From NCBI RefSeq assembly GCF_041248615.1, contig NZ_CP158426.1: a DNA stretch of 64,000 bases; one strand, written 5' to 3'. This document shows positions 1-64,000 of this stretch, one piece after another. The stretch's first letter is position 1; each line of letters opens with the position of its first letter. Source of the DNA: Escherichia coli (GTDB taxonomy: Bacteria > Pseudomonadota > Gammaproteobacteria > Enterobacterales > Enterobacteriaceae). A program made the position numbers and the translations under genes. The notes under the pieces were generated by a model. It was given only the letters and a program-made list of their open reading frames with translations. It did not search any database and had not been told where the DNA came from.

Positions 1-47
1 CAGGCCGGACTATGATGCCGGATGCCGACAATTAACGGCTCGCTCAT
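1..47 (-). CDS. yehM: 5' end of yehM-like CDS (partial; continues past window start)
   Basis: ATG at 47 on the minus strand, 10 nt after the yehL stop, with GGAAAG upstream. Reads MSEPLIVGIRHHSPA and stays open to the window edge. Position fits yehL-yehM synteny. Confidence 0.5.
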   Translation of the reverse strand, partial: MSEPLIVGIRHHSPA

Positions 48-57
48 GCATCTTTCC

Positions 58-1146
58 TCACGGCAGGCGGTGGCGAGCTTGATAATAAGCCTGCCAGTGA
101 GCTTCTTTATGTGTGGCGACGCGCTGTTCGAAGTAACGGCGCAGACGCGCGCGATCTTCTTCGTTATCTTTAACGATGGTTCCGGCAATACAGTCCACCA
201 GGTCGGCAGGCTCCCCCGCGCGATTCGCTAAAAACCAGGCGCGGACGCCCACTGCGTGGGCCACGTTCACGGCTTCAGCGGTGGACATAATTGCCGTCAG
301 GGTATCCATTGACGTTTTCTTTTCGCCGTTGGCACGCAGATCGCGGAAGGTGCGGACCAGTAACTCCAGTACCGCGTCAGGCACTTTATGCGGAATACCG
401 CTATGGGCCAGCAAACGCGCCGAAGCACTGGCGACCAGTTCCAGCTCCTGGGCGAAATCCATAATCGGAAAGACGGTTTCAAAATCGAAGCGACGCTTTA
501 GCGCGGCACTCATCTCATTGACGCCGCGATCGCGGGTATTGGCAGTGGCAATAATATTAAAGCCTTCCCGCGCATAGAGCTGACTGGCTTCACCGGTGAG
601 TTCCGGCACCGTCATCACCCTGTCAGAAAGCATACCTAACAGACAGTCTTGTACTTCCAGCGGTGTACGTGTTATCTCTTCAAAACGGACGATTTTGCCG
701 TCGCGCATTCCCTGGTAAAGCGGGGCAGGGACCAGTGCTTCCGTTGACGGACCATGGTTGATAAGCAGGGCGTAGTTCCAGCCGTACTTGATTTGATCTT
801 CAGTAGTAGATGCGCCGCCCTGGATGGTTAACCCGGCATCGCCGCTAATAGCGGTTGCCAGTAATTCAGACAGGAGAGATTTTGCGGTGCCAGGTTCCCC
901 CACCAACATCAAACCGCGCCCGGTGGCAAGAGTGACTAACATACGTTCGACAGCGGAGGGACTAATCACCACTTTACGGCTAATATTTTGCGCTCTATCG
1001 CCAAGGATAAAAGCACGGGCCGCAGGCAAACTTAACTGCCAACCGGGCGGGCAAGGTGCGTTATCATTTTGTTTTAATTTTGCCAGTTCATCGGCGTATA
1101 ACACAGCAGCAGGCGGACGCTGCAGATGATTATTCTGCGGTGACAT
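58..1146 (-). CDS. yehL: MoxR-like AAA+ ATPase YehL
   Basis: ORF 58..1212. The internal Met at 1146 (MSPQNNHLQRPP) gives 362 aa. Walker A GEPGTAKS and Walker B-like IVRFEEITR are present. The 22-aa upstream extension was rejected. Confidence 0.9.
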   Translation of the reverse strand: MSPQNNHLQRPPAAVLYADELAKLKQNDNAPCPPGWQLSLPAARAFILGDRAQNISRKVVISPSAVERMLVTLATGRGLMLVGEPGTAKSLLSELLATAISGDAGLTIQGGASTTEDQIKYGWNYALLINHGPSTEALVPAPLYQGMRDGKIVRFEEITRTPLEVQDCLLGMLSDRVMTVPELTGEASQLYAREGFNIIATANTRDRGVNEMSAALKRRFDFETVFPIMDFAQELELVASASARLLAHSGIPHKVPDAVLELLVRTFRDLRANGEKKTSMDTLTAIMSTAEAVNVAHAVGVRAWFLANRAGEPADLVDCIAGTIVKDNEEDRARLRRYFEQRVATHKEAHWQAYYQARHRLP

Positions 1147-1255
1147 ATATTCATCCCTGAAATGTATTAATGAAATAAACGATATTTTACGCGCAATAAA
1201 TGTTTGGCGCATTAGTTGTTTGAGCGAAAAATATCTGGAAAGCAGATCACAGTAA

Positions 1256-1338
1256 ATAAAAAAACCTGCTGGTGAGGCAGGTTCTTTTATTTACTACAGT
1301 GACGCTAACTTGCTGATTGTGCAACATTTCGTACCAAC
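1256..1338 (-). ncRNA. Candidate antitoxin-type sRNA (divergent from the small ORF mRNA); ends are predicted, not measured
   Basis: Minus-strand promoter TTGCAA (1373-1368), 17 nt, TATAAT (complement of 1345-1350). Intrinsic terminator stem 1263-1269/1277-1283 followed by U5AU3. The first 17-18 nt are complementary to 1487-1504. Confidence 0.45.
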
Positions 1339-1344
1339 GAATAA

Positions 1345-1395
1345 ATTATAACCATATCCACACTCCATTGCAATTCAGTGAATGAGATTTATAAT
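1345..1395. promoter_or_regulatory. Back-to-back divergent sigma70-like promoters sharing a palindromic -35 TTGCAA
   Basis: Plus strand: TTGCAA 1368-1373, 16-nt spacer, TATAAT 1390-1395. Minus strand: the same TTGCAA, 17-nt spacer, TATAAT (complement of 1345-1350). Confidence 0.5.
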
Positions 1396-1576
1396 CCTGC
1401 CCGTTGGGAGGTTGTGCCGGATCGGACCAATTTTAAGTCCTGGCTGCTGGACGGGTGGTGCCGCAGGCGGTGCCCTGATCCGGAGAGCAACGTTTCGTAC
1501 CAACATACGTAAACCAGTATCGACAGGCAGTGTAAGGGTAAGGTGCTGGTGTTGCGCTCCTTAATAAGGAGAGCGG

Positions 1577-1666
1577 ATGGACACGCTGACACAAAAGTTA
1601 ACCGTGCTCATTGCTGTACTGGAGCTATTAGTGGCTCTGTTACGGTTGATTGATTTGTTGAAGTAA
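1577..1666 (+). CDS. Candidate 29-aa hydrophobic/amphipathic small protein (type I toxin-like)
   Basis: ATG 1577, TAA 1664-1666, product MDTLTQKLTVLIAVLELLVALLRLIDLLK. AGGAG at 1567-1571 lies 5 nt from the ATG and pairs with CUCCU at 1557-1561. Below the 60-aa cutoff of the ORF track. Confidence 0.45.
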   Translation: MDTLTQKLTVLIAVLELLVALLRLIDLLK

Positions 1667-1687
1667 CGGGCAAATTGAAACGCATCT

Positions 1688-1713
1688 AAGGGGGAATACC
1701 GTTTCCCCCTTTA
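1688..1713 (+). terminator. GC-rich hairpin terminator after the small ORF (also abuts the yehK stop)
   Basis: AAGGGGGA (1688-1695) pairs with TCCCCCTT (1704-1711), 8-nt loop, followed by TAATAAA. The U tract is short. Confidence 0.5.
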
Positions 1714-1719
1714 ATAAAG

Positions 1720-2025
1720 CTATTTTTCTATTTGTTGGTTGAATATATTTTGTAGTTCGCGATTAAAAATTGCTATTACAGTTTCAGGTGATTCACCTCG
1801 TAATTTTCGCTCATCAATAAACTCATCTCTTATATAAATCAACGCATCATTTATTAGCGGGTCAGCATCATTAAATGTTGGACGTAGCCGGAATCGTTCC
1901 AGTCGATAGACGGAACCTGTAAATAATTCAGAGCGTTTATGGATCTCAAGCCTGAAGGAAAACGGCTCTTCAGGTACAGGGGCCTCATAATCGTAAATAG
2001 TGATCAGCTCTTTTTGCACGATCAT
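1720..2025 (-). CDS. yehK: Small protein YehK
   Basis: 101-aa ORF directly downstream of yehI on the same strand; synteny. Confidence 0.8.
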   Translation of the reverse strand: MIVQKELITIYDYEAPVPEEPFSFRLEIHKRSELFTGSVYRLERFRLRPTFNDADPLINDALIYIRDEFIDERKLRGESPETVIAIFNRELQNIFNQQIEK

Positions 2026-2085
2026 CGCTTTTCCCGGTGGCAGGTCGTGTTAATAACGAGCAGTCGCATCACTGCCCGCTGTGTT

Positions 2086-5000
2086 TTAATGGAAAATGAC
2101 GTCGGGTGCGCTTAACGCCTCACTCAAATCAAACACATCAAGTTCGGCAAAAGTGACGGATTTATTCTCACGGTATACATGAAGAGAACGGAAGCTCATT
2201 AGCGCTTTGCTATCAACATTGTAGTGGTTAAAACCGGATGAAAACTTAAGGACCAGCCGGTACTCGCCCAAGTCATAGACAAATGCGTTCTCATAGCCTG
2301 ACTCCCAGCCTTTGTATCGCAATCCCATAAGTTGCCCAACGGTAGCAGATTTACCTTCCCAGCGATTCAAACTATTACTGGCTGACTCGTCAGGCGTGAG
2401 CAGCACCGTGCGGCGCGACAATTGGCGAAAAGGCGACATAATTTCGTAATCGGCAAAAAGCTGTGCAAATTCACTGCGCATTTCTGCTGTCATTTCTAAC
2501 GGGTGGGCAATGCCAATCAGAGCATCGGCAGGCAGGTCAATTGGCTCATCTTGCTCATTGCAGAACTCCCCCTCAGCGGCCACACGAAAGGCGTTGAGTA
2601 AACAACGCGGTTCATTTGCCGGATAAACACCCCATATCAATCGCTGAGTAACCAGGCGGGTAAAGGGATGATTAATAAACAGAGAATGAAAATCTGCCAG
2701 CGACCAGCGTCGGGTGGTGCGCAGGGCAGTTTCAAGACGCGGGAGCAGGTTTTTGCTCACCTGAGTAGCATCTTTTTTTAGCCCTTTTAGTCGGGCCAGT
2801 GCCTCGGGTGCTTTCAGTTGATCGTCATCGGCGCGCAACCGGGGAACGCTTTTCTGGCGAACGTTTTGCTGATCAAAGATAACCGGGTTGAGGTTTTCAT
2901 CGAAGCGAACGGTAAATTGCCGTGGACCAAAATCAAAAATCAACGCCTGCGGATCATCAAGACCCAGTGTTGGGACTAATCTGTCCGCTAACTGTTCCTG
3001 GCTTAGCCCGCGATTTTCTGCGACCACCTGAAGAAATTCCGCCGCGTTATCACGTAAGGGGCGGGATTTCGCCCGTTGCGATATATGATGCAGCTGCATC
3101 AGCGCCATATCATTATTCATCAGGGTAAGGATGTTCAGGCCACTGACAGCACGGGCAGATTTGCCTTCTTGTGGCCAGGCGAGGATCTGTGTCGTTAGAT
3201 CCCGTGTCGTGCTTTCGTCACCAAAGAGACTTAACGCCAGAAATGCCCAGTTGTCTTTTGCGGGGGCACCAGCTTGTTGCCACGCAGTGAAGAGATCCCA
3301 GGCAAAAGCTGCCAGCGTTTGTGGCTGGCAGAACGTTTTCAGTTGTTCCAGCCCGCTATAAAAACGTCCGCCTTGGGTAAAGCGCAGCATTTCGCCGATA
3401 ATTTCCAGAGCGTCATCGGTAACAGGCTGATTATTTGTGATAAGGCGCGGCCTGGACCGCATTTGCGGCTGCCAGAAATCAGGGGCTTTTGGAATGCGTG
3501 TCGGGTAAATCTCTATTGGACTCTGTTTAAGTAATTGCTCCAGGGCAGGCCATACATCTGTACGCTGCCAGCGGTTTGCCACGGTTTGCAGTAACTCGCC
3601 ATGTCCCTGTTCGTAAAGTAAACGCAGGGCAAGTAATGCAGCTTCGCTATTATCGCTGGATTTGGTGAAGACAAGAGGGATAAGTGCAGTAGCTGTATGT
3701 TCCGGCCAATGTAAAATCCACTGGCGAGCCAGATCACGCTGCGCCGCGAAACGTCGCCAGACGCGGGCAACGGGCAGGGCCAGTTCTGTTGCGCCAAAAT
3801 TTAAAATTAACGGAAATGTTTCTTTTGGACGATGTGAAAAAGCCAACAGCAGACCTGGTAGAGCATCCAATCCGAAGATACTGAGAAAATAGTCCTCACC
3901 CGCAGACAGATGCTTTTTCTCATTGATACGTAGCCAGAAAGTCAAAGCCATCTCACGCGGCAACTGCGCCAATAAATACAGGTTCCAGATACTCTTTTCC
4001 CGACGATAGCGTGAGTAGCTGTCATTTTCCCATATGTTAATGAACACTTCTACGTGACCGTTGCGAAGCGCCTGTTCTGCTAATTGAGCTTCCGGGGAGC
4101 TCCAGCCATTCATGATCTCTTCAACCCGCCCTGGGTAGTAATGCCACTGAACAATGAGTGAATTGCGTGCAGCATCCAGTTTTCCGGGGAGTATATAATT
4201 CAAAAACAGCCATACATCATCTCCAAAACCCAGCTCCTGTAATACAACTCGTCCACTTTTTTGTTCCATGCGTTCCGCAAGAGATTCCGTGCTGAAATAA
4301 CGGGCAGACTCAGTGGCGGCAAGCCTCTCTTGTTCGCCTGGTTGCCAGTAAACTTGCGGGGTTAATTCGAGCGGTGCCAAATCAAGACGTGGAGCTGTCA
4401 TTTTTTTCTTACTACGCCACGGTGGTGAAACGAGGATTTCAGGCAGATTGCTGTTATCGGTGCCATCAATAACCGGTTTGGGCGGTGCCGATAAATAACT
4501 ATTCAGCACTGCCCGGGCTTGAGTACTTAACCACGGCATCACTTCTGCTGCCAGTTGTGGCTGCGATGCCATCAGCGTTTGTAACAGCGTACGCCAGTAT
4601 TCATCACGTGCTTTTTGCTGTGCAGGCAGCTTTTTGTCTTCGATGATTGGATAACCAGGGCGCGTAGGTGGTTCTTTTAGCGCCAGCAGTTCTGCCAGTG
4701 CGGCAAGCGTCGCATGGGGGAAATTTTTACTGTATTTAGCTACACGTTGCAGGCTGGGTTTGTTTTTATCAGCAACTAACAGCAGGGTGCGGATGACCTG
4801 CGGATGGTTAATTTGTACCAGCAGACTGCCGCAATCTTCTTTATGGGCATACATTGCCAGGCGTGGAACGGCTGCCAGTCCTTGTTCGCGCAAAAGGGCA
4901 GCGCAGGCCGCGTAGCCGAAGTGGTTTTCATGCGACATGTAGCTGGCTTCCCGATCGCTAAATATATCCTGGCTCCAGTAGCGTTCGAGTTTTCTCACCG

Positions 5001-5718
5001 CTCTGGGGTCAATAGCAACAACTTTTAACCACTCCTTAGAATGAAAATGAGTCCACGGGCATTCAAGGCTTACCAACTCATTGGCGATTTCTGGTTTTTC
5101 CGGGAGGATCAGAGCAATAAAAGGGCGGCGAACTTTGGTTATTCCTGGCAGTGCGGCAATGAGTTTGTCGGCGCAACGCTGCCAGCTGCTTTCCTCTGCC
5201 AGAGAGAGATGCTTACGCAGTCGGAGATCGAATTCGTTATAGGTTTCTGATCGATAACCATAGCCATAATCCTCGTTCTGATACTGCAATGTCACTAGCA
5301 GAGGATCACTTTCATAACATCGTGTAATAAACTGGCGTGCAATCACCACCTCAGTCGCATATTCCAGTCCCTCTTGTTGGACGATTTCGTCGAGCAACTG
5401 TTGGCTATCATTTTGCGCGATACAGGCTAGCGCCGCCATTGTCCGGGCCGGAACTGAGGGTTTGTGTTCGCCAATCAAGTTGATGGCCTGCGTAATGGCC
5501 GACTGCCACTCCAGTGAAAAATTATCATAACGCCAGACAATGTTTTTTTTCTTCTCAGCTTTTTGTAGCAATTCATCACCCAGTGTCTGGATGAGGCTTT
5601 CAGTGATAACAGGCACCGGTTCGCCCGGCCAACTGCGATGGCTGAGCGGCGTTTTGCCTTTTTTATATTTCAGTTCCACTTGGGCGTTATCCGCCAGCCA
5701 CGGTAATTCCTTGTCCAT
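2086..5718 (-). CDS. yehI: Large uncharacterised protein YehI (DUF4132-type C-terminus, paralog of MolR)
   Basis: 1210-aa ORF. Long collinear similarity to the next ORF, e.g. RLRKHLSLAEESSWQRCADK vs RLRKHLALAEETLWQRCVDK and FGPRQFTVRFDE vs FGPRQFTVSFDE. Confidence 0.9.
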   Translation of the reverse strand: MDKELPWLADNAQVELKYKKGKTPLSHRSWPGEPVPVITESLIQTLGDELLQKAEKKKNIVWRYDNFSLEWQSAITQAINLIGEHKPSVPARTMAALACIAQNDSQQLLDEIVQQEGLEYATEVVIARQFITRCYESDPLLVTLQYQNEDYGYGYRSETYNEFDLRLRKHLSLAEESSWQRCADKLIAALPGITKVRRPFIALILPEKPEIANELVSLECPWTHFHSKEWLKVVAIDPRAVRKLERYWSQDIFSDREASYMSHENHFGYAACAALLREQGLAAVPRLAMYAHKEDCGSLLVQINHPQVIRTLLLVADKNKPSLQRVAKYSKNFPHATLAALAELLALKEPPTRPGYPIIEDKKLPAQQKARDEYWRTLLQTLMASQPQLAAEVMPWLSTQARAVLNSYLSAPPKPVIDGTDNSNLPEILVSPPWRSKKKMTAPRLDLAPLELTPQVYWQPGEQERLAATESARYFSTESLAERMEQKSGRVVLQELGFGDDVWLFLNYILPGKLDAARNSLIVQWHYYPGRVEEIMNGWSSPEAQLAEQALRNGHVEVFINIWENDSYSRYRREKSIWNLYLLAQLPREMALTFWLRINEKKHLSAGEDYFLSIFGLDALPGLLLAFSHRPKETFPLILNFGATELALPVARVWRRFAAQRDLARQWILHWPEHTATALIPLVFTKSSDNSEAALLALRLLYEQGHGELLQTVANRWQRTDVWPALEQLLKQSPIEIYPTRIPKAPDFWQPQMRSRPRLITNNQPVTDDALEIIGEMLRFTQGGRFYSGLEQLKTFCQPQTLAAFAWDLFTAWQQAGAPAKDNWAFLALSLFGDESTTRDLTTQILAWPQEGKSARAVSGLNILTLMNNDMALMQLHHISQRAKSRPLRDNAAEFLQVVAENRGLSQEQLADRLVPTLGLDDPQALIFDFGPRQFTVRFDENLNPVIFDQQNVRQKSVPRLRADDDQLKAPEALARLKGLKKDATQVSKNLLPRLETALRTTRRWSLADFHSLFINHPFTRLVTQRLIWGVYPANEPRCLLNAFRVAAEGEFCNEQDEPIDLPADALIGIAHPLEMTAEMRSEFAQLFADYEIMSPFRQLSRRTVLLTPDESASNSLNRWEGKSATVGQLMGLRYKGWESGYENAFVYDLGEYRLVLKFSSGFNHYNVDSKALMSFRSLHVYRENKSVTFAELDVFDLSEALSAPDVIFH

Positions 5719-5727
5719 GCTCTTTCC

Positions 5728-8700
5728 TTATTCAAACAGGGCTTCAATATCGTTAATGAGTTCGCTGGCGGTGATGTCGTCGAGCACGGAGAACTGCGCT
5801 TCCTGAGTTGAATTACTCCCCCAGCCATAGCTTTCCGCTTTGCCTTCCCATAGCCACAGCTTGCTTAAGACCTGCTCAGCGCTAAGATCGGCTGGTGACA
5901 TACCCACCGCAAAACCTTCGTCGATTTCCATGATTAACGACCAGCGACCGAGAGGTTTGATCATCCATCCGATCCAGCCTCCATCCTGTGGTTCGCCCTT
6001 TATCCAGCCTTTATTTGCCAGCCCCATGACCCGGCCGCTCGGGCATTTTCTGCCTGCCCAGCGGGTCAGTTCGCTGGCGTTGCGCTCGGCTTCTGTCAGG
6101 GCGTAACTGTTACGTTCAAGCTGACGGAACGGTGGTAGCAGTTCGTAGTCGGCAAAAAGCTGACCAAAGGCGACAGCATCCGTCGGTGATATTTCCAGAA
6201 CGTGAGGAATGCCGATAGAGATATCGCCTTCCTGCAAGGTGAAAAGATCATCGTCAGCGGTGCTGTAGCTGTTATCTTCCGCCACCCTAAAGCACGCCTG
6301 TAGCTGGTTTTCGGCGCTATAAACGCCCCAAATCAGACGGCGGGTTAAGTGACGAACCAGCGGATGCTCAACCAGGAAGAGCTGAAAGTTTTCCGGCGAC
6401 CAGCGGCGGCGCAGGCACATGGCGGATTCCAGCCTTGCTACCTGCTGGGCGGCGACGGTACGCGCATCTTTTTTCAGCAATTTGTAGCGGTTAACAGCAT
6501 CGTTTGCCTGTGATTCATCATCGCTTTTATTGGGTTTAGGTAAGTCTTTCAGGCGGCTGCCGGAAACATCGCGCACAAACGGTTTTAAGGTTTCATCAAA
6601 GCTGACGGTGAACTGCCGTGGGCCAAAATCCAGCAGCAGCGAACCGTTATCATCCAGACCGAGATCCGGTGCTAACCGGTCTTCAAGCTCCGGCACCGTG
6701 AGTTCGCGGCTCTCGGCAATGTCGGCAATTTTCTCTTTCGCCCGCTCCTGTAAGGCTTTGAATTTCAGTTTCTGGGCGATGCCGTTAAGCTGCATCAGGG
6801 CGATATCGCTGCCGATAGCGGCGAGAATATCCAACCCAACGGTGGCACGTTTATGCTGAGATTCGCCAGGCCAGGCGCGGATTAATGGCGTCAGTTTGCG
6901 GGCGGTGTCATCGTTACCGAGAACGCCTAACGCAGTGAACGCCCAACTTTCTTTCGACGGCGCGCCAGCGGTCTGCCAGGCGGTAAACAGATCCCAGGCA
7001 AATTCAGCCAGTGAGTCGGCGGTACAGGCATCTTTCACCTGCAATAATCCCGGATACAGCGCCTCCTCCTGATGGAAGCGGAGCATTTCACCGAGGTGGA
7101 GGAGGGCGCTATCTGGCAGTGATTGGGCATTTGCTTTTAATACCGGGCGGGTCCAGATCGATGGCTGATAAAAGGCCGGAAGAGTGGGGATTTTTGTCGG
7201 GTGATTATCTAAGGGATCGAGCGCAAGCATAGCGTTCACCGCATCTGTTACTTCCGGCTGGTTATAACGCCGGGCGATTTCTTGCAGTAATGGCTGATGA
7301 TCGTTTTCGATAAGCATACGCAAGGCAGCGCGGGCGTTATCCTGGGCTTCACCGGCTTTGCCGAGCGCCGCAGGCAGTAGGCCGGTAATGGCGTGTTCCG
7401 GGTATTTCAGCAGCCAGGTGCGGGCGTCTTGTCGTAGGGTTTTGAGTTTGTTGAAGGCGCGGGCGATCAGTGGCGCTAATTCGATAGCCGCAAAATATTG
7501 TGCTACAGGCAGAGCTTCTTGTGGATAGCGTGAAAAGGAGTGAATAAAACCCTGTAACCCAGCGAGTTGCAGGTGCGTCATGACAAACTCGACACCGACG
7601 TGTGGCTCTTTACTGAGGACATTCCACGCCTGCGCTGTTTTTTCGATAGGCAGGGCGGCTAACATGTAAAGCTGCCATTCCCGTTGATAGGAGTGCCAGA
7701 AGGTTTTAAATTCGCTGATTAGCGCAGAATAATCTCCCCTCTGCCAGAGTTCTACAACAGCATCAGACGCTTTCATATACTGGCCATTATTCCAGCGATT
7801 GAAACCCAGACGTGTCAGGTAGTTCTGAATATCCTCTTTTTGGCCGATGTCTATTTGATGTGCGTGCCAGCGATGCCTTGCATGAATCTCTTTTTCTGCC
7901 GTCTCGGTCAATGTGCAGCATGACTCCAGCGGTAATGGCGTTAAATCCAATACCGGCATTACAGATTTTTTCTTTTTCGAAAGCCAGGGCGGTGAGACTA
8001 ATACGGCAGGCAGCATATCGGCGCTGGCATGGTTTGAGGGCTGTGTCAGTTGTTGCTGGCATGATTTCAGCACTGCAACTGCGGGTGTTGAGAGCCAGGG
8101 AGTGACCTGTTCTGCTAGTGCCGGTTGCGAGATAAGCATCGTCATCAGCATAATGCGCCAACTATTCTCTTCTTTTTGCGCAAGAAGTTCCGCCAGTGCA
8201 GCCAGTGCTGCGTGTGGGAACGCAGCGCAAGCCTTAGTCATTCGTTCATGGCAGCGTTTAGTTTTGCCAGACACACGTATAAGTAGCATTAATGCTTGTG
8301 GGTGATTGATCTCTTCGAGAATACTTCCACAAAGATCAGCATAAGCATAGGGGGCGAAGCGAGCGATTCCGGCAATCCCTTGCTCCTGCAAAACGGTGAC
8401 ATTCCAGATGCAACCATGGTAATAGTCATTAAAAAGGTCGTACGCGCAATAAGATTCCAGCGCTTTGAGTAAGAAAGATTCTTGAACAACAAGTTTCAGC
8501 CATTCAACAGTTTGGACATTTTTCTGCTTCAGTAACCGTCGTGCGACTTCTTCTGCAATCTCCGGGCGTTCCGGTAGCATTAGCGCTACCATCGGTTGTT
8601 GAACGGGAGGAATATCAGGTAAAGCTGTAATGAATTTATCTACACAGCGTTGCCACAAAGTTTCTTCTGCAAGAGCCAAATGCTTACGCAGTCGAACGTC

Positions 8701-9477
8701 AAAGGGGGTAACACAATGTGCATGGTTTAATAATGGCTGAAAAGTAATGTGTATGCTTGTTCTGTGATAAGTGCAATCGAACGAGATATATTGCATGGCA
8801 ATAAACATATCCACGGCAAATTCTAGTCCGTAGACATAGACAATTTCATCCATGAGTTCAGGGCATTCGCCCCAGAATTTACGTGAAACCAGAACAACCT
8901 GTACAGCCAACGCAGCAGGAGAAAGTGGACCATTAGCGAGAGCTTCATTGATATTCTGCTGCCAGTTAGCAGAACATGCACTGAAATCGTATGTTGTTAT
9001 TTTTCCTGATAGATTATGAATATCCTGACCTAAATTCATAAGGAGGCTGTCTTGTGGTTCGCTTACAGCATCCCCAGGAAAACGTCGGGAAGGTAAGGCC
9101 TCCTGAGACTTTTTCTCCGATAGATGGATAGGGGAATCATCTGTCAGCCACGGGCATGGTGTCTCAGCAGGTTCAACAACCATACTTTGGTCAAATACGA
9201 CTGTGGTTTCTGCCACGCCAGTTGTATCTACTTCGATCGTTTCTATTTTGATTGCGGGTTGGGATGGCGAAGATAATTCTTCCACATACCCCTTCTTCAC
9301 CTTCTCCGCAATCAGCTTCAGTTCCGCTTTTTCCGCCGCCGCAGCATCTGCAAAGCTTTTTACCTGACTTTGCCCGTTAGTGCCGACTTTACCCCAGTTA
9401 ATATGCAGCTCGTTTCCCTGCTGCTCCACCGCCCAGAATTTATGTGATTTTTCGTCCTGATAGATAAAGTGTTTCAT
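5728..9477 (-). CDS. molR: WGR-domain/DUF4132 protein MolR (YehH), intact
   Basis: 1249-aa uninterrupted ORF. N-terminal WGR-like motif KFWAVEQQGNELHINWGKVGTNGQ. A 9-nt gap to yehI suggests an operon. Confidence 0.85.
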   Translation of the reverse strand: MKHFIYQDEKSHKFWAVEQQGNELHINWGKVGTNGQSQVKSFADAAAAEKAELKLIAEKVKKGYVEELSSPSQPAIKIETIEVDTTGVAETTVVFDQSMVVEPAETPCPWLTDDSPIHLSEKKSQEALPSRRFPGDAVSEPQDSLLMNLGQDIHNLSGKITTYDFSACSANWQQNINEALANGPLSPAALAVQVVLVSRKFWGECPELMDEIVYVYGLEFAVDMFIAMQYISFDCTYHRTSIHITFQPLLNHAHCVTPFDVRLRKHLALAEETLWQRCVDKFITALPDIPPVQQPMVALMLPERPEIAEEVARRLLKQKNVQTVEWLKLVVQESFLLKALESYCAYDLFNDYYHGCIWNVTVLQEQGIAGIARFAPYAYADLCGSILEEINHPQALMLLIRVSGKTKRCHERMTKACAAFPHAALAALAELLAQKEENSWRIMLMTMLISQPALAEQVTPWLSTPAVAVLKSCQQQLTQPSNHASADMLPAVLVSPPWLSKKKKSVMPVLDLTPLPLESCCTLTETAEKEIHARHRWHAHQIDIGQKEDIQNYLTRLGFNRWNNGQYMKASDAVVELWQRGDYSALISEFKTFWHSYQREWQLYMLAALPIEKTAQAWNVLSKEPHVGVEFVMTHLQLAGLQGFIHSFSRYPQEALPVAQYFAAIELAPLIARAFNKLKTLRQDARTWLLKYPEHAITGLLPAALGKAGEAQDNARAALRMLIENDHQPLLQEIARRYNQPEVTDAVNAMLALDPLDNHPTKIPTLPAFYQPSIWTRPVLKANAQSLPDSALLHLGEMLRFHQEEALYPGLLQVKDACTADSLAEFAWDLFTAWQTAGAPSKESWAFTALGVLGNDDTARKLTPLIRAWPGESQHKRATVGLDILAAIGSDIALMQLNGIAQKLKFKALQERAKEKIADIAESRELTVPELEDRLAPDLGLDDNGSLLLDFGPRQFTVSFDETLKPFVRDVSGSRLKDLPKPNKSDDESQANDAVNRYKLLKKDARTVAAQQVARLESAMCLRRRWSPENFQLFLVEHPLVRHLTRRLIWGVYSAENQLQACFRVAEDNSYSTADDDLFTLQEGDISIGIPHVLEISPTDAVAFGQLFADYELLPPFRQLERNSYALTEAERNASELTRWAGRKCPSGRVMGLANKGWIKGEPQDGGWIGWMIKPLGRWSLIMEIDEGFAVGMSPADLSAEQVLSKLWLWEGKAESYGWGSNSTQEAQFSVLDDITASELINDIEALFE

Positions 9478-9577
9478 TCTGCATCCCTGTAATTTTATCC
9501 AGTTGAATGCTGATGCTACCAGTATTTATGCGGGTTAGAGAGAGACAAAATCGCAAGAAAACAAATTTAGGAATTTA

Positions 9578-9608
9578 TAAAGAAAAGGCGCTGTCGATGC
9601 AGCGCCTT
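9578..9608 (-). terminator. Intrinsic terminator of metG
   Basis: AAGGCGCTG/CAGCGCCTT stem (9585-9608) followed on the minus strand by UUUUCUUU. Confidence 0.75.
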
Positions 9609-9617
9609 GAAGGGGGA

Positions 9618-11651
9618 TTATTTCACCTGATGACCCGGTTTAGCACCGGCATCCGGGCTTAGCAGGAAAATATCTTTCCCGCCAGGACCGGCAGCCATCA
9701 CCATGCCTTCAGAGATACCGAAGCGCATTTTACGTGGTGCCAGGTTAGCCACCATAATGGTGTGACGACCAATCAGTGCCTGCGGATCCGGGTAGGCAGA
9801 ACGAATGCCGGAGAAGACATTGCGTTTTTCACCGCCGAGATCCAGCGTCAGGCGCAGCAGTTTGTCAGAACCTTCAACAAACTCTGCGTTTTCGATCAAC
9901 GCCACGCGCAGGTCAACTTTGGCGAAGTCGTCAAAGGTGATGGTTTCCTGAATCGGATCATCTGCCAGTGGGCCAGTTACTGGCGCGGCAGTGGCTTTCA
10001 CTTCTTCTTTAGAGGCTTCCACCAGTGCTTCAACCTGCTTCATGTCGATGCGGTTATACAGCGCTTTGAACGGATTCACTTTATGGCCCAACAGCGGTTG
10101 TTGGATACCATCCCAGGTCAGTTCCGTATTAAGGAATGCTTCTGCACGCTCGGTCAGTTTCGGCAGTACCGGCTTCAGGTAAGTCATCAGCACGCGGAAC
10201 AGGTTTATGCCCATCGAGCAAATTGCCTGCAGGTCGGCATCGCGGCCTTCCTGTTTTGCGACTACCCACGGAGCCTGTTCATCGACATAACGGTTAGCAA
10301 GATCAGCCAGCGCCATGATTTCGCGGATCGCTTTACCAAATTCGCGGCTTTCCCACGCTTCACCAATCACTTCAGCGGCATCAGTGAAGGTTTTGTACAG
10401 TTGCGGGTCAGCCAGTTCGCTTGCCAGCACACCGTCAAAACGCTTGTTGATAAAGCCCGCGTTACGGGAGGCCAGGTTAACCACTTTATTCACGATATCG
10501 GCATTCACACGCTGAACGAAATCTTCCAGGTTGAGATCGATATCATCAATGCGCGAAGAGAGTTTCGCAGTGTAGTAGTAACGCAGGCTGTCGGCGTCAA
10601 AATGATTCAGCCAGGTGCTGGCCTTAATAAAGGTACCGCGAGACTTAGACATCTTCGCGCCGTTCACCGTCACATAGCCATGAACAAACAGGTTAGTCGG
10701 CTTGCGGAAGTTGCTGCCTTCCAGCATTGCTGGCCAGAACAGGCTGTGGAAGTAAACAATATCTTTGCCGATGAAGTGATACAGCTCGGCGGTGGAATCT
10801 TTCTTCCAGTATTCATCGAAGCTGGTGGTGTCGCCGCGTTTGTCGCACAGATTCTTGAAGGAACCCATGTAGCCAATCGGCGCATCCAGCCAGACGTAGA
10901 AATATTTGCCCGGTGCGTTCGGAATTTCAAAACCGAAGTATGGCGCATCGCGGGAGATATCCCACTGTTGCAGGCCAGATTCAAACCACTCCTGCATTTT
11001 GTTTGCCACTTGCTCCTGCAACGCGCCGCTGCGGGTCCATGCCTGCAACATTTCGCTGAAAGAGGGCAGATCAAAGAAGAAGTGTTCAGAATCACGCATT
11101 ACCGGCGTAGCACCAGAAACCACCGATTTAGGCTCGATCAGCTCAGTCGGGCTGTAGGTCGCGCCACAAACTTCACAGTTATCGCCGTATTGATCCGGGG
11201 ATTTACATTTCGGGCAGGTGCCTTTTACAAAACGGTCCGGCAGGAACATGCCTTTTTCCGGATCGTACAGCTGAGAGATAGTGCGGTTTTTAATAAAACC
11301 GTTCTCTTTCAGGCGAGAATAAATAAGTTCTGAGAACTGGCGGTTCTCTTCGCTGTGCGTCGAGTGATAGTTGTCATAGCTGATGTTAAAGCCTGCGAAA
11401 TCAGTCTGATGCTCCTGACTCATTTCGCCAATCATCTGCTCCGGGGTGATACCAAGCTGCTGAGCTTTCAGCATGATCGGTGTGCCGTGGGCATCGTCGG
11501 CGCAAATGAAGTTGACCTCGTGGCCGCGCATTCGCTGGTAACGGACCCAGACATCAGCCTGGATGTGCTCCAGCATATGGCCGAGGTGGATTGAGCCGTT
11601 AGCGTACGGCAGTGCGCACGTCACCAGAATTTTCTTCGCGACTTGAGTCAT
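9618..11651 (-). CDS. metG: Methionyl-tRNA synthetase
   Basis: ORF 9618..11660, start taken at [25 protein letters not shown] (HIGH motif). KMSKS is present, and so are the Zn knuckle CPKC..CEVC and a C-terminal tRNA-binding domain. Confidence 0.97.
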
Positions 11652-11782
11652 AGTAGGCATTACTTCTTAATAGTGAAAAGGGGTTAGATAGTACCAAATG
11701 GGAAAATGTTAAGTAAGTACTTCTCTATATTCTTCAGGTAAACTATCAGCTGATGGTTTATCTATACAAAAAAGGAGTCGGG

Positions 11783-12892
11783 ATGAACGAACAATCCCAG
11801 GCCAAATCACCAGAAGCCTTGCGCGCAATGGTCGCCGGGACACTGGCCAATTTTCAGCACCCAACCCTGAAGCATAACCTCACCACGCTGAAAGCGTTGC
11901 ACCATGTCGCCTGGATGGACGACACGTTGCATGTGGAACTGGTTATGCCATTCGTCTGGCATAGCGCGTTCGAAGAGTTAAAAGAGCAATGTAGCGCCGA
12001 ACTGCTGCGCATCACCGGGGCGAAAGCTATCGACTGGAAACTGTCGCACAATATCGCCACCTTAAAACGCGTGAAGAATCAGCCGGGAATTAACGGCGTG
12101 AAGAACATCATTGCGGTCAGCTCCGGTAAAGGCGGCGTGGGTAAATCTTCCACGGCGGTAAACCTGGCGTTGGCACTCGCGGCGGAAGGGGCGAAAGTCG
12201 GCATTCTGGACGCCGATATCTACGGCCCATCAATCCCCACCATGCTGGGCGCAGAAAATCAGCGTCCAACTTCGCCGGACGGTACCCATATGGCACCGAT
12301 TATGTCTCATGGACTGGCAACCAATTCAATTGGTTATCTGGTCACTGACGACAATGCGATGGTGTGGCGTGGTCCGATGGCGAGCAAGGCGTTAATGCAG
12401 ATGTTGCAGGAAACCTTGTGGCCGGATCTCGACTATCTGGTGCTTGATATGCCGCCAGGCACCGGTGACATTCAATTGACACTGGCACAAAACATTCCAG
12501 TAACTGGCGCGGTAGTGGTCACCACCCCGCAGGACATTGCGTTGATCGATGCGAAAAAAGGCATTGTGATGTTCGAGAAAGTCGAGGTTCCGGTGCTCGG
12601 TATTGTCGAGAACATGAGTGTGCATATTTGCAGTAACTGTGGTCACCATGAACCGATTTTCGGTACCGGTGGTGCTGAGAAACTGGCTGAAAAATACCAC
12701 ACACAGCTGCTGGGGCAGATGCCGTTACACATCTCCTTACGTGAGGATCTCGATAAAGGCACGCCAACGGTTATCAGCCGTCCGGAGAGCGAATTTACCG
12801 CTATCTACCGCCAGCTGGCTGACCGCGTTGCAGCTCAGCTCTACTGGCAGGGTGAAGTCATTCCAGGCGAGATTTCCTTCCGCGCGGTCTAA
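11783..12892 (+). CDS. mrp: Fe-S cluster carrier ATPase Mrp/ApbC
   Basis: ORF 11753..12892, start taken at MNEQSQAK (369 aa). P-loop SGKGGVGKS and CxxC (CSNCGH) are present. Confidence 0.93.
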   Translation: MNEQSQAKSPEALRAMVAGTLANFQHPTLKHNLTTLKALHHVAWMDDTLHVELVMPFVWHSAFEELKEQCSAELLRITGAKAIDWKLSHNIATLKRVKNQPGINGVKNIIAVSSGKGGVGKSSTAVNLALALAAEGAKVGILDADIYGPSIPTMLGAENQRPTSPDGTHMAPIMSHGLATNSIGYLVTDDNAMVWRGPMASKALMQMLQETLWPDLDYLVLDMPPGTGDIQLTLAQNIPVTGAVVVTTPQDIALIDAKKGIVMFEKVEVPVLGIVENMSVHICSNCGHHEPIFGTGGAEKLAEKYHTQLLGQMPLHISLREDLDKGTPTVISRPESEFTAIYRQLADRVAAQLYWQGEVIPGEISFRAV

Positions 12893-12920
12893 CGCCTATT
12901 AACCATTCTGGTTATTCTTC

Positions 12921-12963
12921 ATACACCGCAGAGATGTTACATTGATGCGGTGTATTTGTTTTT
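12921..12963 (+). terminator. Intrinsic terminator after mrp
   Basis: 10-bp stem ATACACCGCA/TGCGGTGTAT followed by TTGTTTTT. Confidence 0.75.
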
Positions 12964-13154
12964 GCCGCATTAATGAACACTTATTTAATACTGCGAATAT
13001 TCTGCGGACCTTCGTCCGAAACTCTACAAAGTCGATTGATCGTACAGGCAATGCTTCATTATCATCCTTCGTGGCTGTGTAGTGGATGTACAGCTATAGT
13101 TTGTTATGCACTCATTCTATCCAGGCATAACCTTTACTACAGGGATAACGTTCA

Positions 13155-13436
13155 ATGAATAAGTATTGGCTGTCAGGAATTATTTTTCTTGCCTATGGAT
13201 TGGCTTCTCCCGCATTCTCTTCAGAGACTGCCACATTAGCGATTAATGGCAGGATCAGTCCCCCAACATGCAGTATGGCTATGGTTAATGGTCAACCTCA
13301 ACAGCATTGTGGTCAGTTAACGTATGATGTTGATACCCGTCATCAGGTTTCTTCGCCAGTCAAAGGTGTAACGACAGAAGTGGTTGTTGCAGGTAGCGAT
13401 AGCAAACGTCGAATCGTGTTAAATCGCTACGATTAA
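13155..13436 (+). CDS. yehE: Secreted small protein YehE
   Basis: 93-aa ORF with an N-terminal signal-like segment (WLSGIIFLAYGLASPAFS). Lies upstream of the yeh fimbrial operon. Confidence 0.8.
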   Translation: MNKYWLSGIIFLAYGLASPAFSSETATLAINGRISPPTCSMAMVNGQPQQHCGQLTYDVDTRHQVSSPVKGVTTEVVVAGSDSKRRIVLNRYD

Positions 13437-13468
13437 TTTGCCACCCTGGTTTTTTAATCGAATTTAGA

Positions 13469-13508
13469 AAGCTGAAATCATCCGTGTGAATGATTTCAGC
13501 TTTTTTAT
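13469..13508 (+). terminator. Intrinsic terminator after yehE
   Basis: 12-bp stem AGCTGAAATCAT/ATGATTTCAGCT followed by TTTTTTATT. Confidence 0.8.
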
Positions 13509-13730
13509 TGATATCAATAATACCATTTACAAAAATCTGCATTAATTAATAGATGTGATAAATATTTAATATGCTTAAGTATTTGTTGTATTTATATTGC
13601 AATAGTTAATTTGTTTTAAATCAATAAAACAATATGTTTACATTGCTGCAACTTTTTTGATGTGAGAAATTTGTTTCCAAGAGATACAGACTCTTAACAA
13701 CCAAAAATAAATTTTATTAAGGAACATATT

Positions 13731-14273
13731 ATGAAACGTTCAATTATTGCTGCCGCTGTCTTTTCTTCTTTTTTTATGAGCGCTGGGGTATTTGCCGCAG
13801 ACGTTGATACCGGAACATTAACCATTAAAGGGAATATTGCAGAATCTCCGTGTAAATTCGAAGCGGGTGGCGATTCAGTAAGTATTAATATGCCAACTGT
13901 ACCAACCACTGTCTTTGAAGGTAAAGCTAAATACTCGACCTATGATGATGCAGTCGGTGTAACCAGCAGCATGTTAAAAATTAGCTGTCCGAAAGAAGTT
14001 GCTGGTGTAAAACTCTCGTTGATTACCAACGATAAAATAACCGGAAACGATAAGGCGATAGCCAGTAGCAACGATACCGTGGGGTACTATCTCTATTTAG
14101 GTGATAACAGCGATGTCCTGGATGTTTCTGCACCTTTTAACATTGAGAGTTATAAGACAGCGGAAGGTCAATATGCTATTCCGTTTAAAGCAAAATACCT
14201 GAAGCTGACAGATAATTCAGTGCAATCAGGTGATGTGTTATCTTCTCTGGTTATGCGTGTGGCGCAGGATTAA
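13731..14273 (+). CDS. yehD: Fimbrial major subunit YehD
   Basis: 180 aa with signal peptide, fimbrillin-like length, and a Cys pair. First gene of a chaperone-usher operon. Confidence 0.9.
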   Translation: MKRSIIAAAVFSSFFMSAGVFAADVDTGTLTIKGNIAESPCKFEAGGDSVSINMPTVPTTVFEGKAKYSTYDDAVGVTSSMLKISCPKEVAGVKLSLITNDKITGNDKAIASSNDTVGYYLYLGDNSDVLDVSAPFNIESYKTAEGQYAIPFKAKYLKLTDNSVQSGDVLSSLVMRVAQD

Positions 14274-14309
14274 TAAATAAAATTTCAAGTTTCTCCAGGT
14301 AATAAACAT

Positions 14310-14336
14310 GGCCGCTATCCCCATGGCGGCCTTTTA
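14310..14336 (+). terminator. Hairpin/attenuator between the fimbrial subunit and chaperone genes
   Basis: GGCCGC/GCGGCC stem followed by TTTT. This position is typical in chaperone-usher operons. Confidence 0.5.
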
Positions 14337-14353
14337 ATTTAAGAGGCATTAAG

Positions 14354-15028
14354 ATGAAAGGATTATTTGCTTTACTCATTTCTTCTATGGTCCTTCCTGC
14401 ACATGCCGGTATTGTTATCTACGGGACGCGCATTATTTACCCGGCAGAAAATAAAGAAGTGATGGTGCAGTTGATGAATCAGGGAAACCGTTCTTCGCTG
14501 CTGCAGGCGTGGATTGATGATGGCGATACGTCGTTACCACCAGAAAAAATTCAGGTTCCTTTCATGTTAACGCCACCAGTGGCAAAAATAGGGGCAAATT
14601 CCGGGCAGCAAGTAAAAATCAAAATTATGCCGAATAAACTGCCCACTAATAAAGAGAGCATTTTTTATCTGAATGTTCTGGATATTCCACCAAATAGTCC
14701 AGAGCAAGAGGGCAAGAATGCACTGAAATTTGCAATGCAAAACAGAATCAAATTGTTTTACCGGCCTGCGGGTATTGCACCGGTAAATAAAGCGACATTT
14801 AAAAAGTTACTGGTAAATCGCAGTGGCAATGGATTGGTGATAAAAAATGACTCAGCAAATTGGGTGACGATTTCGGATGTCAAAGCTAATAATGTCAAAG
14901 TCAATTATGAAACTATTATGATTGCCCCCTTAGAAAGTCAGAGTATTAATGTCAAAAGTAATAATGCGAATAACTGGCATCTGACCATTATCGATGACCA
15001 TGGCAACTATATTAGTGACAAAATTTAA
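14354..15028 (+). CDS. yehC: Periplasmic fimbrial chaperone YehC
   Basis: 224 aa with signal peptide. PapD-like motifs (GTRIIYP, NxGN, FYLNVLDIPP). Confidence 0.9.
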   Translation: MKGLFALLISSMVLPAHAGIVIYGTRIIYPAENKEVMVQLMNQGNRSSLLQAWIDDGDTSLPPEKIQVPFMLTPPVAKIGANSGQQVKIKIMPNKLPTNKESIFYLNVLDIPPNSPEQEGKNALKFAMQNRIKLFYRPAGIAPVNKATFKKLLVNRSGNGLVIKNDSANWVTISDVKANNVKVNYETIMIAPLESQSINVKSNNANNWHLTIIDDHGNYISDKI

Positions 15029-15043
15029 TTGCAGGAGCTGCCT

Positions 15044-17524
15044 ATGTTGAGAATGACCCCACTTGCATCAGCAATCGTAGCGTTATTGCTCGGCATTGAA
15101 GCTTATGCAGCTGAAGAAACCTTTGATACCCATTTTATGATAGGTGGAATGAAAGACCAGCAGGTTGCAAATATTCGTCTTGATGATAATCAACCCTTGC
15201 CGGGGCAGTATGACATCGATATTTATGTCAATAAGCAATGGCGCGGGAAATATGAGATTATTGTTAAAGAAAACCCGCAAGAAACATGTTTATCAAGGGA
15301 AATTATCAAGCGGTTAGGCATTAATACCGATAACTTTTCCAGCGGTAAGCAATGTTTAACATTTAAGCAACTTATTCAGGGCGGGAGCTATACCTGGGAT
15401 ATCGGAGTTTTTCGTCTCGATTTCAGTGTCCCGCAAGCCTGGGTGGAAGAACTGGAAAGTGGCTATGTACCACCTGAAAACTGGGAGCGGGGTATTAATG
15501 CGTTTTATACCTCTTATTATATGAGTCAGTATTACAGCGATTATAAAGCGTCCGGTAATAGCAAGAGTACATATGTACGTTTTAACAGCGGGTTAAACTT
15601 ACTGGGGTGGCAACTGCATTCTGATGCCAGTTTCAGTAAAACAAATAACAATCCAGGGGTGTGGAAAAGCAATACCCTGTATCTGGAACGTGGATTTGCC
15701 CAACTTCTCGGCACGCTTCGCGTGGGTGATATGTACACATCAAGCGATATTTTTGATTCTGTTCGCTTCAGCGGTGTGCGGTTGTTTCGTGATATGCAGA
15801 TGTTGCCTAACTCGAAACAGAATTTTACTCCACGGGTGCAGGGGATTGCTCAGAGTAACGCGCTGGTAACTATTGAACAGAACGGCTTTGTGGTTTATCA
15901 GAAAGAGGTTCCTCCTGGCCCGTTTGCGATTACAGATTTGCAGTTGGCCGGTGGTGGAGCAGATCTTGATGTCAGCGTGAAAGAGGCGGACGGTTCGGTA
16001 ACCACCTATCTGGTGCCTTATGCAGCGGTGCCGAATATGCTGCAACCTGGCGTGTCGAAATATGATTTTGCGGCGGGTCGTAGCCATATTGAAGGGGCGA
16101 GCAAACAAAGTGATTTTGTCCAGGCGGGTTATCAGTATGGTTTTAATAACTTATTGACGCTGTATGGCGGATCGATGGTCGCGAATAATTATTACGCGTT
16201 CACTTTGGGGACTAGCTGGAATACACGCATTGGTGCCATTTCCGTCGATGCCACGAAGTCGCATAGTAAACAAGACAACGGCGATGTGTTTGACGGGCAA
16301 AGTTATCAAATTGCCTACAACAAATTTGTGAGCCAAACGTCGACGCGTTTTGGTCTGGCGGCCTGGCGTTATTCGTCGCGTGATTACCGGACATTTAACG
16401 ATCACGTTTGGGCAAACAATAAAGATAATTATCGCCGTGATGAAAACGATATCTATGACATTGCCGATTATTACCAGAACGATTTTGGCCGTAAAAATAG
16501 CTTTTCTGCCAATATGAGCCAGTCATTGCCAGAAGGCTGGGGTTCTGTGTCCTTAAGTACGTTATGGCGAGATTACTGGGGGCGTAGCGGCAGCAGTAAG
16601 GATTATCAGTTGAGTTATTCCAACAACCTGCGACGGATAAGCTATACCCTCGCGGCAAGCCAGGCTTATGACGAGAATCATCATGAAGAGAAACGTTTTA
16701 ATATTTTTATATCGATTCCCTTTGATTGGGGTGATGACGTTACGACGCCTCGTCGGCAAATATATATGTCTAACTCAACGACGTTTGATGATCAGGGTTT
16801 TGCCTCAAATAATACGGGATTATCGGGAACCGTTGGAAACCGGGATCAATTTAACTATGGGGTCAACCTGAGTCATCAGCATCAGGGAAATGAAACAACA
16901 GCTGGAGCGAATTTAACCTGGAACGCGCCGGTGGCAACGGTGAATGGCAGTTATAGTCAGTCGAGTACTTATCGACAGGCTGGAGCCAGTGTTTCAGGGG
17001 GCATTGTCGCCTGGTCGGGTGGCGTTAATCTGGCGAACCGTCTTTCCGAAACGTTTGCAGTGATGAATGCGCCAGGAATTAAAGATGCTTATGTCAATGG
17101 GCAAAAATATCGCACAACAAACCGTAATGGAGTGGTGGTATACGACGGAATGACACCTTATCGGGAAAATCACCTGATGCTGGATGTGTCGCAAAGCGAT
17201 AGCGAAGCAGAATTGCGCGGTAACCGGAAAATTGCCGCACCTTATCGCGGCGCGGTTGTACTGGTTAATTTTGATACCGATCAGCGCAAGCCCTGGTTTA
17301 TAAAAGCGTTAAGAACGGATGGGCAACCATTAACGTTTGGTTATGAAGTCAATGATATCCATGGTCATAATATTGGCGTTGTCGGCCAGGGAAGCCAGTT
17401 ATTTATTCGCACCAATGAAGTTCCGCCATCGGTTAATGTAGCAATTGATAAGCAACAAGGACTTTCATGCACAATCACCTTCGGTAAAGAGATTGATGAA
17501 AGTAGAAATTATATTTGCCAGTAA
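15044..17524 (+). CDS. yehB: Outer-membrane fimbrial usher YehB
   Basis: ORF 15029..17524; the ATG at 15044 (MLRMTPLASA) gives 826 aa. Usher-family size, with C-terminal Cys residues. Confidence 0.92.
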   Translation: MLRMTPLASAIVALLLGIEAYAAEETFDTHFMIGGMKDQQVANIRLDDNQPLPGQYDIDIYVNKQWRGKYEIIVKENPQETCLSREIIKRLGINTDNFSSGKQCLTFKQLIQGGSYTWDIGVFRLDFSVPQAWVEELESGYVPPENWERGINAFYTSYYMSQYYSDYKASGNSKSTYVRFNSGLNLLGWQLHSDASFSKTNNNPGVWKSNTLYLERGFAQLLGTLRVGDMYTSSDIFDSVRFSGVRLFRDMQMLPNSKQNFTPRVQGIAQSNALVTIEQNGFVVYQKEVPPGPFAITDLQLAGGGADLDVSVKEADGSVTTYLVPYAAVPNMLQPGVSKYDFAAGRSHIEGASKQSDFVQAGYQYGFNNLLTLYGGSMVANNYYAFTLGTSWNTRIGAISVDATKSHSKQDNGDVFDGQSYQIAYNKFVSQTSTRFGLAAWRYSSRDYRTFNDHVWANNKDNYRRDENDIYDIADYYQNDFGRKNSFSANMSQSLPEGWGSVSLSTLWRDYWGRSGSSKDYQLSYSNNLRRISYTLAASQAYDENHHEEKRFNIFISIPFDWGDDVTTPRRQIYMSNSTTFDDQGFASNNTGLSGTVGNRDQFNYGVNLSHQHQGNETTAGANLTWNAPVATVNGSYSQSSTYRQAGASVSGGIVAWSGGVNLANRLSETFAVMNAPGIKDAYVNGQKYRTTNRNGVVVYDGMTPYRENHLMLDVSQSDSEAELRGNRKIAAPYRGAVVLVNFDTDQRKPWFIKALRTDGQPLTFGYEVNDIHGHNIGVVGQGSQLFIRTNEVPPSVNVAIDKQQGLSCTITFGKEIDESRNYICQ

Positions 17525-17539
17525 TAGTCAGGTGGTTCT

Positions 17540-18574
17540 ATGAAAATTCGCATAATGCTATTTATATTAATGATGATGGTTATGCCAGTGAGCTATGCAG
17601 CATGTTATAGTGAGTTATCTGTTCAGCACAATTTGGTTGTTCAGGGGGATTTTGCACTTATTCAAACACAAATAGCGACATATGAGCATAATTTTAATGA
17701 TTCGTCATGCGTGAGTACAAATACTATCACCCCTATGAGCCCGTCGGATATTATTGTTGGACTTTATAACGATACCATTAAATTAAATTTACATTTTGAA
17801 TGGACCAATAAAAACAACATCACGTTGTCAAATAATCAGACCAGTTTCACCAGTGGTTATTCGGTAACGGTGACACCTGCGGCCAGTAATGCAAAAGTGA
17901 ATGTTTCTGCGGGGGGCGGCGGTTCAGTAATGATTAATGGTGTTGCAACATTATCCAGTGCTTCATCATCGACACGCGGGAGTGCTGCAGTACAATTTTT
18001 ACTGTGTTTATTCGGTGGCAAGTCATGGGATGCATGTGTAAATAGCTACAGAAATGCATTGGCACAAAATGCAGGTGTCTATTCCTTTAATCTGACATTG
18101 TCATACAACCCGATAACCACAACCTGCAAACCGGACGATTTATTAATTACTTTAGAGAGTATTCCCGTTTCACAATTACCAGCCAAAGGTAACAAAGCAA
18201 CAATAAATAGTAACAAAGGGGATATTGTTCTGCGTTGTAAAAACTTATTAGGTCAACAAAATCAAACATCACGGAAAATGCAGGTGTATTTATCAAGTTC
18301 TGACTTGTGGGGCAGTAGTAACACGATCCTGAAAGGTGCGGAAGATAATGGCGTAGGATTTATTCTTGAAAGTAATGGTTCGCCAGTCACACTTTTAAAT
18401 ATCACTAACAGCAGTAAAGGATATACAAATTTAAAGGAAGTTGCTGCGAAGTCAAAACTTACAGATACAACGGTTTCAATTCCGATAACTGCCAGTTACT
18501 ACGTCTACGATACAAACAAAGTTAAATCTGGCGCACTGGAGGCAACCGCATTAATCAACGTGAAATACGACTAA
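17540..18574 (+). CDS. yehA: Fimbrial adhesin-like protein YehA
   Basis: 344 aa with signal peptide. Last gene of the yehDCBA operon. Confidence 0.88.
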   Translation: MKIRIMLFILMMMVMPVSYAACYSELSVQHNLVVQGDFALIQTQIATYEHNFNDSSCVSTNTITPMSPSDIIVGLYNDTIKLNLHFEWTNKNNITLSNNQTSFTSGYSVTVTPAASNAKVNVSAGGGGSVMINGVATLSSASSSTRGSAAVQFLLCLFGGKSWDACVNSYRNALAQNAGVYSFNLTLSYNPITTTCKPDDLLITLESIPVSQLPAKGNKATINSNKGDIVLRCKNLLGQQNQTSRKMQVYLSSSDLWGSSNTILKGAEDNGVGFILESNGSPVTLLNITNSSKGYTNLKEVAAKSKLTDTTVSIPITASYYVYDTNKVKSGALEATALINVKYD

Positions 18575-18629
18575 TAACAAGCAAGACGAGCAAGTGGCTA
18601 ATAATAAAAATAATAAGGTGTCTGCATTT

Positions 18630-18657
18630 CCCCCTCTCTTCGAGGGGGCTTTTTTTC
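18630..18657 (+). terminator. Intrinsic terminator after yehA
   Basis: CCCCCTC/GAGGGGG stem followed by CTTTTTTT. Overlaps the convergent rcnB stop codon. Confidence 0.8.
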
Positions 18658-18994
18658 AGCGATGATAAAAAATCTCACCGTCGTAGGCTTTAATGATTTT
18701 ACCGTCGGTGTCGTTGATCAACACGTACGCGCCACCCATATAGGTCCAGTGTGTCCCGGCATCAGGCGCGGGCAGGTTACGTAACTGCCACTGCTTAATG
18801 TTGTACTCATCGGTGCGGTACATCTCTGGGACGGTATCGCCTGGTTTGAAATGCTTAAAGTCAGCAATGAAACTGCTTAACTCATACTTAGAAATTCCCG
18901 AGGTATTGGTCGAACCCGCGGTGGCTGGTGCGGCCCAGGCGGCACTGGTAACCAGCAAAAGCACACCCAGCAACATCTTATTTTTAATGGTCAT
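18656..18994 (-). CDS. rcnB: Periplasmic Ni/Co homeostasis protein RcnB (YohN)
   Basis: ORF 18656..19174. The internal Met MTIKNKMLLGVLLLVTSAAWA starts a signal peptide and gives 112 aa. The upstream 60-aa extension was rejected. Confidence 0.88.
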   Translation of the reverse strand: MTIKNKMLLGVLLLVTSAAWAAPATAGSTNTSGISKYELSSFIADFKHFKPGDTVPEMYRTDEYNIKQWQLRNLPAPDAGTHWTYMGGAYVLINDTDGKIIKAYDGEIFYHR

Positions 18995-19212
18995 AAACTC
19001 TCCACTTTGGGGATCTGTAATATCAGTCGCATATCTTTCCTGCCATACAATATAACTGACAAGCGATATTTTGTTAGTGATCCCATGATTTCGTAAAAAG
19101 TGTAAATGAAAGGATGCCCTAAAAGCATCCTTAGCGAGCAGAGAGTCAGCGGAAATAGCTGATTTAAGAATCATCCTGGGCTGAAGATAACATGCAAGCC
19201 TAAAGGATTGAG

Positions 19213-20037
19213 TTATCGCATTATGCCCATGAAGCCATGTACGCCCATATACACACCAACTAAGCCAATCAACAGACTGGAAAAATAGGGGGCGCGTTTA
19301 GCGAGAGTGTTAAATCCGCTCCAGCGTTTTGCGACCTGCTGAACGCTGATTGCTGCGCCAACGCCTACGGTGACCAGCGTTAACGCCAGGCCAATGCTGA
19401 AACTGACGACCAGTGTTGCGCCCAGTGTCAGGGCTTTCAACTGAATGCAAATCAACAGCACGGTAATTGCTGCCGGGCAGGGGATAAGGCCACCGGTTAA
19501 GCCAAATAACAAAATTTGCCAGTTGGTGACCTCTCTACCATCAAAGCGTCGTTTAATGTCATTGGCATGGGCTCGTGCATGGGCATCCTGATACTCGCCA
19601 TGTTCGTGATGGTGATGATGTCCATGGTCGTGGTGATCTTCGTGATCGTGGTGATGATGCTCATGATCATGCTCGTGCATATTCTCCAGCCAGTTTCGTT
19701 CGCCGCGCCAGGTACGCCAGAACATCCAGAACGCGGTGCCAATAATGATCACTGCGGAAATCAACTGGAGCCACGGTTCTGCTGATTGAGCAGTAAAGCG
19801 CTTGCTGATCACCATCCCGCCAAAGGCAATCAACCAGACCACTGCGGTATGCGAAATGGTTGCTGCCAGTCCGAGCATCACCGCCTGTTTAATGGTGCCT
19901 TTGATGGCGATGATAAACGCCGCCATCATCGTTTTTGAGTGCCCTGGTTCCAGGCCATGAAGCGCACCAAGTAAGATGGCGCTGGGGATGAAGAACCAGG
20001 CGTTTCCTTGCTGAAGAAGAGTTGTAAATTCGGTCAT
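19213..20037 (-). CDS. rcnA: Ni/Co efflux protein RcnA
   Basis: 274 aa, multi-TM, with a His-rich loop (HEHDHEHHHHDHEDHHDHGHHHHHEHGE). Confidence 0.95.
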   Translation of the reverse strand: MTEFTTLLQQGNAWFFIPSAILLGALHGLEPGHSKTMMAAFIIAIKGTIKQAVMLGLAATISHTAVVWLIAFGGMVISKRFTAQSAEPWLQLISAVIIIGTAFWMFWRTWRGERNWLENMHEHDHEHHHHDHEDHHDHGHHHHHEHGEYQDAHARAHANDIKRRFDGREVTNWQILLFGLTGGLIPCPAAITVLLICIQLKALTLGATLVVSFSIGLALTLVTVGVGAAISVQQVAKRWSGFNTLAKRAPYFSSLLIGLVGVYMGVHGFMGIMR

Positions 20038-20074
20038 GATAATAATTCTTAGTATTAATTCGGCAATCTGATTC

Positions 20075-20109
20075 TACTCCCCCCCAGTACCTGATACTAC
20101 CCCCCAGTA
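20075..20109. promoter_or_regulatory. Two RcnR operator sites (TACT-G/C run-N-AGTA) in the rcnA-rcnR divergent region
   Basis: TACTCCCCCCCAGTA at 20075-20089 and TACTACCCCCCAGTA at 20095-20109. They match the known TACT-G6-N-AGTA RcnR operator type. Confidence 0.8.
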
Positions 20110-20157
20110 GATTAATAGTGCTATGATTTTTCATATTCTTATTAACCAGGTGTTGCC

Positions 20158-20430
20158 ATGTCTCATACCATCCGTGATAAACAGAAACTGAAAGCGCGTG
20201 CCAGTAAGATTCAGGGCCAGGTCGTGGCGCTCAAGAAAATGCTCGACGAGCCGCACGAATGCGCTGCAGTTTTACAACAGATTGCTGCTATCCGTGGCGC
20301 GGTAAACGGTCTGATGCGGGAAGTGATTAAAGGTCATCTGACGGAACACATCGTTCACCAGGGGGATGAGCTAAAACGTGAAGAAGATCTGGATGTCGTT
20401 CTGAAGGTGCTGGATTCTTATATCAAATAA
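20158..20430 (+). CDS. rcnR: Ni/Co-responsive repressor RcnR (CsoR/RcnR family)
   Basis: 90 aa, [22 protein letters not shown]..., divergent from rcnA. Confidence 0.95.
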
Positions 20431-20519
20431 TTTATTAACGCTATTGTAAAACTGCCGTTTTTCCTCGTTTACAACGCGTGCGCTGGACATTACCATCCTC
20501 CTCTGCGATTTATCATCGC

Positions 20520-20599
20520 AACCAAACGACTCGGGGTGCCCTTCTGCGTGAAGGCTGAGAAATACCCGTATCACCTGATCTGGATAATGCCAGCGTAGG
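20520..20599 (+). repeat. attL: 80-bp direct repeat, a copy of the thiM TPP aptamer/thi-box lacking the 3' P1 strand and expression platform
   Basis: Base-for-base identical to 33185-33264. Flanking bases differ on both sides. Preceded by native rcnR-thiM intergenic sequence. Confidence 0.9.
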
Positions 20600-20684
20600 T
20601 TGCCAACATTCTGATTAGTATTCATGTGGTTACATTTCTTTTTGTCCGTGTGTAATGCACCTAATGTACAAAAAGAGCGTAAAC

Positions 20685-21986
20685 ATGAGGTACAAAACTC
20701 TTCCATACACGTTTCAAAGAAACGGTAATTACTATCTACAGATTCGGCTTTCGAATGGTCGGATGTATAAAAAATCACTTCTCACTGACAGCTATCGTGA
20801 AGTCTCTGCTTTGATGATTGGTGTTGCTCCGTACATTCCTTTTGTTAAATCATTAGCCATCACAATCCCGATGTTTGATGCCTTTGTTTCAAACCTGATT
20901 ATGTCAAAACTTAGGGCTGTAAAAGTTCCGCTGCTATCACATCAGTCGGTAATTACCCCTGCTACATTCGAGGAACCAGCGACACAAGCCGAACCGCAAA
21001 ACATGCTAACTCTTTCTGATGCGTGGGCTATGTATAAAGCGGAAAAGGGTAAAACATGGACAAAGTCGATCTCAAGGGCGAATGAGCGTTACATGGAAGT
21101 CTTGATGGTTGTCTTGGGAGAGACAACTGACGTAGTTGCGATTTCTAAGCAGGACATCAAGCAGGTGATGGAAGTTGTTGAGAATTTGCCTAAGCGTGTT
21201 GTCCAACCGTATCGCTCAATGAACATCCAGCAACTGATTGAATGTGATGATGTATCACCGAATGAGTTAGTAGGAGTGGAAGCCATTCATAAGCATCTCA
21301 AAATCTACAAATCGCTTTTCAAGACTTTTCTAACAGAAAACAAAGATATTTTGATTAAATCCCCAACTGATGGGGTAGTAGCAGCACCATCTAAAGCAAG
21401 GTTTGGAGCATACAGTTCGGCGGAGATGAAGAAGTTTGTAGAGTGGGCACTTAAGCAGCCAGATGGCTGGCAGAAGTGGATAACATTGTTGTTGGCATAC
21501 ACAGGAGCCAGAAGGGGAGAAATTGCCAAACTGGAAAAATCACAAATAAAATATGATGAGGATAGCCATCGGTATTATTTCCTGATTGCAGAAGGAGGGC
21601 AGGGGAAAACCGAAAATGCTACCCGACAAGTAGTGATACACCCTAAGTTGATCGAATGGGGTTTCATGGAATACGTTGATCGCCAGTGGAAAGAACGGAT
21701 TTTTTCAGAAGTGGCTGGTACAAACATGACGAAGATCGGTAAAGAATTTGCTGATGTGCGTGACCAGCTTGACATTCCGTACTTAGACGATTTTGGACAG
21801 CGGAGGCTTTTGCATAGCATTCGTCATTCTGTTTGCTCTACTGCGATGGCTGGATGGGTAAAGAACATCTTGCATCTGCAACAAACAGTAGGCCATGAGA
21901 AAAGTGGAGGGATCACTAAACGCTACTTACATACGTTCCCACTATCATCAATTTGTTATGTTATTGATGGGATTAGTTGGGTCTGA
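20685..21986 (+). CDS. int: Tyrosine site-specific integrase
   Basis: ORF 20655..21986, likely start MRYKT at 20685. Catalytic signature ARRGEIAKL (Arg), GKTENATR (Lys), HSIRHS (His-x-x-Arg), GHEKSGGITKRYLH (Tyr). Confidence 0.85.
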   Translation: MRYKTLPYTFQRNGNYYLQIRLSNGRMYKKSLLTDSYREVSALMIGVAPYIPFVKSLAITIPMFDAFVSNLIMSKLRAVKVPLLSHQSVITPATFEEPATQAEPQNMLTLSDAWAMYKAEKGKTWTKSISRANERYMEVLMVVLGETTDVVAISKQDIKQVMEVVENLPKRVVQPYRSMNIQQLIECDDVSPNELVGVEAIHKHLKIYKSLFKTFLTENKDILIKSPTDGVVAAPSKARFGAYSSAEMKKFVEWALKQPDGWQKWITLLLAYTGARRGEIAKLEKSQIKYDEDSHRYYFLIAEGGQGKTENATRQVVIHPKLIEWGFMEYVDRQWKERIFSEVAGTNMTKIGKEFADVRDQLDIPYLDDFGQRRLLHSIRHSVCSTAMAGWVKNILHLQQTVGHEKSGGITKRYLHTFPLSSICYVIDGISWV

Positions 21987-22203
21987 AACTGCTAAGAATG
22001 ATAGGAAAAGCTACTTAATGATCCTTAGTTTTGGATGAAATTGAAGATTACAAAGATCTTGAGCGAATAAGAGCGTTTTTTAATCAAAAAAGCCATAAAA
22101 ACTTTTCTTGACTGTATATTAACACAGTGCTTCTACTATGTAGAAGAAATCGACATGAAAAATTTGATATGGTAAATTTTATCCATGATAACAAAAAGGT
22201 ATT

Positions 22204-23106
22204 GTGGATATGTTACTACCAATACGAGTTCATAAACGATTTCTAACTTTATTTAAGACTTTGCAAATTGACGATTGCCCACCGCAATCAACTTTAAATA
22301 TTCATGTACTTAATATCGAAAGCAATGAATTTATATACTGTAAATTAGTTGAAGAATTACGTGACATAATAATTACTTATGTACATTCGAATAGAAGGCT
22401 TGAGGAGTTTAAGGAAAGTTATCCTTCGTATAGCCCTAAACCTTTTTTCGAAGCAATACAAAAATTTCGCAATTATACGTCAAACGAAGGTGAGTTAGGT
22501 GAACTGCTTTTATACGCTTTTCTTGAAACAGGACTAAATGCTCCGAAATTACTTTCCAAAATGCAATTGAAAACAGATTCTAATGATTACATTAAGGGTT
22601 CTGATGGTGTACATCTGTTAGAATTAGATGATGGTTATCAATTAATATTTGGAGAATCAAAGCTCTATGCCGATCTTTTAGAAGGTGCTCGAGAAGCGTT
22701 TGATTCTATTTTAGATTTTAAAAGTAATGGAATGGCATTTGAAAGAGGGCTGATAGATACACACGTTATAAATGAAATGGTTTCAGAAGAAGGTTATGAG
22801 AAAATAAAATCAATTCTTCTTCCTTCTTCTGGCGATGATGGGCCAGATCTTGATTTATCCTTTGGTATATTTCTTGGTTTTGAATTGAAAATAGATAGCT
22901 CACAGTTATCATTGAAAAACAAAGAGTTTAGAGATTGGGTTAATGAGTCCGTGAAACAACATGCTACTCGCGTGGTCAGTACGATACGAAGGAAAATTAT
23001 TAATCATAAATTATATGGTCACGAATTCCACATATATATAGTTCCTTTTACCGATATTGATGTTACACGAAAAAAATTAATTCATGAAATGCTAACAATT
23101 AAGTGA
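22204..23106 (+). CDS. hamA: HamA-like protein (DUF1837-type PD-(D/E)xK nuclease fold) of a Hachiman-type system
   Basis: 300 aa (GTG 22204 or ATG 22210). Motifs EGELGELLLYAFLE (~aa 95-108), GSDGVH (aa 132-137), GESK (aa 150-153). Overlaps the next gene by 4 nt. Confidence 0.7.
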   Translation: MDMLLPIRVHKRFLTLFKTLQIDDCPPQSTLNIHVLNIESNEFIYCKLVEELRDIIITYVHSNRRLEEFKESYPSYSPKPFFEAIQKFRNYTSNEGELGELLLYAFLETGLNAPKLLSKMQLKTDSNDYIKGSDGVHLLELDDGYQLIFGESKLYADLLEGAREAFDSILDFKSNGMAFERGLIDTHVINEMVSEEGYEKIKSILLPSSGDDGPDLDLSFGIFLGFELKIDSSQLSLKNKEFRDWVNESVKQHATRVVSTIRRKIINHKLYGHEFHIYIVPFTDIDVTRKKLIHEMLTIK

Positions 23107-25691
23107 ACACTATGAATGAATTAAATTCAAGTAAAAACATTCATTTGGCAGCTCGTCTTGCAGATGATGCTTTTGAAAGTGCTTATTTTAAAGAAATCAA
23201 TAAGTTTATAAGTGGTTTATACAATTACAGTTTATTTAACTGCGATTCAGATGTTAGTCTCTCCGAGAGTGATAACAATAAAATAGCACACGCTTTGCGT
23301 TTTGCAGATATATTTTCACATTCTTCAAAAGAAAATCATAGATCATGTGCATTTGAAATTATAAGTAGAATAGCCTTATTAAAAAAACATGATCCTTATT
23401 TTAAATTTATAGGTACTGCTGTTATTAATCGGCTTGGGGTTTATGCAGCAGAAAAACTCATATCAAAAGGGGTAAAATTACCCTTAGATAGAGAAGTTGA
23501 TTCTATTATTAAAAAATCAGTTCAGAAAACAGATGAAGATGGAGTATATTTCACTGATAAACAACATGAGTTATACAAACTTTTAAAAAGTAGCAAAACA
23601 ATTAGTTTTGCTGGTCCCACTTCGATGGGAAAGTCATTTGTTATTAATGCATACATTAAGGAAATAACTCTTAAAAAAGAGCTTAAAAATATAGCTTTAA
23701 TTGTTCCTACACGGGCTTTAATAAGCCAAAATGCACTTAAGTTAAAAATTGATATTGCATTGTATAAGAATGAAAGCCCTTATAAAGTTGTTACGACATC
23801 CTACATTATTAATGGTGATGAAAGTAAAAATAAAGGCTATATTTTTATTCTCACCCCAGAAAGGCTGGTTAGTCTCATAAGCACTATTCCTGGACTAATG
23901 ATTGATTATGTTTTTGTAGATGAAGCTCAAAAGTTAACAACAAAAAATGATTCGAGGAGTCTTGTTACTTATTCAGCTATAGAGCAAACAATTAGTAAAA
24001 ATCCTGAGGCAAGATTATTCTTCTCTTCACCTAATTTATCTAATCCTGAAATATTTAATATTTTGTTTGATAGAAAAGACGCTTCGGTATATAGAAATAC
24101 AGAAGGTGCAACTACTCAGAATATGTATTTTATTGATCTTTTAAATAGCAGCTTTAGCTATGTTAATACCGAGAAAAGGACGCTTGAAAAAATAGATGAG
24201 ATCTCTAATACTTACACGAATACAAATGATGTTATCTATAAATTAAATAATGGTAAAAGTAAAATAATTTATTGTGGGGGGATAGAAAGCACGCTTGAGA
24301 GAACACGTAGCTTTATCAATTATCTCAAAATTAATAAGAAAAAAAGAAAGCATTTAAATTTAGAAATATCTTCTGAGATAAGAAACTTTGTTCATGATAA
24401 CTATGAACTTGCAGAAGCCATCAACTATGGTGTTGCTTTCCACTTTGGAAACTTGCCTCAATCGATTCGAGATTTAATTGAGCATCATTTCAAAATAGGA
24501 AATATTGACTATCTATTCTGTACATCAACCCTACTTGAGGGAGTCAATTTACCTGCAAGATCCGTATTTATTCTTACGCATAAAAAAGGCCCCAGTCCAT
24601 TAGAGTCGGTTGATTTTTGGAATCTGGCTGGGAGAGCTGGGCGATTATCTATGGAATTGTCAGGGGATATTTTTTGTATTAGGGATGATAATAAGCTTTG
24701 GAATAAAAAAGCTGTTGATAATATCCTTCTGTCTGACAAAAATAACATTTCATTAAAGCCAAGCTTCTATATTGAAGACGAAAAAAGATTGAACGATTTA
24801 CACCATATAATTACGACTGGTAAAACAGGGAATATTAAAAATGCTGAGTTCCTTAGAACTTTAGGAGATATGATAAGAATAGACACTCTGAGGGATTCTA
24901 AAGAACTTCCTCTTATTAGTTATTTCCAAAGCAGTGGAAAATCAGAAATTTTGTTAAGTGCAGAAAAAAGCACTGAAAATATTACCATGCCAATGAATAT
25001 CCTTTTGGCAAATAGTCATATTGCGATTGATTCGCAGTATCATGCTTTTAAAAAAATAAAAAGCCTTACAGTTAAGGAACTGAAATTATCATGGCAGCCT
25101 ACATACGAAGAAATTAAAGAAAAATTGAATTTGATATTCGATATTTACCAAGTTGAAAAGTTTGCAACAGGTAGAGAACGTCTTTATTTAAATTCAATTC
25201 CATATTATGCAGTATTACTGTTTCAATGGATTCGTGGAAATAGTCTACAGGAAATTATCTCGGGGGCAATTGCTTATAGAAAGAACAAAAGTATATATAT
25301 TAAAAATACACCTGTTCTTTTTGACAGCGAAAACCCAGCTCATTTAACTGCATTAGTTAATGAAACTATAAAAGACATTGAGTTGCGTGTAGGTTACCAG
25401 TTACAAAATTATTTTTCACATTACTGTCAGCTTCTGAATTATGTGTTACAAGGAAATCCAGGGGCAAACTGGTCTCAGTTCATTGAGTTTGGCTCTAATG
25501 AGCCAATAGTATGGCACCTACAAATGATGGGCTTTTCAAGGGATAGTGCAGTTTTTCTCAAGAAGAATTTTTCAAAACATCTTAAACTTGATAATGAAAT
25601 GAATAAACTCATCATAATGGATAAGGAACTGATCAAGCGTTCTTTCAAAAAAGATGGACTACATTACTTAGAAATCCAATCGTTATTATAA
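23103..25691 (+). CDS. hamB: HamB-like SF2 helicase of a Hachiman-type system
   Basis: 862 aa (GTG 23103 overlapping the hamA TGA, or ATG 23112). Walker A GPTSMGKS (nt 23613-23636), motif II DEAQ (nt 23919-23930), motif VI-like AGRAGR. Confidence 0.75.
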   Translation: MNTMNELNSSKNIHLAARLADDAFESAYFKEINKFISGLYNYSLFNCDSDVSLSESDNNKIAHALRFADIFSHSSKENHRSCAFEIISRIALLKKHDPYFKFIGTAVINRLGVYAAEKLISKGVKLPLDREVDSIIKKSVQKTDEDGVYFTDKQHELYKLLKSSKTISFAGPTSMGKSFVINAYIKEITLKKELKNIALIVPTRALISQNALKLKIDIALYKNESPYKVVTTSYIINGDESKNKGYIFILTPERLVSLISTIPGLMIDYVFVDEAQKLTTKNDSRSLVTYSAIEQTISKNPEARLFFSSPNLSNPEIFNILFDRKDASVYRNTEGATTQNMYFIDLLNSSFSYVNTEKRTLEKIDEISNTYTNTNDVIYKLNNGKSKIIYCGGIESTLERTRSFINYLKINKKKRKHLNLEISSEIRNFVHDNYELAEAINYGVAFHFGNLPQSIRDLIEHHFKIGNIDYLFCTSTLLEGVNLPARSVFILTHKKGPSPLESVDFWNLAGRAGRLSMELSGDIFCIRDDNKLWNKKAVDNILLSDKNNISLKPSFYIEDEKRLNDLHHIITTGKTGNIKNAEFLRTLGDMIRIDTLRDSKELPLISYFQSSGKSEILLSAEKSTENITMPMNILLANSHIAIDSQYHAFKKIKSLTVKELKLSWQPTYEEIKEKLNLIFDIYQVEKFATGRERLYLNSIPYYAVLLFQWIRGNSLQEIISGAIAYRKNKSIYIKNTPVLFDSENPAHLTALVNETIKDIELRVGYQLQNYFSHYCQLLNYVLQGNPGANWSQFIEFGSNEPIVWHLQMMGFSRDSAVFLKKNFSKHLKLDNEMNKLIIMDKELIKRSFKKDGLHYLEIQSLL

Positions 25692-25771
25692 AACTGCCGA
25701 ATCAGAGTCTTTTATTGATTCTGATTCGCACTTATATAGTTAAATCAAAAGGAGCATTAAAATTTTTCAGT

Positions 25772-25795
25772 AGCGATTTAGTATGCTAAATCGCT
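25772..25795. terminator. Strong hairpin between the convergent hamB and recombinase genes
   Basis: 10-bp perfect stem AGCGATTTAG/CTAAATCGCT with a TATG loop. There is no clean U tract, so its function as a terminator is uncertain. Confidence 0.35.
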
Positions 25796-25999
25796 GCATA
25801 ACGAATCTGCTTCTAAATCTTGATTAAGTGTTTCGAACTGCCTTGATTGTTTATTGCTACACTTTATAATTAATCGCAACACACAAAACAATACAATGTA
25901 GGCAGTTGCACAGAATTAATTACAGGCACATTATGGATATCGAGAGGATTCGAACAGTTTTAAACTGCAAGCCCTTTGACTTTATCCCCTCCTACTATA

Positions 26000-26575
26000 T
26001 CAGCGTTTGATGCCGCTAATACTGGCAAGCATTTCTTTCTTCACACGAAAAACTGTAGCCCTGCCGCAATCACATAACTTTGCTATCTCGTCTGGTGTAT
26101 TCTTCCCGGCCTGTAACATATCGATAATCTTGTTATGTAGCTCTTTGTTCTTTTGCTTGCCCTTGTACTTCTTAGCCTCTTTAGCAAGAGCAATCCCCTC
26201 ATTGCGACGAGATGCGATCATACCCCGCTCAAATTCTGCAGCGGCTCCCATCATGGTTAGGATAAGGCGTGATTGTGGGGAATTATCAAAACTCATAGAG
26301 TTTGCAAGGAATTGAACAGTGATTCCACGAGCCACGAGGTTATCAATCATTTCCAGCAAATCGCGGGTATTACGTGCAAGGCGATCAATCGAGTGAGTAA
26401 CGAGCGTGTCACCTTCGCGGAGGTGTGAAAGCAGGTTCAACAATTCAGGTCTTTCGCTGGTGGACTTACCTGATTCTTTCTCTGCCACAATTTTGTCACA
26501 AACAGGTTCCAGCACTGCCAACTGACGCTCAAGATTTTGATCCTTTGTTGAGACTCTCGCGTAACCAAAAATCAT
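26000..26575 (-). CDS. Serine recombinase (resolvase/invertase family)
   Basis: 191 aa. N-terminal MIFGYARVSTKDQNLERQ (catalytic Ser) and a C-terminal HTH (TPDEIAKLCDCGRATVFRV). Confidence 0.88.
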   Translation of the reverse strand: MIFGYARVSTKDQNLERQLAVLEPVCDKIVAEKESGKSTSERPELLNLLSHLREGDTLVTHSIDRLARNTRDLLEMIDNLVARGITVQFLANSMSFDNSPQSRLILTMMGAAAEFERGMIASRRNEGIALAKEAKKYKGKQKNKELHNKIIDMLQAGKNTPDEIAKLCDCGRATVFRVKKEMLASISGIKR

Positions 26576-26600
26576 TTTCCTGCCCTCACTTACGTGAAAA

Positions 26601-26664
26601 GTATCATTTGAATTTACTTAATGATACAGTATCATTTAAATGCATTCAACATCTAAATGATACT
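26601..26664. promoter_or_regulatory. res-like recombinase binding sites upstream of the serine recombinase gene
   Basis: Inverted GTATCATT (26601-08)/AATGATAC (26620-27) and AGTATCATTTAAAT (26628-41)/ATCTAAATGATACT (26651-64). That is four copies of one half-site. Confidence 0.55.
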
Positions 26665-27082
26665 AAACGAGACGAGAAAAGCGAGTATCGTTAGGGAGTA
26701 CCCAAAAGAGATTTTTGATCGTGCGTTTTTTAGTCAATGTAGGGTTAGTGAAAAGTTCAGTACCGAGATCTGAGTTCACGGCATTTTGTCGACGGGGTTG
26801 AACCTGATTAGGCGAACGAGATTTTAAATCAGGCGGAATAAAACAAGTTGTACTTTTATCTGAGTAAAAGATCCCTTTAACTTTTTAGTCAGAAATCGTG
26901 ATACTAGGGGTTTGGTTATTTTGTGTCCTTAAGGCCAGTACTTTTAGCGAGGACGAAAAAACGGCCTACATGAGAACGCTTACAGTAACTTAAGTATATT
27001 ATCCAAAAAGTCACTTAACTTAAATCAATTTGGATGCAAAATCGCCACACTTTGCAAGTGAACACATACCGGGCAACAAGCA

Positions 27083-27109
27083 AATAAAAAAGGCCACTTT
27101 CGCGACCTT
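27083..27109 (-). terminator. Intrinsic terminator of the membrane/periplasmic two-gene operon
   Basis: Minus strand AAGGUCGCGAAAGUGGCCUU followed by UUUUAUUU, 17 nt after the stop at 27126. Confidence 0.7.
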
Positions 27110-27125
27110 GTACCAGTACAAACAC

Positions 27126-27485
27126 TCATTCAGAACGATCAAGTACCATATATGCTGGCTGACACATGCTGCCCCGCTCCTGTAGCCAGTAGTAATCAAG
27201 ATCGGCAACACGCACGTCCAATCCAGAATCTACACGGTTGATCTGTAACCGTAGCCCTACAGTATCCTTGTACGATAAACCAGATTTAACATTGTATTTG
27301 TACTTAACACCGTTTTCCTGTTCAAACTGTTTAAGGAAAGGCGTCATTTGTTTCTGAATTTCTTTCAAACAAATAACCTCATTATCAATAGCAAAGGGGG
27401 GTTCTGTTTTTCCATCAGGTACAGCAGCCTGTAAATGAAAGGAAGTACTCAACAATAACAGCATTGCAACAGAAGTCTTTTTCAT
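27126..27485 (-). CDS. Small exported protein of unknown function
   Basis: 119 aa. Sec signal peptide MKKTSVAMLLLLSTSFHLQA|AVP. Lies 43 nt downstream of the preceding gene on the same strand. Confidence 0.7.
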   Translation of the reverse strand: MKKTSVAMLLLLSTSFHLQAAVPDGKTEPPFAIDNEVICLKEIQKQMTPFLKQFEQENGVKYKYNVKSGLSYKDTVGLRLQINRVDSGLDVRVADLDYYWLQERGSMCQPAYMVLDRSE

Positions 27486-27528
27486 TTTAATTCCTTATTA
27501 AAGAACAGTACATTATATTTCAATGGAC

Positions 27529-28569
27529 TTAATAACAATATTTTATATTTCCTTCGGGTTTTCTCATGCATTTAATTCCTTCAGGAATATAATCAGTTAC
27601 GGGAGCAGGTCTGGCATCAGGTCTTGAAAGACGATTGGATATAGAAGACAACAGACTGAAAACACACTCATTAAATGATTTTTGATATTTATTTTTTTCA
27701 TAAAAGTACTGCATGGTGATTTTATCTCTTTCGTATTGCAATTCTTTGCCAAGCTGAATCCTATCCATATCAATTCCATTTCTCATAGCATTAAATCTTT
27801 CGTTCAATAAATTAAATTGAGATTTATTCCATTCATTTAAAGGAAATAAAGAATTGTTAAGCCTTTGCCTACAATTAGATTGCTCGATAGCTGACATGTA
27901 TTCTTTCATACTAACGCCAATATCTAAGTATGTGAGTTGTCCAGCAGTTCTATCAACTGAGTTATTAGGGTAAGATTTAATTTCAGTAAGTATTGACTCT
28001 GTTAATACTGCATTTTCTTCTAAATCTTTGCTAATAGTTATTTGAGCTTGTTCTCTTTTATCCTTATCAAATATTGAAATGTATTTCTTTACTATATCCT
28101 GATTAGCTTTCTCGGCTGCTACTAACGCATCTTGAACCTTCTTTTCCGCCGCTTTAACTCGTTGTTCTTCTACAAATTTCGCGTAGTCATCAGTATTTGT
28201 AATGTGATTTTCACGAGCGATAGAAAACTCTTTACTATCTTTAAAACCAAGTTTTTGTGCTCTGGCTCCATCGCTTGAAGATCGGGCAGAACTTGCCACG
28301 AAAGCGAGCACAATGATCAGTACAGGAACCGTATAATTATTAACGAGTTTATAGGGTAAGAACTTCGCTTTAAGCGTACCATAACCCAAAACAGCCCAGC
28401 CTATCGCGGCAGTACTTGCCAGTAGCTGGCACAATCCAGCGACGGAAAGCATGATTACCGACCAGAAGCCTGTACCGACTGCGAAAAGATCACCAAATTT
28501 CTCCATTGACGCAAGGAATAAAAACACTCCCCAAATGCCATAAAATCCTATTTTCAAATATTTACTCAC
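27529..28569 (-). CDS. Inner-membrane protein (about 3 N-terminal TM helices plus ~240-aa soluble/coiled-coil-like domain), unknown function
   Basis: 346 aa, GTG start with AAAGGA upstream. Hydrophobic segments IGFYGIWGVFLFLASM, FWSVIMLSVAGLCQLLASTAAIGWAVLGYG and VPVLIIVLAFVASSA. Confidence 0.7.
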   Translation of the reverse strand: MSKYLKIGFYGIWGVFLFLASMEKFGDLFAVGTGFWSVIMLSVAGLCQLLASTAAIGWAVLGYGTLKAKFLPYKLVNNYTVPVLIIVLAFVASSARSSSDGARAQKLGFKDSKEFSIARENHITNTDDYAKFVEEQRVKAAEKKVQDALVAAEKANQDIVKKYISIFDKDKREQAQITISKDLEENAVLTESILTEIKSYPNNSVDRTAGQLTYLDIGVSMKEYMSAIEQSNCRQRLNNSLFPLNEWNKSQFNLLNERFNAMRNGIDMDRIQLGKELQYERDKITMQYFYEKNKYQKSFNECVFSLLSSISNRLSRPDARPAPVTDYIPEGIKCMRKPEGNIKYCY

Positions 28570-28789
28570 CGCAATTATCCTTTAATAATTTTCCAAATCG
28601 ATGGTTCGTTCTATTTGTATTATCGACAATAATTCGTTTGCCTTTAGGTAGATCCCTTAAAAAGGAATCCCCCCAAAATTTATAGATTAGCAGTTGTACC
28701 ACTCTCACTGTTTTGTCACTCCCATTATCTTCTCTCAGGTCAAAAGTACGGACTTAAAGCCGTCCGTGTTCAGGTGCTCAAGAGTAGCA

Positions 28790-28900
28790 CGCATATCAAT
28801 AAATGATCGATAAAAACGATCAATTAATGGCTTATTGATCGCTATAACCTATCAATGACTATTAATTCAATACAAATCAATAGGTAAAATCGATCAAGAG
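28790..28900. repeat. Iteron-like cluster of (G)ATCAAT/GATCGA motifs with several GATC sites
   Basis: ATCAAT at 28795, 28851 and 28876; CGATCAAT at 28817; TTGATCG at 28835; GATCGA at 28805; CGATCAAG at 28891. All lie within an ORF-free tract. Confidence 0.45.
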
Positions 28901-29552
28901 GATTCGTCATCCATGAAAGGGGTTATGTATCTGATTTCAATACAGGGAGTATTAGCGATACCATCACGCAAACGCTCTTAAAGCGTAGCTACGGCGTTTT
29001 GTAGGGTTTTTGGTCATTCATGTGTGTCAGTAATGAACATCGCATTCAGGGGCTTCCTGTGCGTTTTGTCCGAAACACCATCATGAAGGGGGACAGATCG
29101 GATCGGGGTCGCTTCGCTCTGGTCAGTACTGGATAGTTCTTTTCCAGTAACTGAAACCGCAGATACCCCACTAAGTACACAAAGGAATTATTTGTAGAAT
29201 AAGTAATGAAATAACAGTCAGTTATGTACTTACTGACAGAACTAAAAACGCGATTAGGTTCGCTCTGTCAGTGACCGAAGGGAACGCAACAGTAGAATCT
29301 AATCCAGCGAACAGTACACGCAAGCGGGTGCTGTTTAATTGTTTTATCTATGTAAACAATGGGATAGCTATCAAGTACTCACTGCGTGAGCACTCTCACT
29401 AACTACCCGAAACAGTTCGCTTGCTTCGCCGCTCCTACTTTCAGGTAGTTAATTCGCTTTCGCTCGTTGTGATGTCCGAAATTTATTACCTATAGTATTA
29501 TAAGGTATTATTTTCCGGACATTTATGTATTTTTATGATGGTGTTCTGGACA

Positions 29553-31028
29553 TCATTTTTTGCTTTTTTGTACTTCCTTTTCGTATTTGTTCCACATAGC
29601 CTTTTGCTCTTCGGGACTGAGTGCTGTATTACCACTGGCAAGAAACACCTTGAACGCTTCTAACTCAAGCCCTGGGTTGCGGCTTTTCCAGCGGCGAAAA
29701 CGCTTAGCGTGATTATCATCAAGAGTGAAACGCTTTTGCTTATTCTTTGAACCTTGCGGCCTGCCTCTCGACCTCTGCTCATCATCAATACCGATATCTA
29801 TATACTCAATATTATCTGTAAGAGATCTGGCTTGCCATTCATCAAAAACATAAACAGTCTGTGTTTCAGTACTGTCAAAATCCCTTGAAATTCCTCGTAG
29901 TACGAACTGGTGTAAACTTTCGTACTCCCTCGCAACATGTATCGCCTCGCCGTCAATCTCAAAGAACAATTCGCACTGTTTAGCCTCTGTTTCAGAGGGA
30001 CGCATACAAGCGAGCCAGACGCACGTGAGCAAGTGTTGGTACTGGTTAAACCCTCTGGCATCCGGGCTTATCTCTGTGCCGTTTTTGAGGCTCTGAGAAT
30101 CGCTTTTGTTCTTCGTCCAGTAGAAATCCTGTCCCTCAAGTTTTTTATCAATAAATGAGTATATTTTTTGTACTTTATCAGGGTTATTAGTCTTCCATGT
30201 CTTCGATAGTTTTTGATTTTTTGAGAAGTAATAAACCTTTAATCTGTCTTTGAGAGCTGTTTTTCGTGTCAGTAATCCTCCAAGTTCAGTACTTTCAAAG
30301 AGTTCTTTATTGCCTTTATAGATCAATGAATTTTCGAAATTAGCTCCGAGAAAGGTGATTGATACGTCTTTGTACTTACTGAGATCTTTCCATGCGGTAA
30401 TATTAAGCTGTTCCTTTTTCGCATCGGTAAAGTACTCATTATTCATGATGAACATATCATTTTCGTTAATTGCTGGTAGCTGGTTCAAAATATTCTTCAG
30501 TACTTCCCCTTGTATTTCTGGTTTTCTTTCTGCCGCAATATACATATTTTTATCATCTAATGTCAGTACATTGTGTATTAATGAATTAAGAATTGTATTT
30601 TTTATATTAGTATCACCCTCATTAATATTCTGAAAAGAGTGAAAATTAGTAACGTCGTCAATATAAATATTACAGTCAGATAACAATTCAGGAGGAATTT
30701 TGAAAAACGTTTTATCTGTTATGAGTAATGTTTTATTACTTCCAGATGAAAGAAAGTTAATAACTGAATTAATAACACTTTCATCTTTTGGTACTGTATC
30801 TGTAATTATATACTCGCAATTATTGATTTGCTTTGCTGTCTGCTTAATAAGTTCTTGAGTGTTCTGTACTAAAATATATTTTTCAGTACTGTTATTGATT
30901 ATATTGCATATAGCAGTAGTTTTACCTGAACCACAAGGGGCGGAGACATACTTAAATTTATTATAAATAGGTGTGGGATTAATCATTTGTACACGCTCCA
31001 TATTGATTAATGTAGAAAGGTCAGCCAT
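29553..31028 (-). CDS. SF2-helicase-like P-loop NTPase with a C-terminal AT-hook/basic tail
   Basis: 491 aa. Walker A APCGSGKTT, Walker B-like NIYIDDV, motif VI-like HQFVLRGISR, and an AT-hook core SRGRPQGSKNK near the C-terminus. Confidence 0.7.
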   Translation of the reverse strand: MADLSTLINMERVQMINPTPIYNKFKYVSAPCGSGKTTAICNIINNSTEKYILVQNTQELIKQTAKQINNCEYIITDTVPKDESVINSVINFLSSGSNKTLLITDKTFFKIPPELLSDCNIYIDDVTNFHSFQNINEGDTNIKNTILNSLIHNVLTLDDKNMYIAAERKPEIQGEVLKNILNQLPAINENDMFIMNNEYFTDAKKEQLNITAWKDLSKYKDVSITFLGANFENSLIYKGNKELFESTELGGLLTRKTALKDRLKVYYFSKNQKLSKTWKTNNPDKVQKIYSFIDKKLEGQDFYWTKNKSDSQSLKNGTEISPDARGFNQYQHLLTCVWLACMRPSETEAKQCELFFEIDGEAIHVAREYESLHQFVLRGISRDFDSTETQTVYVFDEWQARSLTDNIEYIDIGIDDEQRSRGRPQGSKNKQKRFTLDDNHAKRFRRWKSRNPGLELEAFKVFLASGNTALSPEEQKAMWNKYEKEVQKSKK

Positions 31029-31370
31029 TCCAGTGTCTGGCCTTTCGTTGTTTTAGTTATTAGTCTTTTTGAGTTGCGACAACTGCAAGAGAATGTTTAT
31101 AAACAAGTGAAATAAGCAGTTTTACCGCCTCAAAAGCTACAGTCAGTTTCGTAATTATTTTCGAAAGCATCGTAAATTTCACTTCGCTATCTTCTATGCA
31201 AAAATTAGCAGCCTGAGGTATTTAATGATTGAGATGTGGCCTGTTGATAAGAGGGTTTGTATTGCTTGTTCTGCTCTTTGTTAATTTGTGACTTATTCCT
31301 TTCACAATGATCGGCTATGTTTGATAACTCTGTTAGGAAATCACCTATGGCTACCATATTGGATTTGCCC

Positions 31371-32276
31371 CTATATTTCCAGACACCTGTTATCACTTAA
31401 CCCATTACTGGCCTGCTGCCGCAGATATTCCCGTGGCGAGCGATAACCCAGTGCACTATGCGGATGCCATTCGTTATAATGCTCGAACGCCTCTGCAAGG
31501 TTCTTTGCTGCCGTTAACCCGTCTGGTTTAGGCATGATACTGATGTAGTCACGCTTTATCGTTTTCACGAAGCTCTCTGCTATGCCGTTACTCTCCGGAC
31601 TCCGCACCGCCGTGTTCTTCGGTTCAAGCCCCAATATCCGGGCAAACTGCCGTGTTTCATTAGCCCGGTAGCATGAACCATTATCCGTCAGCCACTCTAC
31701 TGGAGACGCCGGAAGCTCGTTGCCGAAGCGGCGTTCCACCGCTCCCAGCATGACGTCCTGTACTGTTTCACTGTCGAAGCCGCCCGTAGTGACTGCCCAG
31801 TGCAGTGCCTCACGGTCACAGCAGTCCAGCGCGAACGTGACTCGCAGTTTTTCTCCGTTATCACAGCGGAACTCGAACCCGTCAGAGCACCATCGTTGAT
31901 TGCTTTCTTTCACGGCCACTTTGCCAGTATGTGCCCGTTTCGATGGCGGTACAGCGGTTTTTCGCTCAAGCAACAGCGCATTCTGGCGCATGATCCGGTA
32001 AACACGTTTGGCATTGATCGCAGGCGTACCATCAAGTTCGGCCTGTCTGCGAAGCAGCGCCCATACCCGACGATAACCATACGTGGGCAGCTCTCCGATA
32101 ACATGGTGTATACGGAGAAGCACATCCGTATCATCTGAGTGACGGCTGCGGCGACCATCTTTCCAGTCATCGGTTCGTCTGAGAATTACGTGCAACTGCG
32201 CACGCGACACCCGGAGACAACGGCTGACTAAGCTTACTCCCCATCCCCGGGCAATAAGGGCGCGTGCGCTATCCAC
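31371..32276 (-). CDS. insD: IS2 transposase OrfB (InsD, DDE domain)
   Basis: 301-aa ORF overlapping orfA in the -1 frame, as in IS3-family elements. Confidence 0.92.
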
Positions 32277-32599
32277 TTTTTTGCACGCCCGTATTCAACG
32301 GCTTCTTTAAGGAGTTCATTTTCCATCGTTTTTTTGCCGAGCAGGCGCTGGAGTTCTTTAATCTGCTTCATGGCAGCAGCAAGTTCAGAGGCAGGAACGA
32401 CCTGCTCTCCTGCGGCCACAGCAGTAAGACTTCCCTCCTGGTATTGCTTGCGCCAGAGAAATAACTGGCTGGCTGCCACACCGTGTTGCCGGGCAACAAG
32501 GGAGACCTTCATTCCCGGTTCAAAACTCTGCTGAACAATAGCGATCTTTTCCTGTGTAGTACGCCGTCTGCGTTTCTCCGGTCCTAAGACATCAATCAT
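32234..32599 (-). CDS. insC: IS2 OrfA (InsC, HTH)
   Basis: Start at [22 protein letters not shown] (ATG 32599), 121 aa. Confidence 0.9.
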
Positions 32600-33184
32600 C
32601 TGCTCTCCAATGACTAGTCTAAAAACTAGTATTAAGACTATCACTTATTTAAGTGATATTGGTTGTCTGGAGATTCATGGGGCCAGTCTACATATAATCA
32701 TGTTCATCTTCTAATTCTTTAAATTTTAATAGAGAAATCTCTTCATAATATTCTTTCATTTTCATATAAATCACCTTTTATTTTTTTGTTGTTAACACAG
32801 GTTTTTTTCTGCACTACACATTATAGCACATAGAATTAATTCGTTTCATTTTCTGTCAATGAAATAGAGTAAAGATAAATGCTTTTATAAAGCACTTATC
32901 ACATCCGTTGCCTTGCTATATATAAAAAGTTCTCCAAACTATACTGGTGTATATTTTCCCCATCAGATACAGTTGTTTTTAAACATTACAATGTTGGATT
33001 CTTGGTTCCAAATAAATCGAGCAACTATTAGTGTTTCAAAATGAAGTTGGGAGCTATTCCTTAATTCGTATGAGGTACAAAATGGGGTACTCGGTGGGGT
33101 ACAGCGTGTATAAGTGACGTCACCACGGGTAAACTTGCATCGGCGAGCAACTTAACCTAAGCTGACAAAAATTAAGAGAAATGT

Positions 33185-33264
33185 AACCAAACGACTCGGG
33201 GTGCCCTTCTGCGTGAAGGCTGAGAAATACCCGTATCACCTGATCTGGATAATGCCAGCGTAGG
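33185..33264 (+). repeat. attR: 80-bp direct repeat (thi-box aptamer copy contiguous with the native thiM expression platform)
   Basis: Identical to 20520-20599. Confidence 0.9.
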
Positions 33265-33317
33265 GAAGTCACGGACCACCAGGTCATTGCTTCTTCACGT
33301 TATGGCAGGAGCAAACT
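33185..33317 (+). promoter_or_regulatory. thiM TPP riboswitch (aptamer plus SD-sequestering expression platform)
   Basis: Contains the thi-box CTGAGAAATACCCGTATCACCTGATCTGGATAATGCCAGCGTAGGGAAGTC. GGCAGGAGCAAACT then precedes the ATG of thiM. Confidence 0.88.
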
Positions 33318-34106
33318 ATGCAAGTCGACCTGCTGAGTTCCGCGCAATCTGCGCACGCGTTACACCTTTTTCACCAACATTCCCCTCTTGTGCACTGCAT
33401 GACCAACGATGTGGTGCAAACCTTTACTGCCAATACCTTGCTGGCGCTCGGTGCATCGCCAGCGATGGTTATCGAAACCGAAGAGGCCAGTCAGTTTGCG
33501 GCTATCGCCAGTGCGTTGCTGATTAACGTTGGCACGCTGACGCAGCCACGCGCACAGGCGATGCGTGCCGCCGTTGAACAGGCAAAACGCTCTCAAACAC
33601 CCTGGATGCTTGATCCAGTAGCGGTGGGTGCACTCGATTATCGCCGCCGTTTTTGTCTGGAACTTCTGTCTCATAAGCCAACCGCCATACGTGGTAATGC
33701 TTCGGAAATCATGGCATTAGCTGGCGTTGCTAATGGTGGACGGGGAGTGGATACCACTGACGCCGCAGCTAACGCGATACCCGCTGCACAAACACTGGCA
33801 CGGGAAACTGGCGCAATCGTCGTGGTCACTGGCGAGATGGATTATGTTACCGATGGACATCGTATCATTGGTATTCACGGTGGCGATCCGTTAATGACCA
33901 AAGTGGTAGGAACTGGCTGTGCATTATCGGCGGTTGTCGCTGCCTGTTGTGCGTTACCAGGCGATACGCTGGAAAATGTCGCATCTGCCTGTCACTGGAT
34001 GAAACAAGCCGGAGAACGCGCAGTCGCCAGTAGCGAGGGGCCAGGCAGTTTTGTTCCACATTTCCTTGATGCGCTCTGGCAATTGACGCCGGAGGTGCAG
34101 GCATGA
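33318..34106 (+). CDS. thiM: Hydroxyethylthiazole kinase
   Basis: 262 aa, [33 protein letters not shown]... Confidence 0.96.
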
Positions 34107-34903
34107 AACGAATTAACGCTCTGACGATTGCCGGTACTGATCCGAGTGGTGGTGCGGGGATTCAGGCCGATCTTAAAACCTTCTCGGCACTTGGCGCTTA
34201 TGGTTGCTCAGTGATTACTGCACTGGTGGCGCAAAATACCCGTGGCGTACAGTCGGTGTATCGCATTGAGCCTGATTTTGTCGCCGCCCAGCTCGATTCG
34301 GTGTTCAGCGATGTGCGAATCGATACCACTAAAATCGGTATGTTGGCGGAAACCGATATTGTTGAAGCGGTGGCAGAACGGTTGCAACGTTATCAGATCC
34401 AAAACGTGGTACTCGACACCGTTATGCTGGCAAAAAGCGGCGACCCGCTGCTTTCACCTTCGGCGGTTGCTACGCTGCGCAGTCGATTATTGCCACAGGT
34501 TTCATTAATAACGCCAAACTTGCCCGAAGCTGCTGCCTTGCTCGACGCGCCACACGCGCGCACCGAACAGGAAATGCTGGAACAAGGGCGATCGCTGTTG
34601 GCGATGGGCTGTGGCGCAGTGCTAATGAAAGGTGGTCATCTGGATGATGAGCAAAGCCCGGACTGGCTGTTTACTCGCGAGGGAGAACAACGGTTTACCG
34701 CACCGCGCATTATGACCAAAAACACCCACGGCACTGGTTGTACGCTCTCTGCGGCGTTGGCTGCACTACGCCCGCGCCATACAAACTGGGCTGACACCGT
34801 ACAGGAGGCAAAAAGCTGGCTTTCATCGGCGTTAGCCCAGGCCGACACGCTGGAAGTTGGTCACGGTATTGGTCCGGTTCACCACTTCCACGCCTGGTGG
34901 TGA
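34103..34903 (+). CDS. thiD: Hydroxymethylpyrimidine/phosphomethylpyrimidine kinase
   Basis: 266 aa, [27 protein letters not shown].... 4-nt overlap with thiM. Confidence 0.96.
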
Positions 34904-34958
34904 GCACCGTACTATAGCTGCTTTGGTTATTGTCAGCCTTTGGCACTGACATTCAGGG

Positions 34959-35786
34959 ATGAAACCAATGCAGCTAAGAATCACCAGTCGAAAAAAACTC
35001 ACCGCTTTATTATGCGCTCTTGGGCTAATTTCCATCGTTGCGATTCATCCGCGTCAGACGGTGAATTTTTTCTATTCGACAGCAATTCAGATTAAAGACT
35101 ACATCCACTTCTACGGTTATCGCCCGGTTAAATCTTTCGCTATTCGCATTCCTGCCAGTTACACCATTCACGGAATAGATGTTTCGCGCTGGCAGGAGCG
35201 AATCGACTGGCAGCGGGTGGCAAAAATGCGCGATAACGGTATTCGCTTGCAATTTGCCTTTATCAAGGCGACGGAAGGCGAAAAGCTGGTGGACCCCTAT
35301 TTTTCGCGTAACTGGCAACTAAGCCGCGAAAATGGCCTGCTGCGCGGGGCGTATCATTATTTTTCCCCGTCGGTATCCGCTTCAGTTCAGGCGAGATTAT
35401 TTCTGCAAACGGTGGATTTCTCACAAGGCGATTTCCCTGCCGTGCTGGACGTAGAAGAACGGGGAAAATTATCGGCAAAAGAATTACGCAAGCGGGTAAG
35501 TCAGTGGCTAAAAATGGTCGAAAAAAGTACGGGGAAAAAGCCGATTATTTACTCAGGAGCCGTTTTTTATCACACGAATCTGGCGGGCTATTTCAATGAA
35601 TATCCGTGGTGGGTGGCTCATTACTATCAACGTCGTCCGGACAATGACGGCATGGCCTGGCGCTTCTGGCAGCATTCCGACCGTGGACAGGTAGATGGCA
35701 TTAATGGTCCGGTGGATTTTAATGTGTTTAATGGCACGGTGGAGGAGTTGCAGGTATTCGTTGATGGGATTAAAGAAACGCCTTAA
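34959..35786 (+). CDS. yegX: GH25 lysozyme-family protein YegX
   Basis: 275-aa ORF (alternative start MQLRIT at 34968). GH25-like motifs GIDVSRWQ and FAFIKATEG. Confidence 0.88.
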   Translation: MKPMQLRITSRKKLTALLCALGLISIVAIHPRQTVNFFYSTAIQIKDYIHFYGYRPVKSFAIRIPASYTIHGIDVSRWQERIDWQRVAKMRDNGIRLQFAFIKATEGEKLVDPYFSRNWQLSRENGLLRGAYHYFSPSVSASVQARLFLQTVDFSQGDFPAVLDVEERGKLSAKELRKRVSQWLKMVEKSTGKKPIIYSGAVFYHTNLAGYFNEYPWWVAHYYQRRPDNDGMAWRFWQHSDRGQVDGINGPVDFNVFNGTVEELQVFVDGIKETP

Positions 35787-35837
35787 ATAAGAAGCAGTGA
35801 TATACTCCCACCAGACTCCCTGGCAGGAAAAAGACAA

Positions 35838-36584
35838 ATGGAACAAGCGCATACCCAGCTGATTGCCCAACTGAACGAACGTATTTTAGCGGCGGATAAC
35901 ACGCCGCTTTATATTAAGTTTGCCGAAACGGTAAAAAATGCCGTGCGCAGCGGGGTGCTGGAGCATGGCAATATTTTGCCCGGTGAGCGTGATTTAAGTC
36001 AGTTAACCGGCGTTTCGCGCATTACGGTGCGCAAGGCGATGCAGGCGCTGGAAGAAGAGGGCGTGGTGACGCGTTCGCGTGGTTACGGTACGCAGATCAA
36101 CAACATCTTCGAATACTCGTTGAAAGAAGCGCGAGGTTTTTCTCAGCAGGTGGTATTGCGCGGGAAAAAGCCCGATACACTATGGGTTAACAAGCGTGTC
36201 GTGAAATGTCCCGAAGAAGTCGCGCAGCAGCTAGCGGTCGAAGCAGGAAGTAATGTCTTTTTGCTTAAGCGTATTCGCTATGTCGATGAAGAAGCGGTAT
36301 CAATTGAGGAATCGTGGGTTCCGGCGCATTTAATTCATGATGTTGATGCCATCGGAATTTCTCTTTATGACTACTTCCGCAGCCAGCACATTTACCCACA
36401 ACGTACGCGTTCCCGCGTTAGCGCCCGGATGCCGGATGCCGAGTTTCAGTCACATATTCAGTTAGATAGCAAAATACCGGTGCTGGTGATCAAGCAAGTG
36501 GCGCTTGACCAACAGCAACGGCCTATTGAGTACAGCATTAGCCACTGTCGCAGCGATCTATACGTTTTTGTGTGCGAGGAGTAG
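35838..36584 (+). CDS. yegW: GntR-family transcriptional regulator YegW
   Basis: 248 aa. wHTH LPGERDLSQLTGVSRITVRKAMQALEEEGVV and a UTRA-like C-terminus. Confidence 0.9.
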   Translation: MEQAHTQLIAQLNERILAADNTPLYIKFAETVKNAVRSGVLEHGNILPGERDLSQLTGVSRITVRKAMQALEEEGVVTRSRGYGTQINNIFEYSLKEARGFSQQVVLRGKKPDTLWVNKRVVKCPEEVAQQLAVEAGSNVFLLKRIRYVDEEAVSIEESWVPAHLIHDVDAIGISLYDYFRSQHIYPQRTRSRVSARMPDAEFQSHIQLDSKIPVLVIKQVALDQQQRPIEYSISHCRSDLYVFVCEE

Positions 36585-37523
36585 TTCCTCGCGCGTTGGC
36601 GCACAATCACCGCCCCGATGCCCGACAACCCATGACGCCACTGCATTGCCCAGTAATACAGCATCCGCCAGTGGCAGACCAGAGGCCAGCCCGGCAAGTA
36701 CGCCGCCGGCATGACTGTCGCCCGCCCCAATGGTGTCTACAACTTGAGTTGGAAATGCCGGAATGCAGCCAGAAGCGTCGTTGCTGAAATACCATGCGCC
36801 CTCTTTATCGAGACGAATGATCAACGGCGCGGCAAATTTCTCCTGCCATTGCTTGCCAAGTGTTGTTATCTCTGCGGATAAAGCAAAACGTTCGGCGGCA
36901 ATCTCAGCCTCCTGACGATTGAGTGACACTAAAGGTCGACAGGCCATGATCCGCGCCAGTAATGCATCCGGGATATCGCCAATACGTGGGCCAAAATCGA
37001 TAAACGGCGTCACGTCTTGCAGCTTTTCCAGCCATTCCACTAATAATTCGCCGCAGGGCGAGGCCAGTTGATAACCGGAAAAATAGAGCAGGCTGCCAGG
37101 CGCAACGGTTAATCGCGCCAGCCACTGGCGATTCCACTGATTTTCCACACCGCTGAATGACATAAAAGTGCGTTCGCCATCCGGCTCAACCAGCGCCAGA
37201 CACCAGCCGTTATCGCCTTCGGCGTTATCGATCAGGCTGATTAACCCCTCTTTCGCCATCCGGTTGCGAATAATCTCCGCCCACACGCCCTGACCGAGCG
37301 GCAAGGCATTACCCGCTTCGATGCCGAGGCGCTTTAACGCCACGGCAATATTCAGTGCGCAGCCGCCAACGTTAACGCTCTGCTGTTTCAGTTCGATATC
37401 GCACCCACGCCAGGGGAGGGCATAAGCGTCGGCGATCACATCAATGACCGCCGCGCCGACGACCATCACCGGCTGACGCGTGGCTAATTCAGGCAGCAGC
37501 GTGTGTAATCGAGCGCCGCTCAT
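36558..37523 (-). CDS. yegV: PfkB-family sugar/nucleoside kinase YegV
   Basis: 321 aa with the C-terminal PfkB signature DTIGAGDSHAGG. Confidence 0.9.
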   Translation of the reverse strand: MSGARLHTLLPELATRQPVMVVGAAVIDVIADAYALPWRGCDIELKQQSVNVGGCALNIAVALKRLGIEAGNALPLGQGVWAEIIRNRMAKEGLISLIDNAEGDNGWCLALVEPDGERTFMSFSGVENQWNRQWLARLTVAPGSLLYFSGYQLASPCGELLVEWLEKLQDVTPFIDFGPRIGDIPDALLARIMACRPLVSLNRQEAEIAAERFALSAEITTLGKQWQEKFAAPLIIRLDKEGAWYFSNDASGCIPAFPTQVVDTIGAGDSHAGGVLAGLASGLPLADAVLLGNAVASWVVGHRGGDCAPTREELLLAHKNV

Positions 37524-38524
37524 ATCGCCTCCCGTTGTTGGCGATACTTCGCCAGCGCCGTGGCATAGCGGTTGAAATCAAGCTGATTTACCGCATCCAG
37601 TTCCGTCTTTAACGCAGGATCGATTGCGTTAACGCCATGCAACGCGCCACAAATTGCCGTCGCCATAGCACCGATGGTGTCTGTGTCGCCGCCAAGGTTA
37701 GCGCACAGGACGGCGCAACGGTTCGGGTCGGTTTGTGCCAGTTCAACCAGCGCAATGGCGCACGGAACGGACTCAATAGTGCTGGTACCTGCGCCAACGA
37801 CCTGGTAAAGCTGTTCGCTGGCGGATTCGGTGCCGTCGGCATTGCGCACAATTTTCAGCGCAATCTCCAGACGTGCTGCCAGTGAGGCGCTGAAGGTAGT
37901 GATGCGTTTTTGTTGAGCATGTCGCGCAATTGAAGGCAGTGAATCAACAATTGCTGACCAGCTTTCTCCGTCAATGGCACGAGAAATCGCCCATGCGATG
38001 ACTACCGCCCCCGCAACCGCCAGATCGGATTTATGTGTCGGGCTGGAGGCCAGCGCCACATCATCAATAAAGGAATCAACATCACGCGCCGGAAGCAAAC
38101 AACCTAATGGCGAGACGCGCATCGCTGCGCCGTTGGTCACGCCGTTATTTTCCAGTTCAGCAACGGGTTTACCGTCGCGAATGGCGTTAAGCGCAATCTT
38201 CGAGGTCGGACCTAGTACGTTTTTGTTAAAGGCGTCGAAACGCAGCGCCCAGTCGAGAATATTACGCCCAATCAGATCTGGATCGATCTTGCCTTCACGT
38301 TCCAGTAACGCATCCGCCAGACACAGCGCCATCGAGGTATCGTCGGTGAATTCGGCGCGGTTAAAATAACAGGCTGCGTTATTCTCCTTTGGTCCAGGCA
38401 GAAAACGATCAATCCAGCCAAAGTGTGCTTTAACGCGGCTGCGTGGCCAAAGCTCGGAGGGCATCCCCATCGCATCCCCTAACGCCTGCCCATAAAGAGC
38501 ACCGAGAATACGTTCTGTTTTCAT
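37520..38524 (-). CDS. yegU: ADP-ribosylglycohydrolase-family protein YegU
   Basis: 334 aa. N-terminal GALYGQALGDAMGMP and C-terminal GGDTDTIGAM motifs. 4-nt overlaps with both neighbours. Confidence 0.9.
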   Translation of the reverse strand: MKTERILGALYGQALGDAMGMPSELWPRSRVKAHFGWIDRFLPGPKENNAACYFNRAEFTDDTSMALCLADALLEREGKIDPDLIGRNILDWALRFDAFNKNVLGPTSKIALNAIRDGKPVAELENNGVTNGAAMRVSPLGCLLPARDVDSFIDDVALASSPTHKSDLAVAGAVVIAWAISRAIDGESWSAIVDSLPSIARHAQQKRITTFSASLAARLEIALKIVRNADGTESASEQLYQVVGAGTSTIESVPCAIALVELAQTDPNRCAVLCANLGGDTDTIGAMATAICGALHGVNAIDPALKTELDAVNQLDFNRYATALAKYRQQREAI

Positions 38525-39798
38525 TTAACTTCCCCTTGTGTCAACGCAATATCGCGATCATCGACCTTGATAGCCGTAATTTCGTTGTCGGATTCGCGGA
38601 AAAAAATCATGAACAGCACGGCGATAATGGCAATCATCACCGCGCCAAAAGTCCACATCCCGGACCAGTTGAAAGTCAGTCCGTTTACCGGTTCCTGATA
38701 AGCGAACATCTTTTCCATCATCACACCGCCAAGACGATAGCCGAGCAAACTGCCGAAGCCCTGGCAGCAGAGCGTGATCAGCCCCTGCGCAGCGGTACGC
38801 ATATGCACGGGGGCTTTTTTATCGACATAGATGTAAGCGGTAACGTAGTAAAAATCGTAACTTACTCCATGCAGCAAAATGCCGAGGAACAGTAACGCGT
38901 AGGTGAAATATTCATCCGCACTACCGTAAATAAAGAAGCCATAGCGGATCGCAGCGGTGACCAGACCAAGTAATAATACCTTTTTGATACCAAAGCGTTT
39001 GGTGAAAAACGGCAATGCCAGCATAAAGAAGATTTCAGAGAACTGGCCGAGCGTCATCCAGCCAGTGGCGTTTTTCATACCGACTTCGGTCAGATAACCG
39101 TTGGCAAAGATGTAATAGAACGCCAGTGGCATCGCAAACAGGAATGAACAGAAGAAAAAGACGAGGAAGTTTTTATCGCGCAGCAGGATCAGCGCATCCA
39201 GGCCGAGCATGACTTTAATGTCCATTTTGCCGGTGCTTTTTGGCGGCGTGTCGGGCAGGAAAAACGCAAACACACCGAGCAGAGCAGAACTTCCGGCGGT
39301 AATCAGCAGCGGGATGTTAGTCGGAGAGATATCGGCATAACCCAGCATTTGCGGCAAAAATCCACATGCCAGACCAGAGGCAATCCAGCCGATAGTGCCC
39401 ATCACACGAATGCGTGGGAAATCACGCTCCACATCCGGCACGTTGGCAAAAGCGATACTGTTAGTCAGCGCAATGGTCGGCATATAGGTTAGCGAGTAGG
39501 CCAGCAGTAACGGGAAGAACCCGGCAAAAGTGGTCTGTTGCGCAGCGAAATACATCAGCGCCGCACCAGCGAACATCAATACCGCCAGCACTTTCTGCGC
39601 CGAGAAAAAGCGGTCAGTGATGGAGCCAACCAGAATTGGCGACAGGATCGCCGCAATGGCGGTACAGGCATACGACCAGCCAATTTCTCCGGCACTAAAA
39701 CCGCTTTTACTTAACCACAACCACAATGGCACAAACCACGCGCCCCAGATAAACCATTCAACAAACATCATGAACGACAGCTTTGCTGTTGTTTTCAT
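38521..39798 (-). CDS. yegT: NupG/XapB-like MFS nucleoside transporter YegT
   Basis: 425 aa, about 12 hydrophobic segments. First gene of yegTUV. Confidence 0.9.
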   Translation of the reverse strand: MKTTAKLSFMMFVEWFIWGAWFVPLWLWLSKSGFSAGEIGWSYACTAIAAILSPILVGSITDRFFSAQKVLAVLMFAGAALMYFAAQQTTFAGFFPLLLAYSLTYMPTIALTNSIAFANVPDVERDFPRIRVMGTIGWIASGLACGFLPQMLGYADISPTNIPLLITAGSSALLGVFAFFLPDTPPKSTGKMDIKVMLGLDALILLRDKNFLVFFFCSFLFAMPLAFYYIFANGYLTEVGMKNATGWMTLGQFSEIFFMLALPFFTKRFGIKKVLLLGLVTAAIRYGFFIYGSADEYFTYALLFLGILLHGVSYDFYYVTAYIYVDKKAPVHMRTAAQGLITLCCQGFGSLLGYRLGGVMMEKMFAYQEPVNGLTFNWSGMWTFGAVMIAIIAVLFMIFFRESDNEITAIKVDDRDIALTQGEVK

Positions 39799-40054
39799 CT
39801 TTTAATTCCTTCATGACAGGTAATGTAAGGTACGCGATGACAACACCATTTAATAATACCTTTTAAATACCTTTGCGGTGAAAACTTGACCGCGGTAACA
39901 TTTTTTCTGATGAATCGAGCCAACAGAAAACGCTGAAAAAACATCCAAAAGATGGAAAAACTCGCCTGTAACGACCAGGATTATGATTGCCCGCAAAAGG
40001 CGGGCCAGGACAATCCATAGCCGATATCCAATCGGAATTTACGGGAGCATAGTA

Positions 40055-41107
40055 ATGACAGATATTGCGCAGTTGCTTGGCAAAGACGCCGACAACCTTT
40101 TACAGCACCGTTGTATGACTATTCCTTCTGACCAGCTTTATCTCCCCGGACATGACTACGTAGACCGCGTGATGATTGACAATAATCGCCCGCCAGCGGT
40201 GTTACGTAATATGCAGACGTTGTACAACACTGGGCGTCTGGCTGGCACAGGATATCTTTCTATTCTGCCCGTTGACCAGGGCGTTGAGCACTCTGCCGGA
40301 GCTTCATTTGCCGCTAACCCGCTCTACTTTGACCCGAAAAACATTGTTGAACTGGCGATCGAAGCGGGCTGTAACTGTGTGGCGTCAACTTACGGCGTGC
40401 TGGCGTCGGTATCGCGGCGTTACGCGCATCGCATTCCATTCCTCGTCAAACTTAATCACAACGAGACGCTAAGTTACCCGAATACCTACGATCAAACGCT
40501 GTATGCCAGCGTGGAGCAGGCGTTCAACATGGGCGCGGTGGCGGTTGGTGCGACTATCTATTTTGGCTCGGAAGAGTCACGTCGCCAGATTGAAGAAATT
40601 TCTGCGGCTTTTGAACGTGCGCACGAGCTGGGCATGGTGACTGTGCTGTGGGCCTATTTGCGTAACTCCGCCTTTAAGAAAGATGGCGTTGATTACCATG
40701 TTTCCGCCGACCTGACTGGTCAGGCGAACCATCTTGCGGCAACCATAGGTGCAGATATCGTCAAACAAAAAATGGCGGAAAATAACGGCGGCTATAAAGC
40801 AATTAATTACGGTTATACCGACGATCGCGTGTACAGCAAGTTAACCAGCGAAAACCCGATTGATCTGGTGCGTTATCAGTTAGCTAACTGCTATATGGGC
40901 CGGGCTGGGTTGATAAACTCCGGCGGTGCTGCAGGCGGTGAAACTGACCTCAGCGATGCAGTGCGTACTGCGGTTATCAACAAACGCGCTGGCGGAATGG
41001 GGCTGATTCTTGGACGTAAGGCGTTCAAGAAATCGATGGCTGACGGCGTGAAACTGATTAACGCCGTGCAGGACGTTTATCTCGATAGCAAAATTACTAT
41101 CGCCTGA
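40055..41107 (+). CDS. fbaB: Class I fructose-bisphosphate aldolase
   Basis: ORF 39983..41107, start taken at [20 protein letters not shown] (350 aa). Confidence 0.93.
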
Positions 41108-41191
41108 TACGCCTTATACGAACAGCACTACCCCGTATGACGGAAAAGGCGTTTACGTCGCATCCGGCATAAAAACACGCGCACTTTGCTA

Positions 41192-41220
41192 CGGCTTCCC
41201 TATCGGGAGGCCGTTTTTTT
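41192..41220 (+). terminator. Intrinsic terminator after fbaB
   Basis: GGCTTCCC/GGGAGGCC stem (one G-U pair) followed by GTTTTTTT. Confidence 0.8.
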
Positions 41221-41280
41221 GCCTGTCATTCTGATTAATTTTCGAATTGTCGTTTTTGTGATCGTTATCTCGAGATTTAA

Positions 41281-43480
<2,200 letters not shown>

Positions 43481-43489
43481 GGACGGTAT

Positions 43490-43942
43490 ATGACTAACCT
43501 GTTTGTTCGTAGCGGAATTTCTTTTGTCGATCGTAGCGAAGTTTTAACCCATATCGGTACTGAGATGCTCGCGAAAGGTGTGGTTCATGATACCTGGCCA
43601 CAGGCATTAATTGCCAGAGAAGCAGAATTCCCTACCGGGATAATGCTTGAGCAGCACGCCATTGCAATACCGCATTGTGAGGCGATTCATGCTAAGTCGT
43701 CAGCCATTTATCTGTTAAGGCCAGCAAATAAAGTTCATTTTCAGCAAGCGGATGATGATAATGACGTGGCGGTATCGTTGGTTATTGCGTTGATTGTGGA
43801 AAATCCGCAGCAGCAATTGAAACTTTTACGCTGTTTATTTGGCAAGTTACAACAGCCCGATATCGTCGAGACACTAATCACTCTTCATGAAACCCAGTTA
43901 AAGGAATACTTCACAAAGTATGTTTTAGATTCAGACGAATAA
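43490..43942 (+). CDS. gatA: Galactitol PTS EIIA
   Basis: 150 aa with the active-site His context AIPHCE. Confidence 0.93.
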   Translation: MTNLFVRSGISFVDRSEVLTHIGTEMLAKGVVHDTWPQALIAREAEFPTGIMLEQHAIAIPHCEAIHAKSSAIYLLRPANKVHFQQADDDNDVAVSLVIALIVENPQQQLKLLRCLFGKLQQPDIVETLITLHETQLKEYFTKYVLDSDE

Positions 43943-43972
43943 ATCCCTCTGTAACAATAAAAAGGACTATTT

Positions 43973-44257
43973 ATGAAACGCAAGATTATTGTCGCTTGCG
44001 GAGGCGCGGTTGCGACCTCTACGATGGCGGCGGAAGAAATTAAAGAGTTGTGTCAGAGTCATAATATTCCTGTTGAATTAATCCAGTGTCGGGTTAATGA
44101 AATAGAGACCTATATGGATGGTGTGCATTTGATATGTACTACCGCCAAAGTTGACCGTAGTTTTGGCGATATTCCGTTAGTTCACGGCATGCCTTTTGTT
44201 TCTGGTGTCGGTATCGAAGCATTACAAAATAAAATTCTGACTATCTTACAGGGGTGA
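43973..44257 (+). CDS. gatB: Galactitol PTS EIIB
   Basis: 94 aa, [16 protein letters not shown] (active-site Cys). Confidence 0.93.
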
Positions 44258-44260
44258 CCT

Positions 44261-45616
44261 ATGTTTTCAGAAGTCATGCGTTATATTCTCGACCTCGGCC
44301 CTACGGTGATGCTGCCGATTGTCATCATTATTTTTTCTAAAATATTAGGCATGAAGGCAGGCGATTGCTTTAAAGCGGGTCTGCATATCGGGATTGGCTT
44401 TGTTGGCATTGGCCTTGTGATTGGCTTAATGCTGGATTCCATTGGTCCGGCGGCGAAAGCGATGGCGGAAAATTTCGACCTGAATCTGCATGTGGTCGAT
44501 GTCGGCTGGCCGGGCTCTTCACCAATGACCTGGGCGTCGCAAATTGCGCTGGTGGCGATTCCGATTGCGATTCTGGTTAACGTGGCGATGCTACTGACCC
44601 GTATGACGCGGGTGGTAAATGTTGATATCTGGAATATCTGGCATATGACCTTCACCGGCGCATTGCTGCATCTGGCAACCGGTTCATGGATGATAGGGAT
44701 GGCGGGTGTGGTAATTCACGCGGCGTTTGTTTATAAGCTCGGCGACTGGTTTGCCCGCGATACCCGAAATTTCTTTGAGCTGGAAGGCATTGCTATTCCG
44801 CACGGTACGTCGGCGTATCTGGGGCCAATTGCGGTGCTGGTGGATGCTATCATCGAGAAAATCCCAGGCGTTAACCGTATTAAATTTAGCGCCGACGATA
44901 TTCAGCGCAAATTTGGTCCGTTTGGCGAGCCTGTCACCGTGGGTTTTGTGATGGGGCTGATTATCGGCATCCTCGCGGGTTACGATGTCAAAGGTGTATT
45001 GCAGCTGGCGGTAAAAACGGCGGCAGTTATGCTGTTGATGCCACGGGTGATTAAACCCATCATGGATGGTTTAACGCCTATCGCTAAGCAGGCCCGTAGT
45101 CGTTTACAGGCGAAGTTCGGCGGTCAGGAGTTCCTGATTGGCCTTGATCCGGCGTTGCTGCTGGGGCATACGGCGGTGGTATCGGCAAGCCTGATTTTTA
45201 TCCCGCTCACCATTTTAATTGCTGTTTGTGTTCCGGGTAATCAGGTACTGCCGTTTGGCGACCTTGCCACCATCGGTTTCTTTGTGGCGATGGCGGTCGC
45301 CGTGCATCGTGGAAATCTGTTCCGCACCTTAATCTCGGGTGTCATCATTATGAGCATCACCCTGTGGATCGCGACGCAAACTATTGGTTTGCACACCCAA
45401 CTGGCGGCTAACGCTGGGGCGTTAAAAGCCGGAGGCATGGTGGCATCAATGGATCAGGGCGGTTCTCCCATTACCTGGTTACTGATTCAGGTTTTCTCCC
45501 CGCAAAATATTCCCGGTTTCATTATTATCGGTGCCATTTATCTTACCGGTATTTTCATGACCTGGCGTAGAGCGCGCGGCTTTATTAAACAAGAGAAAGC
45601 CGTTCTCGCAGAATAA
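44261..45616 (+). CDS. gatC: Galactitol PTS EIIC
   Basis: 451 aa polytopic membrane protein. Confidence 0.95.
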   Translation: MFSEVMRYILDLGPTVMLPIVIIIFSKILGMKAGDCFKAGLHIGIGFVGIGLVIGLMLDSIGPAAKAMAENFDLNLHVVDVGWPGSSPMTWASQIALVAIPIAILVNVAMLLTRMTRVVNVDIWNIWHMTFTGALLHLATGSWMIGMAGVVIHAAFVYKLGDWFARDTRNFFELEGIAIPHGTSAYLGPIAVLVDAIIEKIPGVNRIKFSADDIQRKFGPFGEPVTVGFVMGLIIGILAGYDVKGVLQLAVKTAAVMLLMPRVIKPIMDGLTPIAKQARSRLQAKFGGQEFLIGLDPALLLGHTAVVSASLIFIPLTILIAVCVPGNQVLPFGDLATIGFFVAMAVAVHRGNLFRTLISGVIIMSITLWIATQTIGLHTQLAANAGALKAGGMVASMDQGGSPITWLLIQVFSPQNIPGFIIIGAIYLTGIFMTWRRARGFIKQEKAVLAE

Positions 45617-45663
45617 TTTTTACCTGAGGGGGAGTTTATCCCCCTTAATAATCAGGAGTTTTT

Positions 45664-46704
45664 ATGAAATCAGTGGTGAATGATACTGATGGTATCGTGC
45701 GCGTTGCCCAACGAGTCATTCCTGAAATTAAACATCAGGATGAGGTGCGGGTAAAAATTGCCAGCTCGGGATTATGTGGTTCCGATTTACCCAGAATATT
45801 TAAAAATGGTGCACATTATTATCCAATAACGTTAGGTCATGAATTTAGCGGCTATATTGATGCGGTGGGATCCGGTGTTGATGATTTACATCCTGGCGAT
45901 GCGGTTGCCTGTGTGCCGTTATTACCCTGTTTTACTTGTCCAGAGTGTTTGAAAGGGTTTTATTCCCAGTGCGCAAAATATGATTTTATTGGCTCGCGGC
46001 GTGATGGTGGATTTGCTGAGTATATTGTCGTTAACCGAAAAAATGTCTTTGCTCTACCCACGGATATGCCTATTGAGGATGGGGCTTTTATTGAACCGAT
46101 TACCGTTGGCCTGCATGCTTTCCATTTAGCGCAAGGTTGTGAGAATAAAAACGTTATTATTATTGGTGCCGGAACCATTGGCCTGCTGGCAATTCAGTGC
46201 GCTGTCGCGCTGGGAGCAAAGAGTGTGACGGCTATCGACATTAGCTCAGAAAAACTGGCACTGGCAAAATCTTTCGGTGCGATGCAAACATTTAACAGCC
46301 TTGAAATGAGCGCGCCGCAAATGCAGGGCGTTTTACGCGAGCTGCGCTTTAATCAGCTTATCCTCGAGACGGCTGGCGTCCCGCAAACCGTCGAACTGGC
46401 GGTAGAGATTGCCGGGCCTCATGCCCAGCTGGCGCTGGTGGGTACGTTGCATCAAGATTTGCATTTAACATCGGCAACGTTTGGCAAAATATTACGTAAA
46501 GAGCTGACGGTTATCGGCAGTTGGATGAACTACTCCAGCCCTTGGCCGGGGCAGGAGTGGGAAACGGCGAGCCGGTTGCTGACAGAACGTAAGTTAAGCC
46601 TGGAGCCATTAATCGCTCACCGTGGAAGCTTTGAAAGCTTCGCCCAGGCGGTGCGTGACATCGCTCGTAATGCTATGCCGGGCAAAGTGTTGCTTATTCC
46701 CTGA
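45664..46704 (+). CDS. gatD: Galactitol-1-phosphate 5-dehydrogenase (Zn-ADH family)
   Basis: 346 aa with GLCGSDLP, GHEFSG and GAGTIGL motifs. Confidence 0.95.
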   Translation: MKSVVNDTDGIVRVAQRVIPEIKHQDEVRVKIASSGLCGSDLPRIFKNGAHYYPITLGHEFSGYIDAVGSGVDDLHPGDAVACVPLLPCFTCPECLKGFYSQCAKYDFIGSRRDGGFAEYIVVNRKNVFALPTDMPIEDGAFIEPITVGLHAFHLAQGCENKNVIIIGAGTIGLLAIQCAVALGAKSVTAIDISSEKLALAKSFGAMQTFNSLEMSAPQMQGVLRELRFNQLILETAGVPQTVELAVEIAGPHAQLALVGTLHQDLHLTSATFGKILRKELTVIGSWMNYSSPWPGQEWETASRLLTERKLSLEPLIAHRGSFESFAQAVRDIARNAMPGKVLLIP

Positions 46705-46709
46705 AACCG

Positions 46710-46740
46710 CGGGCCAGCGTGATGCTGGCCCGGTATTGTG
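46710..46740 (+). terminator. Hairpin after gatD
   Basis: 9-bp stem CGGGCCAGC/GCTGGCCCG with a GTGAT loop and a weak U tract. Confidence 0.5.
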
Positions 46741-46803
46741 CAAAACAGATCATTCACCAATGGTCCCCCTTCGTTTACACTAGCCACAATTGAATATGGG
46801 TAA

Positions 46804-47583
46804 ATGACGATGAATTCATTCGAGCGAAGGAATAAGATCATCCAATTAGTGAATGAACAGGGAACCGTGCTTGTTCAGGATCTGGCGGGAGTATTTGCTG
46901 CCTCGGAAGCGACAATCCGTGCCGATTTGCGCTTTCTCGAACAAAAAGGCGTGGTTACGCGCTTTCATGGCGGTGCGGCGAAAATAATGTCCGGTAATAG
47001 TGAAACCGAGACCCAGGAAGTTGGGTTTAAAGAGCGATTTCAGCTCGCCAGCGCGCCAAAAAACAGAATAGCGCAGGCGGCAGTCAAAATGATCCACGAA
47101 GGGATGACCGTTATTCTCGACAGCGGAAGTACGACAATGCTTATCGCCGAAGGATTAATGACCGCCAAAAATATCACGGTGATTACCAACAGTCTCCCGG
47201 CAGCATTTGCCCTTTCCGAAAATAAAGACATTACTCTGGTCGTCTGTGGTGGGACCGTCCGCCATAAAACACGCTCGATGCATGGTTCCATTGCCGAGCG
47301 TTCATTGCAGGATATTAATGCCGATTTAATGTTTGTCGGTGCTGATGGTATTGATGCGGTTAATGGTATTACGACCTTTAATGAAGGTTATTCGATTAGC
47401 GGGGCGATGGTTACAGCCGCAAATAAAGTGATTGCCGTTCTCGATTCATCGAAATTTAATCGTCGCGGTTTTAATCAGGTACTGCCAATCGAAAAAATTG
47501 ACATTATTATTACCGATGATGCCGTGTCAGAGGTGGATAAACTGGCATTGCAGAAGACACGGGTGAAATTAATTACGGTGTAG
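46804..47583 (+). CDS. gatR: DeoR-family galactitol repressor GatR (uninterrupted)
   Basis: 259-aa continuous ORF with an N-terminal HTH (RRNKIIQLVNEQGTVLVQDLAGVFAASEATIRADL). Confidence 0.9.
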   Translation: MTMNSFERRNKIIQLVNEQGTVLVQDLAGVFAASEATIRADLRFLEQKGVVTRFHGGAAKIMSGNSETETQEVGFKERFQLASAPKNRIAQAAVKMIHEGMTVILDSGSTTMLIAEGLMTAKNITVITNSLPAAFALSENKDITLVVCGGTVRHKTRSMHGSIAERSLQDINADLMFVGADGIDAVNGITTFNEGYSISGAMVTAANKVIAVLDSSKFNRRGFNQVLPIEKIDIIITDDAVSEVDKLALQKTRVKLITV

Positions 47584-47594
47584 TATTGCTCTGT

Positions 47595-47628
47595 ATGCCG
47601 GATAAAGTTTTTACACCGCATCCGGCAT
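47595..47628. repeat. REP-like palindrome between the convergent gatR and yegS genes
   Basis: ATGCCGGAT...ATCCGGCAT 9-bp inverted repeat, typical REP sequence. Confidence 0.7.
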
Positions 47629-47664
47629 TACGGATTCTCCCTGGTTCAAGAGAGAATAGTGTGA

Positions 47665-48564
47665 TTAACGCAACAATGGGCAATCTGGTGGTAATCGACA
47701 ACGCAACGCCGCCGGAAGTATTTCAATATGAAAGTTTTGTCCGCTCAACGGTTCGCCATCAAGATTAAAAGTGATTTCGTGTGGGGCTTGTATATCAAAC
47801 CACGACGAAGCGCCTTCGATAATATTCGGGTTATCTTCGTCAGATTTTAATGTTGATACGAGAGCCGGAAGAATTTCATCGCCGGTAAAAATGCGCAGTT
47901 GCAGCAAGCCATCGTTAATTAACGCGTTCGGGCACAATTGCTGACCGCCACCGGCCTGACGCCCGTTACCAATACCAATGACCAGGGCGTCACCTTGCCA
48001 GTGAAAGTTTTCACCGCGGATCTCACAACGGTCCGGTTGCAGAGTATCCATGCGCATTAAGCCATGAATGATGTAAGAGACGCCACCCAGCGCGGCTTTT
48101 AATTTTTCCGGCGTTTCTGTGGTAATACGCGTCCCAAATCCGCCTGTCGCCATATTAATAAAACAGGTTTGTTTGTTGACCTGCGCCATATCTATCGCAA
48201 TGGCGTCACCGGCAATTGCCAGTTTCAGCGCCTTATCCAGTGCCTCAGGAATCCTTACACTGGTGGCAAAATCATTGGCGGTTCCTAATGGCAAAATTCC
48301 TAGCGCGGGTATGTCATCCCCCTCACACTGAATCAACGCCGTAGAAACTTCATTAATGGTGCCATCGCCACCACCGGCAATCACCGTTGCGACGCCCAAC
48401 TTCCGGGCCTCCTCTACATATCGTGCGGCATCGCCTTTCTCCCAGGTGACCCGCACATGGATCGTCATTCCTTCCTCACGCAACAGCATAATTGCTTCGC
48501 GCAAGGGTAGATTGTCAGTGCTTTTGCCATTAAGAATCAGTAAGCTGGCGGGAATTTCTGCCAT
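47665..48564 (-). CDS. yegS: Lipid kinase YegS (DAGK catalytic-domain family)
   Basis: 299 aa with GGDGT motif ([12 protein letters not shown]). Confidence 0.93.
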
Positions 48565-48978
48565 GATCGTATGTGCCTTTATGATTGGTCTGTAGATAGT
48601 GTAGAGCAGAAAAGAAAAGGTGGAGTCAGAACAGGATGAAAGTCGGAGGATAAAAAGTCAGTTCAAGTATGGGGGATTCAGTGGTTACCACCAGGAGCTT
48701 GCAATGGGGACAGCGAATACTAACGGCAGCCACCGATAAATTTCAAAAAAGAGCATATACCTAATATTCAACTAAACAGTGGCATCTTCAATATACTATT
48801 AAAAATATATTAACCCCCCCATGGGGTTACCCGGAAGGGCATCCGTGTATGTAATTCCTACTTATGTAGGAAATGTTGTACAGAACATTTATTATAATCC
48901 TATTCAATTATAATAATCATGCCATTATTATATTTAAACACCAGAGCGTGTCGTTGGTATTTAATGGGGGAAGGTGAG

Positions 48979-49296
48979 ATGAAAAAGATAGCTGCTATAT
49001 CATTAATTAGTATTTTTCTTATGTCTGGTTGTGCTGTGCATAATGATGAGACAAGTATCGGTAAATTTGGTCTTGCATATAAAAGTAATATTCAGCGTAA
49101 ACTCGATAACCAATACTACACCGAAGCCGAAGCTTCTTTAGCCAGGGGCAGAATATCTGGTGCAGAAAATATAGTAAAAAATGATGCAGCTCATTTCTGT
49201 GTTACTCAGGGCAAAAAAATGCAGATAGTTGACCTGAAGACAGAAGGTGCAGGATTACATGGCGTCGCTCGTCTGACATTCAAATGTGGAGAGTGA
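48979..49296 (+). CDS. yegR: Small lipoprotein YegR
   Basis: ORF 48919..49296, start taken at MKKIAAISLISIFLMSGC (lipobox LMSGC), 105 aa, GGTGAG SD upstream. Confidence 0.8.
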   Translation: MKKIAAISLISIFLMSGCAVHNDETSIGKFGLAYKSNIQRKLDNQYYTEAEASLARGRISGAENIVKNDAAHFCVTQGKKMQIVDLKTEGAGLHGVARLTFKCGE

Positions 49297-49453
49297 GAAT
49301 ATTTTTGGTAAGCGTCAAACATGCGCGTTCTGGTTGTGCTTAGCCGGAACCTGTGCGAGCACGATGCCGTTACGTGAAAGGCATCGTGCTATGAAGAGAG
49401 ATTCTATCGATGTGGTCAATGGAAGACGGTGACCAGGGATAGGGCTTATGCAT

Positions 49454-49540
49454 AAAAAATAAGCCCGTGTAAGGGAGATTACACAGGCTAAGGAGGTGGT
49501 TCCTGGTACAGCTAGCATTTTATGGGTTATGTTTTTCAGC
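49454..49540 (-). ncRNA. cyaR: CyaR (RyeE) Hfq-dependent sRNA
   Basis: The complement reads GCTGAAAAACATAACCCATAAAATGCTAGCTGTACCAGGAACCACCTCCTTAGCCTGTGTAATCTCCCTTACACGGGCTTATTTTTT. This matches my recollection of CyaR, including the terminator. Confidence 0.88.
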
Positions 49541-49574
49541 GAAACGGATGATAACCTTAATAAATGCAGCTGTA

Positions 49575-49590
49575 TGTGATCGGTTTCTAA
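49575..49590 (-). promoter_or_regulatory. Probable class II CRP site of the cyaR promoter
   Basis: TGTGA-TCGGTT-TCTAA centred about 42 nt upstream of the cyaR 5' end. -10 TATCAT lies on the complement of 49548-53. Confidence 0.55.
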
Positions 49591-49624
49591 GAATTTTCCA
49601 TCCGGGAAAAATAATCGAAATTAA

Positions 49625-50986
49625 TCACTTACCGTGGGGGTTACGCGTGGTTTCCCCGGAGAAATTACGCATCAGCAGCGCGTAATTTAGCTCAAGATCC
49701 TGCGGCACCGGGATCCACACAGTATAACCATCGCCCGGTGCGACCGGCATTGCTTCGCCTTTGGCGTTTTCCATGTGCTCAAGGGTAAAGTTAATGTTCC
49801 CTTGCGGCGTCATCAGCTCAAGGCTGTCGCCAACGGAGAATTTATTTTTCACCGCTACCGCCGCGAGGTCGCCCTTGCGCTCACTGGTAAACTCACCAAC
49901 AAACTGCTGGCGGTCAGAAACTGAATAACCGTATTCGTAGTTCTGATAATCGTCGTGAGTATGACGACGCAGGAAACCTTCGGTATAGCCACGATGCGCC
50001 AGACCTTCCAGGGTTTCCAGCAGGCTGGTATCGAATGGTTTTCCCGCAGCTGCGTCATCGATAGCTTTACGGTAAACCTGCGCGGTGCGTGCGCAATAGT
50101 AGAAAGATTTGGTACGGCCTTCGATTTTCAGCGAATGCACGCCCATTTTGGTCAGGCGTTCAACATGGGCGATGGCGCGCAGATCTTTCGAGTTCATGAT
50201 GTAAGTGCCGTGCTCATCTTCAAACGCGGTCATATACTCGCCCGGACGCTGGGCTTCTTCGATCATAAACACTTTGTCGGTTGGTGCGCCGATCCCCAGC
50301 GTCGGTTCAACGTTTTGCACCGGAATCGGTTCGTACTTGTGTACGATGTTGCCGACGTCATCTTCTTTCCCTTCCTGGACGTTATACTCCCAGCGGCAGG
50401 CGTTGGTGCAGGTGCCCTGGTTCGGGTCGCGCTTGTTGATATAGCCAGAGAGCAGGCAGCGACCGGAGTAGGCCATGCACAGCGCGCCGTGAACGAAGAT
50501 TTCGATCTCCATATCTGGCACCTGATTGCGGATCTCTTCAATCTCTTCCAGTGACAGTTCGCGAGAGAGGATCACGCGGGTCAGACCCATTTGCTGCCAG
50601 AATTTCACCGTCGCCCAGTTCACGGCGTTAGCCTGTACTGAGAGATGGATCGGCATTTCAGGGAAGTGCTCGCGCACCAGCATAATCAGCCCTGGATCAG
50701 ACATAATCAGCGCATCCGGCCCCATTTCCACCACCGGTTTCAGGTCACGGATAAAGGTTTTCAGCTTGGCGTTGTGCGGTGCAATGTTGACCACGACATA
50801 AAACTTTTTCCCCAGCGCGTGGGCTTCATTGATGCCGAGCTGAAGATTTTCGTGGTTAAATTCGTTGTTGCGCACACGCAGGGAGTAACGCGGCTGGCCC
50901 GCATAAACAGCATCTGCGCCATAAGCGAAAGCGTAACGCATATTTTTCAGCGTTCCCGCCGGGGAAAGGAGTTCCGGTTTAAACAT
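49625..50986 (-). CDS. yegQ: U32-family peptidase-like protein YegQ (TrhP)
   Basis: 453 aa, MFKPELLSPAGTLKNMRYAFAYGADAVYAG (U32 family N-terminus). Confidence 0.93.
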   Translation of the reverse strand: MFKPELLSPAGTLKNMRYAFAYGADAVYAGQPRYSLRVRNNEFNHENLQLGINEAHALGKKFYVVVNIAPHNAKLKTFIRDLKPVVEMGPDALIMSDPGLIMLVREHFPEMPIHLSVQANAVNWATVKFWQQMGLTRVILSRELSLEEIEEIRNQVPDMEIEIFVHGALCMAYSGRCLLSGYINKRDPNQGTCTNACRWEYNVQEGKEDDVGNIVHKYEPIPVQNVEPTLGIGAPTDKVFMIEEAQRPGEYMTAFEDEHGTYIMNSKDLRAIAHVERLTKMGVHSLKIEGRTKSFYYCARTAQVYRKAIDDAAAGKPFDTSLLETLEGLAHRGYTEGFLRRHTHDDYQNYEYGYSVSDRQQFVGEFTSERKGDLAAVAVKNKFSVGDSLELMTPQGNINFTLEHMENAKGEAMPVAPGDGYTVWIPVPQDLELNYALLMRNFSGETTRNPHGK

Positions 50987-51133
50987 AATTCTCTCGTTCT
51001 GATGACAGGTCAGATCCGCTTCACCTGATGAAGCGGCCAGGGGAGTGCCCCCACTTTAAGGGCGGGCATTGTAGCGCTGTAGGGGGGAGCTGGTAAAGCG
51101 CCGGACGCCAACAACCCACGCCCGGCATCGTAA

Positions 51134-51466
51134 TTACGTATTGTCTTTCACCGTCTGGCTTGTGCCATTGGCTTTAACGGAGGCAATTCCGGTTTCACGA
51201 GATTGCGCGGTGGCGTACATCTGGCTGGAGCCGATAATTTGATGATTAGCGGCTTTCAGATTGAAATAGAATTTGCCGTTGCTTGCCGTTTTTTTCTCAT
51301 AGCGTTCTTCTTGCGGGCTGTTGCTACGCACCGACGCGATGCCCTTTTCCGCAGAGGCTTTTGAGGTATACAGCTCGCTGGTAAGGATAGTCTCACCATT
51401 GCCCGCTTTTAGCACAAACCGAAATTGATTATCACTGCTTTTACTGAGTTCAAACCAACCAGCCAT
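51134..51466 (-). CDS. yegP: DUF1508 tandem-repeat protein YegP
   Basis: ORF 51134..51505, start at MAGWFELSKSSDNQFRF (110 aa). Two internal repeats (FRFVLKAGNGE / FYFNLKAANHQ). Confidence 0.88.
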   Translation of the reverse strand: MAGWFELSKSSDNQFRFVLKAGNGETILTSELYTSKASAEKGIASVRSNSPQEERYEKKTASNGKFYFNLKAANHQIIGSSQMYATAQSRETGIASVKANGTSQTVKDNT

Positions 51467-51645
51467 AATGACTCCTTGATTGAAATTGCGTATCGAAAAC
51501 AGCATCTAAAAGGACTGTTTACCGATTAAAGTATGAGCGATTTTCTGGTGCCTGCCAGGGCGGAGAGATAATGTCAGTTTGCTGACCATGCGTGGGATTA
51601 TGTTGCCGGATGCGGCGTGAATGCCTTCTCCGGCAGGTAAAAATG

Positions 51646-52368
51646 TTAAACGATGCGGCAGGCGTCGGCTTCCCAGCGGTAACCGACGCCGTAAACGGCA
51701 CGGATAAAGGACTGTTCGGCGTCGAGAGATTCCAGCTTGCGACGCAGGTTTTTAATGTGGCTGTCGATGGTGCGGTCGGTTACTACGCGGTAGTCGTCAT
51801 AAAGATGATTGAGCAATTGCTCGCGGGAGAACACTTTTCCTGGTTCATGAGAGAGCGTTTTCAGCAGACGAAATTCCGCAGGCGTCAGGTCAAGCATTTT
51901 ACCGCGCCATGAAGCCTGAAAACGACCTTCGTCGATAATCAACGGGCTTTCAGCATCCTGTTGCTGCAACTCACGCTGCGGTTTGCAACGGCGCAAAATG
52001 GTTTTGACGCGCGCTACCACTTCCCGTGGGCTGTACGGCTTGCAGATGTAGTCATCTGCACCAATCTCCAGCCCCAGCAGGCGGTCGATCTCTTCGATTT
52101 TTGCTGTCACCATCACGATCGGAATGTCAGAAAAACGACGAATTTCCCGGCACAGCGTCAGGCCATCGGTGCCAGGAAGCATAAGATCCAGCAGGATCAG
52201 ATCCGGTGGTGTCTGGCGCACATACGGCAGTACCTGATCGCCGTGGCTGATAAGCGTCGGCGCATAGCTCGCAGCACGCAGATAATCAATGAGCAACTGC
52301 CCCAGCTTCGGTTCATCTTCCACGATCAAAATACGCGGTGTGTTTTCGTCGATTGGTAACTCGGTCAT
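51646..52368 (-). CDS. baeR: Envelope-stress response regulator BaeR (OmpR family)
   Basis: 240 aa with receiver domain ([14 protein letters not shown]) and a winged-helix C-terminus. Confidence 0.96.
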
Positions 52369-53768
52369 ACTTCTCTCTGTAAATCCCGTTCCAGCGGTAA
52401 CTCTACTGTAATGCTTACCCCGCCAAAAGGCGAATGGGCGGCAATAATGCGGCCATTATGTGCTTCAACAATGTTCAGGCAAATCGCCAGCCCCAGCCCG
52501 GAACCGCCGCTGGCTCGGTTGCGGGAACCTTCGGTGCGATAAAAACGTTCAAACAATTTTTGTAGCTGATCGTCACTGACGCCCGGCGCGCTGTCGGCAA
52601 AGGTCAGTCGCACCGTTTTGTCGTGCTGCTCGGCAGAGATTTTCAGGCTACCGCCGCTGTCAGTGTAGCGCAGGCTGTTTTCCAGTAAGTTATTGAATAA
52701 CTGCATTAAACGGTCGCGATCGCCAAATACGGTAATACTGTCTGGCAGGGAAAATTGCAGTTTCAGGCCACGGCTGGCGAATCTTTCGCGAAATGCGCCG
52801 CCCGCCACTTCCAGCAGTGGGATCAAATCTACCGGTGCTTTTTGATAGGCGAGAGCGCCTTCATCAGACATCGACAACTGATGGAGATCGTCAACCAGTT
52901 TGGTCAGTGTACCGACCTCCGCCTGTAAAGACGCCACCGTCTCCGGCGTGAATTTACGCACGCCATCCTGAATGGCTTCCAGTTCACCGCGCAGCACCGC
53001 TAATGGCGTACGCAGTTCGTGAGAAATATCGGCCATAAAATCGCGCCGCATTTGCTGGTTTTTCTCCAGCGTGCTGGCAAGCTGGTTGAAGTCTTGCGCC
53101 AGTTTGCCCAGTTCATCTTCACTGGTGGGTGTCACGCGGGTAGTGAAATCGCCCGCCGCCAGTTTGTGCGTGCCGTCCACCAGCCGTTTGACCGGGGCCA
53201 ACAGACCACGCGCCAGCAGAAAGGTGGCGAGTGCCGCGAGTAACGTAGCCAGGGCGACAATCAGCCAGCTGGTTTGCCGCTGTTGTTTATCGAAATTGAT
53301 ATCAGTATTGCGGGTCAGTCGCTCAATAGGGGAGGCAATCACCGCACCCACTTCCGCACCGTTGACCAGAATGGGTCGCCGTGTACCGTCAGGTGGAATC
53401 GGCGCTCGCGGACCAACCAGCACTTTGTTGTTTTGATCGACCACCCAGAACTGAGTACGCCAGCCGTGCGGCGGCATACCCGGGCCGGGTTTATCTTCCG
53501 AATTATCGTGTTCAAATGAACGCAGGATCTGAAAGACAAAGCGATCGTTGTTGCGCAGGAAGCGCCAGTTACCATGCTGCGCATACTGCTCGCCAAGCGC
53601 ATCACTTAACAGCTGTAATCGCTGTTCATTGCCGTGTTTGATGTAATCAATAAAGCCACGCTCAAAACTGATACGCACCGCCCAGTGCATACTGATCAGC
53701 AAGACAATGCAGGTGGCGAAAATCGCCAGAAACAGTTTGCCGGTAATACCGGGTCGCCAGAACTTCAT
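52365..53768 (-). CDS. baeS: Sensor histidine kinase BaeS
   Basis: 467 aa, 2 TM, HAMP, H-box [10 protein letters not shown]-box GGSGLGLAI. 4-nt overlap with baeR. Confidence 0.96.
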
Positions 53769-55180
53769 TGCGCGCTCCTTTTTCGCCGCGAAATAGCTAC
53801 ATTTTGATGCGTATCGTTCGGCACTCTGGCAAAGATGAACGCCGGAAGGGCGATGATAAACGCCATGCTAAGCCAGGTGTACATAAAGACGGTTTGTGTG
53901 GTGCCGCTGTCGATGCTGACATGCTGCGAACCAAAAAGCCCCAGCAACAGCCCGGCGATGGTGACGCCGATACTCATCGACAATTGCATAATCATCGACA
54001 GCAGACTGTTGCCGCTGCTCGCCAGATTGTCCGGGAGATCTTTCAGCGTCAGGGTGTTCATGGAGGAGAAACGGGTCGAGTTGACCATCCCTTGTAAAAA
54101 CAGGACGAACGGCAAAACGTAGTACCAGCCCAGCAGAGCGGTAGTCATAAACAATAGGGTGACCAGCGACAGACCCAGCGTGGTCGCCACCAGCACCCGA
54201 CGGTAGCCAAAGCGATTCACTACCTGTACCACAATTCGCTTCATTCCCATGCTGCCGAGTACCATCGGGATCATCATCAGTCCGGCATGAAACGGCGAGA
54301 AACCGAGGCCAATTTGCAGGAAAACCGGTGTCATAAAGGGCAACATGCCACTGCCAATACGTCCGGCAAAGCTCCCCGCCAGGCCCAGCGAAAAGGTACG
54401 AGTGCGGAACAGTTTCAGACTGAACAGGGCGCGGTTGTTATTTCTGGCGTGCAGCAGATAAAGCACCAGTGCCACCACGCCAACTGCGACCAGGCCAGCA
54501 ATCGCCAGCGGCGATAAACCTGTACCTTTACTGCCGTCCAGCGCCAGGGTTAATACCGCCATGCCAATCGCCAGCAATAAAAAGCCGGAGAGATCGAAGC
54601 GCCGCGTCTGCATGGTGTAGTTCGGCATTAACATCAGTGTGGCGATCGCGCCGATAATTCCCACCGGAATGTTGATCAAAAAGATCCAGTGCCACGACGC
54701 GTACTCCACCAGCAGGCCGCCGAGCGCCGGACCGAGCAGCGGCCCGACCTGACCGGGTAACGTGACAAAGGTCATCGCCGCCATATATTGCTCGCGCGGT
54801 ACGATTTTCATCACCGTCAACCTGCCGACCGGCACCATCATCGCACCGCCAACGCCCTGTAACGCGCGTGCCAGCAACAGTTCGTTCAGCGTGCCGGAAA
54901 GCGCGCAAAACAGTGAACCGAGAGTAAACAGCACGATGGCGGTAAAGAAAATATTGCGCACGCCGACTTTGTCCGCCAGCCAGCCGCTGGCGGGCAGCAT
55001 CACCGCCACGGTCAGTACATAAGAGACAATGACCATGTGCATATGCAACGGACTTTCCCCGAGGCTTTGCGCCATTGAGGGAAGCGCGGTGTTGACGATG
55101 GTGGTGTCCAGCGACTGCATAAAGAAGCCGAAAGCCACAATCCACAATTGCCAGCGGGTGCTGTCGGGAAGATCTGTCAT
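53765..55180 (-). CDS. mdtD: MFS transporter MdtD
   Basis: 471 aa, 14-TM-type MFS. 4-nt overlap with baeS. Confidence 0.95.
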
Positions 55181-58100
55181 TTACTCGGTTACCGTTTGTT
55201 TAGGTTTACGCGAAAAACGCAGCCGCAGACGGTCGAAAAAGAGATACACCACCGGCGTGGTATACAGCGTCAGAAGCTGGCTCATTACCAGACCGCCGAC
55301 AATGGTGATCCCCAGGGGTTGGCGCAGCTCCGAGCCGTCACCGCCCGACAACACCAGCGGCAGCGCGCCAAACAGCGCCGCCAGGGTAGTCATCATAATC
55401 GGGCGAAAACGCAGCAGACAGGCCTGGAAAATAGCTTCCTGCGGCGTCAGGTTACCGTGCCGTTGGGCTTCAAGCGCAAAATCGACCATCATGATGGCGT
55501 TTTTCTTTACGATGCCGATTAATAGCATGATCCCTATCAGGGCGATTAGGCTGAACGGGGCATTGAACAGCTCCAGCGCCAGCAGCGCTCCAACGCCCGC
55601 CGAGGGCAGAGTGGAGAGAATCGTCAGCGGATGTACGTAACTCTCGTAAAGGATACCCAGCACGATATACACCGTGGCGATGGCGGCGATAATCAGGATC
55701 ACCTGCGAGTTCATCGTCTCCTGGAACACCTGCGCCGTGCCGGCAAAACTACCGCGCACCGTCGAAGGCACACCAAGCTGGGTCATTGCGCGATCGATCG
55801 CCGCACTGGCGTCCGAGAGCGATTTCCCGGTCGGCAGGTTGAACGAGATGGTCGAGGCTGCCGATAATCCCTGATGATTCACCGATAGTGGGGCATTCGC
55901 CGGTTGCCATTTAGCGAAATACGACAGCGGGATCGCTTTTCCTTCGTTATTGATAACGAACATTTTTTCCAGCGCGCTGATGTCCTGGGTATAACGCGGA
56001 TCCACTTCCATCACCACTTTGTACTGGTTCATTGGCTGATAAATGGTCGAGATTTGCCGCTGACCGAAGGCGTTATTTAACAGGCTGTTGGCGGCCTGTA
56101 CGTCGATTCCCAGCCGTGCCATGGTGTCGCGATCGTAAACCAGATTCATCTCCGCGCCGTTATCCTGCTGATCGGAGTTCACGTCCGCCAGTTCCGGCAA
56201 CGTCGCCAGTTTTTTGCGGATTTTCGGCTCCCATTCGCGCAGTGCCGCCAGGTCGTCGGATAACAACGTGTACTGGTAGCTGGCGTTCGACTGACGCCCA
56301 CCAACGCGAATATCCTGTACCGCCATCAGGAACAGATTCGCCCCCGGTTCTTTCGCCAGTTTTACGCGCAGACGGTCGATAATTTGCTGCGCCGTTTCGC
56401 TGCGTTCGTCGCGTGGCTTGAGGGTGATAAACATCATCCCACTGTTCACCCGCGAACCGCCGGTAAAGCCGGTGACATTATCCACCGCCGGATCGTCACG
56501 GATAATTTTCATAAAATCCTGCAACTTACCGCGCATCGCCTGAAACGAAATACTCTGATCCGCCTGTATCCCGCCCATCAACACGCCGGTGTCCTGCTCC
56601 GGGAAGAAGGTTTTCGGGATCGAGATATATAGCCAGATATTCAGCGCAATGGTGCCAAGCAGCACCACGCCCACCAGACGGGTATGATTGAGCACCCATT
56701 TCAGCGACTTGCCATAGCCTTGTTGCAGGGCTACCAACATGCGACCAAAACCACGCAGTCGCTTTTGCTCGCGCGGCTTGCTGGCTTTCAGCATCCAGCC
56801 ACACATCATCGGCGTTAGCGTCAGGGAAACCAGCAACGAAATACCAATGGCGACAGAAAGCGTCACGGCAAACTCGCGTAACAGTCGGCCCGGCAATCCG
56901 CCCATCAACAGCAGCGGCAGGAACACCGCCACCAGTGACAGACTCATCGACAGCACCGTAAAACCGACTTCGCGAGTACCTTGCAGTGCGGCTTGCAACG
57001 GTTTCATTCCCGCTTCCAGATGACGTGCAATGTTTTCCAGCACCACGATGGCGTCATCCACCACGAAACCAGTAGCAATGGTGAGCGCCATTAACGAAAG
57101 ATTATTGAGACTGAAACCGCACAGGTACATCGCCGCAAACGTACCAATCAGCGAAACCGGCACCGCAACGGCGGGAATAATAGTGGCGCGACCCGAGCGC
57201 AGGAATAAAAAGACCACCAGAATGACCAGCGCCACCGAGATAATCAGCGTTTGCTCGACTTCCTCCAGCGAGGCGCGAATAGTGGGGGAGCGATCCTGGG
57301 CAATTTGCAGATCAATCGCCGCCGGAATGGTCTCCTGCAACTCCGGTAATTTTGCCCGGATGCTGTCAACCGTCTGGATTATATTGGCTTCCGGCAGCTT
57401 GCGGATCATCAGCAAAATAGCCGGTTTGGCGTTGGTCATCCCGGCGTTACGTACATCTTGTACAGAGTCGGTCACCGTCGCCACATCGCCCAGACGAACC
57501 GCGCCGCCGTTGTTGTAATGAATAATCAACGGCTGATATTCAGCGGCGGTTTTCAGTTCATCGTTAGTCTGGATCTGCCAGCGGTGAGTATCATCTTCCA
57601 GCGCCCCCTGCGGTTTACGCACGTTGGCATTGCTGATGGCGGTGCGCACATCGTCCAGCGACACGCCCTGATTAAACAGCGCCTGCGGATTCAGCCCGAC
57701 GCGTACGGCGGGCAGTGAGCTGCCGCCGACATCGACATCACCAACACCGTCGATTTGCGAAATCGTCGGAGCCAGCTGCGTCGAGGCGAAATCGTACAGT
57801 TCACCCTGCGAATAAGTATCGGATGTCAGCGTGAGGATCATTATTGGCGCATCCGACGGGTTCGCTTTGCGATAGGTCGGACGGCTTGGCATCCCGCTGG
57901 GCAGCAAACTTTGCGCGGCGTTGATCGCCGCTTGCACATCGCGCGCTGCGCCGTTGATATCGCGGTCAAAATCAAACTGCAAAATAATGCGCGTGCTGCC
58001 GAGCGAACTGCTGGAGGTCATTTCACTGACCCCGGCAATGCGCCCAAGTGAGCGCTCCAGCGGCGTGGCAACGGAAGACGCCATTGTTTCTGGTGACGCA

Positions 58101-58258
58101 CCGGGCAGCGAGGCGCTGACCATAATCACCGGAAAATCGACCTGCGGCAGCGGGGCGACCGGCAGCATACGGAAGCCCAGTATGCCGCACAGGGTAATGG
58201 CGACCGACAGTAAAATCGTCGCCACCGGGCGGTAAATGAAGAGGGCAAAAAACTTCAT
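55181..58258 (-). CDS. mdtC: RND efflux pump subunit MdtC
   Basis: 1025 aa, RND family. Confidence 0.97.
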
Positions 58259-61200
58259 TTACGCCTCCTCTTCATGACGGGCAAAGCGGCTTTTGGTCCA
58301 CAATGCCAGGCGGTCGAATAGCAGATAAATCACTGGCGTGGTAAACAGCGTCAGCACCTGGCTGACAATCAGACCGCCGACCATGCCGATACCTAACGGA
58401 CGACGCAGTTCCGCGCCGACCCCGGTACTCAACATCAGCGGCAGCGCGCCAAGCAGAGCCGCCAGAGTGGTCATCAGGATCGGACGAAAACGCAACAGAC
58501 AAGCCTGGTAGATGGCATCGCGCGGCGACATGCCTTGCTCGCGCTCAGCAGCCAGCGCGAAGTCGATCATCATGATGGCGTTCTTCTTCACGATACCGAT
58601 CAGCAAAATAATGCCGATAATGGCAATCACATCCAGTTCGCTACCGGCAATCATTAACGCCAGCAGTGCGCCGACCCCTGCGGTGGGTAGCGTCGAGAGA
58701 ATGGTGATCGGGTGAATAAAGCTCTCGTACAGAATGCCGAGCACGATATACATCGCCACCACCGCCGCGACAATCAGCCAGACAGTGCTGCCCAACGCCG
58801 ACTGGAAGGCGAGGGTGCTGCCCTGGAACTGCGTGGTGATATCCACCGGCAGATTCAGCGTCTTTTCGGTGTCCATAATCGCCTGCACCGCATCGCCCAG
58901 CGAATAGTTATCCGGCACGTTAAAGGAGATGGTCGTTACCGGGAACTGATCCAGATGGTTGATGGAAAGCGGCGCAAAACGCTGCTCAATTTTGGCAATT
59001 GAGCTTAACGGCACCACTCCACCGTCGCTGCTGGTCAGGCGAATGGTATCCAGCGCCGCGAGGCCTGGGGTATTTTCGGTGTTGTGTTCCAGCACCACGC
59101 GATACTGGTTAGCCTGAGTATAAATAGTGGAAATCAGCCGCTGACCAAACGCGTTGTACAGGGCGTTATCGACATCCGCCATGCTGATCCCCAGACGGCT
59201 GGCGCTGTCGCGATCAACATTGACATACGCCACCAGCCCTTTGTCCTGCCAGTCGCTGGAGACATCAGATAGCTGTGGCAGCTGCTGGAGTTTTTCCATC
59301 AACTGTGGCACCCAGGTACTGAGCGCATCCAGTGACGTGGCCTGCAAGGTAAACTGGTACTGGGTGCGGCTGACCTGAGTATCGATGGTCAGGTCCTGCG
59401 TTGGTTGCAGGAAGAGATCGACGCCCGGCACTTTATCCACCGCCGTTTGCAGACGGGCGATGACTTTTTGCACCCGATCATCACGTTCATCCAACGGTTT
59501 GAGGTTGATCTGCAAACGCGCACTGTTCAGCGACGGGTTAGTGCCATCAACGCCAACAAACGAGGTCAGGCTTTGCACTGCCGGATCCTGCAAAATCACA
59601 TCCGCGACCTGGCGTTGCCGCTGGGCCATATTGGCAAAGGAGCTGGATTGCGGTGCCTGCAAAGTGCCCTGAATAATGCCGTTGTCCTGTACCGGGAAGA
59701 AACCTTTCGGAATGAACACCCACAACAGCACGCTAAGCAGCAGCGTGCTGAGCGCCACGCTTAAGGTCAGCCACGGATGATTCAGCACTTTCGCCAGTCC
59801 ACGACCATAGGCGGTGATTATCCTGTCGAACATTTTCTCCAAGGCTCGGGAGAAGCGGTTCTGTTTACGCAGCGACTCCTGGCTGAGCATCCGCGCGCAC
59901 ATCATCGGTGTCAGGGTCAGCGACACCACTGCTGAGATCAAAATCGCGACGGCCAGAGTAATAGCAAATTCGCGGAACAGTCGCCCGACGATATCGCCCA
60001 TAAACAGCAGTGGGATCAACACCGCAATCAGTGAGAAGGTCAGCGAGATAATGGTAAAGCCGATTTCACCTGCGCCTTTGAGCGCCGCCGCCAGCGGTTT
60101 TTCGCCTTTTTCGATATAGCGCGAAATGTTCTCGATCACCACGATGGCGTCATCGACCACGAATCCGGTGGCGATAGTTAACGCCATCAGCGTCAGGTTA
60201 TTGATCGAAAAATCGAGAAACACCATAACCGCGAAAGTGCCGATTAACGACAGCGGTACAGCAACACCGGGAATGATGGTCGCCGGAATATTGCGCAAAA
60301 ACAGGTAGATAATCATGACTACCAGCGCGATAGCCATCATCAATTCAAACTGGGTATCGTTGACCGATGCGCGGATGTTGGTGGTGCGGTCAGAAAGCAC
60401 TGTCACCTTCACCGATTTCGGCAAACTCTCGGTGAGCTGTGGCAGCATCTGCCGGATGCTGTCGGCGGTGGAGATAATGTTAGCACCGGGCTGGCGCTGA
60501 ACATTCATCACAATGGCCTGTTCTTTGTTCGCCCACGCGCCGAGCCAGCTGTTTTCTGCTCCTTGCTCTACGGTTGCGACATCGCCCAGACGAATCGGCG
60601 CGCCGTTCTGGTAGGCAATAATTAGCTGGCGATACTCTTCGGCGGATTGCATCTGGTCGTTCGCGGAAAGGGTGACCGCGCGGGAAGGGCCGTCGAGGCT
60701 ACCTTTTGCCGAGTTAACGTTAGCGCCGGTAATAGCGGTGCGCACGGTTTCGCTGGTCAGGCCGAGGGCGGCAATCGCCTGAGCGTTAAGTTTGACACGA
60801 ACAGCCGGACGCTGGCCGCTGGAAAGCGTCACCAGGCCGACACCGGAAATCTGCGAGATTTTCTGCGCGACGCGGGTTTCCACCATATCTTCCACTTGCG
60901 TCATTGGCATGGCGGTTGAGGTGACGGCGAGCGTCATGATTGGTGGATCTGCCGGGTTCACTTTGCTGTAAACCGGCGGGTTAGGCAGATCGCTCGGCAA
61001 CAAGTTGGTCGCAGCGTTAATCGCGGCCTGCACTTCCTGCTCGGCGACATCCAGCGGTAATGTTAGCTGGAACTGCAAAGTGATAACTGACGCACCGCCG
61101 GAACTTTGCGACGACATCTGTTTCAGGCCAGACATCTGCCCAAACTGGCGTTCAAGCGGCGCGGTAACGGCAGAGGTCATGACATCCGGGCTCGCACCTG

Positions 61201-61381
61201 GGTAGAGCGTGACTACCTGAATGGTCGGATAGTCCACTTCCGGCAGCGCCGAAACGGGCAGGGCTCGATAACCGATAATCCCGGCGAGTAAGATCGCCAC
61301 CATCAGCAGCGTGGTGGCGACAGGACGCATAATAAACAGGCGCGACGGGCCGCCTGTGCTGCTCGGGGGTAACACCTGCAT
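58259..61381 (-). CDS. mdtB: RND efflux pump subunit MdtB
   Basis: 1040 aa, RND family. Its ATG shares one base with the mdtA TGA (TGATG). Confidence 0.97.
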
Positions 61382-62628
61382 CAGGAGCGTGCTCCTTTTT
61401 TCGCGTATTCGCGGCTGGTGGCTTTCTCTTCCGGAGTGGTGGCGCTCTGGGCTTCCACTACTTCCACTTTCGCCCCTTCGGTCAGGCGATCAATGCCGTC
61501 TGTCACTACGCGGTCGCCCGCAGAAATACCTGCGCGGATCACCACTTTCTGACTGTCCTGAATGCCCGGCGTCACCAGATGTTTGCTGACCTTGTTTTCG
61601 CTATTCAGCACCCAGACAAAATGGCCTTCGTTGCCCATTTGCAGAGCGGCGGTGGGGATCACTACGGCGTTTTGTTCGGTGTCGACTAACATACGCGCGT
61701 TAACAAACTGATTGGGAAACAGCGCATCATCCTGATTATTAAAGCGTGCTTTCACTTTAATCGTACCGGTAGTGGCATCGATTTGGTTATCGAGACTTAA
61801 CAGCGTGCCTTCACTTAATTTCTTCGAGTTGGTGCGATCCCAGGCTTCAACAACCAGCGGTTTTCCGGCTTTTTGCGCCTGTACTACGGTAGCGATATCG
61901 CTTTCCGGCAGGGTAAAGAGCAAATCGATAGGATGCGTCTGGGTGATCACCACAATCCCGGTGGTATCACCACTGGAGATTTGGTTACCAACATCAACCT
62001 GCTTGAGACCAACGCGACCATCGATTGGTGCGGTGATGCGGCTCCAGTCGAGCTGCAGCTGCGCGCTGGCGACGCTTGCTTCATCAGCCTTAATGGTGCC
62101 TTCGGTTTCACTGACCAGCGCCTGTTGGGCATCCAGCTCCTGGCGGGAGACAAGATTGGTTTTTGCCAGTTGTTGATAACGCGCCAGGTCACGGCGGGCG
62201 TTGGCAAGCGTGGCTTTATCTTTTGCCAGTTGGCCCTGGGCTTGTGCTAATGCAACTTTGAACTGGCTTGGGTCAATTTCTGCCAGTAAATCGCCTGCTT
62301 TGACCTGCTGGCCTTCCTGGAAATGTAACGCCATCAGTTGACCGTCCACGCGGCTGCGCACCGTAACGGTATTAGCGGCGGTAATGGTGCCAAGCCCGGT
62401 GAGATAACGTGGCACAGCTTGTTCTACGGCAGTCGCCGCCTGAACCGGGGCTAATGGGCCGGCACGCATACCACGGCGACCACCCGCTGGCGATTGCTGC
62501 GCTTGTTTCGTCGCCCCTGGGGCTGCACTCTGGGAGTCATTGCGGCCTTGCCAGAACCAGAATGCGGCGATGGCGGCGATAACCAACACGATTACGATTA
62601 CCCAACGGGATTTATAACTGCCTTTCAT
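61381..62628 (-). CDS. mdtA: Membrane fusion protein MdtA
   Basis: ORF 61381..62775, start taken at [25 protein letters not shown] (ATG 62628, 415 aa). Confidence 0.93.
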
Positions 62629-62679
62629 CGTTAAGAGTTTCTCTTCCTGAAACGTTTCACGGAATGATACTAGTGTAGC

Positions 62680-62699
62680 CAGCCAATAAGGGAGAAAAA
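62680..62699 (-). promoter_or_regulatory. Probable BaeR box upstream of mdtA
   Basis: The complement reads TTTTTCTCCCTTATTGGCTG. It resembles the published BaeR consensus as I remember it (TTTTTCTCCATDATTGAAAG), 16 of 20 positions. Confidence 0.4.
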
Positions 62700-62859
62700 T
62701 GGAGGAATTATGAAACACTGTCGGGAATCGTCTGAATGACGGGCACATTTGCGAGCACGCATCCAGTAATAACACATGAAACTATTTTATCTGCAAGTTA
62801 GCGATAGACTGCTTGCATGGCGAAAGGAGGTAAGCCGCCGTTTTCAGCGGGACGCTGAA

Positions 62860-62999
62860 ACGGGAAAGCCCCTCCCGAGGAAGGGGCCTTAAATAAGGAA
62901 AGGGTCATGATGAAGCTACTCATCATCGTGGTGCTCTTAGTGATTAGCTACCCAGCATACTAAGACTACCAGGGCGGGGGAAACCCCGCTCTACCCTCA
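62860..62999 (-). ncRNA. sibB: Sib antitoxin sRNA, unit 1 (ends approximate)
   Basis: Minus-strand promoter TTGACA (63034-29), 17 nt, TACTTT (63011-06). Terminator GCCCCUUCCUCGGGAGGGGC plus a U-rich tail. Fully antisense to ibs. Confidence 0.65.
62907..62963 (+). CDS. ibsB: Type I toxin Ibs (18 aa, MMKLLIIVVLLVISYPAY)
   Basis: ATGATG start with AAGGAAAGGG upstream and a TAA stop. Matches the IbsB sequence as I remember it. Confidence 0.8.
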   Translation: MMKLLIIVVLLVISYPAY

Positions 63000-63187
63000 C
63001 TCCTGAAAGTATGCCTTCACGATAAGATTGTCAATCTGCAGGCTTTGCAGTCTGCGATCCTGCCAGCAAATATTCTTTGCGAGACGTTACGCAATAATCA
63101 CACTGGAAACTATTTTATCCGCAAGTCAGCGATAGACTGCATACAGGGCGAAAGGAGGTAAGCCGACGATTTCAGCGGGACGCTGAA

Positions 63188-63327
63188 ACGGGAAAGCCCC
63201 TCCCGAGGAAGGGGCCTTAAATAAGGAAAGGGTCATGATGAAGATACTCATCATCGTGGTGCTCTTAGTGATTAGCTACCCAGCATACTAAGACTACCAG
63301 GGCGGGGGAAACCCCGCTCTACCCTCA
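63188..63327 (-). ncRNA. Sib antitoxin sRNA, unit 2 (ends approximate)
   Basis: Same promoter and terminator elements as unit 1, shifted by 328 bp. Confidence 0.6.
63235..63291 (+). CDS. ibsB: Type I toxin Ibs (18 aa, MMKILIIVVLLVISYPAY)
   Basis: Second repeat unit. Differs from unit 1 by a single L4I change. Confidence 0.78.
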   Translation: MMKILIIVVLLVISYPAY

Positions 63328-63515
63328 CTCCTGAAAGTATGCCTTCACGATAAGATTGTCAATCCGCAGGCTTTGCAGTCTGCGATCCTGCCAGCAAATA
63401 TTCTTTGCGAGTCGTTACGCAATAATCACAGAGGAAACTATTTTGGTCACGCGTTAGCGATAGACTGCATTCAGGGCGAAAGGAGGTAAGCCGACGATTT
63501 CAGCGGGACGCTGAA

Positions 63516-63662
63516 ACGGGAAACCCTCTCCCGGAGAAGAGGGCTTTTAATAAGGAAAGGGTTATGATGAAGCACGTCATCATACTGGAGATACTCTTAG
63601 TGATTAGCTTCCAGGCTTACTAAGAACACCAGGGGGAGGGAGAAACCTCTCCCTAACCCTCA
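63516..63662 (-). ncRNA. sibA: Sib antitoxin sRNA, unit 3 (ends approximate)
   Basis: Promoter TTGACA (63697-92), 17 nt, TAATTT (63674-69). Terminator CCCUCUUCUCCGGGAGAGGG plus a U-rich tail. Confidence 0.6.
63564..63623 (+). CDS. ibsA: Type I toxin IbsA-like (19 aa, MMKHVIILEILLVISFQAY)
   Basis: Third repeat unit. Carries a Glu codon GAG at 63588-90 within the hydrophobic core. Confidence 0.7.
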   Translation: MMKHVIILEILLVISFQAY

Positions 63663-63843
63663 CTCCTGAAATTATGTCACTCCGCCCTTAGTGTCAATCG
63701 ACGGCTCTCCGTTCTTGCGAGGCGAATAGCAAAATTTTCTGCGCCGCCGGGCCTAATTCTGAAAGTTTCTTCGTTTGCTCTTATTTCATTATTGCAATCG
63801 GTATGATACCGGGCCTCAATAATTCTCTAAGAAAGGATTTCTT

Positions 63844-64000
63844 ATGAGCGAACAAATCACGTTTGCCACCAGCGATTTTGCCAGTAACCCGGAACCACGT
63901 TGCCCCTGCATTTTGCTGCTGGATGTTTCTGGTTCTATGAACGGTAGACCTATTAATGAACTTAACGCCGGATTGGTTACCTTTCGCGATGAGCTGCTTG
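63844..64000 (+). CDS. yegL: VWA-domain protein YegL (5' part; runs off window)
   Basis: [41 protein letters not shown], with the MIDAS motif DVSGS. Confidence 0.85.

Follow-up and report, generated by a model that had tools for sequence, protein, structure and literature searches.

A two-gene operon in the 64,000-nucleotide stretch of Escherichia coli DNA analysed here (the window) is a fixed part of the backbone shared by a family of small islands that integrate site-specifically; the family occurs in Enterobacterales and Aeromonas and carries interchangeable anti-phage cargo. The first gene encodes a membrane-tethered protein with an exchangeable head and the second a small secreted partner; both products are predicted to face the periplasm, where the head would be displayed, and head and partner types are shuffled between elements. 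A role resembling superinfection exclusion remains our best guess for the function of the pair.

Identification of the operon

The preliminary description of this region had recognised two minus-strand open reading frames encoding 346 and 119 amino acids, a 43-nt gap between them and an intrinsic terminator 3' of the second. All of these were recovered, and the C-terminal end of the 346-aa protein is CMRKPEGNIKYCY, as had been reported. The operon consists of the following features:

28569..27529, minus strand: gene for the 346-aa tethered, predicted periplasmic protein; ORF with a GTG start
27485..27126, minus strand: gene for the 119-aa secreted partner (p119); ORF with an ATG start
27080..27109, minus strand: intrinsic terminator of the two-gene operon; 8-bp stem (27109-27090), GAAA loop and T-run TTTTATTT

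Each start codon is preceded by the ribosome-binding site AAGGA, which lies 8 nt upstream of the 346-aa gene (28578-28582) and 6 nt upstream of the 119-aa gene. Comparison of diverged copies indicated purifying selection on both genes (dN/dS 0.16-0.47), with values of 0.26-0.47 for the 346-aa gene and 0.16-0.22 for the p119 gene. Based on these ratios and on the number of homologous protein clusters identified (106 for the 346-aa protein and 204 for p119), the pair represents more than chance ORFs.

The integrative island and its backbone

The operon is located in an island that extends from ~20600 to 33184 and has 80 bp of the thiM TPP riboswitch repeated at its two ends. Outside the operon, the features of the island are as follows:

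20520..20599, plus strand: attL, left copy of a direct repeat (80 bp, perfect) that duplicates part of the thiM TPP riboswitch (Rfam RF00059, 58 bits)
20655..21986, plus strand: tyrosine integrase of the island (Pfam Phage_integrase)
22204..25691, plus strand: Hachiman system, the variable cargo of this copy (PADLOC; HamA at 22204-23106, E=2e-120; HamB at 23103-25691, E=8e-296)
26000..26575, minus strand: small serine recombinase of the resolvase/invertase type, part of the backbone (profile matches), with res-like repeats at ~26600-26665
28570..29552, minus strand: conserved non-coding region of ~1 kb immediately 5' of the operon (alignment of 7 elements, mean column identity 83%)
29553..31028, minus strand: ResIII-like/SF2 helicase-like backbone gene, 491 aa (Pfam ResIII at the N-terminus, phrog_2467)
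31371..32644, minus strand: IS3-family insertion sequence within the island, outside the module (profile matches)
33185..33264, plus strand: attR, right copy of the 80-bp repeat, within the intact thiM TPP riboswitch (33187-33283; RF00059, 71.2 bits)

The serine-recombinase gene lies between Hachiman and the pair; its copies next to the pair are 77-95% identical, those of Aeromonas and of a metagenomic relative included. The ResIII-like gene is co-located with the pair in most loci and encodes a possible replication protein of the element, and a copy of the integrase with 84% identity is present in Leclercia together with the same backbone. Cargo across related islands includes Hachiman, CBASS, a STAND ATPase, reverse transcriptases, DarTG and an AAA_15/21 ATPase. 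The pair had been described as adjacent to defence genes; the neighbouring Hachiman system is real, but the pair belongs to the conserved backbone and not to the variable cargo, and it is kept in L007/L008, where defence cargo is absent. As the module travels with the backbone even where there is no cargo, it may serve the element and not the host.

Islands of this kind have been catalogued in E. coli as 'integrase-only' defence islands, among which yggS-yggR is hotspot #6 and an rcnR-thiM island is listed with the MGE type 'None' (Hochhauser et al., 2023, PMC10121019). The island in the window resembles these in its small size and in combining integrase/recombinase genes and defence cargo with no known mobility machinery; a backbone of helicase-like gene, structured non-coding region, tethered protein with partner, and resolvase is not described in that study. 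The island was also compared with phage satellites (PICI/P4-like), which combine an integrase, a repressor switch, a replication module next to an origin, and packaging or capsid-redirection genes: it has an integrase and, beside a helicase-like gene, a structured and GATC-rich stretch, some of its relatives have a CI/Ner switch, and packaging or capsid genes were not seen. No T4SS or relaxase genes were found in the island and no holin or endolysin gene near the pair.

The non-coding region upstream of the operon is 81-97% identical in the elements where it was detected and is partial in L025 and L027/28. It contains a highly structured 496-nt domain (~29060-29555, with closing arms at 29532-29552 and 29067-29087), with MFE z-scores of -7.5 (sense strand) and -5.4 (antisense strand), and a cluster of GATC-rich TTGATCG...ATCAA palindromes at 28804-28897. 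The region holds no intact conserved small ORF and matched no Rfam family; RNAalifold identified only 5 compensatory pairs, with an unfavourable covariation term. In its appearance, this structured and GATC-rich region looks like an origin.

In Yersinia, Rahnella, Morganella and a metagenomic relative, the gene for the tethered protein is located right behind a Ner/Cro-like gene that is divergent from an S24 (LexA/CI-like) repressor gene, and such a switch has the operon on its rightward (Cro/Ner) side in at least four lineages, which suggests induced and not standing expression. This arrangement, together with the place of the module in the backbone, is in keeping with an account in which the pair acts in the life cycle of the element: once SOS or a helper phage has induced the element, the tethered head and its partner would bind phage lysis proteins in the periplasm (endolysin, the periplasmic domain of a holin, or spanins) and so delay or advance lysis to the benefit of a hitchhiking element. 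The T4 antiholin RI and the PLE protein LidI are comparable cases of lysis control. The window's operon, behind the helicase-like gene and the origin-like region, would fit such a role, partners of the LprI type (see below) would suit inhibition of a lysozyme-type endolysin, and head polymorphism could follow different helper phages. However, no packaging, capsid or transfer gene that would mark the element as a satellite was seen, nor is a helper phage known; the S24/Ner switch is missing from the window's copy, and the pair has neither similarity to holins, antiholins or spanins nor a lipobox in its partner protein. We consider this account rather doubtful.

An extended reading, which we regard as unlikely, would make the pair the envelope arm of an unrecognised class of hitchhiking integrative elements. 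The backbone of that class would comprise the helicase-like gene, a conserved structured RNA or single-strand DNA element of ~500 nt, a resolvase and swappable integrases, and the interchangeable heads of the tethered protein would sense or neutralise different phage proteins once switched on by an SOS-type switch or an origin-proximal promoter.

Distribution and pairing of the two genes

The tethered protein and its secreted partner were identified in the backbone of small integrative islands at ~30 loci from at least 12 genera. The preliminary description had named co-occurrence of the genes and their mobile or defence context as points to be checked. The two stand together in all intact loci sampled, the tethered-protein gene being followed directly by the secreted-protein gene at a distance of 12-70 nt, and the pair was found only on chromosomal integrative islands with anti-phage systems, plasmids giving only partial tblastn matches on Pantoea megaplasmids. 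Among 5426 complete E. coli genomes, the N-terminal module of the tethered protein was present in 52 and the partner in 76. Searches by tblastn and in BFVD revealed no phage homologues of either protein, and no toxin or T6SS gene neighboured the pair in any locus context sampled. Two loci deviate from the pattern: in Morganella the gene for the transmembrane protein is decayed and the partner intact, and L025 has the transmembrane-protein gene with no adjacent partner gene. Conjugative entry exclusion of the TraS/Eex/TrbK kind was rejected as an identity for the pair on the basis of the missing T4SS and the merely partial plasmid matches.

One relative encodes P0239, a single secreted protein in which a head and an LprI domain are fused behind a Sec signal peptide. 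Its type-A domain and head A2 have 43% identity, and its LprI domain and that of the L014 partner 63%. Apart from this fusion, no homology between tethered heads and soluble partners was detectable. The adjacency of the genes in every intact locus sampled and this Rosetta-stone fusion suggest that the two products act together.

The opposite case, independent hitchhiking 'moron' genes with no joint function, for example envelope-homeostasis or virulence factors, has a precedent in Salmonella ScwA, a horizontally acquired periplasmic LprI-domain protein with two disulfides that alters peptidoglycan-hydrolase levels (PMC7933661). The finding that head type does not dictate partner type would be in keeping with it. 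Against it stand the strictly kept gene order with short spacers across at least 12 genera and the natural fusion of a head to a partner-type domain, and we judge it highly improbable. ScwA itself, a stand-alone chromosomal gene in another context, was also rejected as a relative of the pair.

The tethered protein has a constant anchor and exchangeable heads

Alignments and structure prediction divide the 346-aa protein into a conserved N-module and a variable head:

28075..28569, minus strand: conserved N-module, residues 1-165 (alignments, hydropathy and charge analysis, AF2 model)
28551-28504, 28473-28381 and 28329-28285, minus strand: transmembrane segments of the N-module (hydropathy)
~28284-28165, minus strand: near-invariant juxtamembrane motif SSSDxxRAQKLGFKDxKEFxIARENxITNxxDYAKF (alignments)
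27532..28074, minus strand: exchangeable head domain of type A1, residues 166-346 (alignments; AF2, all-helical with a Cys-bracketed hairpin at its end)

Following the three transmembrane segments and the juxtamembrane motif, the N-module ends in an Ala/Lys/Glu-rich helical stalk; it is still conserved in 29-31% identical relatives from Aeromonas and metagenomes. The roughly three N-terminal transmembrane helices proposed earlier were supported by three hydrophobic segments (residues ~7-22, 33-63 and 81-95) and by an all-helical AF2 model, with helices at 3-30, 35-62 and 80-107 followed by a helical domain (pLDDT 80-95 across residues 100-310) and, at the C-terminal end, a small Cys-bracketed beta-hairpin. 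The charges follow a positive-inside pattern (N-terminus +2, loop 1 net -1, loop 2 +3), indicating an N-in/C-out protein.

Head type A1 contains the invariant cysteines C233, C302, C334 and C345, and nearly all head and partner domains have 2 or 4 Cys; the head is probably stabilised by disulfide bonds. Clustering of 114 proteins with this anchor (anchor 1) gave 6 mutually unrelated head clusters. The type-A head is also borne by a second anchor, an unrelated two-transmembrane hairpin that places the head outside, on which further head types are present. The predicted periplasmic location is based on three independent kinds of evidence, namely the positive-inside charge, the invariant cysteines of head and partner, and the occurrence of the head behind a signal peptide or the second anchor. 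A constant anchor with unrelated heads is a pattern resembling an arms race. An invertible head cassette of the Gin/Cin type, operated by the serine recombinase, was rejected because flanking inverted sites and an alternative cassette are absent, only short inverted repeats at chance level being found.

Polymorphic toxin-immunity loci (CDI, Rhs, colicin-like) likewise have a constant N-terminal part, unrelated exchangeable C-terminal domains and a small ORF after them. Here, in contrast, the constant part anchors the protein in the inner membrane and does not serve secretion or delivery, and no toxin domain could be recognised. Nor does the partner gene change along with the head: the same p119 partner, with 73-78% identity to that of the window, stands behind heads A1, B and D, and also behind an anchor-2/type-A protein in L030. 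Because of this lack of co-variation, a pairing of head and partner as toxin and immunity protein was rejected. The preliminary description had also mentioned abortive-infection effectors. In an abortive-infection or addiction reading, the three-transmembrane protein would act as a toxin that damages the membrane, with the secreted protein as antidote or regulator in the periplasm. In favour of this reading, the protein is a multi-transmembrane one on a defence island, and the decayed transmembrane gene beside an intact partner in Morganella is the loss order expected of a toxin/antidote pair. The reading is nevertheless disfavoured because there is no co-variation between partner gene and head; moreover, the variable part is the periplasmic tip and not the membrane part, the same heads sit on a second, unrelated anchor, the L025 gene stands with no adjacent partner, and PADLOC gave no match. 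We consider it very unlikely.

The secreted partner and its variants

The signal peptide of p119 is encoded as follows:

27485-27426, minus strand: p119 signal peptide, cleaved between ...HLQA and AVPDG

That the 119-aa protein carries a Sec signal peptide, as previously suggested, agrees with the variation of residues 1-20 among its homologues and the sharp onset of conservation at the mature N-terminus, xVPDGK. The mature protein has 99 aa with invariant C39 and C108, and its AF2 fold consists of one helix packed against a 4-stranded sheet. Given this N-terminus and the lack of a conserved lipobox, a spanin pair (Rz/Rz1) or a lipoprotein was rejected.

Partner type differs between loci, and several variants contain an LprI/DUF1311 lysozyme-inhibitor domain. 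LprI (PF07007) was identified in the partner variants of L007 (by precomputed Pfam annotation), L014 (25.3 bits, cut-off 22) and L021 and in the fusion protein P0239; the window's own 119-aa and 346-aa proteins gave no match to PF07007 at E <= 1. Some partners are modular fusions of small Cys-containing domains, namely LprI + X118 + p105 in L014 and LprI + p105 in L021, and one partner module had a weak match to Imm27 (E = 0.018, below cut-off). The LprI partner variants share a periplasmic location and cysteines with LprI/DUF1311 proteins such as the M. tuberculosis lysozyme inhibitor LprI, predicted T6SS immunity proteins and ScwA, whereas the window's head and partner are without LprI similarity, the LprI variants belonging to related loci.

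These variants bear on the view that the module is an acquired polyimmunity, in which tethered and soluble inhibitor domains would protect against periplasm-acting toxins of rival bacteria (T6SS muramidases or amidases, pore-formers and colicin-like toxins). A role in T6SS immunity to lysozyme-like effectors has been predicted for LprI/DUF1311 domains (PMC9796082, PMC12135965), and the modular partner fusions and the Imm27 match point the same way. Such immunity is nonetheless distinctly unlikely in our view: in the sampled contexts, the proteins are confined to this island family, with no toxin or T6SS gene beside them, the SOS-type inducible control of several relatives is ill-suited to pre-emptive immunity, and a conserved anchor with an invariant juxtamembrane motif is atypical of immunity proteins.

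A possible block to phage at the envelope

Profile searches of Pfam, NCBIfam, PHROGs and PADLOC and a sequence-profile search of the PDB gave zero matches for either protein, and neither these nor the ResIII-like neighbour matched the PADLOC-DB v2 system models. In agreement with the earlier remark that no catalytic motif could be recognised, the profile libraries thus pointed to no known family. Among the other head and partner variants, LprI was the sole family recognised by Pfam, with no toxin family in any head type. Literature searches by protein accession and topic did not retrieve these proteins. The lack of a family or catalytic motif, together with a helical-bundle fold and a cystatin/NTF2-like alpha+beta fold, suggests a module that is binder-like and not an enzyme.

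By analogy with T4 Imm and Spackle, we tentatively favour, as a possibility, that the module is a non-enzymatic periplasmic binder that blocks phage at the envelope. The tethered head and the soluble partner would cooperate as a 'guard' module in the periplasm, with the head as the specificity determinant, and together would bind and neutralise a foreign protein that must act there, the likeliest target being a tail, ejection or tail-lysozyme protein of a phage whose DNA is entering the cell. The outcome would be superinfection exclusion in the manner of Imm (membrane) and Spackle (periplasmic gp5 inhibitor), and infection would be halted at the envelope, ahead of any need for the cytoplasmic cargo system, here Hachiman.

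Among the envelope proteins that mobile elements encode, several small ones bind and thereby block either receptors or the entry of phage DNA, namely HK97 gp15, P22 SieA, lactococcal Sie2009, streptococcal Ltp, T5 Llp and Cor; this diverse and poorly conserved set lacks enzymatic motifs. The pair is not homologous to these (no PHROG or Pfam matches), and no sequence or fold similarity to known exclusion proteins was detected. None among them is known to join a secreted partner to a protein with swappable heads on a constant anchor. A close parallel is offered by T4, in which Spackle, a small disulfide-bonded periplasmic protein, is a non-enzymatic inhibitor of the tail lysozyme gp5 and acts with Imm (PMC7677548). 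As in T4, a mobile element encodes a membrane protein and a small Sec-exported, Cys-paired periplasmic protein, here by prediction, and as with Spackle, some partner variants (not the window's) carry a lysozyme-inhibitor domain, LprI. The LprI variants and the Spackle parallel would link the module to phage entry. The differences are also considerable, since there is no detectable relationship to either T4 protein, Spackle is a 75-aa helical bundle and p119 alpha+beta, the membrane protein has a large exchangeable periplasmic head on a stalk, unlike Imm, and the pair is encoded by a non-phage integrative island. Several observations count against the envelope block: neither similarity to known exclusion proteins nor a phage homologue (tblastn, BFVD) was detected, the module travels with the backbone even where cargo is absent, the S24-repressor switch of some relatives suggests induced expression, the window's own p119 is not LprI-like, and the partner does not co-vary with the head, so that a part of the partner in specificity is uncertain.

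Implications for defence islands

Many small 'integrase-only' defence islands of E. coli and its relatives, catalogued with no known backbone or mode of mobility, have a common conserved core, which includes a two-protein module that faces the periplasm and has swappable heads. The operon is short and easily cloned, and makes clear testable predictions whether it blocks phage at the envelope or serves the element. Should it act in the life cycle of the element, the module would provide a handle on how these islands move, and as the envelope arm of a hitchhiking element class it would represent a mechanism, new and modular, by which phage is recognised in the periplasm or lysis is taken over, beyond a simple exclusion protein. 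If the envelope block is true, the module would constitute a new and widespread first-line barrier in Escherichia, Klebsiella, Enterobacter, Yersinia, Serratia, Pectobacterium, Morganella and Aeromonas, one that travels along with cytoplasmic systems such as Hachiman or CBASS and whose head types would be a readable specificity code.

Gene pair and host island

The two genes reside on a 12.6-kb island in the E. coli chromosome, flanked by a perfect direct repeat of 80 bp. The repeat represents most of the aptamer of the thiM TPP riboswitch (Rfam RF00059; left copy 58 bits, right copy 71 bits, both above threshold); hence the element inserted into the riboswitch, which was regenerated in the process. 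A partial riboswitch copy left by integration is located directly upstream of the island's own integrase gene. The island contains, in order, genes encoding a tyrosine integrase, Hachiman HamA/HamB and a small serine recombinase, the pair, a non-coding region of 983 nt, a gene encoding a ResIII-like (SF2 helicase-like) protein and an IS3 element. The relevant features are:

20520-20599 and 33185-33264, perfect 80-bp direct repeat flanking the island
28569-27529, minus strand, tethered-protein gene, ORF of 346 aa with a GTG start
27485-27126, minus strand, partner gene, ORF of 119 aa
27109-27090, stem of the intrinsic terminator, followed by a T-run
28570-29552, minus strand, conserved non-coding region separating the tethered-protein gene from the ResIII-like gene

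The coordinates and layout of the two minus-strand ORFs were exactly those of the preliminary description. A gap of 43 nt separates the 346-aa from the 119-aa gene, and an AAGGA ribosome-binding site is located 8 nt and 6 nt, respectively, 5' of their starts. The partner gave a dN/dS of 0.16-0.22; in the tethered protein, the value was 0.26-0.30 over the N-terminal module and 0.26-0.47 over the C-terminal domain. Both genes are genuine and under purifying selection. Just 5' of the serine-recombinase gene (26600-26665), repeated GTATCAT/ATGATAC motifs have the appearance of a res-type site. Between the ResIII-like gene and attR, an IS3-family element (31371-32644) shows the two-ORF layout typical of frameshifted transposases; its insertion may have disrupted the right end of the island.

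Conserved backbone and variable cargo

About 30 related loci from Escherichia, Klebsiella, Raoultella, Enterobacter, Leclercia, Yersinia, Rahnella, Morganella, Pantoea, Kosakonia, Aeromonas and metagenomes were compared. Recurring among them is a backbone in which the ResIII-like gene and the conserved non-coding region accompany the genes for the tethered protein, its secreted partner and the serine recombinase; elements at the ffs site additionally have a DUF2188 gene. Comparison of loci L001, L002, L018 and L031 with the window showed that the integrase varies, being of the tyrosine type at rcnR-thiM and ffs-ybaA and a large serine recombinase inside ppdD and at yggR-yggS. Relative to the integrase, the orientation of the backbone is reversed in L031-33. 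The small serine recombinase is 77-95% identical (88% in Aeromonas) among elements whose other genes diverged far more.

The cargo varies as well, including Hachiman, CBASS, a STAND ATPase, reverse transcriptases, DarTG, DUF4326/DUF488/DuOB, an HNH nuclease and an AAA_15/21 ATPase. The preliminary description had named the pair a candidate for an undescribed module. This is supported in part: the two genes co-occur and are confined to mobile islands of the kind that carries defence genes. Loci L007 and L008 retain the pair without any defence cargo; because of these two loci, the pair is regarded as part of the element backbone, not as cargo.

Of 5426 complete E. coli genomes, 52 contain the N-terminal module, 53 the ResIII-like gene and 76 the partner, always on the chromosome; the surplus partner copies follow proteins with a second type of anchor (anchor-2, see below). 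L002 and the window share 88-96% nucleotide identity over the block of non-coding region, tethered protein and partner but just 55% and 31% identity in their ResIII-like proteins and resolvases, respectively, which argues that the block moves between backbones by recombination. Such islands have been described as 'integrase-only' elements of unknown mobility, with yggS-yggR as hotspot #6 and the MGE type 'None' for an rcnR-thiM island (Hochhauser et al., PMC10121019).

Tethered protein

Three hydrophobic segments were identified in the 346-aa protein, whose charge pattern (+2 at the N-terminus, net -1 in loop 1, +3 in loop 2) predicts an N-in/C-out topology. An AlphaFold2 model based on 19 homologues was all-helical and confident across residues 100-310, with a Cys-bracketed beta-hairpin at the end. 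The conserved module (residues 1 to ~165) comprises the three TM segments (anchor-1), a juxtamembrane motif and an Ala/Lys/Glu-rich helical stalk. The motif, ...SSSDxxRAQKLGFKDxKEFxIARENxITNxxDYAKF..., is near-invariant and still recognisable in relatives at 29-31% identity. Beyond about residue 165 the protein is exchangeable, the C-terminal domains ('heads') of 114 anchor-1 proteins falling into six unrelated clusters.

Heads of the 114 anchor-1 proteins
Type B: 82
Type A: 27, including the copy in the window
Type C: 2
Remaining heads: 3 singletons

Anchor-2, a two-TM hairpin with a basic loop, bears type A and another head, type D. Nearly all heads and partners contain two or four cysteines, both anchors are predicted to point the head outward and, in the relative P0239, a type-A head sits behind a Sec signal peptide. 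Based on these three independent lines of evidence from sequences and models, the heads, and with them both products of the pair, are predicted to be oriented to the periplasm.

Secreted partner

Residues 1-20 of the 119-aa protein vary among homologues in the fashion of a signal peptide, with conservation setting in abruptly at xVPDGK, and the model of the protein is a four-stranded sheet with one helix packed on it. Partners of this type (p119) are more than 70% identical throughout Enterobacterales and were found after heads A1, B and D as well as after the anchor-2/type-A protein of locus L030. Partners elsewhere are LprI/DUF1311-containing or other small secreted domains, variously fused; the partner, like the tethered protein, is modular. 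In Morganella locus L025, in-frame stop codons make an anchor-2/type-D gene (6100-7010) a pseudogene, the p119 partner downstream is intact, and a second, intact anchor-2/type-A gene is found at another place in the same element.

In P0239, an LprI domain sharing 63% identity with that of the L014 partner is fused to a type-A head sharing 43% with A2; this Rosetta-stone fusion suggests that head and partner products work together. We infer that the two products act as a pair, with the head giving specificity, and consider it highly improbable that they are unrelated hitchhiking genes. Head and partner do not co-vary, which makes an Abi or toxin-antidote system, and with it the abortive-infection function suggested in the preliminary description, improbable. 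Immunity against periplasm-acting bacterial toxins would be consistent with the literature on LprI (PMC9796082, PMC12135965) and with the multi-domain partner fusions; however, a toxin-linked context was not seen in the sampled loci, and we regard this function as unlikely.

Database searches

Both proteins are annotated as hypothetical in RefSeq, and a literature search by protein accession found no mention of either. Neither had a match in Pfam, NCBIfam, PHROGs or PADLOC, in profile searches against PDB sequences or in tblastn searches of 50,697 phage records; BFVD gave no viral match at E <= 0.001, and tblastn against 72,556 plasmids gave only partial matches on Pantoea megaplasmids. Only 34 relatives were retrieved by profile from 1.84 billion cluster representatives, indicating a narrow family.

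Upstream non-coding region

Over seven elements from several genera, including L002 with its divergent ResIII-like protein, the non-coding region has a mean column identity of 83%, exceeding the conservation of the flanking genes. Wherever BLASTN recovered the region, in L025 and L027/28 only in part, identity was 81-97%; L017 has fragments. No intact small ORF was common to all copies, and indels were not multiples of three. The first 496 nt fold far above shuffled controls (MFE z = -7.5 for the gene-sense and -5.4 for the other strand), with 29532-29552 and 29067-29087 pairing over a long distance (about 17-21 bp) to close the fold. RNAalifold predicted 216 pairs with compensatory changes in five and an unfavourable covariation term, the seven sequences being ~87% identical and thus of little power. 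No Rfam family matched the region.

The promoter-proximal part (28804-28897) contains a cluster of TTGATCG...ATCAA palindromes with four GATC sites within ~100 nt and AT-rich 13-mers starting with GATC, which we take to resemble the repeats of the oriC unwinding element. The cluster is kept in all elements, and L017 retains a fragment of it 5' of the anchor-2 gene. In L003 (5506-5568), and likewise in L004-6 and L011, 63 nt of the structured region recur 5' of the ResIII-like gene as an 81% identical second copy, placing the motif on both sides of that gene. The region may act as an origin of replication beside the helicase-like gene, as a single-strand DNA signal, or as a site of transfer or packaging; it may also be a structured, new RNA.

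Regulatory context in relatives

The tethered-protein gene has another neighbour in Yersinia, Rahnella, Morganella and a metagenomic relative, where it lies 12-60 nt 3' of a Ner/Cro-like HTH_35 gene; transcribed divergently from the latter is a gene for an S24-peptidase (LexA/CI-like) repressor. The loci are as follows:

L022, 5419-7357
L012, 9006-11132
L030, 1787-4078
L025, 10913-12760

These elements contain neither the ResIII-like gene nor the long non-coding region, which instead precedes the operon in the window; Aeromonas keeps a remnant of the HTH_35/S24 arrangement. The gene placement suggests expression upon derepression (SOS or induction) in these elements. This CI/Ner context and the backbone position of the module would fit an induced role in the life cycle of the element, in lysis timing or otherwise, which we consider rather unlikely.

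Proposed function

The small binding-type folds and the lack of a recognisable motif suggest that the products are binders, not enzymes. Our tentative proposal is envelope-level exclusion, in which tethered head and soluble partner would neutralise a phage protein active in the periplasm while the phage enters. The closest functional analogue would be T4 Imm plus Spackle, the latter being a small periplasmic protein with disulfide bonds that inhibits the tail lysozyme gp5 (PMC7677548); the LprI-type partners of related loci fit the parallel with Spackle. The remaining probability falls to functions other than this proposal and the four alternatives. The two proteins define uncharacterised families, and their architecture of constant anchor and stalk, swappable heads and secreted partner has no described counterpart. 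The likeliest of the functions considered would be of a known kind, namely periplasmic exclusion or neutralisation.

What the first reader, a model, noticed from the sequence alone, without database searches (positions are those of the whole stretch)
28570..29552. About 1 kb without ORFs of 60 aa or more: GATC/iteron-like cluster plus GC-richer repeat and hairpin tract
Seen: no ORF of 60 aa or more on any frame between the two minus-strand genes.
- 28790-28900 contains at least eight (G)ATCAAT/GATCGA/TTGATCG motifs, including four GATC sites.
- 29040-29460 is visibly less AT-rich than neighbouring island genes.
- It carries direct repeats TTCGCTCTG(G)TCAGT at 29113 and 29259, TTCGCT-type repeats at 29416 and 29453, and CACTCTCACT at 28700 and 29390.
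- Several hairpins are present: ACGGAC/GTCCGT at 28748-28767, GTCAGT/ACTGAC at 29218-29237, and an imperfect ~50-nt palindrome at 29472-29522 just after the stop of the helicase-like gene.

Inference: this could be a replication origin or iteron region for the adjacent helicase-like AT-hook protein (a satellite/PICI-like lifestyle), or a long structured ncRNA co-transcribed with it.
Basis: partly seen in the sequence, partly recalled or inferred. Interest (0 to 1): 0.55.

Follow-up and report, generated by a model that had tools for sequence, protein, structure and literature searches.

The report
Structured noncoding partner of island helicase
The 1-kb gene-free stretch holds two separate conserved elements: a roughly 490-base hairpin-rich block that always follows an uncharacterised helicase gene in a widespread family of small defence-carrying islands (most likely its replication origin, possibly a large RNA), and an array of three operator-like palindromes that belongs to the next operon.

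Summary
The gap lies in a 12.7-kb island inserted in the thiM TPP riboswitch of E. coli, with Hachiman as cargo.

**Two independent modules**
- **Module A (29067-29552, minus sense).** It starts at the stop codon of a 491-aa SF2 helicase-like gene. It is bounded by 21-nt inverted repeats and contains a 50-nt AT-rich palindrome and several long hairpins.
- A gene-free stretch of at least 500 nt follows every fetched homologue with downstream sequence, down to 33% protein identity. The arms and palindrome are recognisable in most of them.
- It is 80-92% identical in DNA where the protein is only 54-56% identical.
- Its helices keep pairing through wholesale sequence change between groups.
- It is noncoding, has no Rfam match, and has no similarity to plasmids or phages.
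- **Module B (28803-28897).** Three 21-bp TTGATCG-N7-CGATCAA palindromes that travel with the downstream membrane-protein operon. They do not travel with the helicase or with the resolvase type.

**Interpretation**
- Best reading (about 0.4): module A is the cis-acting replication origin, possibly with single-strand priming hairpins, of a helicase-driven excised island.
- Main rival (about 0.27): a large structured RNA.
- Strand-specific folding could not be established, so the DNA-versus-RNA question stays open.

The parts
29067..29552 (-). Module A: conserved, noncoding, hairpin-rich block that begins at the stop codon of the helicase-like gene
   Evidence: nhmmer finds it directly after the gene in all 29 loci of the main and L011 groups. 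It is 80-92% identical in DNA where the protein is 54-56% identical. Folding z is -8.2 and -5.3 as RNA and -6.5 and -5.1 as DNA. There is no codon periodicity and no conserved ORF. There is no Rfam hit.
29532..29552 (-). 5' arm of the long-range inverted repeat (TGTCCAGAACACCATCATAAA)
   Evidence: (I3). The arms stay complementary with different sequence in distant groups L034, L042, L043 and L035.
29067..29087 (-). 3' arm of the long-range inverted repeat (TTCATGATGGTGTTTCGGACA)
   Evidence: (I3).
29472..29522 (.). 50-nt palindrome HP1: conserved AT-rich centre TACCTTATAAT..TATAGGTA, with a variable base that changes on both sides together (ATGTCCG / CGGACAT)
   Evidence: I5. The base is ATGTCAC in L011, ATGTCCC in L033, ATGTACC in L034 and L037, GGGGGG in L043 and ATGYGGAA in L042, while the centre is kept.
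29398..29454 (-). Helix 3: 17-18-bp stem closing a conserved GGAGCGGCGAAGCAAGCGAAC loop
   Evidence: RNAalifold. The covariance model aligns the L041 and L035 versions with 19-21 of 49 pairs of the domain changed on both sides and still paired.
29372..29397 (-). Helix 5: 10-bp hairpin GAGAGTGCTCAC..GTGAGTACTT
   Evidence: There is a compensatory U-A to A-U change in L013.
29102..29107 (-). CCCGAT, predicted unpaired, kept in most groups just before the 3' arm
   Evidence: Invariant in alignment A2. Present in L011, L033, L034, L035, L037 and L040. Altered in L041 and not seen in L043.
29111..29463 (-). Three mini-hairpin motifs on the minus strand: GCGAAGC (plus-strand starts 29111 and 29423) and GCGAAAGC (29456)
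   Evidence: 3 copies in 486 nt, against 16 such motifs in the whole window on both strands (about 0.06 expected). The same motifs are enriched on the gene-sense strand in L036, L038, L039 and L042, but are absent from the L011, L033, L034, L040 and L043 groups.
29553..31028 (-). 491-aa SF2 helicase-like protein with a C-terminal GRP (AT-hook-like) basic tail; the genetic partner of module A
28803..28897 (.). Module B: three 21-bp palindromes of the type TTGATCG-N7-CGATCAA (28803-28823, 28835-28855, 28877-28897) carrying the four GATC sites
   Evidence: (D1, I1, I4). It co-occurs with the p346/p119-type operon, not with the helicase or with the resolvase type.
27529..28569 (-). 346-aa membrane protein gene, first gene of the operon served by module B (followed by the 119-aa gene at 27126-27485)
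   Evidence: No family hit in Pfam, PADLOC, PHROGs or NCBIfam.
29047..29069 (+). Plus-strand terminator-like hairpin CAGGGGCTTCCTG followed by TGCGTTTTGT, at the outer edge of module A
   Evidence: Conserved in relatives.

Best explanation
The gap holds two independent cis-acting modules.

**Module A (29067-29552).** This is the cognate cis site of the adjacent SF2 helicase-like protein. It is most likely the replication origin used after the island excises as a circle.
- Proposed mechanism (inferred, not shown): the integrase excises the island.
- The helicase-like protein, through its basic GRP tail or with a partner, engages the paired arms (CACCA/TGGTG core) and the AT-rich 50-bp palindrome, where the duplex opens.
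- The many internal hairpins, including GCGAAAGC/GCGAAGC mini-hairpins of the kind found at primase-dependent single-strand initiation sites, then form on the unwound strand and serve priming.
- The small resolvase at the far end of the island would resolve multimers.

**Module B (28803-28897).** This is a three-operator control region for the downstream membrane-protein operon.

**Shown:** the anatomy, the linkage to the helicase gene, the conservation, the noncoding nature, and the preservation of pairing.
**Inferred:** replication, the binding partner, and priming.
For: 1. **Obligate linkage.**
   - The block lies directly after the gene in all 29 alignable loci.
   - A gene-free stretch of at least 500 nt follows the gene in twelve more distant loci (33-50% protein identity). 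An AT-rich TACCTATA-type palindrome is recognisable in all twelve. Complementary arms are clear in most but not in L040, L038 or L039.
   - The linkage holds whatever the integrase (tyrosine or large serine), the insertion site (thiM, ffs, ybhA, yggS) or the cargo.
2. **The protein is a helicase of a replicative type.**
   - It has an SF2 fold, with XPD and DinG as best matches, and intact ATPase motifs.
   - A distant family member carries an N-terminal Prim-Pol domain, E = 1.3e-17.
   - There is a weak N-terminal match to the CyRepA1 plasmid replication protein.
3. **Position and orientation are not fixed.**
   - L038, L039 and L042 have an intrinsic terminator between gene and block, and the palindrome sits at the other end.
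   - Part of the L043 interior is inverted relative to L040 (109 nt, 81% identity, E = 5e-20).
   - This fits an autonomous DNA site better than a 3' UTR.
4. **Arm motifs behave like binding sites.**
   - L038 and L039 have two direct copies of GGAATTCACT(A) at the near end. L038 also shows an inverted copy at the far end.
   - In several groups the same short motif recurs in both arms and both halves of the palindrome. Examples are TGTCCGRAA in the window and TGTCACAA in L011.
5. **Pairing is symmetric between strands.**
   - Folding excess is present on both strands in all 12 groups tested, z -2 to -10.6, with no consistent strand preference.
   - Pairs shared by sense and antisense predictions show no G.U versus A.C bias.
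6. **Mini-hairpin motifs.** GCGAAAGC/GCGAAGC are enriched about 50-fold in the block. GCGAAAGC forms hairpin I of the phage G4 complementary-strand origin, and RSF1010 ssiA has a related mini-hairpin (PMC13037366).
7. **Precedent.** Origins immediately 3' of the initiator-helicase gene are the rule in SaPI/PICI satellites (my own knowledge). A single-strand origin exists in an integrative element, ICEBs1 (PMC4595007).
8. **Module B.** It is present only where a p346/p119-type operon follows. It is 81-92% conserved next to two resolvase types that are only 31% identical to each other.
Against: - No replication has been shown.
- The helicase family was not found in 72,556 plasmids.
- No circular contig was found. 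The recurrent 6.5-kb contigs end in IS1, not in an overlap.
- Classical tandem iterons are absent.
- SF2 XPD/DinG-like helicases are not known replication initiators.
- No nickase or primase is evident in this island.
- The block is more conserved than the protein that supposedly reads it (80-92% against 54-56%). This includes the protein's C-terminal tail, which is only 40-47% identical. That fits a target read by conserved host machinery, or an RNA, better than a private protein-DNA pair.
- At least four distinct helices keep pairing through sequence turnover. This is the classic signature of a folded single strand, so RNA remains possible.
- In the main group the minus strand folds better: -170 against -162 kcal/mol, consensus -78.6 against -68.5.
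Confidence: 0.4

Rival explanations
1. Module A encodes a large (about 450-490 nt) structured noncoding RNA. It would be made as the 3' extension of the helicase mRNA or from its own promoter, and it would work with the SF2 helicase-like protein or with host machinery.
For: - Sequence conservation exceeds that of the neighbouring gene.
- Folding is very strong, z = -8.2 on the gene-sense strand.
- In the main group there is no terminator between the stop codon and the block.
- Stems change while loops stay. Helix 3 is fully re-written between the main and L011 groups, but its GGA.CG..GC..AGC.AG.GAAC loop is kept.
- On 23 sequences, 98.1% of cells are paired. Five pairs show double changes, against 2.6 in shuffles (11 of 500 shuffles reach this).
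- Several G.U pairs are fixed on the sense strand in helices 3 and 5.
- The block is noncoding.
Against: - No Rfam family matches in the window or in 13 divergent loci.
- The structure conservation index is only 0.48 at 85% mean identity, against 0.40 for the antisense strand.
- The G.U over A.C bias is reproduced by the antisense-derived structure and vanishes in pairs common to both predictions.
- There is no consistent strand preference across groups.
- A terminator lies between gene and block in L038, L039 and L042, and there is a partial inversion in L043.
- There is no convincing conserved sigma-70 promoter reading into the block, and no terminator at its end.
- L036 has a perfect 25-bp inverted repeat, which looks like a DNA-level feature.
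Confidence: 0.27
2. Module A is a transfer or packaging site, such as an oriT mimic, a single-strand origin for DNA received by conjugation, or a pac/cos-like site. It would let a helper plasmid, ICE or phage move the island, with the helicase assisting unwinding.
For: - The islands lack any recognisable transfer or packaging genes, yet they are clearly mobile across genera and insertion sites.
- High conservation independent of the island's own protein is expected for a site that must match a helper.
- The block is rich in hairpins.
- Islands carrying only an oriT are reported to be common (bioRxiv 10.64898/2026.01.13.699239).
Against: - blastn at about 65-70% sensitivity finds nothing similar in 72,556 plasmids or 50,697 phage records.
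- In 5,426 E. coli genomes, every match inspected lies in an island of this family, and none of the listed matches is on a plasmid.
- The strict coupling to a helicase gene is not explained by this reading.
Confidence: 0.1
3. Module A is an invertible DNA switch. The 21-nt inverted repeats would be crossover sites for the island's small serine recombinase, flipping a promoter or terminator between the helicase gene and the downstream operon.
For: - Inverted repeats bracket a segment of about 450 bp.
- A resolvase/invertase-family gene is present in most islands.
- Some distant relatives have the interior, or the position of the palindrome, in the other orientation.
Against: - All 49 E. coli genomes with a full-length match, and all 29 alignable loci, have the same orientation.
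- The block is also present where no resolvase was found within the flanks.
- It is equally conserved next to two resolvase types that are 31% identical.
Confidence: 0.03
4. The GATC/ATCAAT cluster (module B) is itself the origin (iterons plus Dam/SeqA sites) or the res site of the resolvase, rather than an operator array.
For: - There are three regularly built 21-bp repeats with four GATC sites in 95 bp.
- Three subsites is the layout of Tn3-type res sites (my own knowledge).
Against: - It is absent from helicase-bearing loci L005, L009, L010 and L029, and present in helicase-less L004 and L014.
- It does not vary with the resolvase type.
- It sits upstream of the start of the operon it travels with. 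That start is 230-330 bp away in the window and nearer in relatives whose gene begins earlier.
Confidence: 0.08

Closest known systems
rep-ori modules of phage satellites (SaPI/PICI; P4 alpha with ori/crr)
   Same: A small integrative island encodes its own helicase-type replication protein. The cis site lies immediately 3' of that gene. The module is retained while integrase and cargo vary.
   Different: - Those initiators are SF3/primase-helicases, and their origins are tandem short iterons flanking an AT-rich tract.
- Here the protein has an SF2 (XPD/DinG-like) fold, tandem iterons are absent, and the site is a roughly 490-bp set of nested inverted repeats.
- No capsid, packaging or helper-interference genes are present.
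- Replication is untested.
RSF1010 (IncQ) oriV with ssiA/ssiB, and primase-dependent G4-type single-strand initiation sites
   Same: Function depends on hairpins that form on the unwound strand. Stable GCGAAAGC or CCGAAGG mini-hairpins lie at the priming site (PMC13037366). A large inverted repeat organises the origin.
   Different: - RSF1010 has 20-bp tandem iterons and dedicated RepA, RepB' and RepC proteins.
- Mini-hairpin motifs occur only in some groups of this family.
- Strand specificity is not established here.
Single-strand origin (sso) of ICEBs1 and of rolling-circle plasmids
   Same: A structured noncoding element inside an integrative element that serves replication after excision (PMC4595007).
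   Different: - ICEBs1 replicates from oriT by its relaxase with the host helicase PcrA.
- This island has no relaxase or HUH nuclease.
- Only some relatives have an HNH gene next to the helicase gene.
ColE1 RNA II pre-primer and other large structured bacterial RNAs (ROOL, GOLLD, OLE)
   Same: Several hundred nucleotides with multiple conserved stem-loops, associated with a mobile element.
   Different: - No Rfam match.
- No defined promoter or terminator.
- The structure conservation index is low.
- Orientation relative to the neighbouring gene is not fixed.
Stem-loop origin downstream of the primase-helicase gene orf904 of plasmid pRN1 (recalled from memory, not checked here)
   Same: The origin consists of a large stem-loop directly downstream of the gene for a Prim-Pol/helicase replication protein. 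One distant member of this helicase family is fused to Prim-Pol.
   Different: It is an archaeal plasmid with an SF3 helicase, and it is much smaller (about 100 nt).

Membership tests
Iteron-type origin next to its initiator gene (plasmid / SaPI-PICI style) | Lies next to the gene of the initiator or helicase | tested here: met
   The block starts at the stop codon of the gene and follows it in all 29 alignable loci. A gene-free gap of at least 500 nt follows in the distant loci.
Iteron-type origin next to its initiator gene (plasmid / SaPI-PICI style) | Three or more tandem direct repeats (iterons) of about 6-22 bp | tested here: not met
   The repeat finder gives only two-copy short direct repeats inside 29040-29552. 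The recurring motifs are inverted and dispersed. L038 and L039 have two direct copies of an arm motif.
Iteron-type origin next to its initiator gene (plasmid / SaPI-PICI style) | AT-rich unwinding region | tested here: inconclusive
   The 50-nt palindrome has a conserved AT-rich centre of about 30 nt, but melting was not tested.
Iteron-type origin next to its initiator gene (plasmid / SaPI-PICI style) | Supports autonomous replication with its initiator | not testable with these tools
   Indirect searches were negative: no plasmid carries the gene and no circular contig was found.
Curated structured RNA family (Rfam 15) | Match to a covariance model at or near its gathering score | tested here: not met
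   No hit in the gap at gathering score. Only chance-level hits appear at E up to 10. There are no hits in 13 divergent loci.
Conserved structured RNA (general criteria) | Base pairs kept through compensatory changes | tested here: met
   Within the main group the signal is weak but above shuffles: 5 pairs against 2.6, and 9 cells against 3.3. Between the main and L011 groups, 19-21 of 49 pairs changed on both sides and stayed paired. That alignment was fitted to the model. Pairing of this kind is equally expected of folded ssDNA.
Conserved structured RNA (general criteria) | Strand-specific signal (G.U tolerated, A.C avoided) and defined transcript ends | tested here: inconclusive
   The bias is mirrored by the antisense-derived structure and is absent in shared pairs. 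There is no consistent strand preference across groups. No conserved promoter or terminator was found.
Invertible DNA switch | Both orientations occur among close relatives | tested here: not met
   0 of 49 full-length E. coli matches and 0 of 29 alignable loci are inverted.
oriT or cos/pac mimic of a helper element | Sequence similarity to the helper's own site | tested here: not met
   No blastn match to PLSDB plasmids or INPHARED phages. ICEs of other species were not searched.
Primase-dependent single-strand initiation site (G4 type) | Stable GCGNAGC or GCGAAAGC mini-hairpin(s) on the template strand | tested here: met
   Three copies lie on the minus strand of the block, against about 0.06 expected. 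They are not universal in the family.
Primase-dependent single-strand initiation site (G4 type) | Primer synthesis on the SSB-coated single strand | not testable with these tools
   Needs an in-vitro priming assay.
SF2 helicase (for the 491-aa partner protein) | Two RecA-like lobes with Walker A, Walker B and motif VI arginines | tested here: met
Type III restriction enzyme Res subunit (the RefSeq name of the protein) | Full ResIII helicase plus endonuclease architecture, with an adjacent Mod methyltransferase | tested here: not met
   Only residues 26-75 match PF04851, at 23.9 bits. No methyltransferase gene is in the island.
Tn3-type res site (for the 28803-28897 repeats) | Co-variation with, and proximity to, the resolvase gene | tested here: not met
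   The repeats are 81-92% conserved beside resolvases that are only 31% identical. They lie 2-7 kb from the resolvase gene, with cargo in between.

The most novel reading that the evidence does not exclude
Module A could be a previously undescribed class of large (about 450-500 nt) folded single-strand element, either an RNA or a strand-specific ssDNA structure. It would be the obligate partner of an uncharacterised SF2 helicase family. Together they would form the core engine of a new, widespread family of minimal satellite-like islands that ferry defence systems among Enterobacterales.
Probability: 0.25. Interest if true: 0.8.

Novelty: new variant of a known kind. Interest (0 to 1): 0.6.

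Why it matters
**The open question.** Many E. coli defence islands carry only an integrase and have no known way to replicate or move. This was flagged in the pan-genome survey PMC10121019.

**What this work adds.** It defines a two-part core, an SF2 helicase-like gene plus a roughly 490-nt structured noncoding block. The core is shared by such islands:
- across at least a dozen genera;
- with tyrosine or serine integrases;
- at several insertion sites;
- with cargo including Hachiman, a STAND ATPase, a SMODS/SLATT pair, reverse transcriptases and others.

**What follows if the block is the origin.**
- These islands are replicative, satellite-like elements.
- Their induction and helper become directly testable.

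**What follows if it is an RNA.** It would be one of the larger unclassified bacterial RNAs.

**Annotation.** The result also corrects a misleading annotation ('type III restriction endonuclease subunit R').

Tried and rejected
- **Known RNA family.** Rejected. There are no Rfam hits in the window or in divergent relatives.
- **Decayed gene or small protein.** Rejected.
  - Variable columns show no codon periodicity (101/89/96).
  - The 33- and 43-aa ORFs are frameshifted or stopped in relatives.
  - The 22-aa ORF at 28914-28982 is broken in 6 of 18 relatives.
- **Helper-site mimicry.** Neither the block nor the protein is similar to any plasmid. The block matches no phage; the protein has only one remote match (22.7% identity) in Agrobacterium phage Atu_ph07.
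- **Episomal form in assemblies.** The recurrent 6.5-kb contigs are not circular and end in IS1.
- **Active inversion.** Not seen in 49 genomes or 29 loci.
- **Protein-site co-divergence.** The C-terminal tail is no more conserved than the rest of the protein. The test was uninformative.
- **Strand of folding.**
  - My first count (235 G.U against 17 A.C cells) looked decisive.
  - It turned out to be an artefact of deriving the structure from the same strand.
  - MFE and z-scores give no consistent strand across groups.
- **Alignment too divergent.** A broader protein alignment, A3, was too divergent for locus retrieval.
- **Pfam family not held locally.** PF27199, listed for some homologues, is not in the local Pfam copy.
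Full report
**Context**

The window is E. coli chromosome, 100% identical over the region to strain KE55. The finding lies in a low-GC island bounded by a perfect 80-bp direct repeat at 20520-20599 and 33185-33264. That repeat is a duplicated part of the thiM TPP riboswitch.

The island carries these features in order:
- a tyrosine integrase;
- the Hachiman pair HamA/HamB;
- a small serine recombinase (resolvase family);
- a 119-aa and a 346-aa protein with no family match;
- the 983-bp gap;
- a 491-aa 'DEAD/DEAH helicase / type III restriction R' protein;
- a small ORF;
- in this strain only, an IS insertion.

**Observation**

The details:
- The four GATC sites compare with about 0.4 expected.
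- The ATCAAT copies are parts of three 21-bp palindromes, TTGATCG-N7-CGATCAA, at 28803, 28835 and 28877.
- That tract folds far better than shuffled sequence on both strands. As RNA, z is -8.2 and -5.3. As DNA, z is -6.5 and -5.1.

**The gap is two modules**

Fifty-four E. coli genomes match by megablast and 84 by blastn. The matches lie in islands at other sites (ffs, ybhA, yggS), with other integrases and other cargo.

Alignment with loci from other genera shows two blocks of conservation with separate histories.
- The part next to the helicase gene (module A, about 29040-29552) is present wherever the gene is.
- The part holding the GATC palindromes (module B) is missing in L005, L009, L010 and L029.
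- Module B is present in L004 and L014, which lack the helicase.
- A presence/absence table shows that module B follows the p346/p119-type operon. It is 81-92% conserved beside two resolvase types that are only 31% identical.

Module B is therefore best read as the control region of that operon: three palindromic operators upstream of its start. It is not a set of iterons for the helicase, and it is not a res site.

**Module A is a constant partner of the helicase-like gene**

The protein has homologues throughout Enterobacterales and 846 representatives at 50% clustering.
- An HMM of the block finds it immediately after the gene in all 29 loci of the main and L011 groups.
- In twelve more distant loci (33-50% protein identity) there is always a gene-free stretch of at least 500 nt.
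- Most of these twelve keep the same parts:
  - long-range complementary arms around a CACCA/TGGTG core, not evident in L040, L038 or L039;
  - a roughly 50-nt palindrome with a TACCTATA-type AT-rich centre, degenerate in some, and a variable base;
  - internal hairpins;
  - a CCCGAT motif near the far arm.
- The block is 80-92% identical in DNA where the protein is only 54-56% identical. The protein's C-terminal tail shares that low identity.
- The block is noncoding: there is no codon periodicity and no conserved ORF.
- It matches no Rfam family.
- It matches nothing in plasmid or phage collections.

**Is pairing selected?**

Within the main group (23 sequences, 85% mean identity) the evidence is modest.
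- 98.1% of cells are paired.
- Five pairs show double changes, against 2.6 in shuffles.
- The structure conservation index is 0.48.

Between groups the evidence is strong.
- The arms, the base of the palindrome and helix 3 differ in sequence but remain complementary.
- A covariance model of the helix-3/helix-5 domain recovers the L041, L035 and L037 versions (E = 3e-5 to 2e-3).
- In those versions, 15-21 of 49 pairs changed on both sides and only 5-7 are broken, while the helix-3 loop sequence is kept. That alignment is model-fitted, which favours the structure.

Several different helices behaving this way is hard to explain by duplex binding sites alone. It indicates that a folded single strand or extruded hairpins matter.

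**DNA or RNA?**

My first strand test (many G.U, few A.C) was an artefact.
- The antisense-derived structure shows the same bias.
- Pairs common to both predictions are balanced, at 10 against 6 cells.
- Across 12 groups both strands fold far better than shuffles, and neither strand is consistently better.

Evidence against a simple 3'-UTR RNA:
- L038, L039 and L042 have an intrinsic terminator between gene and block, with the palindrome at the other end.
- Part of the L043 interior is inverted.
- L037 is a recombinant of two block types.
- L038 and L039 duplicate an arm motif in direct orientation, as binding sites do.

Evidence for a replication role:
- The partner protein has an SF2 fold nearest XPD and DinG, with intact ATPase motifs.
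- One distant member of the family is fused to Prim-Pol.
- The N-terminus weakly resembles the CyRepA1 plasmid replication protein.
- GCGAAAGC/GCGAAGC mini-hairpin motifs, known from the phage G4 complementary-strand origin and related to RSF1010 ssiA (PMC13037366), are about 50-fold enriched on the gene-sense strand in this and four other groups. They are absent from the rest.

**Verdict**

The best-supported reading (about 0.4) is that module A is the cis-acting replication origin of the excised island. It would be read by or with the adjacent helicase, with hairpins that may serve single-strand priming.

Rival readings:
- A large structured RNA is a serious rival (about 0.27).
- A transfer or packaging site is about 0.1.
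- An invertible switch is about 0.03, because 0 of 49 genomes and 0 of 29 loci are inverted.

Nothing here shows replication.
- No plasmid carries the gene.
- The recurrent 6.5-kb contigs are IS1-bounded rather than circular.

The islands match the 'integrase-only defence islands with unclear mobilisation' noted in the E. coli pan-genome survey (PMC10121019). The helicase-plus-block core gives that class a testable engine.

Noticed in passing
window 20520-20599 and 33185-33264: A perfect 80-bp direct repeat, a duplicated part of the thiM TPP riboswitch, marks the ends of the 12.7-kb island. The integrase targets a riboswitch and rebuilds it.
   Followed up: partly
window about 31360-32688: A 1.33-kb IS3-family element (ORFs of 136 and 301 aa) is inserted between the helicase operon and the island end. 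It is absent from the otherwise identical strain KE55.
   Followed up: partly
window 22204-25691: The island cargo is a complete Hachiman system: HamA (DUF1837) and the HamB helicase.
   Followed up: yes
window 28914-28982 (+): A 22-aa hydrophobic ORF (MKGVMYLISIQGVLAIPSRKRS) with an AAGAGGA box upstream, reminiscent of a type I toxin. It is broken in 6 of 18 relatives, so it is probably not a gene.
   Followed up: yes
window about 28976-29002 and 29047-29069 (+): Two plus-strand hairpins, each followed by GCGTTTTGT, look like terminators facing the block from the operator side. They are conserved in relatives. No plus-strand gene is known there.
   Followed up: no
window 29467-29496 (+): A promoter-like site (TTGTGA, 18-nt spacer, TATAGT) lies inside the 50-nt palindrome and points into the 3' end of the helicase gene. 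A similar arrangement can be read in the second sequence group. It could give an antisense RNA.
   Followed up: no
L007 5777-5895 (also L027 3784-3871): The Raoultella-type islands carry a second, partial copy of the helix-3/helix-5 domain upstream of the helicase gene (46 bits with the covariance model).
   Followed up: no
L036 about 4600-4690 (positions 233-320 of the downstream stretch): A perfect 25-bp inverted repeat (AATTCCATTTAGTAGGAAATCGGCA ... TGCCGATTTCCTACTAAATGGAATT) lies inside that relative's block.
   Followed up: no
L036 2415-2963, L040 2429-2941: In some distant relatives an HNH (NUMOD4 + HNH_3) gene sits directly upstream of the helicase-like gene. It is a candidate nickase for the module.
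   Followed up: no
window 29553-31028 (-): The RefSeq names 'type III restriction endonuclease subunit R' and 'DEAD/DEAH box helicase' rest on a P-loop match of about 50 aa. There is no Mod partner, so the restriction name is probably wrong.
   Followed up: yes
window 62892-63697, 49457-49542, 1258-1331: Three tandem Sib antitoxin RNAs, CyaR and an OrzO-P RNA lie elsewhere in the window. These are ordinary E. coli features.
   Followed up: no
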